64,000 nt of DNA from Kudoa neothunni (lineage: Eukaryota; Animalia; Cnidaria): positions 2,502,258 to 2,566,257 of the forward strand of contig OZ199839.1 in assembly GCA_964304625.1 (NCBI GenBank), given 5' to 3'. The notes beneath the pieces were generated by a model. It was not told the DNA's origin, did not search any database, and saw nothing but the letters and a program-made list of their open reading frames with translations. Both the position numbers and the translations under genes were made by a program. Shown here one piece after another: positions 1 to 64,000 of the stretch (position 1 is its first letter; each line of letters starts with the position of its first letter).

Positions 1-1187
1 AGCACTTAGTATCGGAGGAAGAAAAAAACAAGCAATTTTACGACGATAAAATCGAGAATATCGCAGAAAGCATCGTATTATATCTAACCAATAAAGTTTG
101 TGATATTGCAACTGATCAAGATGTCAAAAAATTGCCGAATATTCCCCCAAAAAAGTCCGTTAATCAAGTGATTCGAGACATAAGAAAACGAAAGAGCATC
201 GATGTAAACCCTGAAACAAATCCAAATCTATGCGGATCGGTAATGACTTTAGGGAATAAAAAATTTTGTATATACGATTCTGAATCCGAGGGTAATAATA
301 GAATTATTATTTTTTTCAACAGGAGAAAATCTTTCGCACTTAAAACATTCAAAATTTTGGATTTACGATAGAACATTTAAGGTTGTTCCAAGAACGTTTT
401 CCCAAATGTTTACTATTCATGGCCACGTTTTGAACAAAATATTACCGCTGGTGTTTATATTAAGGTTAGATAAGATGGAGAAAAGCTATAACCGTGTTAT
501 TCAAATTATAAGGGATAAAGGAAACCAGGAACTTCCCCAAAACGCTATCATAGATTCTGAGGTGGCTGCGTATAATGCATTAAAAAAACAAACAAACATA
601 ATATGTTCTTCTGCTAGTCGCACCTTGGTCAGTGCGTTAGTGGAAAACTGCAGAAATTGTGTCTATCAAAGTGGTATCAGGAAAATAACGAATTAATACT
701 CTTTGTCAAGTGTATTATTTCGGTAGCATTTGTACCAAAAGATTGCGTAAAAATAGAATTTGAAAAATTGCTTTTTCAAGCCGAGAAAATTGACATAAAG
801 AATTTAAATTAATTCCTGAGTTATTTTGAGAAGAACTTTATTAGTAGTAACAAATACCCTGTTGAATCATGGAATGCTCGTTCTCGAACCCTTAATGGAA
901 TTCCTCTAATCTCCAATAGTGCAGAAAGTTTCCATAGACCTTTCTATACTAGGTACGATCAACCTCATTCAGGTCTATTGACTTTTATTAAAAATTTACA
1001 AGAGAGACGAAGCTCGGTTGAAAAAAAAGCCATGTTTTATTTGTGTGCTCCTAATAACGATCCTCGGAGCAAAGATGTTAAATTAAAAACGGATAATCTG
1101 AAAGCTTTATGTGAGCGTTACCATCGGTATTATGATACAGTCTTTGTTCAAATCATTTCGAAAGAATATGACTGGTATATAGAATAA
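1..1187 (+). mobile_element. Degenerate Mutator-like (MULE) DDE transposase, frameshifted, truncated by window start
   Basis: Joining frames gives WIYDRTFKVVPRTFSQMFTIHG (DGTF-like first Asp), IIDSEVAAYNALK (DFE..A.NA), SHLGQC (CxFH-like) and WNARSRTLNGIPLISNSAESFHR (TNNxxExxH-like). Multiple frameshifts and stops. Confidence 0.8.
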
Positions 1188-1223
1188 CCAGAATTTTCAC
1201 TACTTGCGTTTCGCTTCACAACA

Positions 1224-1470
1224 CAATGACTTATGGGTCGTGCGTAATCAAAAGGGATGGCAAAATCACTGCGTACGGACAATAACCACGCGACACGTAA
1301 CTTTGCGCATGCGAAAACAAACTAAAATTAGGTTATATTTTGACCAATTAGTATCTTTCTTTAATTTAATATTTGTAGTAAGTTTTAATGCAAAATGATT
1401 TATAATTTAAAGATACGCCAGAAATGTGTTGTGTGAAATTTTAAAGCTTATTATGAAACCATAAACCAAC
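1224..1470 (-). mobile_element. Partial inverted copy of Tc1/mariner-type MITE family (MITE-A)
   Basis: Starts CAATGACTTATGGGTCGTGCGTAATC and is the reverse complement of the right part of the copy ending at 13795. Confidence 0.65.
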
Positions 1471-1472
1471 CA

Positions 1473-3959
1473 CGGTAACTTATGGGCCGTGCGCAATTAT
1501 GCCCCGAGTGTAATGATTTTTTTCATAAAAAAGAAAATTACGGCTTGTGCCTCAACAGCTGGTAAAACAATTCCAACTCTAGCCCAAAGTTGAAACTATA
1601 AAATACAGTTGAGATTCGATAATGCGTAATTTTTGGACCCAAGAAAAATTACGCATTATCGAGACACGCGAACGCGCCTACAAAAACATACTTTATTTAA
1701 ACTTGTTTTACAAGTTTATCTTAGCTCTAATCAATGTTATTCAATTATTTCATATATAAGAAAATTATTTTAAATCAAAAACAATAAAAATGAAATAATT
1801 TTAAATTGATGCCATTTTTGAGATGATAATTTAAATATTCGATTCATTATTGGATGGAGAACAAAGATTAAAGATATAGCTTCTTGAACAAATGCCTTTC
1901 TTAATATACGTACTGCCTGTCTAATATCTAATATCTTTGTTGGAAACTTTTTTTGTACATCGTCAGGTTCGATTTCACTTTGAATTGGGTTTTTGTGGTT
2001 GATGCGATTTGTAATTTTCGTCCTCACATTTAGGAACGATACCATCATCAAAGCTAACATTCCTTGTTTTTTTATCAATTATAAACGTTAAAAGTTTGGT
2101 TTTAATTTATAATTTGGTCCTTTTTACAACTGTTAGCATCTCTTTCGATCTCCCCCATCCTATCACCTTAGATTAGATATAATTTGAAATGTTCACAATA
2201 ATTTCCGGTGTGATGCAGTTCGAGTTTTTTGGAGTCGAAATTGCATCAAGTAAAGTGTATTTAGAATTTGATGAATCATCTCATAATATCATATGATTAC
2301 ACATTAGTGTTTTATCTAAGTTTAAGACAATGAAATCACTCCTAGATGGATTTGTTGGAAAATAACTGTTGTATTTTTAGTTTAAAAAATCTTTATATCG
2401 CTAAAACAAACGATTTTTTTGATGTTTTGAGCATTGGCTCAGCTAGATTAGCATTTTTATGTTCTTTGCCATCATTTTGGAATTTAATTTGTTCATTGCC
2501 TAAAAATATAGCAAAAATCATCGAGGAATATTTTGGAGCTCAACACGCATAGGGTATGTTTTGACCTCCTTCCAACACCTAGGATTTTAGTAGTTTTCAA
2601 TTATTAATAATGGCAACTTTTCTCCACATAAAGAGTGTGATACCGAAATCGTTATGTTTTTTTGATAACTTTTATCCTTATGTCACTTTCCTTCCTTTAT
2701 TACGTAACTGCTCATAAAACATAGAGGTATCATCAATGTTTATTACATCTCTTGGGTTATAGGTGTTTATCAAATTTTTATTTTGATAGATCCACGAATT
2801 AATAGACGAAAGAATACTGCTCGCAGTTTTACCATTAAAGTGTTTAAAAATGATTCCAAATCTTTTTTAAACATCGTTACACATCCTTTACTTTCTTTAT
2901 AAATTTAAACTCTATTCTTTCTTGCAATGATAATAAACATTTTAAGAATAAGTCTCCAGAAATAATGTGATCCTTTGTGAGATTTTTGATAAACATCTTC
3001 ATCTGTGCTGATGATCTTTTATTTAAATGCATTTTCCTATTTCCTGCAATGTCTAAATTTTTGAGCTTTATTTCACGGTAAAGAATCCTGTCAAACATGG
3101 AATGTCCTCGAATATATATATTCAGATATAACAAAAATAACCATACCATTAAGTATAAGTTTTTCAACCGCCATTTTTATGGCACCATTTATTGTTTTTA
3201 ATGAAATTAAATACCGTATTACTCTAATTTTCTCGAAAATATCACACTGTTTCCTTCATCTATTGAAGATAAAATTATGCAATATCGAGTCATTGATTTT
3301 TTCGTTACACAATACTAAGTCAGGGACACGTAGAAAAAATATTTTTTATGTTTATTGTGAATTACTAATTTATTAAATGAAATAATAATAATAATTATTT
3401 AAAATTAATTTCCTATGTAATTATTTTCATAACGAAAATCTTAAATTACGCGATACCAAATCACTCAATATCCAATCTCGACTATATTATCAGAAGTAGA
3501 GAATAAATCAAACGCTAGATTTGAAACAATGAAGATCTTTGATGTAGAAATAAGATTTTCCTTGAATATTATTATAACCAAACAGACTGTTTGTTTTAAC
3601 ATTATGAAGATTTTTCTATTTAAAAGCAGTAAACTCTCAACGGAAGAAAAAATGGATCGAACTGATGAGAGAAAATTCTCAATATATTTTTATCAGCAAG
3701 GCTAATGAATTCCTTATGATACCTCCAAATCAATACCTATGTCTAATAGTTGGTTTATGACTGTATAAAAAGATTAAACATTTCGTATAACACATTCTTA
3801 CTGGATTTTTAAATTTTAAATCTCGCCCCATTACAAATAATTAAAATATTAAACTAAATAAGTATGTTAGTTGGACAAAATATAACCCAATTTTTAAATT
3901 TTTGTTTGATTTCGTGTCGTGCATAATCAAAATCATTACGCACGACCCATAAGTTATTG
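1473..3959 (+). mobile_element. MITE-A copy interrupted by a pogo/Tigger element
   Basis: TIRs CGGTAACTTATGGGCCGTGCG (1473) and CGCACGACCCATAAGTTATTG|TA (ending 3959). Segments 1500-1605 and 3487-3900 align contiguously to the uninterrupted copy at ~13090-13700. Confidence 0.75.
1606..3484 (-). mobile_element. pogo/Tigger-like (DDE_1) transposon with decayed transposase
   Basis: TA|CAGTTGAGATTCGATA at the left end and TATCCAATCTCGACTA|TA at the right end (imperfect TIR, TA TSD). Minus-strand remnant YNPRDVINIDDTSMFYEQL (~2710-2765) resembles the pogo/CENP-B 'YxxxdIfNxDETglFy' motif. Confidence 0.75.
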
Positions 3960-4249
3960 TATGTTTTTTGTGTTTAATTCGTATTCTGTTGTATAATAAT
4001 TCACCTTCTTTAGTTCTATCTTCTAATAAATATAAAAATTAATAAAAATTGCGATCTTATGCAAAAAAACTATTTCGATTACCGATTTTTACGCCCAAAA
4101 TCGGAAAACCTTAGCATGCGGTTAATGGCAATCTTCCTATTTAATTCATAACACTAGATAAACGAAAAGAAGTTTATATGTATAGATATTAAATATACAT
4201 ATTATTTTAAACCAATTACGGTTGATTTCCATTAAAAAAACATCAACCA

Positions 4250-4500
4250 AAACAGGTCTCCGAATGCTGAAAATAACCTTTTAGATTATATTCAATCGCC
4301 TTGTTTGAAGCGTATCTACTATCTCCTCTAATAATCCTTTTGGGTGAATTATTAACCTTATATTTTTTAATAAAACCACTTAATGTTGACCCTGGAATCC
4401 CTCAATCCTCGGAAACTTCTTTCTGGTCTTTTCTTTTGTCAGTGACAAGATGACAAGCAAGTGCCCTTGTATCTTCAGGATTATTCAATTTTCTTGGCAT
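4250..4500 (-). pseudogene. Possible Tc1/IS630-type transposase N-terminal HTH remnant
   Basis: MPRKLNNPEDTRALACHLVTDKRK/RPEEVSED*GIPGSTLSGFIKKYK, with one frameshift and one stop, has an HTH-like pattern. Confidence 0.35.
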
Positions 4501-5265
4501 CTTGGATGTCGTTTAATTTAGATTTAGTTTCAATTTCATTTTCATTTTCAACGGATCTAATTTCAAAATTGAAAAATCTAGTTAAAATTACCGCGAATCC
4601 TTTTTTGATTCCAATGAATACGGATTTTGAAGCAAAAACCGATACTATAACGGCATTACTCAATTCATAATTTTTACATTAAGAAATTTAAATATATATA
4701 TTTCCATCAAATCATTTAATTTTTTATAATATTATGCTTCATTGCCTATATTTGGTTAGATTTTTCAATAATTTCCAAAAACAATTATTACTGGGAAAGA
4801 TTACATCGTGGTTAATATTTTATTTTATTATCAAACTTAATCGTTTCTCAGTGCGTAAAAATGTTCATTATATATTTTGAAAGATAGTTAAATTAATAAA
4901 TTAAATATACATTTAAATAATTATAATAAAAAATTTAAACAAAAATATTTCTAGTAGGTTTGGATTATGTATTAAAACAAAATAAAGTCTGTGCAAACTC
5001 CATCTAACAAATCGGGGTTCCATAAGTAAAAAAAATTAAGATCGACAGATTCAAAACCTTACCGAGAATGAGAATATTGGAAAAATACATAGAGAAATAG
5101 CTATATTGTCTTGGTGTTAATTTTAGTGCACAATAGACGCTTAAATCGTCTATTATACGTCAGAACTTTCCTCGGAAAATTTTATTATTAATTTCAAAAT
5201 ATACTCAAATAAGGAGTGAGAAATTAATAGGGTGGATCTATCTGCGCGCACGCGCTGATAAATAT

Positions 5266-5955
5266 ATGGATGACGAACAGTTGAAACGATTAAACCAACA
5301 AGCCAATACATGTATATTGGCGTTTTTTGAACGAAGAAAAAACAACCCAACTATAGTGGTTCCTCCTTCTATGCTACCAGTGTCTCCACCTGTACGTGAA
5401 AACCAATTCAGATATAAAATGGACAACAGCTGTCTAGTTAAATCAACCACATCGGGTGTTATTGGTTATGCAATGGGTGGATTGTTCGGTGTGTTTATGT
5501 CGAGTATGAGGGCGGATTCATCTATGCATGTGTCCGCCGACTCTTCGCCATATTCCCTAAAGGCCATGTACAAAGAATTTAAAATGAATGCTAAAAGCAC
5601 CGCCAAAAATTTTGGGCAATTTAGTTTTGTGTTGGTTGGTACTGAATGTATGATTGAGAAGGTGATTAGAGGGATGGTGGGTGTGTTTGTGTTTTTATTG
5701 GTTTTTTAAGTATCGCGGAAAACATGACATCACCAACGAGATATTGGCTGGTATATTGGTTGGTGCAGTGGGTGGATTACGTGGTATATTAATCTGGATT
5801 TTTTGGGTGGTCGACAGTTGAGTGTTGACCCCATGTGTGATTCATTGATCAAGTCTTGATTGTTATTTTTAGCAAGTCCGAAGTTGGCTATGTTTGGCGG
5901 TTTGTCATTGGGTCTGTTTACCGGAGTTATTGGCATGTTTTTGGCCGGACATTAA
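5266..5955 (+). CDS. TIMM22: Mitochondrial inner membrane translocase subunit Tim22 (3 exons: 5266-5661, 5711-5783, 5872-5955)
   Basis: NSCLVKSTTSGVIGYAMGGLFGVFMSS...AKNFG...GTECMIEK|YRGKHDITNEILAGILVGAVGGLR|ASPKLAMFGG...AGH*. Tim17/22 family motifs with both conserved Cys and GT-AG introns. Confidence 0.9.
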
Positions 5956-6119
5956 TTTTTATGTTTTATACCCCCCATAAACAATACTATTGTTTTTGTA
6001 ATCTACTTAATTTACTGAACTAATGTATTCTGCGCAAACGCATTCCTATTACTAGCTAGTGATTTAACCGATTTTTCGATTTGAATAAGTTTTTCATTGG
6101 AGTGTTTGATCCTGCCAAA

Positions 6120-6577
6120 ATGAAAATAGTTAGTGCTATTAAATGGGCGATAAAGGGTGACGCAATCTCATCATTGTACACCCAACAGCATCAGATAGGA
6201 GATTACGGTGTGAATAAACTATGGAAAATATATCAAGGTGTAACCATCTCCAATGGCCAAGTAATGATAAACAGATAAAAATTTTAGTTGGTTTGTAACT
6301 GCTCAATTATTTTAGAAAGTTGGTATTTTTGTTCTGCAGAAATCCTCACTAAAAATATATCCCAAAGAAAGTCGTGAATATTACCTTTCATTAATGGCTA
6401 AGAGTGTGGATATGTTGAATACTCAAATTCATAACACAATGCTCAAAATAATAACACCTTTTACCGAGACGAAGTATTTTTGATTAGTATATTTTCTATT
6501 TAAATCATAAGTCCTTAAATTATCATTTAAATAAAAAAAACGCAATACGAATTCAATTTATTAACAGACTATATAAA

Positions 6578-6608
<31 letters not shown>

Positions 6609-9600
6609 GTGTGTAGTGAAAATAGGTAATATATTTGTTTTTCGCAACTCTTGTAGACATTAAATTATATTATCAAAAATGAATTAATTGTTATTAAATA
6701 TTTATTTAATAGGAATTCCCTTAAAAAAATTAAGCTAAAATCGTACATAATTAAAACTAATAATCCAAGCATATAAAAACAATTTTCAAATTTGCAATAT
6801 CGGCGAATAATGACAGTTTCATTGATCATTTGAAAGAGGTGGTATTGCGCAATATTAATGTATATCATTTCATATTTAAAGTCGGATATTCCTAGCGTTT
6901 TATAAAAATAACGCTCTCGGTATTTCATAATTTTAAGCTTAAATGAAGAAACGCACAATGTATTTATTCTAATAAATAATTTAAGTTAACCGAAATATTG
7001 ATATTCTACAGCAACGGTACCACTATTTGGGCCGCCATGCAATTTTTAATTCTGTTCTATTGTTTGATATTCGATTTCTTTCTCTTTAAAATTTAAATTT
7101 AAAACTTTTTTGTTACTAGCCAATCGACAATGATTGATTTTATTTATTATGCTATTTAAATTGTCTAGGAGGTTATTAATAAATGCCTCTTAGATTATTC
7201 TCATAATTTACATGCTTCCTCCTAGTATAAAGACCGATTGGCATTATTGAGCTAATTTTTAGTATATGAAGTATTAAACTGTTCAAAGTGTGGATACTCC
7301 AAACTATATAACAAAATGTCTTTAAAAATATTATTAATTATATTGGATAATTAGTAATATTTAAATTTTTAAAGGTAAAGTACTCATAAAAAATATTTTG
7401 AGATTTGATTGTCATTTATATTAATTTAAACATTTTTTTATTAAATTAACCAATTAACAATCGAATAACGACAAAATATTAATACAATGATATCACTTCA
7501 GTTTCTTGATAAAACAATCTCATTAGTTTCAATTTAAAAATTAACCACATGATCAGTTATAATTTATGATGTATCGAGGTTTGATACAAAAATATTGAAT
7601 AACGTGTTGTTTTGTTGATTGAAATAATATGTATTTGTTAGGGATAGTTACTGTTTTGTTAGCGAGCCTGTGATTGGTACACTGGAGAGTTTGATCCGAT
7701 CGAATAAATTAAAACAGACAGTTGTTGAAGATAAACTAAAATATGGCATTTATTCGTTGGCCAAAGGTCTCCATCATTTAAACAGATCTAATATATTTCT
7801 TCAGTGTTTGACTCCTTGTGAAATTCTTGTGACTCCTGAAATACGTTGGAAAATTGGTGGAGCTTTGTTCGCTACCAACGCAACCAATACAGCGCTTAAT
7901 GTCGCCAAATATAATAGCGAATGTTCTGCAATTATAAAAATACCTTTTGGTTATGTGTCGCCTGAAAATCTCGCTAAGGACGGAATCGCTAGTGGTGCGG
8001 GGGACGTTTTTTGGTTAGGATCAATTTTAGTCACTATATTCAATGCTTACTATCCTAACGGTTGTACAAACTCTTTGGTTACTACTGACTTTAAAGAATT
8101 TGAGTCTAATTTGAATCAAGTATTTCTTTTTAAACTAAGATATAAAATATGATTTGATTAAATCTCTCAAATGTTTGTTTTATTTTAGTTTAATTTTTCA
8201 AATCCTCCCTGCCTCAATGTTATACCTTCTGAAATTTACTCGTTGGTGAAAAAATGTATATCTGGTGACAAATACGGTAGAGCTGATTTGGACGATGTAT
8301 TAAATGTAATTTACCGCCAAAATAAAAACATTTATTTATTATTTCCATTCCGAAGAATGAATACCTCCATAATATCAATGTCGTTACAATGATTTCGGTG
8401 GATGTTATGCCCGCAATGACAGTAGGTGAACGTAAAAAGTTTCTGTTGTCACTTCAAAATACTTTGACTTCAATTTCAGTCGTAAGTTTTATTTATTATT
8501 ATTTTTGATTTGTTATTCACTGTTGTTACACGAATTTTTGTATGGATCAATGTTTTGAGGATAATAAACTTTTAAATTTAGGACACTATGGCCACATCAA
8601 TAATCCCCATGCTATTGGAGTATATGTATGAAGACGAGATGACAGTTATCAGTCTTAAAAATCTGATAACGCTAATTCAGCATAACGACTTTAAAGTGTA
8701 TCCAGGGCTGAATTATACAAGGTTGAAATATTTGGTGGATTCTCCTGATTTCGAGGTAGTACATTTTGAAGTTTACCCGAAAAAAAACAAATCAAATTCT
8801 GATTAATTTACTCATCACTTCTACCAATTTTAAATATCTAAATTTAGGTGATAGCGCTAATAATAGAAAATTTCGGCGAACTTAGAAAACATCCTGAAAC
8901 AATGCTAGCCAACAACTACGCTAAGTTGATTTGCAAAGGGCTCGAATCCAACCATATTCAATGTCAAGTATGTCTTTGGCTATTTTCAACTACTCTAATT
9001 CAACAAAATAACAAATTATATTTAGAAATTAGCTATCGATTCATTGATGGCCAAATTAGAAAACGAAGGTGTCAGCTTTGTGCCTACTTACACCGATATT
9101 ATTCCAAGCGTCGGTCGTCTTCTTTCCAATAACAATGTTCCTGCTTATGTATTTTCTTGTGTTTAATTTTTTTTCTCACCGCCACCAAGATCCATATTAA
9201 CGCTTTTATAAGTCTCACAAACTTGGTCAGTATGATCGATTATAGAAAAGTAGAAAATCTGATATTTCCAATTCTATTTGTCGTGACCAACACGGACGTG
9301 GCTTTTCTAATGGCCTGTCTTGGTATGTTGATTCATAGTTGTTTTTTGAGATGTGATGTTCCACCACATTTCCAGGGCTGATGCAAGCAATCTACAAGAA
9401 TCATGGGAAGAAATTAGATTCCACAATACTGCTCAGTCAATTGATTCCAATTTTACAAAAAATGGCTTTGCACCCAAATTTTAACCAGAAACAAGTAACA
9501 TTGAAATATTTTATTTTTGCATAAAAATCATCTTTTTTTAAGCTGAATGCTTTTAAAAGCACAATATTTTCGTTGTTAGATGCGGCTTTTTGTGAGCTGA

Positions 9601-11380
9601 CTCTTCTTCGACCAACTGGGTAATGTTTATGTTGAGTTTATTATTGGAAACAAAATTTTAGACCGGAAAATACCTCTAATACTCCTGGAAACGAAAACTG
9701 TATCAATGACTTTATTTCTTTATTTCAAACGTTTTAGTATCGAGGGCCAGCTCATTGCAGCGAAATGCTTCGAATGATAACTGCCTGAAAGCGCCAAAAA
9801 GACCTTCTTTCAGACCTAAAATTACAGATAATCCCACTCAGTCTGTTTTTAGTACTCCACCGCCTATTGCTTCAGATCCATTCGCAACCATCTCTCCTGT
9901 GTCCACCAAACCAGAAACATCTTTCATAACACAAGTGGTTTGTTTGTATTCTCTTTTATACATTGTCATAATTAATTAGAATGCCACGGGAAATTCAAAT
10001 GCCCCTAAACAGTATCTTTATTGAACTAATTTAAGTAATATAACGGGTTTTTAAATATAGGTTGGGAACGTACACTCCGCAAAGGCCTCAAGAAAATATT
10101 TCTACAACTTTTGATCCTTTTGGAATGTAATTTCATTTTCATAAATTTTAGTTGTATTTCAAATATTTTTAAGGTCGAAGAATCAATCACCACATCCCAA
10201 TCTAAATCAAACCACAGGGACTCCAAATAAACCAACTAAAATGGACACCCCGGTTCCTACATACAACAATCCATTCAAATTCTCTGAACCATCTCCAACA
10301 AACCAACCAAATAAAACAATTCAAAATTTTGGAGGGCTGAACAGTCAAACTGGAAAAAGTTTTCCAAATCCTGATGTTCTACAAAGTCAAACAAATCAAA
10401 ATAAGGGATTCTTCGGTAATCGCCCTTCTCAGCAGGACTTCCATAATTACGACGTCCCCAAAAGCCAAACCAACTCCACTACAGGATTCGCAAACAGTCA
10501 ACCTAGCCAAACCAACTCCACTACTGGATTCGTGAATAATCAACCTACTCAAAATTTCCCCAATTATAATACCCCCAAAAGTCAAACCAACTCCACTACT
10601 GGATTTGCAAACAGTCAACCTAGCCAAAATTTCCCTAATTATGACATCCCCAAAAGCCAAACCAACTCCACCACTGGATTCGTGAATAGTCAACCTACTC
10701 AAAATTTCCCCAATTATAATATCCCCAAAAGTCAAACCAACTCCACTATTGGATTCGTGAATAATCAACCTAGCCAAACCAGCTCCACTACCGGATTCGT
10801 GAATAGTCAACCGAGTCAAAATTTCCCTAATTATGACATCCCCAAAAGTCAAACCAACTCCACTACAGGATTCGCAAACAGTCAACCTAGCCAAACCAAC
10901 TCCACCACTGGATTCGTGAATAGTCAACCTAGCCAAACCAGCTCCACTACCGGATTCGTGAATAGTCAACCGAGTCAAAATTTCCCTAATTATGACATCC
11001 CCAAAAGTCAAACCAACTCCACTACAGGATTCGCAAACAGTCAACCTAGCCAAACCAACTCCACTACTGGATTCGTGAATAATCAACCTACTCAAAATTT
11101 CCCCAATTATAATATCCCCAATAGTCAAACCAACTCTACAACTGGATTCACAAAAAACCAAGCTAGCCAAAATTTTCCAGTTTACGACATCCCCAAAAGT
11201 CAAACAAATCCAAACCAGGGATTTTTCGGCGCGGGGACCAATCAAAGCCAACCCAATTATGATGTATTCGTAGGTCCAACAAATAAAAACTATGCTGCAA
11301 TGGGAAATAAATCTAATCAAAATATTCAAAATAATCAACCCCGTGACGCGTTAAAGGACCAAAGTAATTATAGTTATTAG
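6120..11380 (+). CDS. SCYL2: SCY1-like pseudokinase, SCYL2/CVAK104-like, multi-exon, with low-complexity repeat C-terminus
   Basis: Spliced N-terminus GDAISSLY..LWKIYQG..|KVGIFVLQK..ITPFTETK|DSYCFVSEPVIGTL..IYSLAKGLHHL..LTPCEILV..WKIGG..GYVSPE..DVFWLG, followed by HEAT-like helical exons and DPF/NPF motifs. Most introns are ~40-100 nt, with one of ~1.17 kb (6474-7641). Confidence 0.8.
6577..6615. repeat. (TG)n(TA)n microsatellite in SCYL2 intron 2
   Basis: tgtgtgtgtgtatatatatatatatatatatgtgtgt seen directly. Confidence 0.9.
10436..11210 (+). repeat. Coding tandem repeat built from 33-nt (NFPNYDIPKSQ) and 42-nt (TNSTTGF[AV]NSQPSQ) modules
   Basis: Near-identical nucleotide modules in irregular order within the last SCYL2 exon. 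Confidence 0.95.
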
Positions 11381-11693
11381 CTTCGAGAGTTCGATGATTG
11401 ATTATTGTTACACTTAGAAAATCCGTTTTCGTATGGAAACCAACACACATTAAATTCCAACTCAAACTTTCCATTTTAGACAGATTTTTAAAATATTTAT
11501 AAATGTGCTGACTGTAGTTGTTTGGAGAAATTTTTTGGATAATTTGTAATTTTATTGCGCAAAAGAAAAATTCAATCTCATATATATAATATTTTAACAC
11601 ATTCTCACATGAGAGAAACAAATAGGGAGAACAACACAGCAGATATTGTAGTATGTAAAAAGAAATGTTATAGAGGTAAATGATTCAGTCGGA

Positions 11694-12606
11694 TCAAGAA
11701 GACTTTTTATCAACAGCAGCATCTTTTTCTTTCGAATCAGTCTAAGTCAAAATATATCATTACTAACTCTTTCAAAATAGTTGGATTACCAGCATTTCAT
11801 ATTCATCTAAAAGGCGATCATATTCTCGCTTCAGTCCTTCGGATTGAGTCTTCATGGCGGCGTGATCTTTTCTCAATGTTTCCAACTCTAAATATTTTGT
11901 ATTTATACTAAAAATCGATCGAGATATTAAAACCTTGTTCCAGTTTGTTGTATTTTTCAGAAGACATTCCATCATTTGATTCCAGATTCTGTTTGAATTG
12001 TTCAGAAGTGTTTAGAGCCTGTTTTAACGTGGCTTCATGTGAGCATTCCAATCTCGCCATAGAACAAACAAGTTTTGTCAAACGATAGATAACCCTAAAG
12101 AGGCACACATATTACAGCCACATTAAAATTGAAATATCGATCAACTGGCTCACAGGACCAAAAATAACGATAATCCACTTATGTAAAGGTTGCGCTGAGA
12201 TCGGAACATATTCATTTTAGCTGAAGTAATTGAGTGAGCATTGATGTTTCCCATCAAACTTGAATGAGCTAAAGGACTATATTTCTTGATTTCCATAATG
12301 GAATCTAAACAACGTTCATTTTACTGTAACAAAACAAATTTTGCTAAAGATCAAGCTACCCGCCAAAAGAAACAACAGGAACAACAAATAGCTGAGAAAC
12401 CACAAATTTAAGAAGTTTTTAGTTTTCTTCACGAAATTCGATGTTATTATCCAATACATCCTATTTAACGTAGAAATCCAATTAAATAAATGGTCGAAGA
12501 TTTGACAGTAAAATATATACCGTTTTGGTGGAAAGAACAACAATACAACCACCAAAACAATTTCTGCTGCTAAAAGATACGACGCTGAAAGCATAAGAAT
12601 AGCCAT
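11694..12606 (-). CDS. BCAP31: B-cell receptor-associated protein 31/29 (Bap31), multi-exon
   Basis: Three TM segments, MFRSQRNLYISGLSLFL, AMKTQSEGLKREYDRLLDEY coiled coil, and a C-terminal KKxx ER-retrieval signal (DKKSS*). Confidence 0.9.
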
Positions 12607-12937
12607 TTTGACAGCTTATCGGCAGATATCGGCATGCGTTGCGCGCATATGTTCATCCTTCATCATGTGGCTACCTTCCCTATTTAATATCGATAATTCA
12701 TTACATTAAAAATCAAAAATTTTTAATATTTCAAATCACTTAACATTAATTCTATCGTTAATCACACATTGTTGGGGGATTATGTGATTAAAATTCAAAT
12801 ACGTTTGTTAACCTTTTAATCCAATAAACGAACTGTTAATATTCCATCACTCCAAAATATTAAATTTTATTTATTCAATACAGTTTGAATATTTTTTAAC
12901 TTTCTTTTCTAACGAAATGATTATCTACAAGAAATTA

Positions 12938-13795
12938 CAGGAACTTATGGCCTTACGTAATATTGCAATATAACATAAATTAATCAATTTCTAGAAACGT
13001 TAACTTACACTCTATAAACTTTATAACATTAGCAACTAATTAATTCAAATTGACTTTAGAAAAATTACATTATCAATAGTTTTTATACATTTTATGTGTC
13101 GTGCGTGAGGATTTTTTTCATAACTACGAAGAATATGGCTTGCGTGTCAACAGGCAGTAAGAAAATTCTAAGTCTATCCCAAAAGTTGAATTAATAAATT
13201 TTATCAACAAGCAACGAGTAAATCCACTGCTAAATTTGAAACAATGTGGAACTTAGATGTAAACCAAGATCCGCCATGAATATTATTATAAACATACAGA
13301 TTAAATGTTTTGACGTTATAACGACTTTACTGTTTCAAATTAAGAAAAACTCGCAAAGAGAGAAAATGTGGAAATTGATCTACCATTGAAAGATTGGCTT
13401 GAATTGATGAGAGAAAAAAATGAAGGATTCTCGATAAGTTTCTATCATTTAAGCTGATGAGTTCCTTATAAGTTATTAGTTATAACTTATAACTAACTTT
13501 AACTAATAACGTATAGCAATTAACACCTGCATTTACTAATTGGTTTATGGCTTTATAAAAAGATTAAACATTTCGCATAATACATTTTTTTGGATCCTCA
13601 AATTATAAATCGCATTTCATTAAAAATTTCTTCAAATATTAGACTAAATAAGTTTGCTAATTTTCCAAAATATAACTTAATTTTTTCTATTTTTATCTAT
13701 CTTTGCATGCGCCAAGTTTTGTGCCGTACGTAAATAGGACTCTTGCGTAGTGACTTTGATTTCCTCTCTGTTTAGGCGCGACCCATTAGGCACTG
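12938..13795 (+). mobile_element. MITE-A copy lacking the Tigger insertion
   Basis: TA|CAGGAACTTATGG at the left end and CGCGACCCATTAGGCACTG|TA at the right end. Interior is homologous to 1500-1605 plus 3487-3900. Confidence 0.7.
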
Positions 13796-16264
13796 TAATA
13801 GTTTACTGAAATGAATTATGGATGCCTTTTCAAGACGTATTTTAACTTGGGTGATGTATATATAACATTCCATAAAGTTGATTGAACGCAAAAGTATCTA
13901 TTTTGTTAAAGTCTACGTACAAAAACCTAATATTGGGGATTAAAGATAAATATTCCATATTTTAATCTGATTACTTTCTAGATATTTTTAGGTGAAACAG
14001 TTTTGCTGAGGGATATTTGTATGTGATCAGAATAAGAAAATTAATTGCGTTGAATGAATATAATTATTTTCAATAATAATGCCTTTTTATGATATACAGG
14101 AAACCCCAACTACTTGCGGATCACTTACCTACGATAAATTCGTGTGAATCTAAATTAAACCAGCTTATTAATTTCAGAATTGCATAATAGAAATGAGTCA
14201 AACACAACTGTGTGATTCTCCATTCAAAATCACTTTCTCCGGGTCGACTACCTCGATTAGATTGTGATTATTGCGACGAAAAATTTAATATTCACTAGAA
14301 TATACGCCTGCATCTTCATTAGAAATCAACTAAGTACGTCAACTAACAGGTTTTAAGTACAGTTAATTTTTTAGAATATTATATTTAATTATTTCTGAAT
14401 CACAAGAGGGAAGAATTAATTTATTCTGGCAAAAGTGAAAAAATTCAATGTATAAACAGCCTGCGAGTTAGAGTTGATAGTTGGCAGGATTAAAACTTTT
14501 CATTACAACACAAGCGTAAACGCCTTTTAGGATTTGAATTTACCGCGTAAAAACCTCTATCATAGCAAAACCAATATAAAACCTTTAAGGAAATATGAAT
14601 TTAGTTTCCAGGTTAAAGGGATGAGTTTGGATTTTTCACCGGGCTGAGGGGGTAGATTTAAAGAAATGGTTGAGAATCCCTGCTCTAAATGCTCCAAACT
14701 ACTTTGCGTTATTTTTACAGGAATTAATCTTAACTGTGTTCAAAGGTGTTTTTTATCGATAAGTTAAACGCATATGAAAATCGAATTTTTTAAAATAACA
14801 AATAAATGAAAAATTACTCTTATGTTAGTAGTGTTTGTCAAAAATTCTTGTTGCAAGAAATTTATGATTTTATGTTAATTTTGATTCAAATTGTTGACAG
14901 ATTTTGTACTTTGAATTCTTATATAATGTATATAAATGATTCAAGATTAGTCTAATTTTTCAGGAAAAGTTTATTTTCTGACAATAAATAATATTAAACA
15001 AAAAGTTTAAAAACAGCTCAATTATAGCAGAATTTGGGCTTTACTATTTGAATCAATATAATATTAATTAAATAATTATTACTAATTATAAATTTAAAAC
15101 TTTATTCTTATAATTAAAATGTTTTCATGAGATAGAATGTGATACATTAAAAACTTAATATCATAAAACGGTTGTGGGATAACAATATTAAAAAGTTTCA
15201 ACGATATACAATAAACAATCCTAAATAATAATATTAGCATATTTATTATTCAATGTTATAATTGTTTTTACACGAAGTTTGTAATTCATCTACACCTTAC
15301 AAAGACGTAAATTACTTTTACAAAATGTCTATTTTTTATTATATTTAAAAAAATATATTTAATTGAGAAAAAAATGCTTATTTTAATATTGTTTTCTACA
15401 AAATATTAGGATTTCACATGGCATCGTGTATATTTTAAATAGCTTTATTTAATTCACACCATAATCAATCCGTACTGTAATATTCTATGTTTAGTTGAAA
15501 ATATAACACACCTAAAAACATAAATAATAACTTTAAAGTAATTAAATTATGAAGATAAATCCGAATCTCGATGATCCTTACTTCAAGAGAGATTTTCCTT
15601 AGAAATTAAAAATTAGTTTGAAATTATTTTTCCCTATAAAATGACGAATGACTATACTAAAATAATTAATTTAAAATATTCTTTTTTAATATTTAATTAT
15701 ATTTATAAATACTAAAATTAATGCGATTTTGGATTTTATTATACAAGAATAAATCATAAGTAAATAACTTAAATAAAATAACCTTATTCAAAAGAAGAAT
15801 TAATTCAAATTAAGTAGTTATATTAAATAACTTAAAAATAAGCCAAGTTTATCTTTTTAATAAATTTTAAAATTCATTTATAATAAAATTAAAATATTAA
15901 CGATACAAAATCTTATTTAGTTTTATAAGCGTTTATTTATTCATATTTACTTTGTTGGACCCCGAAACTAACTGACAAATTAATTCGATTATATATATGC
16001 CATGCGAGTCCGATAATAAATTAGAAGACAATACCACAAATTCATAATTATAGCCTAGTATAATATCAATCGTTGAACTCAGAGAATATAAACAAACTAG
16101 TTACAACACTAGAGCAAATTCATCAATAATCACATTTACATCATAATTTGAGACTGGAGATTGAATACATTTAATGAGATCACTTCTTAAAAAAAGAAAT
16201 AACAAGAAAAAATTATAATTAATATGACAAAATGTGTGCGAGATATCAAAGTAGTATAACAATT

Positions 16265-18280
16265 TTAATCAAAGAGTTGATTAATGATTTCTTTGTTGCA
16301 TTTGATTTGGTTGTCAACGGTTTTGTAAGCTTTTAGAAATGTGTTTTCAACCAAGTTTCCATCTCTAAGGTTGCCTACCAACTCATGGTACTCGTGGATC
16401 AGTTGGAGGTCCTCTTTGAGAATGGAAATTTTTTTCTCATGCTAAATAACTTTAGAGAAATATTTCAAGCTTAAGTTGGTTACATCTGGTTTACAATCTG
16501 GGAATATATCACATAAACGAGAGTGCATATCGTCGAGTCGTTTCATGTGAGTACTTACCATGGTGTTTAACGATGCGAATTTATCATCAAAACTGTTTCT
16601 TTTGATAGATTTCAACCGGTAAGAATCCACAATTGAAACCATCTCTCTTAACAATTCAAGTTGGATTGAGCATAAATCATCAAATTCCTGAAGATATTCA
16701 AGCAGATCATCGACTTTTCCTTTGTGGTTGTTATCCTTAAATAAAATAATTAAATTAAGATAGTAATATTTAATAATTACATGTGAGCTTAGAGCTTTGG
16801 TTCGTGAGACAATCGAAACGCTGAATAGCACAACAAAAAATATGAACGAAGCATAATATGGTTTGAATAGAAGAAACAATGAGTTGTAAGAGTACACGAT
16901 TTGTATTTTTGTCTCTTGTGCAGGTATCAAATTACGAGCTTCAATTCTAAGAGTGATTCTCCCTCGCATATCCATATAATAGTAGGTGTTGTATTTGGTG
17001 ACGTTGAAATCGATAGTTCGAGGAATATCAAAACTAACCACTTGAGCACCTTCTGGTAAAATAATTTCCAAAATAAAATTGTCAATCGATACAATATCTT
17101 GACACGCCCCCAACAAATTTATATTCAACTGACGTAGAGAATCAATTTGATTGGATTGTTTTTTGATGACTTTGGTTGCAGGTCGTTTATATTTGATGGT
17201 GAATTCGGTGTTCCAACCGCCCATCAATGGAAAACGTGGTGTAACATCCATTTGTAGAAAATTTCGCGTAGCAGACAGTGTACTTGTGGATATATTGCCA
17301 ACCATATCACGGTAGTAATAATTGTAAGAGTCTTTCGGTAATCGAAAGAGGACACTGTTGATTATGTGAGAAGTTTTCGATAGGCTCGAGTCGGCAATTC
17401 TATCGCGAGAAAATTCTCCAACCAATTTGTTCGCTTGATTGTGAATAATGTGCGATTCCACAAACTCCACATCGGCATACTCGGACACATAAACCTTCCT
17501 ATGTAACAGCGAGGTGGATGTGTAACGAACAGACGTTGAAAGATGGATCCAAAATGGAATGTTGCTGAAGGGAACTTGCTTGTTGTTGATAGAATATTTC
17601 AACTCGTTTCTATTAACAACTTCTGCGCTTTTCTGCGGGGTGTAAGAAATCAATTTGCCATCTTTCAATTTGTATGTTGTTGTTTGAACCTTCACTGGGT
17701 ATATCGATAACACATTGACTGAATCTTCAAATACATACATCGGCATCACTGTGAGTTCAAGTTCTAATGGATGTGTAATCAGTCGGTTGGTACATATCAC
17801 TGTGTACACAACAGCAACACTCTCTCCACTTCTCAATGGATTCAACAGTGAAACCTCATACACTTGATAGGAGTTGATGTCTTTGGTGTCTAGATTTTGG
17901 TTGGAGAGTTGTTGAAATTGAGATTTTTTTATAGTTTCTTTTGGTGCAACACCTTCTTTGTATGAAAAAACAGCTAGATGTTTGTAGTCGGTTTGATTCA
18001 ACATAAAATACACGTTTGTCTGTGTTTTTGCACCTGTGTTGCTATAGGTTATGCGAAATGTTGAAGTTACAAGGCTGTTTTCAAATAAAACCTCTTTCTC
18101 TGCCCCTATAATTTCTACTCCTTCGAGTACTGGAGCAATCTCTTTCATACTAATAGTGTGATCTGCTCCAGGAATAGCAGTGTAAATTGAGGGCACAAAA
18201 CACATAAAACATGCCAATAAAATCATGGAACGACTAGAATTTTCGTGTAGAAGCCATAGATTAATTGAAAACGGAACCAT
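16265..18280 (-). CDS. RPN1: Ribophorin I (oligosaccharyltransferase subunit 1)
   Basis: Signal peptide, YYYRDMVGNISTS, TPRFPLMGGWNTEF, IILPEGA, YYMDMRGR, a TM helix and a coiled cytosolic tail. Two short 3' introns (16736-16780 and ~16442-16483), last exon ending ...INQLFD*. Confidence 0.93.
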
Positions 18281-20888
18281 TTATTCAAATGATTAATCTA
18301 CTATAAATCAGCACTAACAAACAAGGTTGAAAGTAAATACGCATGTGCAGAAGACAATCGTGAGTCAGCTGTTTACGTCACACTCGCACTCTTTTGCGGG
18401 TTTATCTTTAATTATATACTTTCTGAAAAATTTATTATTTCACAAAATTCTGTAATAAGATATTGATAATCTATTTTAAAAAATGATCGAATATCTATTG
18501 TTAATCCCCTCGAGTTGTTTTCTATGCTTTAATGAGAAAGTCGCACCTTTTAGAGCTCATTTGATTCTTTAAAGCTCGCAGATTACCTAATTGACCATCG
18601 TATGTAAGGAATTTTTGTAATTTTACATGTATCAATAAATGTTCTCTATTATATTCGACAATTTAAAAAATTTTTACGTTTACATTTGTTGTTTAGAAAA
18701 ATATTAACCAATCACATTGTATTGATTGTGTTGCATAATTTTTGTATGCGATACGTATACGTGTTGGATTAACAATAAAATATTCATTATTCAATATAAA
18801 AATAAATTATGTGATATTAAAATGTGAGGATTATTATAAAAATGCTTCACCATTTTAAATTTTGAGCTTAGTATGTACGGAATTTTTCGTATTTTGATTA
18901 GTTCCACGGATTTGTCATATGATATATCTAAAATAATAAGGAAAAAAGTTAAATAGCTTATTGAAATATGCGATATTTGGGAATAATAATATTGAGTATG
19001 TTAATTGATATATCTTCGGTACAAAATAATGAGTTGATCATTAAAAGATTATCTCTCAACAGTTACTAATATTTAAAATATTTGGAGATCATTTGGTAAT
19101 CAGGAAATAAAAGGCAGAGGCTATTGGGCCGATAAAATTTAATCCTAAACGGCATGCATGTACGCCTGCACAATAGAAATTTGTAAGCTCAGCAACTTTT
19201 ACTAAAAAATTTTTGACAGATATATTTCCTTAGAATATGTTTTATTTAATTATTTCTGACCCATTACTTCACCCTTAGGGGCCAGAAATGATTAAATATA
19301 GTCAAAATTAGTACTACCTGAATATTATTCACGTGTCAATAACCACTTCCGAAATAATAAGGGATTGCAGAAATGGACCAGTCGTACGTACTTTTTCCAT
19401 TAACCGCATGGTTAAAATAAGCGTTTTTTCTTTTTCTAAACCTTTTAAACAATCGCTAAGTTTTTCTAGTTACATTAACGTGACAGATGGCTAAAAAACG
19501 AAGGATAAACATAGACACGTGTTGTAGGCACGTAGTAGGTTGGTTTACAAAGGGGTTCTCCTCAATTCATAGTAGTAACATTGGCGCAATGATATCTCCC
19601 CTTAAAGATTTGGAAATGGAAGATAATTTTATTGATAAAATCCTGAACCCTTCAAAAACGGCGTTATTTTACTTAGACGAGCTAGGCAACTAGTGTAAAC
19701 ATCATGGCTCAAAGAAGCGGGAGTTACTATCTGATTCGATTTCGGATATTTTTTCAGTAATATTTAAGTTGCAGCTAGTTTTTGTGCGCGTCGTGGGAAT
19801 AAGTAGGTACAATTTCCTTATTCCCATGCGGATTACATACGACCGATCCATTACTATATTACTAAAATGTGCACATGAACCAAATCTATTTAGTGCATAA
19901 AATAGTTTTGTAATTTTTCGTTAAATAAGAAGGAGAATAAAATAGGTGTTAGAAATATCATATCAAAATGTAATCTCTGTTCTTGCCGAATGAAATAACC
20001 TTAAAAACGTAGATTATTACAATGCTTAGATAATGAATATAATTCTTATCGAAAAAGTTTCTTAATTCCGTTCGAATTTCAATATTAATCGCAAAAAGTT
20101 GTTGGAAATTTATTTTTGTTAGAATTGTCATTAAAAACATTATTTTATATATAGATTCCAGGTAAATATTTTTTGAAGATATAAAAATTAATAATGGTAT
20201 TGCTAATATTTTGAAATATGGGCATGGAATAAATATTATTTTACTAAAAATACAATGGATTTAATTATCCCATTTCGATTAATTTATTGTAAAGTACATT
20301 AATCATTAAGAAAGCTAACAACCGTTTAAGTTTAGATATATTTTTTAATTTAACACATATAACATTTTGAATTAAATATATTTTATTAAAAATTTATTCC
20401 TATTTTAGATTTTAATCGCAAAAATTAAGGCTATTTTGATAATATTATTGATGATGAGTAAATTTCAGTTTATAGCTCAAAATTACTATTTCAATGAATG
20501 TAATGACACTAAAAAATATATTATCTAATTGATTTGTCATACAAGATAAAAATCTAATTATAAAATTTTCAATTTAATTAAGTTATAATTTAAAATATTC
20601 TACTTTTAGATTATTTTATTATCATAATTTTTATATAAATTATGTCAATTATTAGGTGTTAAAAATACGTTAAACCCTTTTTCCGACTGAAAAATAATAA
20701 TTTTTATTAATGATTAGTTAATTCAAAAAATATATTTAATCCAAAGAGTTTTTTGTACGAATTAGAAACACCTAATCCTAATATGTAATTTCATTTCGAA
20801 GGTAATTTTCGAATAAACATGATATTGATTCGTCTACAAAATTTTAAATTTTAATATTTATATTTTTTATATAATTAAAATCTTCTTT

Positions 20889-20930
<42 letters not shown>
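20889..20930. repeat. (AC)n(AT)n microsatellite
   Basis: Seen directly. Confidence 0.9.
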
Positions 20931-20931
<1 letters not shown>

Positions 20932-23653
20932 AATTGATTTGTACAAGGCTACAACAACCCAATAAATCCGTGGTTTTGAGAAACAAAGACTTCAAGAGCA
21001 AAAATTCAACGATATATAGACTACGAAATTAATTATTTACTATACAATATAGATATTATCAATACGGCTTTAAACTACATATTTCAAATATAATTTTGTT
21101 CGAAGATTAATTCTATATTTAGAAACATCATGTAATTTTCAGCGAGTCGTAAACAGCACACAAATCCCTCATAGGTTAATAAAAATATGAGCATTAACCC
21201 ATGGACAATAATAGAATATAATATACGGAATAGTTCGAATAGAATAATGAAGGTAATTTATTGATTGAGGAATTTTGTTACTGATACAAATTGAAAGAAA
21301 TTTAGTATTATCTATTATAATAAAGAGTGTGAAGATTACATTTGAATGCAAAATTTAAATAAAACACACTAATTATAAAAATTAACACATATTTGATAGT
21401 TGAAAAATAAAAATAAAAGCTTTCAGTAATTCATCCATAATCAACCTATTATTTGACATAATTGAACGCCGAAATATTATTCAATATCGTAGTTCAAACG
21501 TTCTACTGAGATATGATACAGAATTGCGAATTTAATACGAAACAATTAGGACTTTTTATTCTATCAACGACAACTTATCAAACATGAAAATATATCACTC
21601 GTTAATAAAACAACAAAACATAAAACATTTGCGAAAAACCTAAATCGCGCAAGCGCTTAATAATAATAATAATCATCAAATATTTATTCAAAGTACGACA
21701 AAACTATTCTTAGATTTAAAAAAATACAATTATCAACAGTTCAAAAAAATTATCTTAAAATTCAACTCAAAATTAATTATATCAAAAGATACGAGTAAAA
21801 AATATAAGCTTGTTATTGACAAATATTCATGTAGCGAAGTATCGATCAATCAACTAAGTAGAAAAATCCGTATTCATAGCTGTAAATAATCGCAATAAAT
21901 AGAATATTTGACAGATGAGTTAGGGCTGAAATGTTAACCGAATATTTCCGAATGAAAAAACCAATCACAAATTTGTCCCATCTATACACCTGAATTGAAA
22001 TCTCAATCAGATGTGGATCGCAATAGAATCGACCAACTATTCAACAATTTTGGCGTATTCTCGATACCATAGAAGAAGAATTAACCCCAAATAAGCAATT
22101 TACGCAGGACACAAGGATTAAAATTGGCACCGAAGATCCGCGACTTAAAATACGTCTATGGTGTCCCCACTGGTGGGTCTATCTTTCAGTCTCAGCTAGA
22201 TAGTTATCAAAATAACTCTGAAACATCGAGAATAATGATGGGCAATATCATCCGAGTTATCTGGTTCACCCAGAATAATCCAGTTGGCACTTAACCTCAG
22301 GTAAAGTTCGCAGTAACCTCGGTGATACGCCACTGCTACCCCCTATCTGTATTGCTATTTCCACTGGGTGAACTTTCCAAAATCAATTGGCAGGTTACTG
22401 AGGACGGAAATAAAGATAAAGTTTTGAGATGTAACCCTTCAAACATGCGTACGCAGTCATCTCATAGGGTCCAAAATATTGAATGCGTAGGAAATATTTC
22501 AACGCGGCAATCACATTAATAACTAAATGTATCACACACCACGAAAGTGTATTCTCATCATTCAATAAATCACTTTTAGGTCGATTGAAATTTGTGGTAT
22601 TTTGACATATATCCACCACTCGCTTAAGACCAACCAACTCACATTTGATAATTAATACAACAACTCAAAATAGAATCAACCCCATTAGATATTAGCTGAA
22701 ATTGTGCAATAATAAATGGTGTTTCACTTTAAAAAGTTGGTTACAATGATACCCGACTTACATTCAACTACAGCTGGCACTTTGTATTGTTACGCCAGTT
22801 TTAGTTGTGCGATGGATGTGGATCCTCCTCTTCGCCTCGATTAATCCACATCACACTGACGCTGTTGAAATTACTAGCTGGATTAATGTTGATATTCAAC
22901 TAATCCATGTATAGAACCTCGTTATTGATCGCTAATTGATGTGGATATTGACGTGACACGATGTCGATCAATCTGGGTTGGTTTTGACGTTGGTAGATAC
23001 CGATCCATCCACCCACCAATAACAACACATATTGGTGTTGATATTATTCAACTTATAATATAATATAACAAGCTGTTGGCTTTTGGTTGATTGAATACAA
23101 TGTACACATTGTTTGGTGGGAAATTAAACACCAGCCGATGGTTGAATAAGATAGTGTGCGTAGGTGGTAGGTAGGTTTTGTGTTTTGGCACACCTCCCCA
23201 CCACCATAAATAATGTCTCATTACAACCATATTCCACAATTGTTTATTGTCATGGATGTTGTTGTGAACTGTTTTTACAACAGCTAATATTGATTATCTG
23301 CAGATTAAAGTTAATCTGCCAATGAGTTCCTTTTAATGTTTCAGCTCAATGCGTAGGCACTGTAAGCTGGTGTGTGCTTTGAAGCATATTTTTGGGATTG
23401 TGTTGGGTGGTTTTTGTGGAGGCTGCTCGTTTTCAGAGTGTGGTTACGTTGATAATCCACCACAACTCGCTATCGTATTGTCGCTCTATTCATCCAGTTG
23501 ATAATAAACTCCAAGGATTTGAATAGGCAGGTATCACCATTAATACCTACTCGATAATTTTAATACCGTTTAATTACGTATTTAATCGCTGAAATAACAC
23601 CGAGTTAACATCTGTGAAAAACATTCCTGGGCGATTCTTCCACACTATTTGGT

Positions 23654-25861
23654 ATGCTTGCACGTATGTTGAATAGTAGAAATAGAGAAGATACTATATC
23701 ACCGCTTGTCGACTCGTCGACAACCACCAACAATCTCTGTTTACCAACCACTGCTACAACTTCCACTAGCAGTAACCCAACCACCAACAGTCTTATTCAT
23801 CATTCATCAAATGATAATACCACAACCGATCAGGATCAGGATCAAGACCAGGAACAGGATCAGGACCAAGATCAGCTAGATGATGAGGAAGATGGGGCGG
23901 ATAACTTCTCACCGCCATCAAATCCAACATACAAAATTGAATCCAACCCAATTTCGTCGTTTTCTCTATCCACTTGTGATATTGCCAGCTTTGGTAGTGA
24001 TTTTTTGAGTGGTGGACAATTCTCCAACCTCTATCAATCCAACCAGTCCACAGATAAATCCGATCTAACATTGATGGATTCATCTGTCAAAATGGCAGCT
24101 TTGAAATTGAAACACCTGGAAGAATTGTTAATGAATCTCACCAACTCCCAAATCAACCATCTTGAAGTCAATATCAATAACACTAATAATATTGGCGATG
24201 AAACTCAATTGGATTTGTTTCATCTCACAAAATCTATAGTTCAGAAAATGAACTCCGACTCACCCCATCTCACCAATCATGCTCTTTTCAATGTCGATAA
24301 TGGTCATTCGTTTTTGGATCGTGATAATTCTATCAATCCACTCCAAAATTACATTCCAAATAAGGCTGTCGAGAATTGTATGCAATCCCGAAATGTGGCA
24401 CCGATTTTATGTGAATACGTTGCCGCAAAAAGTCTCTTGTCGAAAAAGTTGAAATCATCCCTGGCCAATGTAAACGCTCTCAGAAATGTCCTGTTGAAAT
24501 TGGACTCTCCCAAAAATTGTATATCCATTCCTACCAATCAAAAAATGTTGTTTGGAAACAACTATTCTCGCTTGAAGAATTCTCCTCCTGTGAATGGTTC
24601 ACCCGCCAAACTCACCACCAACGGTTGTAGTGGTTCGTCGACTGTGAGCTCCAACTCCAACTTATCAAATGAACCGACAGAATCTGTCACAAATTTTCCA
24701 AATCGTTTAAGAATGTTTGATTGCAACAGAAAACATATTATTATGACATCACTCCCTCACCAGTGTATCAGAATGTTTAACAAACAAGCACATGTCAACT
24801 CTAGAAAAGCAGCATTCCAAAAAAGGACTCATATTAACGATATTCACATCTACAAATTGTTTGATCGAATCATTGAGGATGTGCCGAATGGTGTACCGTT
24901 CAAACCGATGCATCGTGCTCGAAAACGACGCTCATTTTCCCAACTTATTTGGATGGCTGATTTTAACGACTCCACTGTAAATAACACCAACACACAGCTT
25001 TCCAATCATAACAATTCCACAAATGGCGTTATTGGAATTGAATCGTCGTACAAAACCGAAGGCGCCACCCTTAGAGCCAGATCTTGTCGTCGTGACTACA
25101 GCTCACTTTTCGATTTGAGCTCCAATGATGATGATTATGTGGGTCGTGATGATCAACATATATTGGATGACTTCGATTCTGATTCTATATCTACTGCTAA
25201 TGATGGTCGTCGTCTTTCTATGTCCAACTCTCATATCAGGCGTCTACATCATTCTTCCGCCGTCACACATGGTCCTCGCAAAAGCTATCTCTCCAGATTG
25301 GATAGCTCCCTCAATTTGAACCACCACAAATCTAATATTTCCTCCCATCTGCTGGATAACAACTCCAAAAATGGATCACTAAACAAACAACCCCAACCCA
25401 AAAGTGTCTATGATTATGTGATCCTTCCCGCCGAACTCATGCCTGTTGTGCACATTGAACCAATTGTATATAAAGAGGTTGTCACTCCGATGTGGTACAC
25501 GGTTGATGATAGTCGAATGGATTGGCTGAAAAATTGTCTCAAAAATAAACCAACTCAACCTACCACCACAAATCCATCCACCCCTACTACCAATACCAAC
25601 AAAATCGATTCAGATACACTCACCGATGATGAACACTTCAATCAAATGCACATCCAGTATGAGAACGCTGAAAAAGAAAGACTCCTCGAGAAAGCTCGTC
25701 AAGAGAGTAACTCTTCCGACCCCAGTGTGACCGCTGTTGAGACGTCTGTACCAGCTTCAATAACAACCACCCCTACCGATATTGTTTCGTGTAACCTTTC
25801 GAAAAAAGTTGTAAGGTCTAGTAATGGCCGTTTTACCAAACTGTCCACTGGAGAAAATTAA
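23654..25861 (+). CDS. KANSL1: KAT8 regulatory NSL complex subunit 1-like (PEHE domain), single long exon
   Basis: 735-aa ORF. The C-terminal YDYVILPAELMPVVHIEPIVYKEVVTPMW...TDDEHFNQMHIQYENAEKER matches the recalled KANSL1/NSL1 pattern 'NIVIP..RVEKLQYKEILTPSW..DAAFAALHAKCEEMER'. Acidic (DQ)n tract near the N-terminus. Confidence 0.7.
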   Translation: MLARMLNSRNREDTISPLVDSSTTTNNLCLPTTATTSTSSNPTTNSLIHHSSNDNTTTDQDQDQDQEQDQDQDQLDDEEDGADNFSPPSNPTYKIESNPISSFSLSTCDIASFGSDFLSGGQFSNLYQSNQSTDKSDLTLMDSSVKMAALKLKHLEELLMNLTNSQINHLEVNINNTNNIGDETQLDLFHLTKSIVQKMNSDSPHLTNHALFNVDNGHSFLDRDNSINPLQNYIPNKAVENCMQSRNVAPILCEYVAAKSLLSKKLKSSLANVNALRNVLLKLDSPKNCISIPTNQKMLFGNNYSRLKNSPPVNGSPAKLTTNGCSGSSTVSSNSNLSNEPTESVTNFPNRLRMFDCNRKHIIMTSLPHQCIRMFNKQAHVNSRKAAFQKRTHINDIHIYKLFDRIIEDVPNGVPFKPMHRARKRRSFSQLIWMADFNDSTVNNTNTQLSNHNNSTNGVIGIESSYKTEGATLRARSCRRDYSSLFDLSSNDDDYVGRDDQHILDDFDSDSISTANDGRRLSMSNSHIRRLHHSSAVTHGPRKSYLSRLDSSLNLNHHKSNISSHLLDNNSKNGSLNKQPQPKSVYDYVILPAELMPVVHIEPIVYKEVVTPMWYTVDDSRMDWLKNCLKNKPTQPTTTNPSTPTTNTNKIDSDTLTDDEHFNQMHIQYENAEKERLLEKARQESNSSDPSVTAVETSVPASITTTPTDIVSCNLSKKVVRSSNGRFTKLSTGEN

Positions 25862-26285
25862 TCCACCCCACTTTGTGTAAATTTGAAAACACTGATGATC
25901 TCCTGGCAATCAGTGATAGTCTATCTATGGACTATTTTCTCGCTCACCATAGATGACCGATCATCTTCCTTAGCTGTTAGGATACCCACAAATATGTTTC
26001 TTTTTATACATGTCTTGATTTTTATTGGTCGTTTTTTGCTGTTTCGCGATTATTCATTCTAATTGGTCATATTATTAAATGTCGTGCGATGAGTTATTAA
26101 TTGTTACATGTATTCTGTTGTTTTTGTGTATTATAGTGAAAACTATAAGTGTGTTGTTTAGTGATAAAGTTATTATTTAACGTTTGAGTCGGGATATTTA
26201 TTATGTAATTAAAAAAATAGATCGATATTTAACTTTAATTAATGACAGAGGTAGGTTATTGGCACGGTATAATTTAGTATTTAAC

Positions 26286-26456
26286 CAGCGCTTCCCAACT
26301 AAAACTGGACTCGCATCCCCATTTTTTGACAAAACGAAATTCGCACCTCTTTCTTTGCATACGGTAAGGTGTAACTGATTTAAAATTTATCAAAAATTAT
26401 TTTCAATTTTGATGAGGTCTCGCACCACCTGAGACCAACGTTTGCAGAAACCCCTG
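26286..26456 (+). mobile_element. Short hAT-type MITE (MITE-B), copy 1
   Basis: CAGCGCTTCCCAACT...AGAAACCCCTG ends resemble hAT/Charlie TIRs. Closely similar to 55136-55318. Confidence 0.6.
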
Positions 26457-27229
26457 TCCTAATCGGAATGTACGCTTGTGCACTGGAAGTTTTTAATCTC
26501 ACAATCTCTTACTTACAAGCTTTTTACAGATTTAATTTTTTAGAGTCCGCTACATTTAAATATTATTAGACTCTAAGAGCGAATCGGTGGGTCATAAATA
26601 ATTATACATAGCCAAACTAATGTTACTTGAATATCTTTAACCGTTCCAATAGCCACTTTCTTAATTGAATTATAAGATTTATGAAATTACTCGAGATATA
26701 ATAATAAATATTAGCTGTTAAATTAATTGTTAAAAATTTCAAAAAAATTAGGATGGGTGAAATGATACGACTGACCTTAATGACGCGAATAAAATTATAT
26801 TCTATTTGTAACGTGAAAATAGGATTAATTTTTACACATTTTTAAGTTATGGTTTAACAAAAAAAATGGGAATATTTTCTAAAAAAAGATTTCTTTGATT
26901 TGGATAGCCTTCGTTTTGATTAGATTTTATTATTTCTGCTTTATATACGCGAAACCATGGATCAAGAATGATCGTTGCGCACGTGTAAAATGCCACCTAG
27001 GATTAAATCGATTCGTGAATTGTTATTTAAAATGCAAGTATCGAGACCACTCGAGAATTGAAATCAGGAGACCGAGAGGATCATACGAATTTTTTGAGGG
27101 TTAGTTAAAACGTTGTACGCCCACATCCACTCACTACAGAGAAATAGGCTTTGGGTAATGATTTTAATCTCCCATTTGATTCTACGAAATACATAAGTCA
27201 CTCGATTTGAAGATGTAACTTTAAATTTA

Positions 27230-27398
27230 GAATAATAGAAACATATTTTAAAACATTATAATCTGTCTTTTCTTTTAAAACGGAATAAAAAACTTATCTA
27301 TCTGGTACATGCGTGCTCGTGTTATGCGTCGTTAATTCATGGATTCTGCGTAGTAATTTTGATTTCCCTTTTAATGATGCAAAATAAATAAGTCACCG
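27230..27398 (+). mobile_element. Right-end fragment of MITE-A
   Basis: TGCGTAGTAATTTTGATTTCCC...ATAAGTCACCG|TA aligns with 13740-13797. Confidence 0.45.
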
Positions 27399-28530
27399 TA
27401 TGTAAAATTTTGTGAAAAATGTCCGGCTACGCCTGGAATCCAAACTATGCTACATTGAAAAATCTCTTAACGCCTTTTCAAAAATACACTAATCCTCTAT
27501 ATTAAACCAGCGAAGTATGTATAGATTCCACAAATTGTATAATAGAAAACTTAAAATACAATAGTTATTTGTTGGAAAATATACATACAATTTGATTGGT
27601 CAAACTTTTTACATTTAATAAGCAAAATACTGATATAGGCAGATGCTTATTGCATCTGTTTAATTTGTAAAACTTACCTTATCGAAAGATAAATACTAAA
27701 AAATTAACTGATGAACAATTTTTTTACAATTTATGATTCTAACAAATTCAAAAACTTGGTCATATTGTTATTATAGGAATCTAATGATATAATTATAACG
27801 ATAAAATGATTATAACTTTTGCTGTAAATTAAATAATTCAACAAAAAAAAACTTATAAACTAAAATATCTATTGATTAATTTTACTTTGGTTTTAAAAAA
27901 TTTCGTAGTTGACATTTAGTTATTGAAAAAGAGCCTAATTTATAATAGGACGCGTATAGTTTGTTAAATGATTGAGTCATGTTGAAAACAGGAAATAGGA
28001 AATGTTATGAAATTTTTATAAAAAATAAACTTTACTTAAAGGTTAATATATAAACCATAAAGTGTGTTTTCATTGGTTTTTGTAAATTTGACAAAGATTT
28101 CACTTGCGCTGAAGATTTTATATTCGGGATTTAGTATCAAAATTAAAAATTATCATAATTTCCTGAATTCTTGCCACCGCTATACTTTTATTATGAATTA
28201 TCACGAGAAAACGTTGCAAAAAGGGGATGTTTTTTAGATGCCTAATCCTACTCTGTTACCTCTCCTAGAACTCGTCTCTTCCGATATGAATAAATATTCA
28301 TTTATCTAAATTTACGTAAATATAAAATTTAAAATATAGTTATAAAATATGTAATTAAAAATATCTACTATGAACAAGGTACAGCTATAGTTAACTAAAT
28401 CCTAGGCATTATTTAATATTAATATTTTATTCTGGACTAGCGCTATCAAAAAGATCACTCAAACAAATGTTTAGTTTAAATCGTTTATTAATACATTCAT
28501 AAAAATGTTTAACACATGATATTGCTTTAA

Positions 28531-29417
28531 CACTCTAAGGTTAAGGTACACAACAATGACTACACTCCAAAGAACTTGGGGTCTTTTGGACCCCAAGTTT
28601 TTATTTTACGGTAGTTAATAAAAAAATATTTCAAAATACCATACAAACATTAAGAAATTTCTAATCACAGAATTTCGAGAAAAATGTGATTCATTGAACC
28701 GGTTAATTCTACAAAATTCTATTCGGTAGGCTTATATAACGTTTCGTCAATTTTCGTGTAAATAAATCAACAATCTTTCATACTATAGAGAGAGAAATAA
28801 ACATAAAGGAAACAAAAATTTTTGAATATTGCAACTAATAGATTTGTATTTTGAACACTGATTATACTTACTCTAATAATGAAATCGACCAAAATATCGT
28901 CACCACTAATGTAATGACTAATGAATCGAATAGTTTTTATTTATCATTTTGGCGAGTAAACATTTGCAGAATACTTTCTTAAAGTTTGATTCCATTATTT
29001 CGATTTCTTAGGAACAATATGAATCGGGTGTTTTAGTTACATTCTGGTCCTTTGATTGTTAACAAGTAATGGTTAGTAGAAACATAATAAACATTAGATT
29101 GCTTAATTTTAAACGTCCAAGATTGATTAAAAACCTAAGAATTAACATTCTAAACATGCAACATCTATCACTCTTTATATTATCGTTCAGTGAGCTTCTA
29201 CAAAGTATTATATTAACTTGTCCAATGAATCATCTTTTTCTCATTTTTTTGTTAACTATCGTAAAATAAAAACCTGGATCCAAAAACCCCAAGTTCGCTG
29301 GAGTGTAATTTTTTATTTCAATATGAAATTTTGTTAATTTTTTTTTAAAGTTTAATAAGTAACATAACCAATTTAATACTACTTTGGGTTCCAAAAGACC
29401 CCAAGTTCGTTAGAGGG
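28531..29417. mobile_element. Non-autonomous piggyBac-type element with bipartite inverted repeats
   Basis: TTAA|CACTCTAA at the left end and TTAGAGGG|TTAC at the right end. Internal GAACTTGGGGTCTTTTGGACCCCAAG (~28572) is inverted relative to ~29275-29307 and ~29383-29417. Confidence 0.65.
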
Positions 29418-31315
29418 TTACTGAAATATTTATATGCAGAAAAATCACACATCCGGATTACGTCGAGTATTCTTAGATAATAAATGTTTTATTTTAAAGC
29501 GGCGGTTTAAAAGATCAATATTGTAAACTACTTATGACTTTTATCATTTTATCAACAATTTAATAGGGATGAACCATTTTTTCCTAGTGGTTTTAAGAAT
29601 CTCCTCTAAAATAAATAAGTCGAATCTCGGGCGAAGCTGGTTATCTCGTGATATTATTAAGTATTTTGATTAAACTTATCACGGTCGTAAAAATGATATT
29701 TTATAAAATTATGAGTTTAATTTTTTCATCAGCGATCTAAACGAGGGATTAATTTATTCGTTTAATGCTTCAAGATGTTCGTCTATAAAAAATAAGCCAG
29801 TTGAAGTCATGTTTTCGCGCTAATGTATATGGCGTTCTAGTTTAAATTTTTACATGCCAACAGACAACGTTTAATAAATATATTTTAAAAAGATCAATAC
29901 AGTATTTCAAATTTATTTCTTCAAGTTTACTTGCCCTGTTTGATCGCGTCACTCAATCATAATAATCGACAATAATAATTATGAAATAAATTTTAAAAAG
30001 CCTTTTTCTTAAAACATAACTAGATTTTTCCAAAAAATAAATCAACTAGAATTCAATAAAATTACTAAAGGATAAAATTTAAAAGTAACGCCGCGGTTAA
30101 ATACTCATACATTCATAAAAACTGATTTTTCATATACAATCTAGTTTTTATATTTTGGTAATATAGGTTAGGTAAAATTAAGAATTAAATTTAAGTTAAA
30201 AAAGTGCGTTTTTACAATAATTCACACGCTCCAATGTAGATTAGTGTGTGTTCCGACTACGCACGAGTTTCAAATTATTGTTCGCAAGAATTATTTCCTG
30301 ATAATTATAAAACGGAACGCACAAACTTGGGCACTCAATGAATTTTTTTGTGGTCCGCGATGAACCCTAATTAAGTTCAGATTAATAGTATGTTTCTAAA
30401 TGAAATGAAAAAAAAATTCGATTATTTAATTGCAATTGATTTATCTAGTTATTGAATATTTCGAGAATATCTAACGAAGTTATTAAAAAAATTTATTTGA
30501 GTTTTTTATTATATGCGAACCATTAAGAACGAAACATCAAAACACTCTAAGTAGGCCAAAAGATTTATTGCTATTAACCACTTCACTATGTGATATAGAA
30601 AAAACGTTTATTTTATTCGAAGTTCGTGTAACAATATTAATTATTTCTCCTTAAGTGTGTATGGAGGAGAATAAAATCATACAGACATTTGGTGGATTTA
30701 CGATTTAAAAATTCGCTTGACAATGCTGGTCCGAATTTTTAGTTTAGTTAAAATAAGATTAATAATTAAAGTACGTTTATAAACTATGTGAATTAAAAAA
30801 GTATATACATTGTGTGTAAAAATCAGAGTCTCTATAAGAAAAAAAAATGAAACGTAAAATAAACTTTGACAAAAATGATAAACATCGTTTAGAGCCAATA
30901 ATGAGCACATATTAAGTTAAGGGGAAATTTATACTGCACTTCACATATATCCACGCAACTATTTTTCACACCCAAAATATAGCTCATCTTTAATTTAGGT
31001 TATTTCTATTCTATTACTAAGCTAAAATGATTGAAATTCGAAAAAACAAAAGTAGATGATGAAACTCTAAAATTTAATGACGCCTAGACAGAAAAATATT
31101 TATTTTTTTTCAACAGGGACGAAGATTATTTGTTTGCTATGTCATTAGTTATTCAATTTAAAGCATTTAGTAAACTTATTAATTATGAATTATTTTGAAT
31201 ATGATGTTTCGATATTAGAAAATTTATCAAAAATGTGAGTTATAACTTTAGTTTTAAATTTTTCTGGCGTGAATGTTTTAGAAGGTTTAAAGGACCCAAA
31301 AGTTTGTATACCACT

Positions 31316-33311
31316 GTTATAAAGCCTGTGACATCTGAAATACACCTATCTCCGCATCGTTTTCGTCACCAATATTTTTACGATTCTAATTAATAAAATA
31401 AATAAATAAATATGACGTGCAAAAAATCAGCTCCAAGAAATAACTTCAAAATATTCGCCAATCCCACTTCGAACGCCATCGTCCCCACATGTAATCTCCC
31501 TTATGTTTGCAAAAACTTGCCAATTTCATTATTTGTTACATATTTTAACTTATTAGTTATATCCAATCACTTAAATTATTTTTTACATAATCTTTTGACC
31601 ATCAAACGAGTTTAAATGTTCTATATAATGGTGTTTTATTTTACAGACTGAGCAAATAAATCTGTTCATACCCAATTGATGAAATATAAATTTGATTGTT
31701 ATTTATTATGTTAAAACAAGATGTTTAATTTATAAATTTTGTTGGTAAATATTTATTCACTGGTTAAAATCAACCATGCAAAATTAAAATATTGTTTTAT
31801 TTTTAAGATTGACGTTTTAATGTGTCCATTATCTTCTACAAAAATTATAAACTATTATTTTTGTCATAAATAAAATACAGTAGTCATCAAAATATAAAAT
31901 AGACGGTTATTAAAAATCTTGTAGATAAATCCAATCAAGATGCTCGTACATTTTTAAATCATTTTCTAAACTACTGTCATTTAGTAAGTGTAAAAAATCT
32001 AAAACGCTAAAAAACATTTTGAAATATTATTTAATAACTTATTTTATGTGATAATTTTTCATCAAATTATCTTCTGATATATTTTCTAAGTAGACATGAA
32101 CATTTGCTTATTTTGCTATACGAATTATTTATTTTAACTAAATTTAGAAAACGTTATGTTTAAAAAATTAATATGTTTAATGAATTCGTAAATAACGAAT
32201 ATAATGTTGTTGGAATAGTACTTTCACATGTATGTTAATCTCGATTAGTTTTAATATAGAAAAATAGACTAAAATGTACATATTTTCAAAGATAGCTTTG
32301 TAATAATCTAACTAAACTAAAGACAATTACTGATAAAGTGTTGTTGACAAGATTTATTTCTTGACACATGATAAACCAGCACCATTCTTAAATCAAGTAT
32401 TCCTTAGGACATAAGAATGATACATCCGTTCTGTAAGTACCTTATTGAGTGGTCGATCTTAACATCATCATACCCAAGCTCACCTATATCATTATAGGTT
32501 GGCCATTCGTCACTGGATATGATTGACCCCTGTTGAATTTCTCTATTGATAATAGTATAGGCAAAATTTATTTATTTTTCGATGGGTGATTGGAAACCTT
32601 ATCATTTTTGTTGGAAGATGAAATGGATTAATTCACGCACCAAAGATAAAATATTTTAAAAATTTTGATGTTAAATTTTGAGACGGACCACCTATAAGAA
32701 AGTTTGATAGAAATGTTTCATATTTGAGGTAAATTTTTACTTTCTACTTAAATATGTGAAAGCATGATTCACATTATTTCTCTCATGCACAGACTGTTTA
32801 GATATCGGTCTGATAACATTTCTGTTCCGATTTCTCAGGATCAAACAATTGATATTTCTACAATTTTTGCAGCTGTTTTGAACTCTATGTATTAACCTTT
32901 ATAAAAAATGTATAAAAAAATATTTCATAATCAATAACGAACAAACAAAGTTATTATTGCTTTTAAACTTAGAAATTACAATCGGAATAGCATATGATAA
33001 ACTAAACGAGTAAATAGTTAATCTGTTTATTTGTTGATGTAAAAAAATAATTAAAATGATTTGGTATAACTTATATGTTAAAATATGTAACTAATAATGA
33101 AATTGGTAAGTTTTTACAAACATAAAAAAGATTACACATGGGGACGATGACTCTCGATTGTAGGATTTAACTAAAATTTAGAAGTTATTTCTTGGAGCTG
33201 AATTTGTACACGCCATATTCAATTATTTTATTAATTAGAATCGTAAAAATATGGCGACAAAAACGATGAGGAAATGGGTGTTTTTCAGATGTCACAGACT
33301 TATCATAATCC
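31316..33311 (-). mobile_element. Merlin (IS1016/ISXO2-like) transposon, decayed
   Basis: ~85-bp TIRs (31316-31400 vs 33224-33311, right end reads GGATTATGATAAG on the minus strand). Imperfect 9-bp TSD TATACCACT/AATTCCACT. Minus-strand remnants IGGP... and IINREIQQGSIISSDEWPTYNDIGELGYDDVKIDHS (ISXO2 'GS.I.SD.W..Y....GY.H..VNHS' motif). Confidence 0.8.
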
Positions 33312-33533
33312 AATTCCACTTTCGAGAATATATTTAAATTCAAAAAAATAAACGGATATGGATATGCGGATTTTTAGGTGTCGACGAACTTACAAAAAGA
33401 TGTGTTTTTGAACGACGGGTAATCACAACAACGCGCGCGCAAAAACATAAAAAATGACTGAAAGTTTTATATTCGATATTTGTCACTTTATTTGACCTCA
33501 CATTAATTAGGTAAGGATACAATATTAGAATTG

Positions 33534-34693
33534 ATGAAATCCACAAGTGGAGTTAGCGGTGGATTCCGGGAGGTAATCGACCTTCTGGAAAAGAATCACA
33601 TAGATGAAAATGGGACACCTAAGTCTATTTCCGACAAACTATCAGATGTACTAATGTTGCATAAATTTATATACGTAGGATTTAGAATATTTCAATGCTG
33701 TCGGAAAGCAAGACCGAATATCAATGCAGTTTGACGTTGGTTCAACTAATTCAACAAATCAATCTCCTTTTTTATCCAATTCAAACATTAACACCACGCA
33801 CAATAACAAATATCAAAAAGTAATACAACACGAAGGTGTGACATTAAATGTGTGTAGTTTTTGGATTATCTAAATCAACAAATTCGAAGGCATGATTCGG
33901 ACATCCAAAATCCAATCGAATTGTCAAGCTCCGAGCATGAGGTGATTAGGTTTTAGGTTGAAATAGTAGCCACTAGTATTTAGGAATTTGAAGAATGGAT
34001 AACAACACTTGTGGCTGCTAACATCGAGACAATTTTAAAGAACCTTTGTGATATCAATGGAATTAAAAATTCTCTCCGTGACAACAAGACCGAAGGTGCT
34101 TTCTCAGATTATATACTCTATGTAAACTATTATAGATGATAGTAAGAATCATCGCGAATTTGCACCATTGAGTGATCAAAAAAGACTTAATTTGGAAAAA
34201 ATTGCAGATACACTTTGGACACATGTCAATTCCACCAATAATCAAATTTGTGAGAATAAATCCAAACTTGACGAACTTCAAGAGTCCAATTATTCAATTA
34301 GAACTCGTTTGAAAAAACTCATTGTCTCATGTGGTAACACAGACCACACCCACCATTCTTGACGCCTTGTCAAAAAGTGATTCCTTCTATAAAAATATTC
34401 ATCTGCACATTGAACACATGGAGACAAAAGTTGAGTATCTACAACTTAAAATGGAGCTCACCAAACAAGAACTCTACAACAACACCTACGATGAAGAGAA
34501 CCTAAAAGCGCTTAACAATGTCAAAAGTCAACTGGAAAGAAAATTGTATGTGGCAAAAAATAAACTAGCTCATTACAAACGCTCGTTAGACACATACAAC
34601 AACCTTGGAGCCGATTTCAAAACTATATGTGACAAATATACCGCTCTACAGAAACAATATGACAACAAAAAATGGGCTCTTGATTCGTTATAA
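33534..34693 (+). CDS. HAUS4: HAUS augmin-like complex subunit 4, multi-exon, one unresolved frame junction at ~34310-34342
   Basis: C-terminus LKMELTKQELYNNTYDEENLKAL..LDTYNNLGADFKTICDKYTALQKQYDNKKWALDSL* matches the recalled HAUS4 ending 'DTYT..NSYEVLGEEFDRLVKEYT.LKQATENKRWAL'. Confidence 0.75.
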
Positions 34694-35887
34694 AAATGAT
34701 GATAGATTAATTTATAAATATTGATACAATTGTTTTTTTTTCTGCATACTCTTCTTTTTGATACATTTAATGAAAAGTTTAAAGCTAAAACATTGTCCAT
34801 TTGAGTGTTATATGCATTTATTTTCCAAATTCATTCGCATCCGTGTACTCCAATTAATCTCTCAGGGACACATCTAGCTTGGACTGTGACTGTACGGAGG
34901 TCTTATAAGTAGGGCGTGCAATTTTAAACGCTTTTATGCATAAAGGAGATTATACACTGATCTGCCTAAAAATCTCTGTGCTCCCAAAACACAAAGCAAC
35001 TTTACATGTAATATAATAAAATTATATTTTAATATAATTATAGTAGGATAGAGATTTTTTCTCTCGAAAAGATGTTCTCTTATCCGAAAGATCATACCTG
35101 GTCTCCGAAAAATTTAAATTGCCATTGAAGACAACTACAGTAGGTAACCGATTTTCCGTAACTTCAGCGCGCAATAAAAATAAACCTATTTTAAAAAAAT
35201 TAATTTCATTTATACAATCACCTATTTTTATTGAAACAATATGTTATTTCTAATTTTATTTTTAAATGTGTACGTCGTAATTTTATGATGTTAACCCATT
35301 ATTTCGTCCAGATAATCAATTCGTCTCTGTCTTATATTTCTCCTGCATGTTTAAACATTTAAATGAATCTTTTGATGATATAAATTCTACCACTTGTTCA
35401 TCTTCAGTTTCAAAATTAAAAGATTCAGTAAACAAAGAAGTAAGCTCGTCAATGTGTTTTGATGTAGGCCTAATGAATTCCTCTTGAATAACCTCGGAAT
35501 TTCCAGCTTAGAATACTTTATTGCTAAAATTAACGTTTGATGAACGCTCGCACTTGTTGGTTGCAGGAAACTCATATTTTCTGAAGCAGTTAAATACAAT
35601 ATCCTTTGAAACACCGTCCCATGGTTTTTTTCGATTAGGAATAATGTTTATAGCGAATAAATAATAAATATACGAGTTATTAAAAAATGCTAAGGTATCG
35701 AACCGGAATGGATCAAAGACACACGAAATACCCTCTAACACACAAACACAAACACGCACACATACATATACAATAAGCACAATGACTATTGTTTTAGAGA
35801 CAATGCCAGATATTTTGGAAAAATTACAAAAATTAATTTATAGCTACCTTCTGGTAATGAAAAATGTAATCAATTGTAGAATTCGAG

Positions 35888-38800
35888 TTATTGTCGGTTG
35901 GCGTCATTTCCGTTGTATGGTGATTGGTTTTGATGAGCATTACCAGGACTTTGATATGATTGTGTTTGAGATTGAGAGTAGCCGTGAATTGAGTTATCCT
36001 CGTTGTAAGAGTAGTTACTATATTGAGGATTCGAAGAGGCCTGCCACACATTGTCATAATTGGATGTTTGCGTATCGTTAATACTAGCAGCAGGATTATC
36101 ATGAACAGGTCCGTAAAAACTGTTGAGTTGATGTTGATGCTGATTGGGAGCAAAAGATTGAGAGCCGAAATTTGTAGGTGGGGCGTTGTTATGGTTCAAT
36201 AAAAAACTGGGGTTAGACGAATAAGATAGTCGTGGATCTGTGGAAGAAACATGCTGGCTGGAATAATACATATTAGGTATGGGGAAAGAACTGTTATTTG
36301 TGTTATGGGTCATATCAAATAGCCCAACTCCCATGGTTTGCAACCACACAGGAGGAACAGGTGGCATATTTGAGACGCTATATGCGATAGAATTTCGCGA
36401 AGAAAATGTATTCTCATCGGTCAACGAAGAAGAGTCTTCCTCGTTATCGTCGCCAGAAGATTCCAAGTAATTTGAGAGTACTTCATCCTCGGGGTCGCCA
36501 GTAGTAAATGAATTTTCACTTTGAACGTTGGCGGACAAATTTTCGGGTCGTCCGTAGAGTTCACGGTTGGTGCCTACAATTAATGACGCTTCTCTGCTGC
36601 CATGTTTAACAGCTACACCTTGGCCATTACATAAACGTTTTCCACTCCTGATGCTAAGTTTGACATCGCTCTCGGTGGTGTTGTTTAACGAATCCTCTGT
36701 GCCATCATTATTGGTAAGTATCACAAGTCTACAACACACATAATCATCAACCACCTAGTATGAATAAGGTAAGAGAGTACTTTTCTCGATAAAATTCACG
36801 TTCTTTAAGAAGTTCATCGATTTCTCGTTTCGAGGCACAATATTGGATCTAAGACAAAAATATTTTATTATTGTCAATCAAATCCATTACGAATAATTTC
36901 TGTTTTTCATGCTCCAACTCATCAATCTAAATAATACAATTAAATAAGAATATTAATTCACTTGAATAGGTTATTTGTAGTTACTTTTTTCCGCAAATGT
37001 GTGACTTGACTTTCGTTTTCGGAGATATAATCGTCGAATTTCCGCCTACCAATTTCAAATATAACCAATTTCTACACATGGAACTATTACTGTATAACTT
37101 CAGAAGGTTGAGAATTTTTTTGGCTTAATTGAATGGTAAGTTCTCTATTTTTCTGTTTGAATTCATCGATTTCTCTATTCCAATATCAATCCACATATCA
37201 TCGAACCACCATCAAAATAAAAACTTGAAATAACGGTCAGCTTGTTGATTATGAAGTTTTTTAATTGAAGCTATTTCAACTTCTAAAAGTTCATTCTTCG
37301 CTGTCAACTCAATACAACCATCTTTGGATTGTTTGTATTGTCGAATTAAATTTTCTTTTTCTCCTACAATCAATTAAACATCATATAAAATCATTGTTGA
37401 ATACCCTTTAAAGAGGAGATTTTTTCATTCAACACAAAATTTTCTTTTTCATATGTAGAACTTCGAACATCGAGTTCATTATATGTTCGAAGCCACTGTT
37501 TAATACATAGATCAATCTACAATTTACTAACAAATACGAAACTAAATACATTATCGAAAAATTTAGTCTTGTTTGATTTGTTGGCGTTATCCAAAGTGAA
37601 AAATGTTGGTAGATCGGTAGAACTTATGTTGTTATCGGCAGGTGGTTCCGTGGTAGTATCATCAGCAATGCTATTGTCAGTCGGGAAAGAAGCGATTTGT
37701 TCTGCTAACAACTACATCGCCAATCGCCAATAGGAATTATTATAAACTACCGCAGTTATTTAACACAAAATTGAACCTTATTAGCGAATAACTGATTTTT
37801 ATATAATTGTTGGGTTTCTTCTTTTAATAAAGTTTCTTTTTTCAATTTTTCTTTTATTTTTTCACATCTATACAACAATAAAAACATAGAGATTAGATTT
37901 TTTTAGATAATCAATCTAACTCGATTTGGGAGTCATTTTGAGCTTGTGCCATCTAACACAAATAACCTCAGAATTTGTTCAGTTAATACAAGCAAATAAA
38001 TACATGATTGATTTGATTTGTTAAATCAGCTTCAATTTGTTTTAGCTCGTTTAGTTGGTCACTGAATTCAGTATTTTTAGCCGAAACTCGCTTGAGATTT
38101 TCTTTTAGATCATTGAGCTAAAATCGCCAAATAATAAATGATTAAACGTTTGTGTGTGCTCAGAATTGTTATATTAAGGAAGTTTATCATTTTTTAATTA
38201 GCTACTTTAAAGAATTTAATCTTAGATGAAACATTTACGAAACTAGCGATAAATAAACCAACTAATCTATAAGAGCAAATTACGAATAAGATAAGTATAC
38301 TTTTTTATGCTTTGATTCTGCTTCTTTGTTGGCTTTATCGGAATTTTTGCTGAGCACCAAATTTTCTTGATTCAACCGATCAACCAACGCTTTATAATTG
38401 TTAACTTCGGTCTAATGCACACAATTGTGAAACCCAAATAGAAAATGTTAATAGATCACTTCTAAATGATCAACTTGATCCATAGTGATATCTCTCATTG
38501 TGTTGGCACTTTCTCGGTGCTGTCGAAAGTCTTCTTTCAATAATTCGTTCTCGTTACACATATTAGAGTGTAAGCCTTTCAGCCACTCTATTCGATTCCG
38601 TTGAACAATATTTGTTACTATGAATGGAAAACACAAAACAATGAGGGTGTTGAATAACCGATGGAGAGAATTTACACTGAACAGCTTCACAGATTGGATC
38701 AGACTTTTTTGAGGATTGCCGATCGTAACAATATCTTATCACGCAAATGGTGAATTTTATATTTGTGTACAAAATGAATATGTAAATCGCAACCAGAACC

Positions 38801-39179
38801 GAGATTTCATATATCTACAATATCATAGAAAATTCACATAAAATCAATCCACCCAACCAAACCATCAAAATATATAAAAACTAATTACAGTTAAAGATTG
38901 GAATAATTTGTCGAAAAAAATGTCTCCAAATACAAAAAAATCTTCAAAAACTGTCGAAATTCGTTTGTATGAATTTCCAAATGACATTCTCAATCTCCAA
39001 ATATCGTTTACACCGAATCTACACAACCGATACAGACAATGTACAAACACACCACATCTCATTGGACTAATGTAATACTTTACTATGGCGTTCATTTTTC
39101 TGATCAGTGGATGTGAACCTTCGTCTATCGACCCAGCAGATGGGGGGTTGATAGTGGTTACATTAAATACTGTCTCCAT
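35888..39179 (-). CDS. TM + long coiled-coil + low-complexity tail protein, probable cTAGE5/MIA2/TANGO1 family (5' end uncertain)
   Basis: Many short GT-AG introns. Hydrophobic exon IYEISVLVAIYIFILYTNIKFTICVI, heptad-rich exons, spliced HEKQKLF|IQYCASKREIDELLKEREFYREK|L resembling the end of cTAGE5 CC2, and a tail containing PPVPP. Confidence 0.5.
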
Positions 39180-41837
39180 CCTACTGAATAAATCGACGCA
39201 TGCTCATACGAAATTTTTATTATTTGTTAGGTGTTTATATTTCTCACATTACAGCTATCACAACAATTTTAGTATTTATTTGGTTATATAAAATTTAATG
39301 AGGTCAACAATGATAAAATTACATCGAAAATAGTAAAAATATATTTGAAAATTATCTACTCGCTTAAATGAGATAGTAATATTTCACAGTAATAAAATCA
39401 TTCGTAAATGTACGTTAATTTATATATTTAAAGATAAATTATTAACAGTTAAAATTAATTGTTATTATCTACTGGAGGTGGATTTGCGATAAAGATGTTT
39501 GTTTGTTATTGTGGATCAAAATCACACTTTTTACATCCACAAAGTGAAAACTAATCCATTCCATTATTAAATATTATCAACTAAATCCAAGAAACAATAT
39601 TACAGAGGATCGATAGTATTATTCATCTTATCCATCAGGTGATGAATGATATTGGCAAGTCAGTGGTAACATGTTTAGATTAGTTAAATTTTATGATATT
39701 AAATTTTTATAATCAATCAAGAAAATCATAAAATATCGTCATTAATAAGGATAAATATATGGTTGTGGACAGAAATTATTGTTTAGAGGATTAACAAACA
39801 AACCAACAAACTTGCGCATGCATCCTCGCCATTTTAGTGTATGAGATAGCGCTTCATATTCCAAATCGCACTGTCATAGTGTTAATGATCAATTTAATTA
39901 TATCATTCGTTTTAAATTGAAAGCAAATGTCAATGATAAAATAATACTCGAACATTCATAATCAAGTGATGTTAATCTATTACTTAATTAAATATTAAAA
40001 TTAGTTGTTTTACAATTCGCTTGAAGAGTAAAATTGATTTTTATTTACATTAGAGTTTTTATAAGGTATTTAACTTTAAAAAAGACACGTTATTTTTATG
40101 GTAAAATTTAATTGTACATTAATTTGCGCATGCGCATTATTTTAAATTCTAACTATTTTTCGCTGTAACTAGTGCGTGAGAATAAATATAGTCATAACTA
40201 ATTTAATGTGAATATCATATGATTATGATTATGGTTGGGAATAGCATCTGTCAATAAATAAAGATTAGGTTTCGATTAATAGATAAGATATAGGAGTAGA
40301 ATTTATTTTTCTCTACAATACTCATTTTAAAGATTATTAACAGTATAATTCTTTTTTATTTTTGTCGCTTAAATTAACGGATTAAAAGATAAAGTCACTG
40401 CGGATTTTGGCCGAAAATTTTTTTAAATAACGAAATTATTCATACATCTATTATGGAAAATTAAAAATATAACTTCAAATTCATTACTGTTTTAAAATTC
40501 AACATTAAAAGAAACAAAAGGTCGTGTAAATTTGATTAATTCCATCTTGGGTCCACTCACGATGAATTATCGCATTCTATCTAGAAGGCTCTAATTTGAT
40601 ACTAAAAACAATTCCTATACTACTAACACGCTCTATTATTCGGAATGGAGATCATTTTAATGAAGAAATTTATGATTGTATTATAATTATCGGGTTGTTA
40701 TCGTCCTATTTGGAAAGTTGATTTTCAAGCTAAGCTAAGCTTATGAATTATATTAACTAATTTATTCAAATGAATGCCCTATATAATTTTCATATTAATA
40801 TTTAGGGATGTAGTCATAATCAAATTTCTTCAATTGATTAGTTTACTTCAACATTCTTATCATTATTCATTAAATGAAAAATTAAATACAAGGTTATATT
40901 TAGTGGGCATAATTAATTATTTCCCTTATTTAATAATTTTTGATTTTTTAACAATACTGTGAATTTAATTTTTCATATTTAAATTAATATTCATAAATAA
41001 CTGTTTTGTTTAAAATGAGGTAGAAATCTATAAATCTCTTAAAATAATAATTAATAATCTCTTATACATGATACATGACTGCAGAGAATTGACATAAGAT
41101 TATTATTCTTATAATTTACCGTGTTTCACCGAATATAAGACCTAATGATAATTATGAGCTCGTTTATCGCATTACACCTAATAAAATACTAAAGATCTGG
41201 TTGTTATAAATAAATTATATAATAAAATATCTCGTGAAATGTAGGTTTATTGACCATTTAATAATACTAAACATTTTAAAGTTAACACACCCATTAAGCA
41301 CGATGATTATTGGATTCGATTGTCATCTTATCGCTAATTTAAGAGAAAAAATATCATACTCACCGAATTAGTGTTCCCCATCGTATTTCATTTGTTCAAA
41401 AATTTGTCGATTAAAAATTTGTTTTAATCCTTTTAAACAAGATAAATAAAGCAAAGAAAGTCACGTATGTTACAAAGACAAGACCTAATTCCCCCTTTAT
41501 TAAATCAACAAAAAATTTAAGATTTTTCTCATATTTGTTAAAAAAAAGTAAATTAATTTAAGAAGTTTTTATGAATTCATTTTTTTGGATTTTGAATTAA
41601 TCGAAATTTTCTCTAAACTCAAAAAATTCGTACACTGCCTCTTTAAAGTATGCCATTATCCAAGACAAATCCGTTACGTTGTTTTGATAAATCTCAGACG
41701 ATTTATAGGTCATAATCGACATCTCCCGCTTGATAAAACCATTAGTATGGACAACAAATATTAAATAATGAACATTTAATTAAAACATAATATCATCTAT
41801 GGATCTTCAATTCCAACTATGAAAAAGCATTTTCCCA

Positions 41838-42030
41838 AACACACACATATATATATATATATATATAAATAAATGTAAATAAATGTAAATAAATGTAAAT
41901 AAATATATATATATATATATATAAAAATAAATATAAATATATATATATATATAAAAATAAATATAAATATATAAATAAATATATAAATAAATATAAATAT
42001 ATATAAATATATAAATAAATATATATATGA
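41838..42030. repeat. AT-rich low-complexity/microsatellite tract ((CA)n,(TA)n,(ATAAATGTAA)n)
   Basis: Seen directly. Explains spurious ORFs 41797-42049. Confidence 0.9.
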
Positions 42031-42906
42031 TGACATAGTTTAGAATCAAACTACCAGTGTCATTAGATCTGACATATTTTTAATTGTACTGAGTTATCTA
42101 ATTATTTTACTCAAACTTTTATATTTATATTTTATACATTAATAAATCTAAATTTATTCATATTATCGAATCATAAATTTTAATAAGATATACTTGATTT
42201 AAATATTGGAGTACAATAAAAATGTTGAAAATATTGTCAATGATCGGTTTTACGCATTTACTTGCGCATGCGTGTAGTAATATACGTAGCTATTTAATTG
42301 CATACATTTAAGAAACAAATAATTTTTTTTTCAATAAGAAATAAAAGAATTAGTTGTTTTGGTCACCAAAAATTCGGCAAAATATTTTAAATATACGTTT
42401 CACCACTGAGATCATGATCGGTCAATCTTTTTTGTCAAACTTAAATAATGTTTTAAACTCATTTTAATAAATTCGAAAATGAAGATAATAATCGATTTTT
42501 GTCCAATCATTTAAAAAATTTTATTTATGTTTTTTAAGGTGTCATCGCATCGAGATTGGATATGGAGGATATGTTTGGTGTTTTATAGTAACAAATAAAA
42601 TTTGGCTGCTTTAGGGAAAATACTGTGGACGTATTTTATTATTTTATTATTTCATGTTGAATTTGATTTTTATTCATTTCATTAAATTCTTTCGAATATT
42701 AAACAAAATTCATCTATTTTTATAAAAAACGATCCGAAAAAGTTAGTAAATCAGGTCACTGACCATATCTAGAAAATGTAAATAATGTATCCCGCTAATT
42801 CCGAAGCTACATTAAAACGTAGAATGGGAGGAATTAGAGGATTAATTTTTGGCAAGGGTTTGGCGTTAAAAAAATCAAAAATTTAGACATATAATGACAT
42901 AGTATT

Positions 42907-44666
42907 TTAAGTGGTAGACGGGCACAATTCACTAGGACCGTTCATGCTTTTAAGTTTGAAATCGAGGTAATCCAGCGCTTCAATTATTCGAAAATGAAGC
43001 CAACATGGTGTTTCGTTAACTCGTTGACGCTTGTAATTTTCTCCCCAACCCTTCACAAAACTAACTTCGATACTGCCGAACGAAGCCAAATCTAGAACAT
43101 CCTTATAGTTTTGTTTGTTACATTTAGTATCGACGATTTCTTTGAATTTATCCACGTCAAAAATCTTCGAAAAAAATGAATTTTAATTAAACTCGCAAAA
43201 ATACTTTTATGGATGTTTGATCGTTAAGTCGAGTGACATACATGAAATGTTTTCCCTCTATGTAGTTGATAAAGGGTATGTGCACAAATAAAGGAATAGG
43301 TGCACATAATGTGATGAAAACCATTGAACTTCGACGTTCCACAACAATGCCATTTTTTATTAGATTTTTGCATGAAATCACCTAATAACAAAAATGTATC
43401 TAGTTAATACACTTACATGTATCCAAAAAACTTGTTCATTTTGATGAGGACTGTACACAGAAGCCAAATTGAGAGTGTCAGCATCCTCAGTTTGAAGCCC
43501 ATTCATACACAAGATCCTGATAGAATTTTGATAGTATTTCCGATTGTATATCAAGTCATTTTTTCCCTCGCAATAACTGGCACATATCCATGGTCGATGT
43601 GTGTCAGATGTGGTAGATGCTTTGAGCATATATTCTGTAGAGTCTTAATGTTATAGCGTAATTAAAATATATGGATTGAAAATATTACTGGGACTTCCAT
43701 TTGTGGGTACAAGAGTGTAGCTGGGCACTCGATAACTGAAAAATGTCTCTAACGATAAGTACTGTAATGAATTCATCTTTGACCTCCTGTTAAATGTTAC
43801 CATTTAATTCTACCTCAATAATACCGGAAATTATTTTTACTTTAATTTTAAGAACGAGCCATCACACTCTAAAAAGAACTATTAATTCGCAACTCATAAC
43901 ATGTTTATTCACACTCTATACCTCTTTTTGAGTTGTAGTAGTAATGAAACGGATTTATGCAATAGTAATGATGAAACATTTGATAACTGCATCCACAAAT
44001 TGGCCTGGAGTCCAACATGCAAGCACATTTTACTTTGGGGTTATTGAACATGTTATAACTGTACATGTGCATACCCCAGCAGCTATTCATCATTATAGAT
44101 TCGGTACGATCCAGTTTTCGTTCTACCACCATACATGCTTGAATATCTATTAGAGTAAAATCAGATTATTAAACATGGGGGGGGGGGTAATTGTTGATCA
44201 GTCTACTTCTTGAGCTAATGCCCTCAATAAATTGACCCACGTCTAAGCATGATGCGATAATTTCCAAATAATTGGAAATTATGCTGTTTTTGGTGATAAT
44301 TGGAATTGTCTCGTTACTGGAATTACCATATTGATTGATGATACAAATGAGTTTCTTTAAGTTGTGATTATTGTAACCATGATTATCCATTGCAATAAAA
44401 TAAGCAAAATTGTCGGATATAAACACGCTAATTTAAACCTGCTTCTAATACAATTCTGTAAGCGATAACTTTTGAATCTTTTTGATGATTAGATCTTAAA
44501 TTAATCTAAGTGTGTTAATAAACAAATACTTAGGGGACCATATGAATGGGTATCTAACGGATAGAAATCACTATTTTTTGGCTTGGTTAATATTCCTTTT
44601 GATTCTTGTTAATTTTTAATTTCAAATCTCACTTGGAAATAAATTTTTGACAAATTTTTGAGTCAT
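42907..44666 (-). CDS. Highly divergent Smad (MH1 + MH2), multi-exon, 5' exon structure uncertain
   Basis: MH2 ending SIEVSFVKGWGENYKRQRVNETPCWLHFRIIEALDYLD..MNGPSELCPSTT*, MH2 start PWICASYCE, and MH1 end YCINPFHY. Confidence 0.85.
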
Positions 44667-46326
44667 ATTTTTGATTATAATAAATAGTTGGTAGCAATTT
44701 AAGTCGATTAGACCAGATTGGAGCACTAATTTAAAACAAAGATTACTGCTACCCAACAAATTTATAGTGACAAACCTCACTTAAAAATTAATATTTTATG
44801 AATATTTTCTTAAGGTTACATTCTCCAGTCAATTCAAATATTAATGAGGTGACATTATTAATTTTAAAACCATTTTTTGCTTTCATCATTTAAGGAATTT
44901 CGACATGACATCAAAATTGAATTAGGTTTCTTTTAGGGCACTGGCTATTGACAAGGAAGTTTTTACTCCAAACGGGCAACTACGCTTGCGCAGTGCCAGT
45001 TCTTAATCCCGGCTACCTCTATTTATAGTCGATCTATAAAATTTCTTTTTTAGAATCTGCTGTATTTAATTATTTTTCACCCAACGCTGACTAACATATT
45101 GCGGTATTTCAATAAACACATTTAAAAAGCAGTTACATTACTTACGTCTTAAAATTTAGACAATCACTAATACTGTTACTCAAATATATGCACCGAAACG
45201 ATTACTTCTAGTCGTTTATTGTTACAAATAAAATCAGTGAGGGATTCCAATAACTTACCTATTGCTGTTTTTAATTGGATATGTTGATTAACTGTTTACC
45301 ATTCATAAACTCAGATTTAAAATTAATCATCGTCTACAGTCAGGGTAATAAATGAATGATGTCTATTTTTGTTAGAGCATAATAATTCCCCAATTATGCA
45401 TTAACACTGAGTCGGTAATCTCAAAAAAAACTTAACTAATCATTTGTTGATGCGTCATCATTCAAGGATCTGATTGATTATCCAGGATTTCAATCAGAAC
45501 CGACTCTTTTGCAACGAAAGTAGACACCTACACAATCCGTGTTGACATCTCAGCATTTAAATGTCTAATATAATTATGACTTATGTACATTTAATTTGTG
45601 GACTTTATTATTTTATTTCGAAAACCGCTTTACCAATCTGCCAGATATTGTACATTGGAATTAATCCCAACATGAACTGTTGTTTTATTAATACGATTCA
45701 AATATGCTTGTCATTTTGGCGTACATATCGTTCTCATAAAATACCAAGACTCTGTTCAAATTATTTTACAGATATTTATAACCAAAATTAGCAGGTATTG
45801 GGAGAGAACCCACAATTACAGTAGGTGACGGCTCGTGGGCACCTGTCATGATTTAATGACTTACACAAGACTGTTACTAATTGAAGTAAATCGAATAAAA
45901 GCATAGCAATTGTAATAAATTATTAAAACCTTAGTTTTTGTTTTAATTCGCTGTAAATAAGAATTAGCTCAAATTTACAACTCATGGGCACTTGAAGAGA
46001 ACCAAGAATTTTCATTCTTTGAAAGATAAAGTGGATATAATGCCATGTTATGAAAGAATATCAAAAGGGGAAAACAGAAAAACTAAATTTCTCAATTGTT
46101 ATATTTAGAGTTGCATCGATATCACATTTTTAAAAACGAATACGAGTACTCCAAATTTCAGTACTCGTCGATACCGATACCCATTCCAACACCATGTTCT
46201 ACACATACCCAAATTTTAAATTTCAATTTTTTTAGACTCTTGTTATATTCTTATGAGATTACGCCAAAATTTTTAGTCATTCAAAAAAAGAGTTTAATTT
46301 CTCTAAAATTGACTGATGTTACTTAA

Positions 46327-48699
46327 CCCATTCCGGGTCCAATATTTAAATTTCCTTAAAATTCAAAATATATGTTTACATAAATCTTTTAATAGCGAAA
46401 TTAAATTATTATTAATTAAAAATTAAATTTTAATAGGAAAATAACAAAATTACCTAAGGGCCGGAAAAGAAAACAAAACCCACCAACGTGATCTTCTAAT
46501 TGAACGTTTTGTTGCAGAATGCGCGAAAAATTAACTATTTTATATCGAGAACAGAGTAAACTACTACGGATTATGAAAATCTATCGGGTCCTTAACGAAT
46601 ATAATTTTGACAATTTTGACAAAAGTAGATAGTCTTCTTTGTATACACAACACATCTTCGTCTCTTTTTCTCAGCATTAGTACTCTTCATAGGCCGGCTA
46701 CACAAAGACGTAGCACGAATATTTTCGATGGATTGTTGACGGGTTTGTTTTTCAGAATTATTTATACTTGCCAAATTGGCTACGATATATCTAATGTGAT
46801 TTAATATTTAAAAAAGCTGATTTTTTGTTTGCTTCTGTAATTAAATATTCTCCATGAATTAACTGCTGCGAGCGAGATCATGTTAGTAAAAAGAGACCAA
46901 TAACATTTTTTCGAGCGAATTCTTGTTCTGTAGCAAGATACACAATTGTCTACGGTATCAACACCACCCGTATAGTTGTTGTACATATGACAAATTTGAG
47001 GCTGTTCGATCGATACATAGCGCTTTTTGGTTCTGCAGTAACGTTTCACATGTTGAATTGGTTCAACAATAAGCAAATTACTAACAAAAGTAACAGGGTT
47101 CGTATCATTCCGTTGAATACAGTTGATTTCAGTTATAGAATCTTTGAAATATTCATGGTAGCCTTGGTGGTTTTTATTCATTAATTTCGGAGTCGTCAAG
47201 GGACAGTTCGACGTTCGGTTCATCCTCACTGTTCCAGTAGCAATAACACCCCTTCTTTTCAATTCAACCAATAATTTGTAAGAGGTGGAGAAATTATCGA
47301 AATACACATGGAGCATACTTCTATCCTTTTGCTCGTCGACAAAATTTAACACGATGCTTCCACCTAGGCCAAAATTCTTGTTGTAGATTTTTGTCTTACT
47401 TGTATATACACTAAAACTGTACACATATCCTTCAGAAGACTCCAAAACCCACTGCTTGAAACCGAAACGGACGGGGTTACCTTTCATATACATTTTGCGG
47501 GAGTGGTGGTCCGTATATGGAACCATCTGTTCATCAGCAGACAAGTTGTCGTGGAAATATCCAAATTTGTTGAAATTTTATAAAATTTCTGATTTATTGG
47601 ACTTTTCTTGAAAAATTTATCGTCTTTATCGAGTCTTGAATTATTATTGAAGTGGAGGTGTCGTTTTATCAACTTGAATCTTTGATAGATCATAGACTTT
47701 TTACAATTTCAACCCCAGAATCCATTGTAGTTTCCCAATACGTATGTTTCTGAGATAATCGATTGTAACCGATAATAATAAAATACCAATAAAAGATTAA
47801 GTTCTTTTACAGTTAAATGAAACGTGTGATCATTCTTTTGTCGTGCATAAATATTTTATTTCTTTAACAATATGTAAGAGCAAATTTTCATCCAAAAATT
47901 ATAGGAATGTTTCGTAGGATTCACATCTAGTGGCTGAATCATCGCGTATAATAATAATATATTTATTTTGAGAAACTGTTTGGCATTCAGTGGCAATTTC
48001 AGATGAATCATTAGATTGAGATATTTCACACCATGTAGCACAAACATTATCATTAAATGATTAATTTTCAACATATGAGAAAGTTTCTATTATACCTCAT
48101 ATTTCTGGGACGGTTCAAATGCCAGTGTCGTCACAATCTCTTGAAACGAAGGGACCTTCTTCATCAATCAATACATCAAAATTATCTGGAGGTAACGTCA
48201 CAAAATCAATTGGGTTCAGAATATCATCGTCATTTTCATTATCATAGACGGTATCAATTAAATTTTTGTACCTTATTATAACGTTGTAAGCACAAGGTCA
48301 AGTAAGAGATTAATTGGAATTTAGCACGTCAATGGGTTTTCGTTCTCTTTTAGGCACCGCGCTGTATTTTTTATATTTGTTACCCGCAATGACGATTCGA
48401 TCTAATTTAAAATTATATCATTTATCTAATCTTTCGGAATTATAACTTAGCTTAGAAACTCTAAATTAGCCATTTTTACGAAGTTACTGTCCTATTTTCT
48501 ACCCCAGTATACCATAATTACTATATAATACGTAATCTCAAAAGATATAAATTCATCATTAGATTTTAATCTTTAATTACATTCCTAATGGATAAATACG
48601 TGATATATATTTTGAAATAATATTCATCGACGAATTATTACAATTTCTTAGAGAGGCAACAATGAGGAGCCGAAAAGGGGAACGAAATCCCGGAATGGG
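46327..48699 (-). mobile_element. piggyBac transposon with both termini and a frameshifted PGBD-type transposase
   Basis: TTAA|CCCATTCCGGG...CCCGGAATGGG|TTAA. Motifs DEQMVPY, KGNPVRFGFKQW, YFDNFSTS, ATGTVR, YNNYTGGVDTVD, RHLHF and a C-terminal RRRCVV..FCQNC Cys-rich domain, spread over several frames. Confidence 0.95.
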
Positions 48700-49776
48700 T
48701 TAATTGTCAACTAACACTGTCTTGATATTAAGTTTATTCTATTTTCATTTTCATGAAATGATCATTTTTTTATAGATATATCAAAAACCTTTTCTATTCG
48801 TTCGTAAATTCAACCGTCAGAATTAAAATTTTACTCTCGTTTTCGATAAAAACAATTTAATCTACGTGTTTTGGCCGAAAAAGTGCATATTATCGGTTAG
48901 TCAAGTGATATAACCGATTGGAAATTTCCTTGTTAAATTAAAAAAATATTATAAAACGTTTCACCCAATACAAACATTGAATATGTCGTCATCGTATCGA
49001 TGAAAGTGTGTAATATCGGCTGCATATTGTATTAGGTGACACCATGGAAAATTTTTAGAAGGACTCACCCGTAACTTCCGCAGAGTTTTCGTCACGACCC
49101 CCATAGTTTGATCTATTTTCATTCGTCATCGCTCTACTTTACAATTAACGCTAATTCTAGGTCCTAATAGCCGCCAGTGCGTTTACTAAATATGTCCAAA
49201 ATTGAAGTAAATATTATATGAAAATATATATACGTTATAAATATTTAGATACGTTTATTATAACAAAAGTTTTAATTTCCAACGATAATTTAGCTGTTTT
49301 ATAGTTTAGTTGAAATTTTTAAATTATATAGGTATCTGTTTTAAGTCTTGACCAGTTTTAGTAACTATCAAATACTTTTTAAAACTACATCGATGCTATA
49401 TTACTTACATCTATGTTGGGGTTTTATTACTCCGGCCTAATTGACAATTACGTGCCCTGGAACAAACACTAAATAATTCAATATTAGTGTTATATTTTTT
49501 CGTAATATACTGGATATGCTAGTGAATTTCTCTTTTTTCAGGTACTGGGTACTTATAGATGGTTAACTTTCGACCCGATTAAACAAGTCCGTGAAACATT
49601 CTTCTTGTAAAAATTCCACTCTCTCATTGAAAATTATATTTACGCTGACGAATCCATTATATATAAGATTAATTATTTTCAGAAATTTGAATGAAGATTT
49701 ATACAAAGTAGCAATAAAGGAATAGAATAAGACCTACATGAATCAACATGACTGAAATCGCCTCCTTATAATGTGT

Positions 49777-50245
49777 CTTATTGCCGGGGACAGATAACAC
49801 ATCAGTGTGACACTCGGACTCAGAACCCTGAGGTAATGGGTTAGAATCCGCTGGTAGTCAGTCTACTGCTTCCGTGTAGGTGGGTCTCTATCCCATATTT
49901 TAGAGTTGTGGTTAAAGTGTACTAAGCTAGCTTGTGGAGTGGTGTGGTGTGCACTAGCAGCCAAATTCGCGTGAATGGGAGTTTGAATCTCCGGAATCCA
50001 AAGAAAGGAAAGTAATTGCAGCCCTCACAGAGCCATCGTCCTTAAAAGGATAGTGTTTGGAGTGGTGGTCGCCCCGAGACGAGGATGTTTAGTGGTTTAA
50101 AGTCCCACACTACTGCATAAAGATAAGGGAGGAGGTTTCATGCTACGTCCTACGGTGCCTAAAGCGTTAATGGAAGAGGTCTGACCAAACAGAATTCCAC
50201 AACCTAATAAGTTGCGCCAGGAGTTTTACCTTGAAAACAAAAAAA
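49777..50245 (+). mobile_element. tRNA-derived SINE with A-rich tail and 9-bp TSD
   Basis: Flanked by ATAATGTGT (49768-76 and 50246-54). Absent from the paralogous site at ~56307. GC-rich, with head GCCGGGGA..GGGTTAGAATCC (B-box-like) and 3' GAAAACAAAAAAA. Confidence 0.85.
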
Positions 50246-50397
50246 ATAATGTGTAATGCATCAAAGATTTTCTGAAGAAATAATAATTCATATCAACTAA
50301 CGAAAAAACGAATTAAACTAATTTAACGTGAACGTGAACGTAAAGTAATTATGTTAGTATGATATGGTTAAACGAGATCGGATAGCTGTGGGGTGCC

Positions 50398-51428
50398 CTA
50401 CTCATCCAAAAGAGGAAACGGAGGGTCTATAGAGCGAACGTACGACCAAAACATTGCTAGGTGTAAATTCGCGTCTCTATGATTAAATTATTAAATTTTC
50501 TTAAAACAAAATAAAGCTCACTCTTTTCTCGAAAGAGAATCTGTATGGTTGTTAAATTTGAAATATTGCAAGAAATTAGTGGAACATATACCGGCGGTAT
50601 TGCAGTAGACTGAGTAATCATTCTCCATATGTCTTGACCTATACTCATTGGCGATTTTTCTAGCTTGTAACTTACACTAAATAAAAATATGGTTGGTAAT
50701 ATTCTATTAATCAGTTACATTTATTCTTTTTATAAGATCCTGGTTCTTTTCCTCGCAATAAAACAGCATCACATTTCTTGCAACATTTTCTGTCGGAAAT
50801 AAGATGTGGTTAATTTTTCCAAAGTACTTAATATATATCTATAAATATGGAGAACAAATTTTTTTTACTGCACATAAAACACAATTCATCTCGTATTCGT
50901 TCAGGTTGACTAAAAAATTAACCATGGTAAAATGGATACAGTTGTTAAATATAAATATTCAATTTTTAATAAGTAAGAGGAATGTCTCTCATTAATTGAA
51001 TATGTTTAAAAATTCATAATAACTTGAGTCATAGAAACATTTTCTCTGACCTTCACAATACTCTCTGTGAATTGTAGACATGTTAACCAACGTCTCAATC
51101 GTAACATTTATTAATGATATACGACGACTCTAAAGAATTTTAATGAAAATATTTCAACTATTGTACTACATCTAGTCTATATTTCATTTGACTACGCGAT
51201 ACCATGGCTTGAGTACGATCTATGAGTATGTTTTTTGTTTCATCGCCGAGGCGACGGTAATTAGGAGGAGGAAACTAAAAATTCTCAACTTTAATAAAAA
51301 ATATTATGAACTTACAACAAAATGTGAAACAGATTCATTTGATTGAAAGTTAACGCCAATCACCCCTAAACCTTTTAAATGCTGTTAACACAAGGAAATA
51401 TACAGAAAAAGATAAAAATTGCAATCAT
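50398..51428 (-). CDS. Novel secreted 8-Cys protein, copy A (8 exons)
   Basis: Spliced: MIAIFIFFCIFP|WVIGVNFQSNESVSHFV|FPPPNYRRLGDETKNILIDRTQAMVSRSQMKYRLDV|SRRISLINVTIETLVNMSTIHREYCEGQRKCFYDS|INLNEYEMNCVLCA|YFGKINHILFPTENVARNVMLFYCEEKNQDLIKRIN|CKLQARKIANEYRSRHMENDYSVYCNTAGICSTNFLQYFKF..|DANLHLAMFWSYVRSIDPPFPLLDE*. Intron positions and phases are shared with copies B and C. Confidence 0.8.
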
Positions 51429-52851
51429 CTCCAACTATTTGTTATTTCTACCGGGGAGTTGCGACCCTATTGTATTTAAAGTGATTTATCTTATGTATTT
51501 GTATTGAATAATAATTTTTTTTATCTAAATCATATTTTAAATTACAGTGTAACTTAATTCTGAGGTTATTTTGAAGCATGGATCCGTGACTTTGGTTCCC
51601 AGTTACGTTTCATACGTGAAAAAATAAATTGATGTTAGTTCAGCAGGTTATTTAACTTAGGAATATTTTTTCATATTATACATTTAAACGTGTCAAAACT
51701 CGCAGAAAACTCAAATATTAGTATATTCTCATTGTTAAATCAATTAACTTCATTCTTTATCAATTCTGAATAAAACGTTATTTTAGTTATCAAAAACACA
51801 AATTTCGTCACAGTTTTTGTAGAATAAAAGTATGATTAATTTAATCTCTATGGTTTAACTGCAGAAAAATCGCCAAATTTATCGATTAAAGATTATAGGA
51901 AGCCTCATTATCGACCCATAAATGGTAACCTTAGGTTCCACATGCCTAATGCTATACTTTATCTGTTAATCCTACCTTGTTAAATTAGACTAGTTTGACG
52001 CTCCAATTTAACAATTTATGGTAGGAATGATAGCTCTTCATCGATCAAGTTATTTTAGATAATAATGGGTTAAAAATTTTACACGATAAATCAGTTAATG
52101 TTTGTATATAATATGAAATTTTTATATTTTAGATAGGGAATTATAAAAACCAAGCGTTTAAGATAGGTTGCTACAAACCTACAAGATCGTAGTTGCTCCA
52201 TTCAAATTTTAATGTATTAAATGATGTTATACCCTATCGATTCATTGGTATGATCAGTTGAAATAATTACGAGGTGCTGGGTCAAATATAATAGATGACA
52301 ACAACTATTATACATATAACATTGAATGAAGATTGTAAACTATTGATGATGCAACACTGATAAATACAACAAAATTAAATAATCCGTATGGTAAGTTTTT
52401 ATCGTTGTTCCTGATCTAGGTTACGGTAATTATTCAGCAATTTAACCTATTTATTATTTTTTAGTCTCATAAAAATTATTCTTCACGCACGTAACTCATT
52501 TAATATTGATTTACCACTCAGCTGAAGACTAAAGTATATTCTTTTTAATACATTTTTGACAACTATCGTAAATATTAATAAAATTATAATTTACTTTTAT
52601 TTAGAAATTTATTATTACATTAATATCAAGTCAATTAGTAAGTAAATATTAAGTATCGTTACCTACAAAATTTTTCTAAAAGAAAGCATTAACGTATTTA
52701 TTATTTATAAAATTATTTTAAAAAGCCAAATTTTTTAATCTCATATAATAAAAATTTATTCCCATATTCCTATCAAAGCGTGAATAAAAGTTCAAATATT
52801 CATTCAACGAATATAAAGGATACTACATCTATTAATTATATATTTAATTAA

Positions 52852-53545
52852 CCTTTCGACAGTTTCCGGGACCAAATTGACCCCTGAGCCTATTGTATTA
52901 CAAGTTTTCCATATAAAAAGTATTTCACAATAGTCATATCTAATTTATTCTCTTTAAAAATATAATATTTTATAATTAATTAATTAATAATAATTGGAAA
53001 CAATAGAATAAGCAACGATATAAAGACCTACAATAAATTTGATGCTTTTGGGGTCAATTTGAACCCAGGGTTTTTATTGCTTGAAGTGATAATGAAATAT
53101 TTAATTAGATGAATTTTATGGACAGAATACAGTGAAAATAAGGAAAACATGTATACGAGATCATACTTGATGGCAGAGATGCATCTGTTTTATCACGCCG
53201 TTACCACGAGTGACCCCAAATATGCCGACAAGAGTCTAAGGAAGACTACGATGAGTTTTTTTACATTGACTCTAATAGCGATGCTAACAAGATATTTTAT
53301 GTCAGTCATTCTAGCTATGGAAACTCAAGTTCTGATGGATTTGATGATAATGATGAGTATTTGAATGTGTTTTGCGAGTTTCCTTGGGTTAAGCTATGGC
53401 CCGCGGGTTCGAACCCCGCCTACGACAACTAATTAAATCGATATACAATAATTCTCTTTGTAAGCTTATCCTTTAACATCAACAAACTATATTTTTAATT
53501 TGTAAATAAATTGATCTTTATTATTTTATGGATCAATTTAACCCT
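52852..53545 (+). mobile_element. Possible piggyBac-like left end with acidic N-terminal transposase remnant
   Basis: TTAA|CCTTTCG start, recurring GGG(A/T)CAA(A/T)TTGA(A)CCC motif (~52867, 53050, 53530), and a D/E/S-rich open stretch at 53150-53360. Confidence 0.3.
53403..53427 (+). other. tRNA-like 3' fragment (T-arm plus acceptor 3' strand), not a complete tRNA
   Basis: GCGGG-TTCGAAC-CCCGC perfect T-stem/loop followed by CTACGAC-A. No complementary 5' acceptor strand or D-arm is visible upstream. Confidence 0.55.
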
Positions 53546-54399
53546 TTTAACTAAAACTAGCGGAAAAATCTATCCTCCAGGGGGCTCGGGTGAAAAACAC
53601 CACTGACTTTTTTTGTTTAAAGTTATTCAAAAAATAATTTTGAATTTATTCGAGAATGTTTAATAGATTCTATCGATAAAATTTGGAGCATATTTACATC
53701 TATTACAAAATTTAATCTGACTAGACCCAATCATTGTGGACTATATTCAACGAATGATAAGGCCTTGCGTTAAGTAGTGTAAAAAACTAGTTATTATCTA
53801 ATTCACCTGCCAGAACGGTCCAACTAGTCCAAGCTTCTTGCTCAAATAATCCCATTTTTCTACATAACCCAAATTGGCGCACAATCAAAATATAATATCC
53901 TAGGAAGTATTCTACAACATTACAATTCAAAAATAAACTTTTTTGTTGTTAAAACTTGATATATCTAACAAAATCGATGTTTCTCTATCCATCTAATAGG
54001 AAAACCTCAATATTATACCACCGGAAATTTTTGAGCGGTAGACGAATAATGCCGCATTGGATTTGGTGGGATACTAATTGCAGATTCTCTTGTTTATAAT
54101 TTTTCAAGTTAATACAAGCAAAAGAACCATGAGGTGTTTTTCATCCTAAGTCCGTTATAGGATAGAATTTTTTTGGGCATGCTCTAAACTTATTTTTTAG
54201 CCAAGTTTTTGATACGCGATGCGTTTAATCATTCTAGGAGAATATTGTAAATTTCCATTTACCATGATAAGGTTGTAAAATTTTATGCCCTCATTAAACG
54301 TGATTTGGAATGCAATAAACCCAAAACCCATTAGAGGGCTAAAAACATAATTATTAATAAGATAATTAAAAAATTTATTTAAAGTTATGAGCTAGTATA

Positions 54400-54790
54400 T
54401 TTCTATAAAACTTACTTTTTTGATTAAAGAAAATGAATAATATTGTCAATTTCGATAAAATTATAGAAACAGCCATTAAATTTTTAATTAAATTTTTGGG
54501 GGATACTCTACGAACTGCTTCCTTTACGGAAGAATTATTGGATAAAAATTCAGGTTTAAGTTTTTCGAAACTTTTACAGACGCCACAAATAATAACGATG
54601 TGAAACATTTAATGAAAAAATCAAAATCAAGATTATCTTGATATTTAGAAATCGACCTAAAATTTCGGATTTTTCAGCCATACACATCGTCCAAATGAAA
54701 AATACAACATCATACATTAGAAGTATTTGGTAACTTTTTAGACGCATTAATAGCGAATTTTTAAATAACGTTAAGAATAAATACCAACAG
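54400..54790 (-). pseudogene. Possible MULE transposase remnant
   Basis: Minus strand FAINASKKLPNTSNV*CCIFHL/..CVWLKNPKF resembles the MULE 'AxNA....P...GCxFHLxQxxWRK' region. Confidence 0.35.
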
Positions 54791-55135
54791 GGTAAATTAA
54801 TACGCATGCGTGCGCACATGTGAAAGTTTTTGTCATATCTTAGTTGATATCAGGTGGCGCCTGGGAGTATCTTTAGAACGGACCCTACCGAATCTTCCGC
54901 AAAGCTTTTATTGCAGCATCTATGGTTTGGGTCATCTCCTTTCTTTATCGTCCTTTCTTACAACTCGTGTTTATTCTATGTGTCAGCAGCCACCAAATTG
55001 CGTATCCTATATGCTTGATCTTGAGGTAAATATTAGATGAAAACATATAAAATAATGGATCGGTCGTACGTAATCCCGACCCCGGTAGCATTAGTACGTA
55101 CGTCTGCGCATGCGCGAGAAATATTTAAAACAGTT

Positions 55136-55318
55136 CAGTGATTCCCAACTAAAACTGGACTCGCACCCCCATTTTTAGACATTCGAAATTCACTTCCCCT
55201 TTTGCACACAATAAGGTGTAACTGACTTAAAATTTATCATAAATTATTTTCAATTTTGATCGGATCTCGCGCCACCTGAGACCAAAGCTCGAAACCCCCT
55301 GAGATGCGGGCACTCCTG
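55136..55318 (+). mobile_element. Short hAT-type MITE (MITE-B), copy 2
   Basis: CAGTGATTCCCAACTAAAACTGGACTCGCA... closely similar to 26286-26456. Confidence 0.6.
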
Positions 55319-56452
55319 ACTTAAACAAAAAATCTGGCTACAACTTAAATATTACTGAAAACCCGATATTTTTTTTATTTAAAAATACTATTTAAAATTG
55401 AAAAAATATCCAAAACAGAAGAAGATATTAACTCCCGCTTCTTTAAAGCCATGCTCTTTAATATTGTTGCTAAACTCTTCTAAATAAAATAACGCTGTCT
55501 TTGAAATGTTCATTGTTTTATTAATAAAATCATCTTACGTTTCTGATTCTTGGGGGAGAGGATGTCATTGCGACATTGTTACTATCATGAATTAGGGGGG
55601 ACGTCACTATAAACCACATTACTACATTTCTACAACATGTGTCTAGGTTTATCCTCCGTTTCATAACTTTTTGTCACATTGATGTAATTATAAAAATTAA
55701 CCAATTGTCTAACTTTGGTAGAAAAATGGAAAAACGCTTAATTTAATCATGTGGTCAAAGCAAAAAAAAGGTACGTACGACCGGTCCACTATTGTATGCG
55801 TTACACATATTTAGAAATTTGGCTTTTTAAAATCATTAAATTAAATAGGTACCCGTGTCAAGTCTTCAAAAATTCTACAAGTACAAATTACTCTTTATTT
55901 AAAACGGCATCAATGCAACGTTACTCACGCCTATGTGGGAGTTTTACTAAGTCCGGCCTTGGCCTAACAGGAAATTATGTGTCCCCAAAGCACACTAAAT
56001 AATAAATATTGATATTATATTTTTGGTTATATGATAGATTTTCTCACGAATTTTTCGAAAATAATTTTTAATCCCAGGCACTTGGTATTTATGAGGGTTA
56101 ACTTTCGATCCGGTTCAAGAAGTTTATGCAGCATTCATCTTTGTAAAAATTTCACTTACTCTCATTGAAAACTATATTCACACTGACGAATCCATTATAC
56201 ATCAGATTAATTTTTTCCAGAAATTTGGATAAAGTTTGATACAATTTAGCAATAAAGGGATAGAATAAGACCTACATGAATAAACTTGACTGAAATCGAC
56301 TATTCATAATGTGTCATGCATCAAAGTTTTGCTGAAGAAATTTTTAATGCGCCAAAATTCATGAAAAAACGAATTAAACTAATTTAATACGAATGTAAAA
56401 TAATTATAATAGTGTGATAGGGTTAAATGAGATAGATTAGCTGTGAAGTGCT

Positions 56453-57488
56453 CTACTCATCTGAAGTAGCCCACGGATTATTAATAACTATATCCCGAGA
56501 CTGAAACAACGTTGTTTGTAAATTAATATCTCTATGTTGATATTATTAATTTTTTGAGGCGAAAATAAAACTCACCCTATACACGAAGGAGAATCTGGCT
56601 CATCGATAAATTCGAAGTATTGCAAGAAATTGGTGGGACACGCAAGGGCGGTATAGCAGTAGACCAAGTAATCATTCTCTACGCGCCTTGATCTATAACT
56701 ATTTGCGATTTTTCTAGCATTTATCCTACACTAAATAAAATTTTGAGTAATAATATTCTATTAACCAATTACATATATTCTTTGTAGAAAGTCACGGTAT
56801 CTTTCTCCACAATAAAACAACATCACATTTCTTGCAGCATTTTCATTTCGAAATATGATTTGGTTAATTTTTCCAAAATACTTAATATATATATAAATAT
56901 ATAAATGAGGAATAAAAAAATCTGTTACTGCACACAAAACACAATTCATCTCGTATTCGATCAACTTTACTAAAAAATAAATCATATTAAATAAGGATAC
57001 AGTTATCAAATACAAACATTTAATTTGAAATATATAAAAATAATTTTTCTCATTAATGAAATGTATTATAAAAATTCATAACTTTTGCCATCGAAACACT
57101 TGCTACGACCTTCACAATACTCTCTACGAATTGTGGAGACGTTGGCTAACGTCTCAATCGTAATATTTATTAATGATAAACGACGACTCTAAAGAATTTT
57201 AACGAAAATATTTCAACTATTGTACTACATCTAGTCTATATTTCATTCGACTACGCGATATCATGGCTTGAGTACGGTTGATGAGTATATTTTTTGTTTC
57301 TTCGCTCAGACGATTGTAACTGGGAGGTGGAAACTAGAAAATCTCACTTTTAAGAATCACAGATATAAATTTACAGGAAAATCTGAAAAAGCTACATTTA
57401 AATTAAGATTAATGTGAATGGCCCCTAAATGACATATAACGTTGTTAACACAATGAAATGTACAGACAAAAATAAAAATTAGGATCAT
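56453..57488 (-). CDS. Novel secreted 8-Cys protein, copy B (8 exons)
   Basis: MILIFIFVCTFH|WAIHINLNLNVAFSDFP|FPPPSYNRLSEETKNILINRTQAMISRSRMKYRLDV|SRRLSLINITIETLANVSTIRREYCEGRSKCFDGK|IKLIEYEMNCVLCA|YFGKINQIIFRNENAARNVMLFYCGERYRDFLQRIY|CRINARKIANSYRSRRVENDYLVYCYTALACPTNFLQYFEFIDEPDSPSCIG|DINLQTTLFQSRDIVINNPWATSDE*. Confidence 0.8.
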
Positions 57489-59171
57489 CACCAATTATTT
57501 TTCTCTTTCTACTGCGGAGTCGCAACTGTATTGTATTTATATGTAAGTTATCTTATTTATTTATTGGATAATAATTTTTTTATCTATATCTTGATTTAGA
57601 TTGCAGTGTAAATTTAATTCTAAGGTTATTTCGAAGCAAGCATCCGTGACTATGATGTCCGATTACGATTCATACGTGAATAAATAAACTAATGTTAGTT
57701 AAACAGATTATTCTAATAAAAGGTTCTTCTTGCATAGTATTCATTTGAACATGTTAACACTCATAGAAAATTAAAATATCAATATCGTATTCACATTATT
57801 AATTCAATTATCTTTATCCTCCATCAATTCCGAATAAAATGTTATTTCAATTTTCAAAAGTACTAATTTCATAAATATGTTAGACAATAAAGTGTTATTA
57901 ATTTAATCACAATGGTTAGACTGCAAAACAATGGCAGATTTTGCCGATTAAAAATTATTATTGACAACTCTAGCATTAACCCATGTACGATAACCTTGGG
58001 CTCCACGAGTCCGATGCTATACTACAAGGATTAATCCTACCGTATTAAATTAGACTAGTATGACGCTTTGATCGAACAATTTATGGTAGGATTGATAACA
58101 TTTCACTTAATTAATTATTTTATGTAGTCGTAGGTTAAAAATTATCTACAATTAAACAACTAATGATTGTAAAAAATATGGAATTCTTATTCTTGTAGAT
58201 AAGGAATTAATAATAGCCAATCGATAACGATGGATTGCTGCAATACAAAAAAATCATAACCACGCTCATATTTTAAGATAAATAAAAGGATGCTTTACTT
58301 GATCGATTAATTGGTATGGTCTGTTGAAAATATACGAGTGGTTAGGAGTCAAATATAATCGATTATAACAACTATTATTGATAACAAATAGAATGTCGAT
58401 TGTAAACTATTGCTGATGCAACACTGATAAATACAAAAAAAATAAATAATCAAGAGGGTCGGTTTTTATCGTTTTCGCAGATTTTTATTACGACTACTTT
58501 TCTGCAGTTCAACTTATTTTTTTTAGTTAGCCTTAGAAAATCCATTTACCACGTATGTAACTCAATGAAGTATTGATCTATCACTTACTCGGCTGAAAAC
58601 TACGGAATATTCATTTTAATGTATTGTAGGCGATTATCGGATATAATCATAGAATTCAAATTTACAATTACACATAAATGCTTGTTATATTCACATCAAA
58701 TTAATTAATTAATTTGTAAATCTTTAGGTACCAATACCTACGAAATTATTCTAACTGAAAGATCCCGCACAACATAATTCCATTGAATAATATATTATTC
58801 TATGAATATATTATTTTTTGTAACACTGGAAGTTTAAAAAGATCGAACTTCTACATTAATTCAAAAATTTTGTGCTGGGTTGATCAATATAATTATTTTA
58901 TTTTTTATTCTGAGCAATTACACTTTAATAACATATCCATTTCAGGTCGAATTAATATTCAGATTTGAGTTTTTGAACTTCAATGAAACTTAATGTAAAT
59001 TAACGAGGGAACCACAGATTATGACCTATATTATTTCTGTTAACAGATCATTGGAATCAATGCTCGTTATATTAGTGTACCATACAAAAAATACTTGTAG
59101 AAGAAATAACGATATAACGGACGAAAATTTATTTAGTATAGTCTAGTTTCAAAGTAAAGTAATTATTGTAG

Positions 59172-60243
59172 TTAGGTGGGATTGTTTAACTGTGGGGTGC
59201 CTGTCCCACCAAAATCAACCCACGGATAATTGATTGGTTGAACTCGCGATCCAAACAACGCTGGCTGTAAAGCATGACCCCTATTGTTAATTTATAACAA
59301 TTTAGGAGAAAAATATTTAACAAACTTACCCCAAACTTGGAGATGAATCTAGTTGGTTTCTAAATTCCACAAATGGTAGGAAATCAGCAGGGCATACGTA
59401 GGAAGCACCACAGTAGAGTGTGTAATCATTCTCCCTGTTTATTCGAGCATGCCTATGTGCGGCAGTTCTACAGTCATAATAACACTAAATAAATTTAAGA
59501 GTAGTAATATTACGTTAGACGGTTACCATTATGCTTTCTATAAGGTTTTGAGCATTTTCTTCGCAATAGAACATCATCACACTCCTTCCAACATCTTCAC
59601 GATGAAAGAAGAATTTCCTAACTTGTCCAAATATCTAAATATACATTTAGATCTGAATAGAACAAAGATTCTTACGGCACACTCAACACATTTTAACTCT
59701 TGTTCGGTCAAGTTGACTAAACAAATAGTCAGTCACATTAAATTAGGATATTTTATTAAATACATATAACAATTTAAAATAATTAAAACGAATAGATCTC
59801 ATAATTAAATTTTTTATCAAGAGTGGAATCATACCAACCTTTGTTATTGACGCAATTGCTACGACCTTCACAGTAATCCCTGCGAATAGCGGTGTCGTTC
59901 GCGAATCCTTCAATCGTAAAATTTAATATTGATATATTTTGACTCTACAAAATTTAATTAGTTCATTTTAGTTATTCTACTATAACTAATCGCAATATTA
60001 TTCCGTCGCGAACTAAAGCATTTCGGGTGCGGTTAATCAGTATATTTATTGAGTCCTCAGTGAGACGGTTATAACTTCTAGTTGGACGCTAAAAATTCTA
60101 TAATTCGCCAACTAAATTCAAAAACATACAGCAAAATCTGAAACAGCTCCACTCAATTGCAAGTTAGTGTGAATAGCCCCTAAATATCTTAAAGCATTAT
60201 TAACACAATGGAATATACAACAAAAAACAAATATAGCTATCAT
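59172..60243 (-). CDS. Novel secreted 8-Cys protein, copy C (237 aa). Exons 60243-60207, 60179-60130, 60088-59981, 59944-59839, 59716-59676, 59634-59527, 59484-59330, 59280-59172
   Basis: All seven introns are GT-AG and the spliced 714-nt CDS is open: MIAIFVFCCIFHWAIHTNLQ..SYNRLTEDSINILINRT..RRDYCEGRSNC..LKCVECA..VMMFYCEE..CYYDC..ENDYTLYCGASYVCPADFL..GTPQLNNPT*. Confidence 0.82.
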
Positions 60244-63200
60244 CTTCGTCTATTCGTTAATTCTATTCGAGAGTTGCAGCTATAAAATATTTATAGTTTA
60301 ATTTATCTAATGTTTACATTGAATTATAACTTTTTAATCTATATCTTAATATAAATTACAGTTAGTTTAATTTCGAGGGTGTTTCAAAGAAGTGGTTCGT
60401 GATTTTTGGCGCCGACTAAGATTGCTTACGTGACCTAATAAGATGAATTAAATTCAACAAATTTACCATAGTAAAAGGCACATTTTTATTTCAATATCCT
60501 TTAAACTTAACATTTTCATTAACTGAAAATTCAAATAATTTTATATACGAAACATGAATTTAATTTATTCGCTATAAATTCAAAAAGATTAATTAATTAT
60601 TCACAAATTTAGATTAAATAAAATCATTCGGGAATAAAAAATTTAATAATAATTTTAAATAATAATGATTAAGAATGGATACATTGATTATTCATATATC
60701 TAATAAATGATAGTTTATTTTGAAATAATCCTTAATTTAGTCACAGTTAATTTTCTTTTTAGGACAAAATTCTGTGTAGACTAATTAAAGAGAAGTTAAC
60801 AATTTTAAAGTGTTTTTATGCTCGCATTATCCAGTTAATACGCACGCAAATGAATCAGGTGGCAATTAATCTCTAAGTTGAATACTAGGTGATATTCCAT
60901 ATAATATATTATTGAACAATCATGAAAATATTAATAACATTTAACTGTATGTTCTCATTATTAGAAATCTGAATTGAAAAATAATTAGATTCTAATTATT
61001 TAAGTAAAATTATTAAAATTTTTCTCATAGAAGGGATCCATATGACAAGATTCCAAATAATTATATGTATATACTAATGAGTTGGTTGGTTTTGGGAATT
61101 CAAGTTTCTTCAAGATCATAGAATATTTTGTAACGAATCTATTGATGAAACTTTAAATTGATTTTTATCACTGCATGAATAAATATCCAATATTCTATTA
61201 TGGAATAATAACGATAATATATCTAATTATATTACTTAATTATGAAAGTAGCGCGAAGTTTCTAAATCAAGTTTAATATCTCAATTAATATACAGAAAAA
61301 AAAGAAGATAAGTTCACTCATACCAGAAATTTATTTTATTGAATTTTAAAAGGTGAATGATGTTAATTGTAATTTACGCAATATAATTTAATACTTTTAT
61401 TTAGGTCGTTAAAATTAATATTTTTCTCATTATAGATATATATTTTATATTTACAAAATATTACATTGCCAGTATCAAAATAATATTGCATCTATTGAAA
61501 TAAACTTACGGCTTGATTTAATAAGGTAATGGGAATTGGTTAGAACAGCGTCAGTCATGGTGGTCGCTATGGTTTATTTCTCGAGATATTATAATTACCT
61601 TTCATTTATCATTAGAATTTCCGTTGTACGAAAATTAACTAAGATGGTTCTCTAGTTTATTAATTAATATATTATTTGACGTTTTTAGTATCGTTTACAA
61701 TTCTACTTACATTAGAGTGTACAATTTTATAGTAATCCGTTATTTATTCACAGGGTTTTAATTAAATTTCAGATACAGTAACTACTATATTAACGAGGAA
61801 ACTGAAATTTTAGGAAGACATGAATGCCATGGAATTATCCCTTTGTAGTAGAGTAAGTTTATAATCAAGCCATCAATTTAGCTTTTTTTATTTTGTAAGA
61901 AATTTAATTTTTTCAATTGATGTGAATCATTCAATGATTAACTATTTGTTTATTTAGATATAAATTTCACTCGTAGTAAACAAAAAAATTATGAACTAAG
62001 GGACGACAGTTGACAGTTGTTACACCATTATTCATTTCATTTCATTTATTTATAATCAATTATATTTTTAAATATATTCAAATAGATTTAATTAGATAAT
62101 TACTTTCACTATAATTAATTGATTCCTCATCTGAATTTCTATTGATTCATTCATTTTAAATTAAACATTTCTTTTTTGTGACTGTAATTATGTATTAATT
62201 TACATATAAAAATATTTTTTCATGATTAAAATGTAGTAGTAGTTTATATAAAATGAAAATATATGATATTTTTATCATATTATATTTAGAGATGTTGTTT
62301 ATTTGTTTAAATTTTCATTTTCAATTTACTGGTTTTACCTTTTATAGTAAATAATGAATAAAAGTCAATAATTCTATCTTTAAAATTGAATTATATACTT
62401 AAGTAGATTTTTATACTTTAAATTAAAGTTGCGCCTAAAGCTACCACTTAGAGCGCATCCATACATCACTCTGTTTATTTTAAACACAAACTAAAGTTAT
62501 TTAGAAACTACGGTAACTCTACATATTGATCTATTGTTTTATTATTACTGACGTTATTTTTCATTTTGAAGGCTCATTTTATTAATTCAACGAATTTACC
62601 GTAAAAAATATATTTTTTAATCTAGCAATTATGACCAAATTCGATATATAAATTATTTTATCGAATTTTTATTCCATATTTGAATCGTAATGTTAAAAAT
62701 ATATTGTTAAGTTATATTTCAGTATGTCAAATGCCACAATAAGGTTATTGATTTATTAACAATTTATCGAGAACCTATTTATTACTCTGAGAGAAATAAA
62801 AGAAATAAATAGTCGGTAATAAATTTTTAGATAAAGACCACACAACAAAAAACAAGTAAAAATTCTTAAGAAATGGAGGGCCTAAAATGGGAATGAATAT
62901 ATTATTTGGAGTTACCTTGAGGTAATAAATTTTAATTATAAATGCGACGAGTTATCACGCAAACCAATGCTGTTTTAAGAATAGAAAGAAAATGCGTGTA
63001 TAACTTATAAATTTGATTAATAATTGTGGTTTAAAACATTATAACCTATATGGGCTAAAAAATGTTACCGATTATAATTAATTCTTTTACAATTATTAAA
63101 AGCTTATTTTATAAATTTAAAAAATTTTATCAAGGAAAATTGCGAAGAAAACTTAACCGTTCGGTTATTAATCTCTGGTAATTTGAATCTATGAGGTTAA

Positions 63201-64000
63201 ATATTGTTCTCCAAATTTTGTCGAAACAAAGATGAATGCCTGTCTTTGATATCTTTAAAAATTATTTAATTTGTTTAACAATACCTAACACATTTTCAAA
63301 GTCTTGAGACATTAAAATGAATGAATAAACTGTAAATATATTTTTAAAATATTATTTATTATGGATATTACTAATGTGAATAATGTTAAATAGAAAAACT
63401 CACTACATATTTTAGGATAATTGAATTTATTTTTGCTATATTTCTTGATTAGTATTTATACTTTCAGTATAATATTTATTCCTGTTCGTTTATTAATTAT
63501 GAGTTCATTATTCATATGGAAATATTTGGTAATAAGAACATTACGATAATCCTTCATGAAAAATAAGGCAGGGGCCACGTATCGGTCACTAATGAACAGA
63601 AAAAAAAACATGATGAAAAGACTTATAACTCTCTAAATTACTAGAAATCAAAGTAGAGTTCACGAAATTCGGATTGCAACATTTTGCCCTCCAAAATGAC
63701 AAAAAACCTTTACGCAGTGTCTTCATTGATTAAATTTTTCCCATCGACTAAACCCCATTAAATTAAATATCCTTAAATTTAATTTATTTAAATTATATCA
63801 ATGTAAAATTATTAATAAATTTAAATGTGTTATTTTTTTACTAAAAATGTGGAAATAAAAGACTCGATTTGTCTAACGTATGCGAACTCTTCATGAAATG
63901 ATTCCAAATTAGACTATTAAACTACTGGTGAATATTTAACAGAATAGTTAATTTTTGAGCCAAAGTTTCACAAATACAAGATTTTATATATATATAATTT

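Follow-up and report, generated by a model that had tools for sequence, protein, structure and literature searches.

Three minus-strand genes of Kudoa neothunni, termed A, B, and C, are, judging from their sequences, functional members of a multigene family that encodes putative secreted proteins with a framework of eight cysteines. The eight-cysteine family is previously undescribed, and no account of it was found in the literature on Kudoa cysteine-rich proteins or myxozoan saposins. The genes lie in a window of 64,000 nucleotides (the whole stretch of contig OZ199839.1 that was analysed, from whose first base positions are numbered); the whole window falls within one of two adjacent, nearly identical 72-kb copies (C2:2.43-2.574 Mb), which may be a true duplication or a retained haplotig. 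The tandem family described in the initial annotation is real but is not confined to the triplet, since an exon-7-based search of the genome recovered 18 loci, comprising 14 distinct sequences, on three contigs.

Gene models and selection

Each of the three genes comprises eight coding exons, with GT..AG at every splice site and no internal stop codon. Gene A (59172-60243, minus strand, 233 aa) starts with an ATG at 60243 and has exons at 60243-60219, 60179-60130, 60088-59981, 59944-59839, 59716-59676, 59634-59527, 59484-59330, and 59280-59172. Gene B (56453-57488, minus strand, 223 aa) has exons at 57488-57464, 57424-57375, 57333-57226, 57188-57083, 56969-56929, 56880-56773, 56730-56576, and 56531-56453. 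Gene C (50398-51428, minus strand, 223 aa), whose stop codon ends at 50398, has exons at 51428-51404, 51365-51316, 51274-51167, 51129-51024, 50909-50869, 50826-50719, 50676-50522, and 50476-50398. The exon lengths of gene A are 25, 50, 108, 106, 41, 108, 155, and 109 nt; those of genes B and C are the same except for a last exon of 79 nt, and the exon phases are identical among the three genes. Introns measure 36-49 nt, with the exception of intron 4 (113-122 nt), in which no conserved open candidate for a micro-exon was found among 12 paralogues. The published genome-wide medians are 112 bp for exons and 49 bp for introns (PMC12239612), and the agreement of the models with these values is counted in their favour.

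The first intron is located 25 nt after the ATG, in phase 1, and splits a Trp codon (T|GG). It occupies 60180-60218 in gene A (39 nt, with a counterpart in the paralogues), 57425-57463 in gene B (39 nt), and 51366-51403 in gene C (38 nt), all on the minus strand; its length is 38-46 nt in most paralogues and 36 nt in the atypical locus L028. As many of these lengths are not divisible by three, splicing of intron 1 is required. When it is retained in gene C, the frame ends at codon 18 and becomes open only after removal of the 38 nt, and the intron is likewise needed for an open frame in the paralogues L020 (40 nt), L025 (38 nt), and L029 (39 nt, holding an in-frame stop). A seven-exon model in which gene C is a frameshifted pseudogene was dropped because the conserved 38-46-nt intron after the ATG restores the frame. 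The bounds, strand, shared phases, and open spliced frames given in the initial annotation were thus reproduced, as were its eight exons and three intact copies (once the 38-39-nt intron 1 is spliced) and its maximum exon length of 155 nt, while the 237 aa assigned to copy C were not borne out.

It might be argued that the three copies have lost their function and are decaying, and that their frames are still open only because they were duplicated recently, given that the identity of exons (0.63-0.77) is not above that of introns (0.66-0.79) and that the genes are surrounded by repeats. However, the frames are open across a nucleotide divergence of 23-35% among the copies, for which P under neutral drift is 0.0002 or less; in 5,000 neutral simulations at the B-C divergence, the frame stayed open in only 0.02% of runs. 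In addition, exons 3-7 align free of indels whereas the introns show 12-28 gapped positions, pairwise dN/dS ranges from 0.40 to 0.57 with second codon positions changed least, and exon lengths and phases are retained by eight further paralogues at only 25-40% amino acid identity, as are the cysteine framework and the promoter module in paralogues of this divergence. Decay is therefore regarded as very improbable. The dN/dS values point to relaxed purifying selection on these coding sequences and argue against positive selection; they are below 1 and do not bear out the earlier description of the family as diversifying. Three RNA runs yielded zero reads on the window, and the DNA contigs of a further data set gave only fragments, which counts as no test of expression. 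Parasite RNA reads were also reported to be too few in the genome paper (PMC12239612).

Promoter module and genomic setting

A common module, composed of an AGATAA box and a TATA-type box, precedes the genes on the minus strand. In gene A (60288-60308) AGATAA is separated by 7 nt from TATAAATA, at -65/-52 from the ATG; the composite motif is matched just twice within the window, once here. In gene B (57534-57553) the spacing to TATAAATA is 6 nt, at -65/-53, and gene C (51473-51492) carries the variant TTTAAATA, also after 6 nt, at -64/-52. Among 13 paralogues inspected, most keep the module at a constant spacing from the ATG; eight have two clear boxes and the others near-variants. Genome-wide, family promoters account for seven of 43 matches to the module and for three of the four strict ones; the fourth strict match (C2:7235120) is followed by no family gene. 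GATA-finger genes occur in the genome, and the common promoter suggests that the family may be co-regulated by a GATA factor.

Growth of the family by tandem duplication is supported. The spacer between B and C (52600-56050) has been enlarged by about 3.4 kb by dispersed repeats of at least three families, as indicated by genome matches of its segments 52830-53378, 53554-54343, and 55323-55789 (each with many matches, at 70-83% identity; 351 first-look candidates). A remnant of a piggyBac-type transposase is also found near the genes, and the earlier picture of tandem duplication in a transposon-rich region holds.

With regard to relatives elsewhere, exon 7 of gene A (59330-59484, minus strand, 155 nt), which begins at the sixth cysteine and includes DYxxYC-x5-C, served as the query for all family searches. 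An exon-7 profile found no relatives among 1.84 billion representative proteins; its sole match, P0001, was spurious, being the translation of a four-fold repeat in which only RDYSSWC-x5-C was aligned. Exon 7 likewise gave no usable match in the ESM Atlas. That the family would be lineage-specific, as initially proposed, is unproven and rests on one blank exon-7 profile search.

Protein architecture and comparison with saposin-like proteins

The modelled family members encode proteins of about 200-235 aa in three parts. Straight after the Met there is a short signal-type hydrophobic stretch (mean Kyte-Doolittle hydropathy 2.5-4.0), which is seen in all modelled members. It is followed by about 75 aa rich in N-glycosylation sequons with a YC-x5-C pair at the end, and then by a further 75 aa or so with the cysteines arranged as C-x2-C, x23-24, C, x11-12, C, x23, C-x5-C. 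After the last cysteine, a conserved segment (DFLKYxxF) and one further exon add about 45 residues. As first noted, A, B, and C share the motifs YCEGxxxC, CVxCA, FYC, C, and ENDYxxYCx5C, and the eight cysteine columns are kept in 12-13 of 13 paralogues; the signal-like N-terminus and the sequons were recovered as well, the latter numbering 3-5 NxS/T per copy in A, B, and C and 2-6 per protein in the modelled members. According to hydropathy in 11 full models, the proteins lack both a membrane span and a hydrophobic C-terminus resembling a GPI signal (in the mature part, most 19-residue means stay under 1.5, the maximum being 1.78 in L020), so that, on hydropathy, the proteins have the features of classical secreted proteins. 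They probably enter the secretory pathway and become glycosylated, and we infer that they adopt a largely helical fold stapled by disulfides. Although two similar YC-x5-C motifs occur, one per half, an internal duplication of the halves was rejected, as hhalign aligned just the 11-column motif with a probability of 0.7%.

The saposin-like (SAPLIP) superfamily, represented in Pfam by SapB_1 (PF05184) and SapB_2 (PF03489), includes amoebapores, NK-lysin, caenopores, and saposins A-D. In saposins, NK-lysin, and amoebapores, the cysteines follow the spacing C-x2/3-C ... C-x9-12-C ... C-x5-C within about 75-80 residues, and the C-x5-C stretch of canonical members, with its invariant x5, lies in a hydrophobic helix. 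SAPLIPs form a compact bundle of 4-5 amphipathic helices that binds lipids or membranes, and their cysteines pair as 1-6, 2-5, and 3-4, which in the numbering of the Kudoa family would be Cys3-Cys8, Cys4-Cys7, and Cys5-Cys6. The last six cysteines of the Kudoa family, spanning about 73 residues, agree with the SAPLIP spacing in 12-13 of 13 paralogues. Further likenesses are the signal-like peptide, predicted helices where SAPLIP helices 1-3 would fall, and the organization in multigene arrays, which SAPLIPs also form in parasites and nematodes. On the other hand, the family has an extra N-terminal region of about 75 aa, predicted to be glycosylated, with a fourth cysteine pair, and continues for some 45 residues beyond the last cysteine, unlike minimal SAPLIPs. 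Its C-x5-C stretch is polar, with Gly, Pro, Asp, and Asn, and the spacing is not invariant (x4 in L023 and L029, two of 14 sequences).

Domain, atlas, and structure searches were run with single exons, and joined sequences were used only for frame, dN/dS, and alignments. Pfam searches exon by exon (exons of at least 20 aa and 14 exon-7 sequences; hmmscan E up to 10) returned only noise and no SapB. A six-frame genome search with PF05184 and PF03489 left the family loci unmatched. Both results are weak negatives, the domain being split over three exons; among the weak SapB matches elsewhere in the genome, the one inspected (L011) was not a saposin. Exon-6 and exon-7 profiles against PDB sequences retrieved no saposin and only noise (IL-12, T-cell receptor, and myosin). 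AlphaFold predicted helices at residues 2-9 and 15-35 for exon 6 alone (pLDDT 71) and, at low confidence (pLDDT 57), a helix at 2-15 followed by a coil including C-x5-C for exon 7 alone; helical hydrophobic moments were mixed. SAPLIP membership is thus unproven, because the SapB models are unmatched and the C-x5-C loops are unlike those of saposins. The initial statement that no known domain is recognizable agrees with the blank exon-wise Pfam and PDB searches, as does the absence of any confident match to a well-known family, but it may be too strong, as the last six cysteines are spaced like those of saposins.

Two other cysteine-rich systems were compared. An array at C2:6.42 Mb of the same genome also consists of short-exon, secreted-looking genes and has similar intron placement (a C-x2-C at an exon end and a later exon that is Cys-first and C-x5-C-last), whereas it has six cysteines rather than eight; its exons lack Pfam matches, and no relation to the A/B/C family was detected (exon HMMs E > 0.03; hhalign probability 0.05%). 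The VSP-like proteins of Sphaerospora molnari are likewise parasite-specific, cysteine-rich, multicopy, and equipped with a signal peptide, but their ectodomains measure 300-700 aa, contain numerous CXC/CXXC motifs, and are tethered by a transmembrane segment (bioRxiv 10.64898/2026.02.11.705288), while the Kudoa proteins, at about 220 aa, are anchorless and have a constant framework of eight cysteines.

Proposed role and significance

The reading preferred here, with a probability of about 0.45, is that the family consists of secreted, lipid- or membrane-binding SAPLIP-like proteins at the parasite-host interface, duplicated under relaxed purifying selection; a lipid- or membrane-binding mechanism is preferred on account of the SAPLIP-type cysteine spacing. 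Once secreted, glycosylated, and folded as a disulfide-stapled, mainly helical domain, the proteins would bind lipid or membrane at this interface and could draw lipids out of host membranes or disturb those membranes, or else act likewise in vesicles of the parasite. Tandem and segmental duplication, with purifying selection relaxed, would account for the many paralogues, and a GATA factor may co-regulate them through the common promoter. The initial annotation put forward host-interaction effectors, toxins, and spore or capsule wall proteins as candidate roles.

It is also possible, if doubtful, that this real secreted family has a new, non-saposin fold and that its members are not lipid binders, serving instead in the spore valve, the polar-capsule matrix, or the plasmodial coat, or as ligands of host proteins. 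The absence of SapB HMM and PDB matches, the polar C-x5-C loops of varying length, the similar YC-x5-C motif in either half, and the DFLKYxxF segment with its additional exon all accord with a new fold, whereas the spacing and span of the last six cysteines closely match SAPLIPs and the predicted helices sit where SAPLIP helices 1-3 would. A related proposal, judged unlikely, is that of a myxozoan invention, in which a new disulfide-stapled helical fold, or an unrecognizably diverged saposin fold, was joined to a glycosylated N-terminal module and would be deployed as a GATA-driven set by the intracellular plasmodium for handling or breaching host muscle-cell membranes. Classical saposins are lysosomal cofactors, and a signal peptide together with glycosylation sites would be equally compatible with proteins that are retained within the parasite, whether in the ER or in secretory or lysosome-like vesicles, and that assist lipid hydrolases as saposins do, with a housekeeping rather than host-directed function; however, 18 fast-evolving loci in arrays are unusual for such a cofactor and the six-frame genome searches gave no canonical SapB signal, which makes this distinctly improbable.

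Myxozoan genomes are annotated almost wholly from protein hints, and fast-evolving families with tiny exons are therefore missed. The annotation of the Kudoa neothunni genome was made without usable RNA (PMC12239612). Its predicted proteome comprises only some 5,300 proteins, to which the family contributes at least 14 distinct predicted secreted ones, and the precise gene models and promoter module now given are directly testable. Kudoa neothunni is a parasite of tuna muscle, and members of its genus spoil fish, tuna included, while some cause food-borne illness; secreted proteins of the parasite-host interface are therefore natural diagnostic candidates, as well as candidates for understanding plasmodial life within muscle fibres. 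Under the saposin-like reading, a superfamily of membrane-active proteins would gain a new and strongly diverged branch, found in a cnidarian parasite; under that of a myxozoan invention, several such groups of proteins would have expanded in parallel, this family among them, and would together form much of the parasite's unannotated secretome.

Gene models and extent of the family

Three paralogous units, with 81% mean column identity in their alignment, were recognised on the minus strand of 50000-60600, each of which carries an intact eight-exon gene, namely A (60243-59172, 233 aa), B (57488-56453, 223 aa), and C (51428-50398, 223 aa). The exons of A measure 25, 50, 108, 106, 41, 108, 155, and 109 nt, and those of B and C are of the same lengths apart from a last exon of 79 nt; the phases are identical in all three genes, and GT..AG is found at every intron. 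A seven-exon model, in which A and B are open but C meets a stop at codon 18, its first exon being 113 nt instead of 114 nt long, was rejected and replaced. Several diverged paralogues show a frame break at the same place as C under that model, and this shared break uncovered a conserved intron 25 nt after the ATG. Intron 1 (GTA...TTTAG, phase 1, 38-46 nt in most paralogues) splits a Trp codon between T and GG, and in several members, where it measures 38, 40, 41, or 46 nt, the frame stays open only when it is spliced out. No micro-exon was found in the long intron 4. Once intron 1 is spliced out, the three intact eight-exon copies described in the initial annotation are recovered, together with their outer bounds (60243 in A to 50398 in C), the longest exon of 155 nt, and the named cysteine motifs, whereas the 237 aa reported there for copy C was not borne out.

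The genome searched comprises 40.26 Mb in four contigs, one of which, C2 (12,040,071 bases), contains the window at 2502258-2566257, whose overall G+C content is approximately 30%. The published K. neothunni assembly totals 40.2 Mb (N50 12.0 Mb), and its annotation (median exon 112 bp, median intron 49 bp) relied solely on protein hints, the number of mapped RNA reads having been too small (PMC12239612). The search for further paralogues proposed in the initial annotation, which used exon 7 (155 nt, starting at a Cys and carrying C-x5-C) and then profiles derived from it, yielded 18 loci genome-wide; a larger profile returned the same 18 loci and one marginal match (E = 0.04). These are three loci at C2:2.35-2.38 Mb, two triplets at C2:2.48 and 2.55 Mb, pairs at C1:5.46 Mb and C1:16.68 Mb, single loci at C2:1.68 Mb, C2:6.78 Mb, and C3:0.60 Mb, and an inverted, near-identical pair 68 kb apart (L026, C1:15750873-15751022, minus strand; L027, C1:15819022-15819171, plus strand), whose modelled coding parts are identical. 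For eleven distinct members an intact gene of eight exons could be modelled, with exon lengths that hardly change, and amino-acid identity among modelled members goes down to 25-40%. The eight Cys columns are present in 12-13 of the 13 aligned paralogues and are the most conserved of all positions.

Genomic neighbourhood and the tandem duplicate

The spacing is 2.75 kb between A and B and 6.06 kb between B and C, the latter being wider because it holds about 3.4 kb of dispersed repeats of at least three families. This spacer is filled by three such families (52830-53378, 53554-54343, and 55323-55789), which match dozens of genomic sites at 70-83% identity. A tRNA-like T-arm piece, GGTTCGAACCC, adjoins one dispersed repeat at about 53400-53440, and ARAGORN called no tRNA within the window. 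A piggyBac-type transposase remnant is located on the minus strand at 46801-47544, where a 247-aa ORF matches the C-terminal two thirds of DDE_Tnp_1_7 (E 6e-37). Other long ORFs include an intronless one of 612 aa (16442-18280, minus strand) with a full-length Ribophorin I match (E 1.5e-77), the family genes having seven introns, and two on the plus strand with no significant Pfam match (23654-25861, 735 aa; 10241-11380, 379 aa).

The window also belongs to a tandem duplicate of about 72.1 kb with 99.6-99.9% identity, the second unit of which comprises the whole window and a further 7.9 kb, to C2:2574140, and the first unit, its twin, occupies C2:2430304-2502057. A and C are identical to their twins over the whole gene, and B differs from its twin only in intron 3. 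Since haplotypic duplication is mentioned for the K. neothunni genome (PMC12239612), the 72.1-kb twin may be a retained haplotig; it could also be a very recent segmental duplication.

Protein features and the question of saposin-like relatives

In each of the 11 full models, 8-12 strongly hydrophobic residues come after the initial Met, 2-6 NxS/T sequons are present, and a hydrophobic C-terminal tail is lacking. No clear membrane span was found in the mature part of these models, where hydropathy averaged over 19 residues stays for the most part under 1.5 and peaks at 1.78 at one locus (L020). The N-terminal half consists of the signal and then about 75 aa with sequons up to YC-x5-C, and the C-terminal half follows the order C-x2-C, x23-24, C, x11-12, C, x23, C-x5-C; beyond this, a DFLKYxxF segment is conserved and the last exon varies. 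An NLT sequon stands directly before C-x2-C in A and in the majority of the diverged paralogues, but not in B and C. An internal repeat was considered and rejected, the two halves having no detectable repeat relation.

Saposins, NK-lysin, and amoebapores share the six-cysteine spacing and span of the saposin-like protein (SAPLIP) superfamily. The last six cysteines of the family match this spacing as well as the span, with about 73 residues. AlphaFold predicted helices at 2-9 and 15-35 for exon 6 alone (pLDDT 71) and a helix at 2-15, at the start, for exon 7 alone, so that these single-exon fragment models agree with a helical saposin-spaced region. On the other hand, Gly and Pro occur in the polar C-x5-C stretch, whose spacing is x4 in two members and which was modelled in the exon 7 fragment as a low-confidence coil, and genome searches with the SAPLIP models SapB_1 and SapB_2 did not match the family loci. 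With regard to other relatives, no exon matched Pfam when searched exon by exon, a PDB sequence search with exon 6 and exon 7 profiles returned noise only, nothing was found for exon 7 in the ESM Atlas, and the exon-7 profile had no real relative among 1.84 billion representative proteins, the sole match being a repeat protein judged spurious. The probability that the family consists of saposin-like lipid- or membrane-binding proteins is put at a little under one half, and a new fold with another extracellular role is considered nearly as probable. Another short-exon gene array (L039/L040, C2:6419298-6435753, minus strand) resembles the family in intron placement relative to the cysteines, one exon ending at C-x2-C and a later exon opening with Cys and ending C-x5-C-S; however, exon HMMs, Pfam, and profile-profile comparison gave no link to the eight-cysteine family or SapB, and the common layout is a lead rather than evidence.

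Selection and a shared promoter module

Three RNA runs bearing the same species label placed no reads on the stretch, an outcome that counts neither for nor against transcription. Exons 3-7 (518 nt) align among the three genes without a single indel, compared with 12-28 gapped positions in the introns, and second codon positions change least. Pairwise dN/dS values (Nei-Gojobori), the ratio that the initial annotation had suggested examining site by site, are below 1, at 0.40-0.57 (0.53 for A-B, 0.57 for A-C, and 0.40 for B-C), with dS near saturation for the pairs with A. Exon identity is not above intron identity, which is attributed to fast protein evolution and to 40-nt AT-rich introns that are mostly splice signal. 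When the B coding sequence was mutated with intron base composition in 5,000 neutral simulation runs, the frame was still open in 0.02% of runs at B-C divergence and in none at A-B divergence; that the three genes are pseudogenes is judged very improbable.

Most of the 13 paralogues inspected have an upstream module in which (T)GATAAGATAA is followed, after 5-7 nt, by TATAAATA. The distance from the TATA box to the ATG is roughly 45-66 nt, and most commonly about 53 nt. Eight of the 13 have clear versions of both boxes, and the rest have near-variants of one box, such as TTTAAATA in copy C. In the window, the tandem GATA motif and TATA box lie on the minus strand at 60288-60308, 57534-57553, and 51473-51492, with counterparts at nine paralogue loci. 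Genome-wide, the loose motif is not commoner than its reversed control (43 vs 66 matches); family promoters account for 7 of the 43 loose and 3 of the 4 strict matches, and the fourth strict match has no family gene downstream. GATA-finger genes are present at C1:10090017-10090343 and C1:6253134. That the module is maintained at a fixed distance from the ATG among paralogues whose proteins are just 25-40% identical also speaks for function, and it suggests that the family genes are co-regulated through a shared GATA-TATA module. As read from the genome sequence, this is a real, undescribed, and fast-evolving family of predicted secreted eight-cysteine glycoproteins, in which gene architecture and promoter are conserved.
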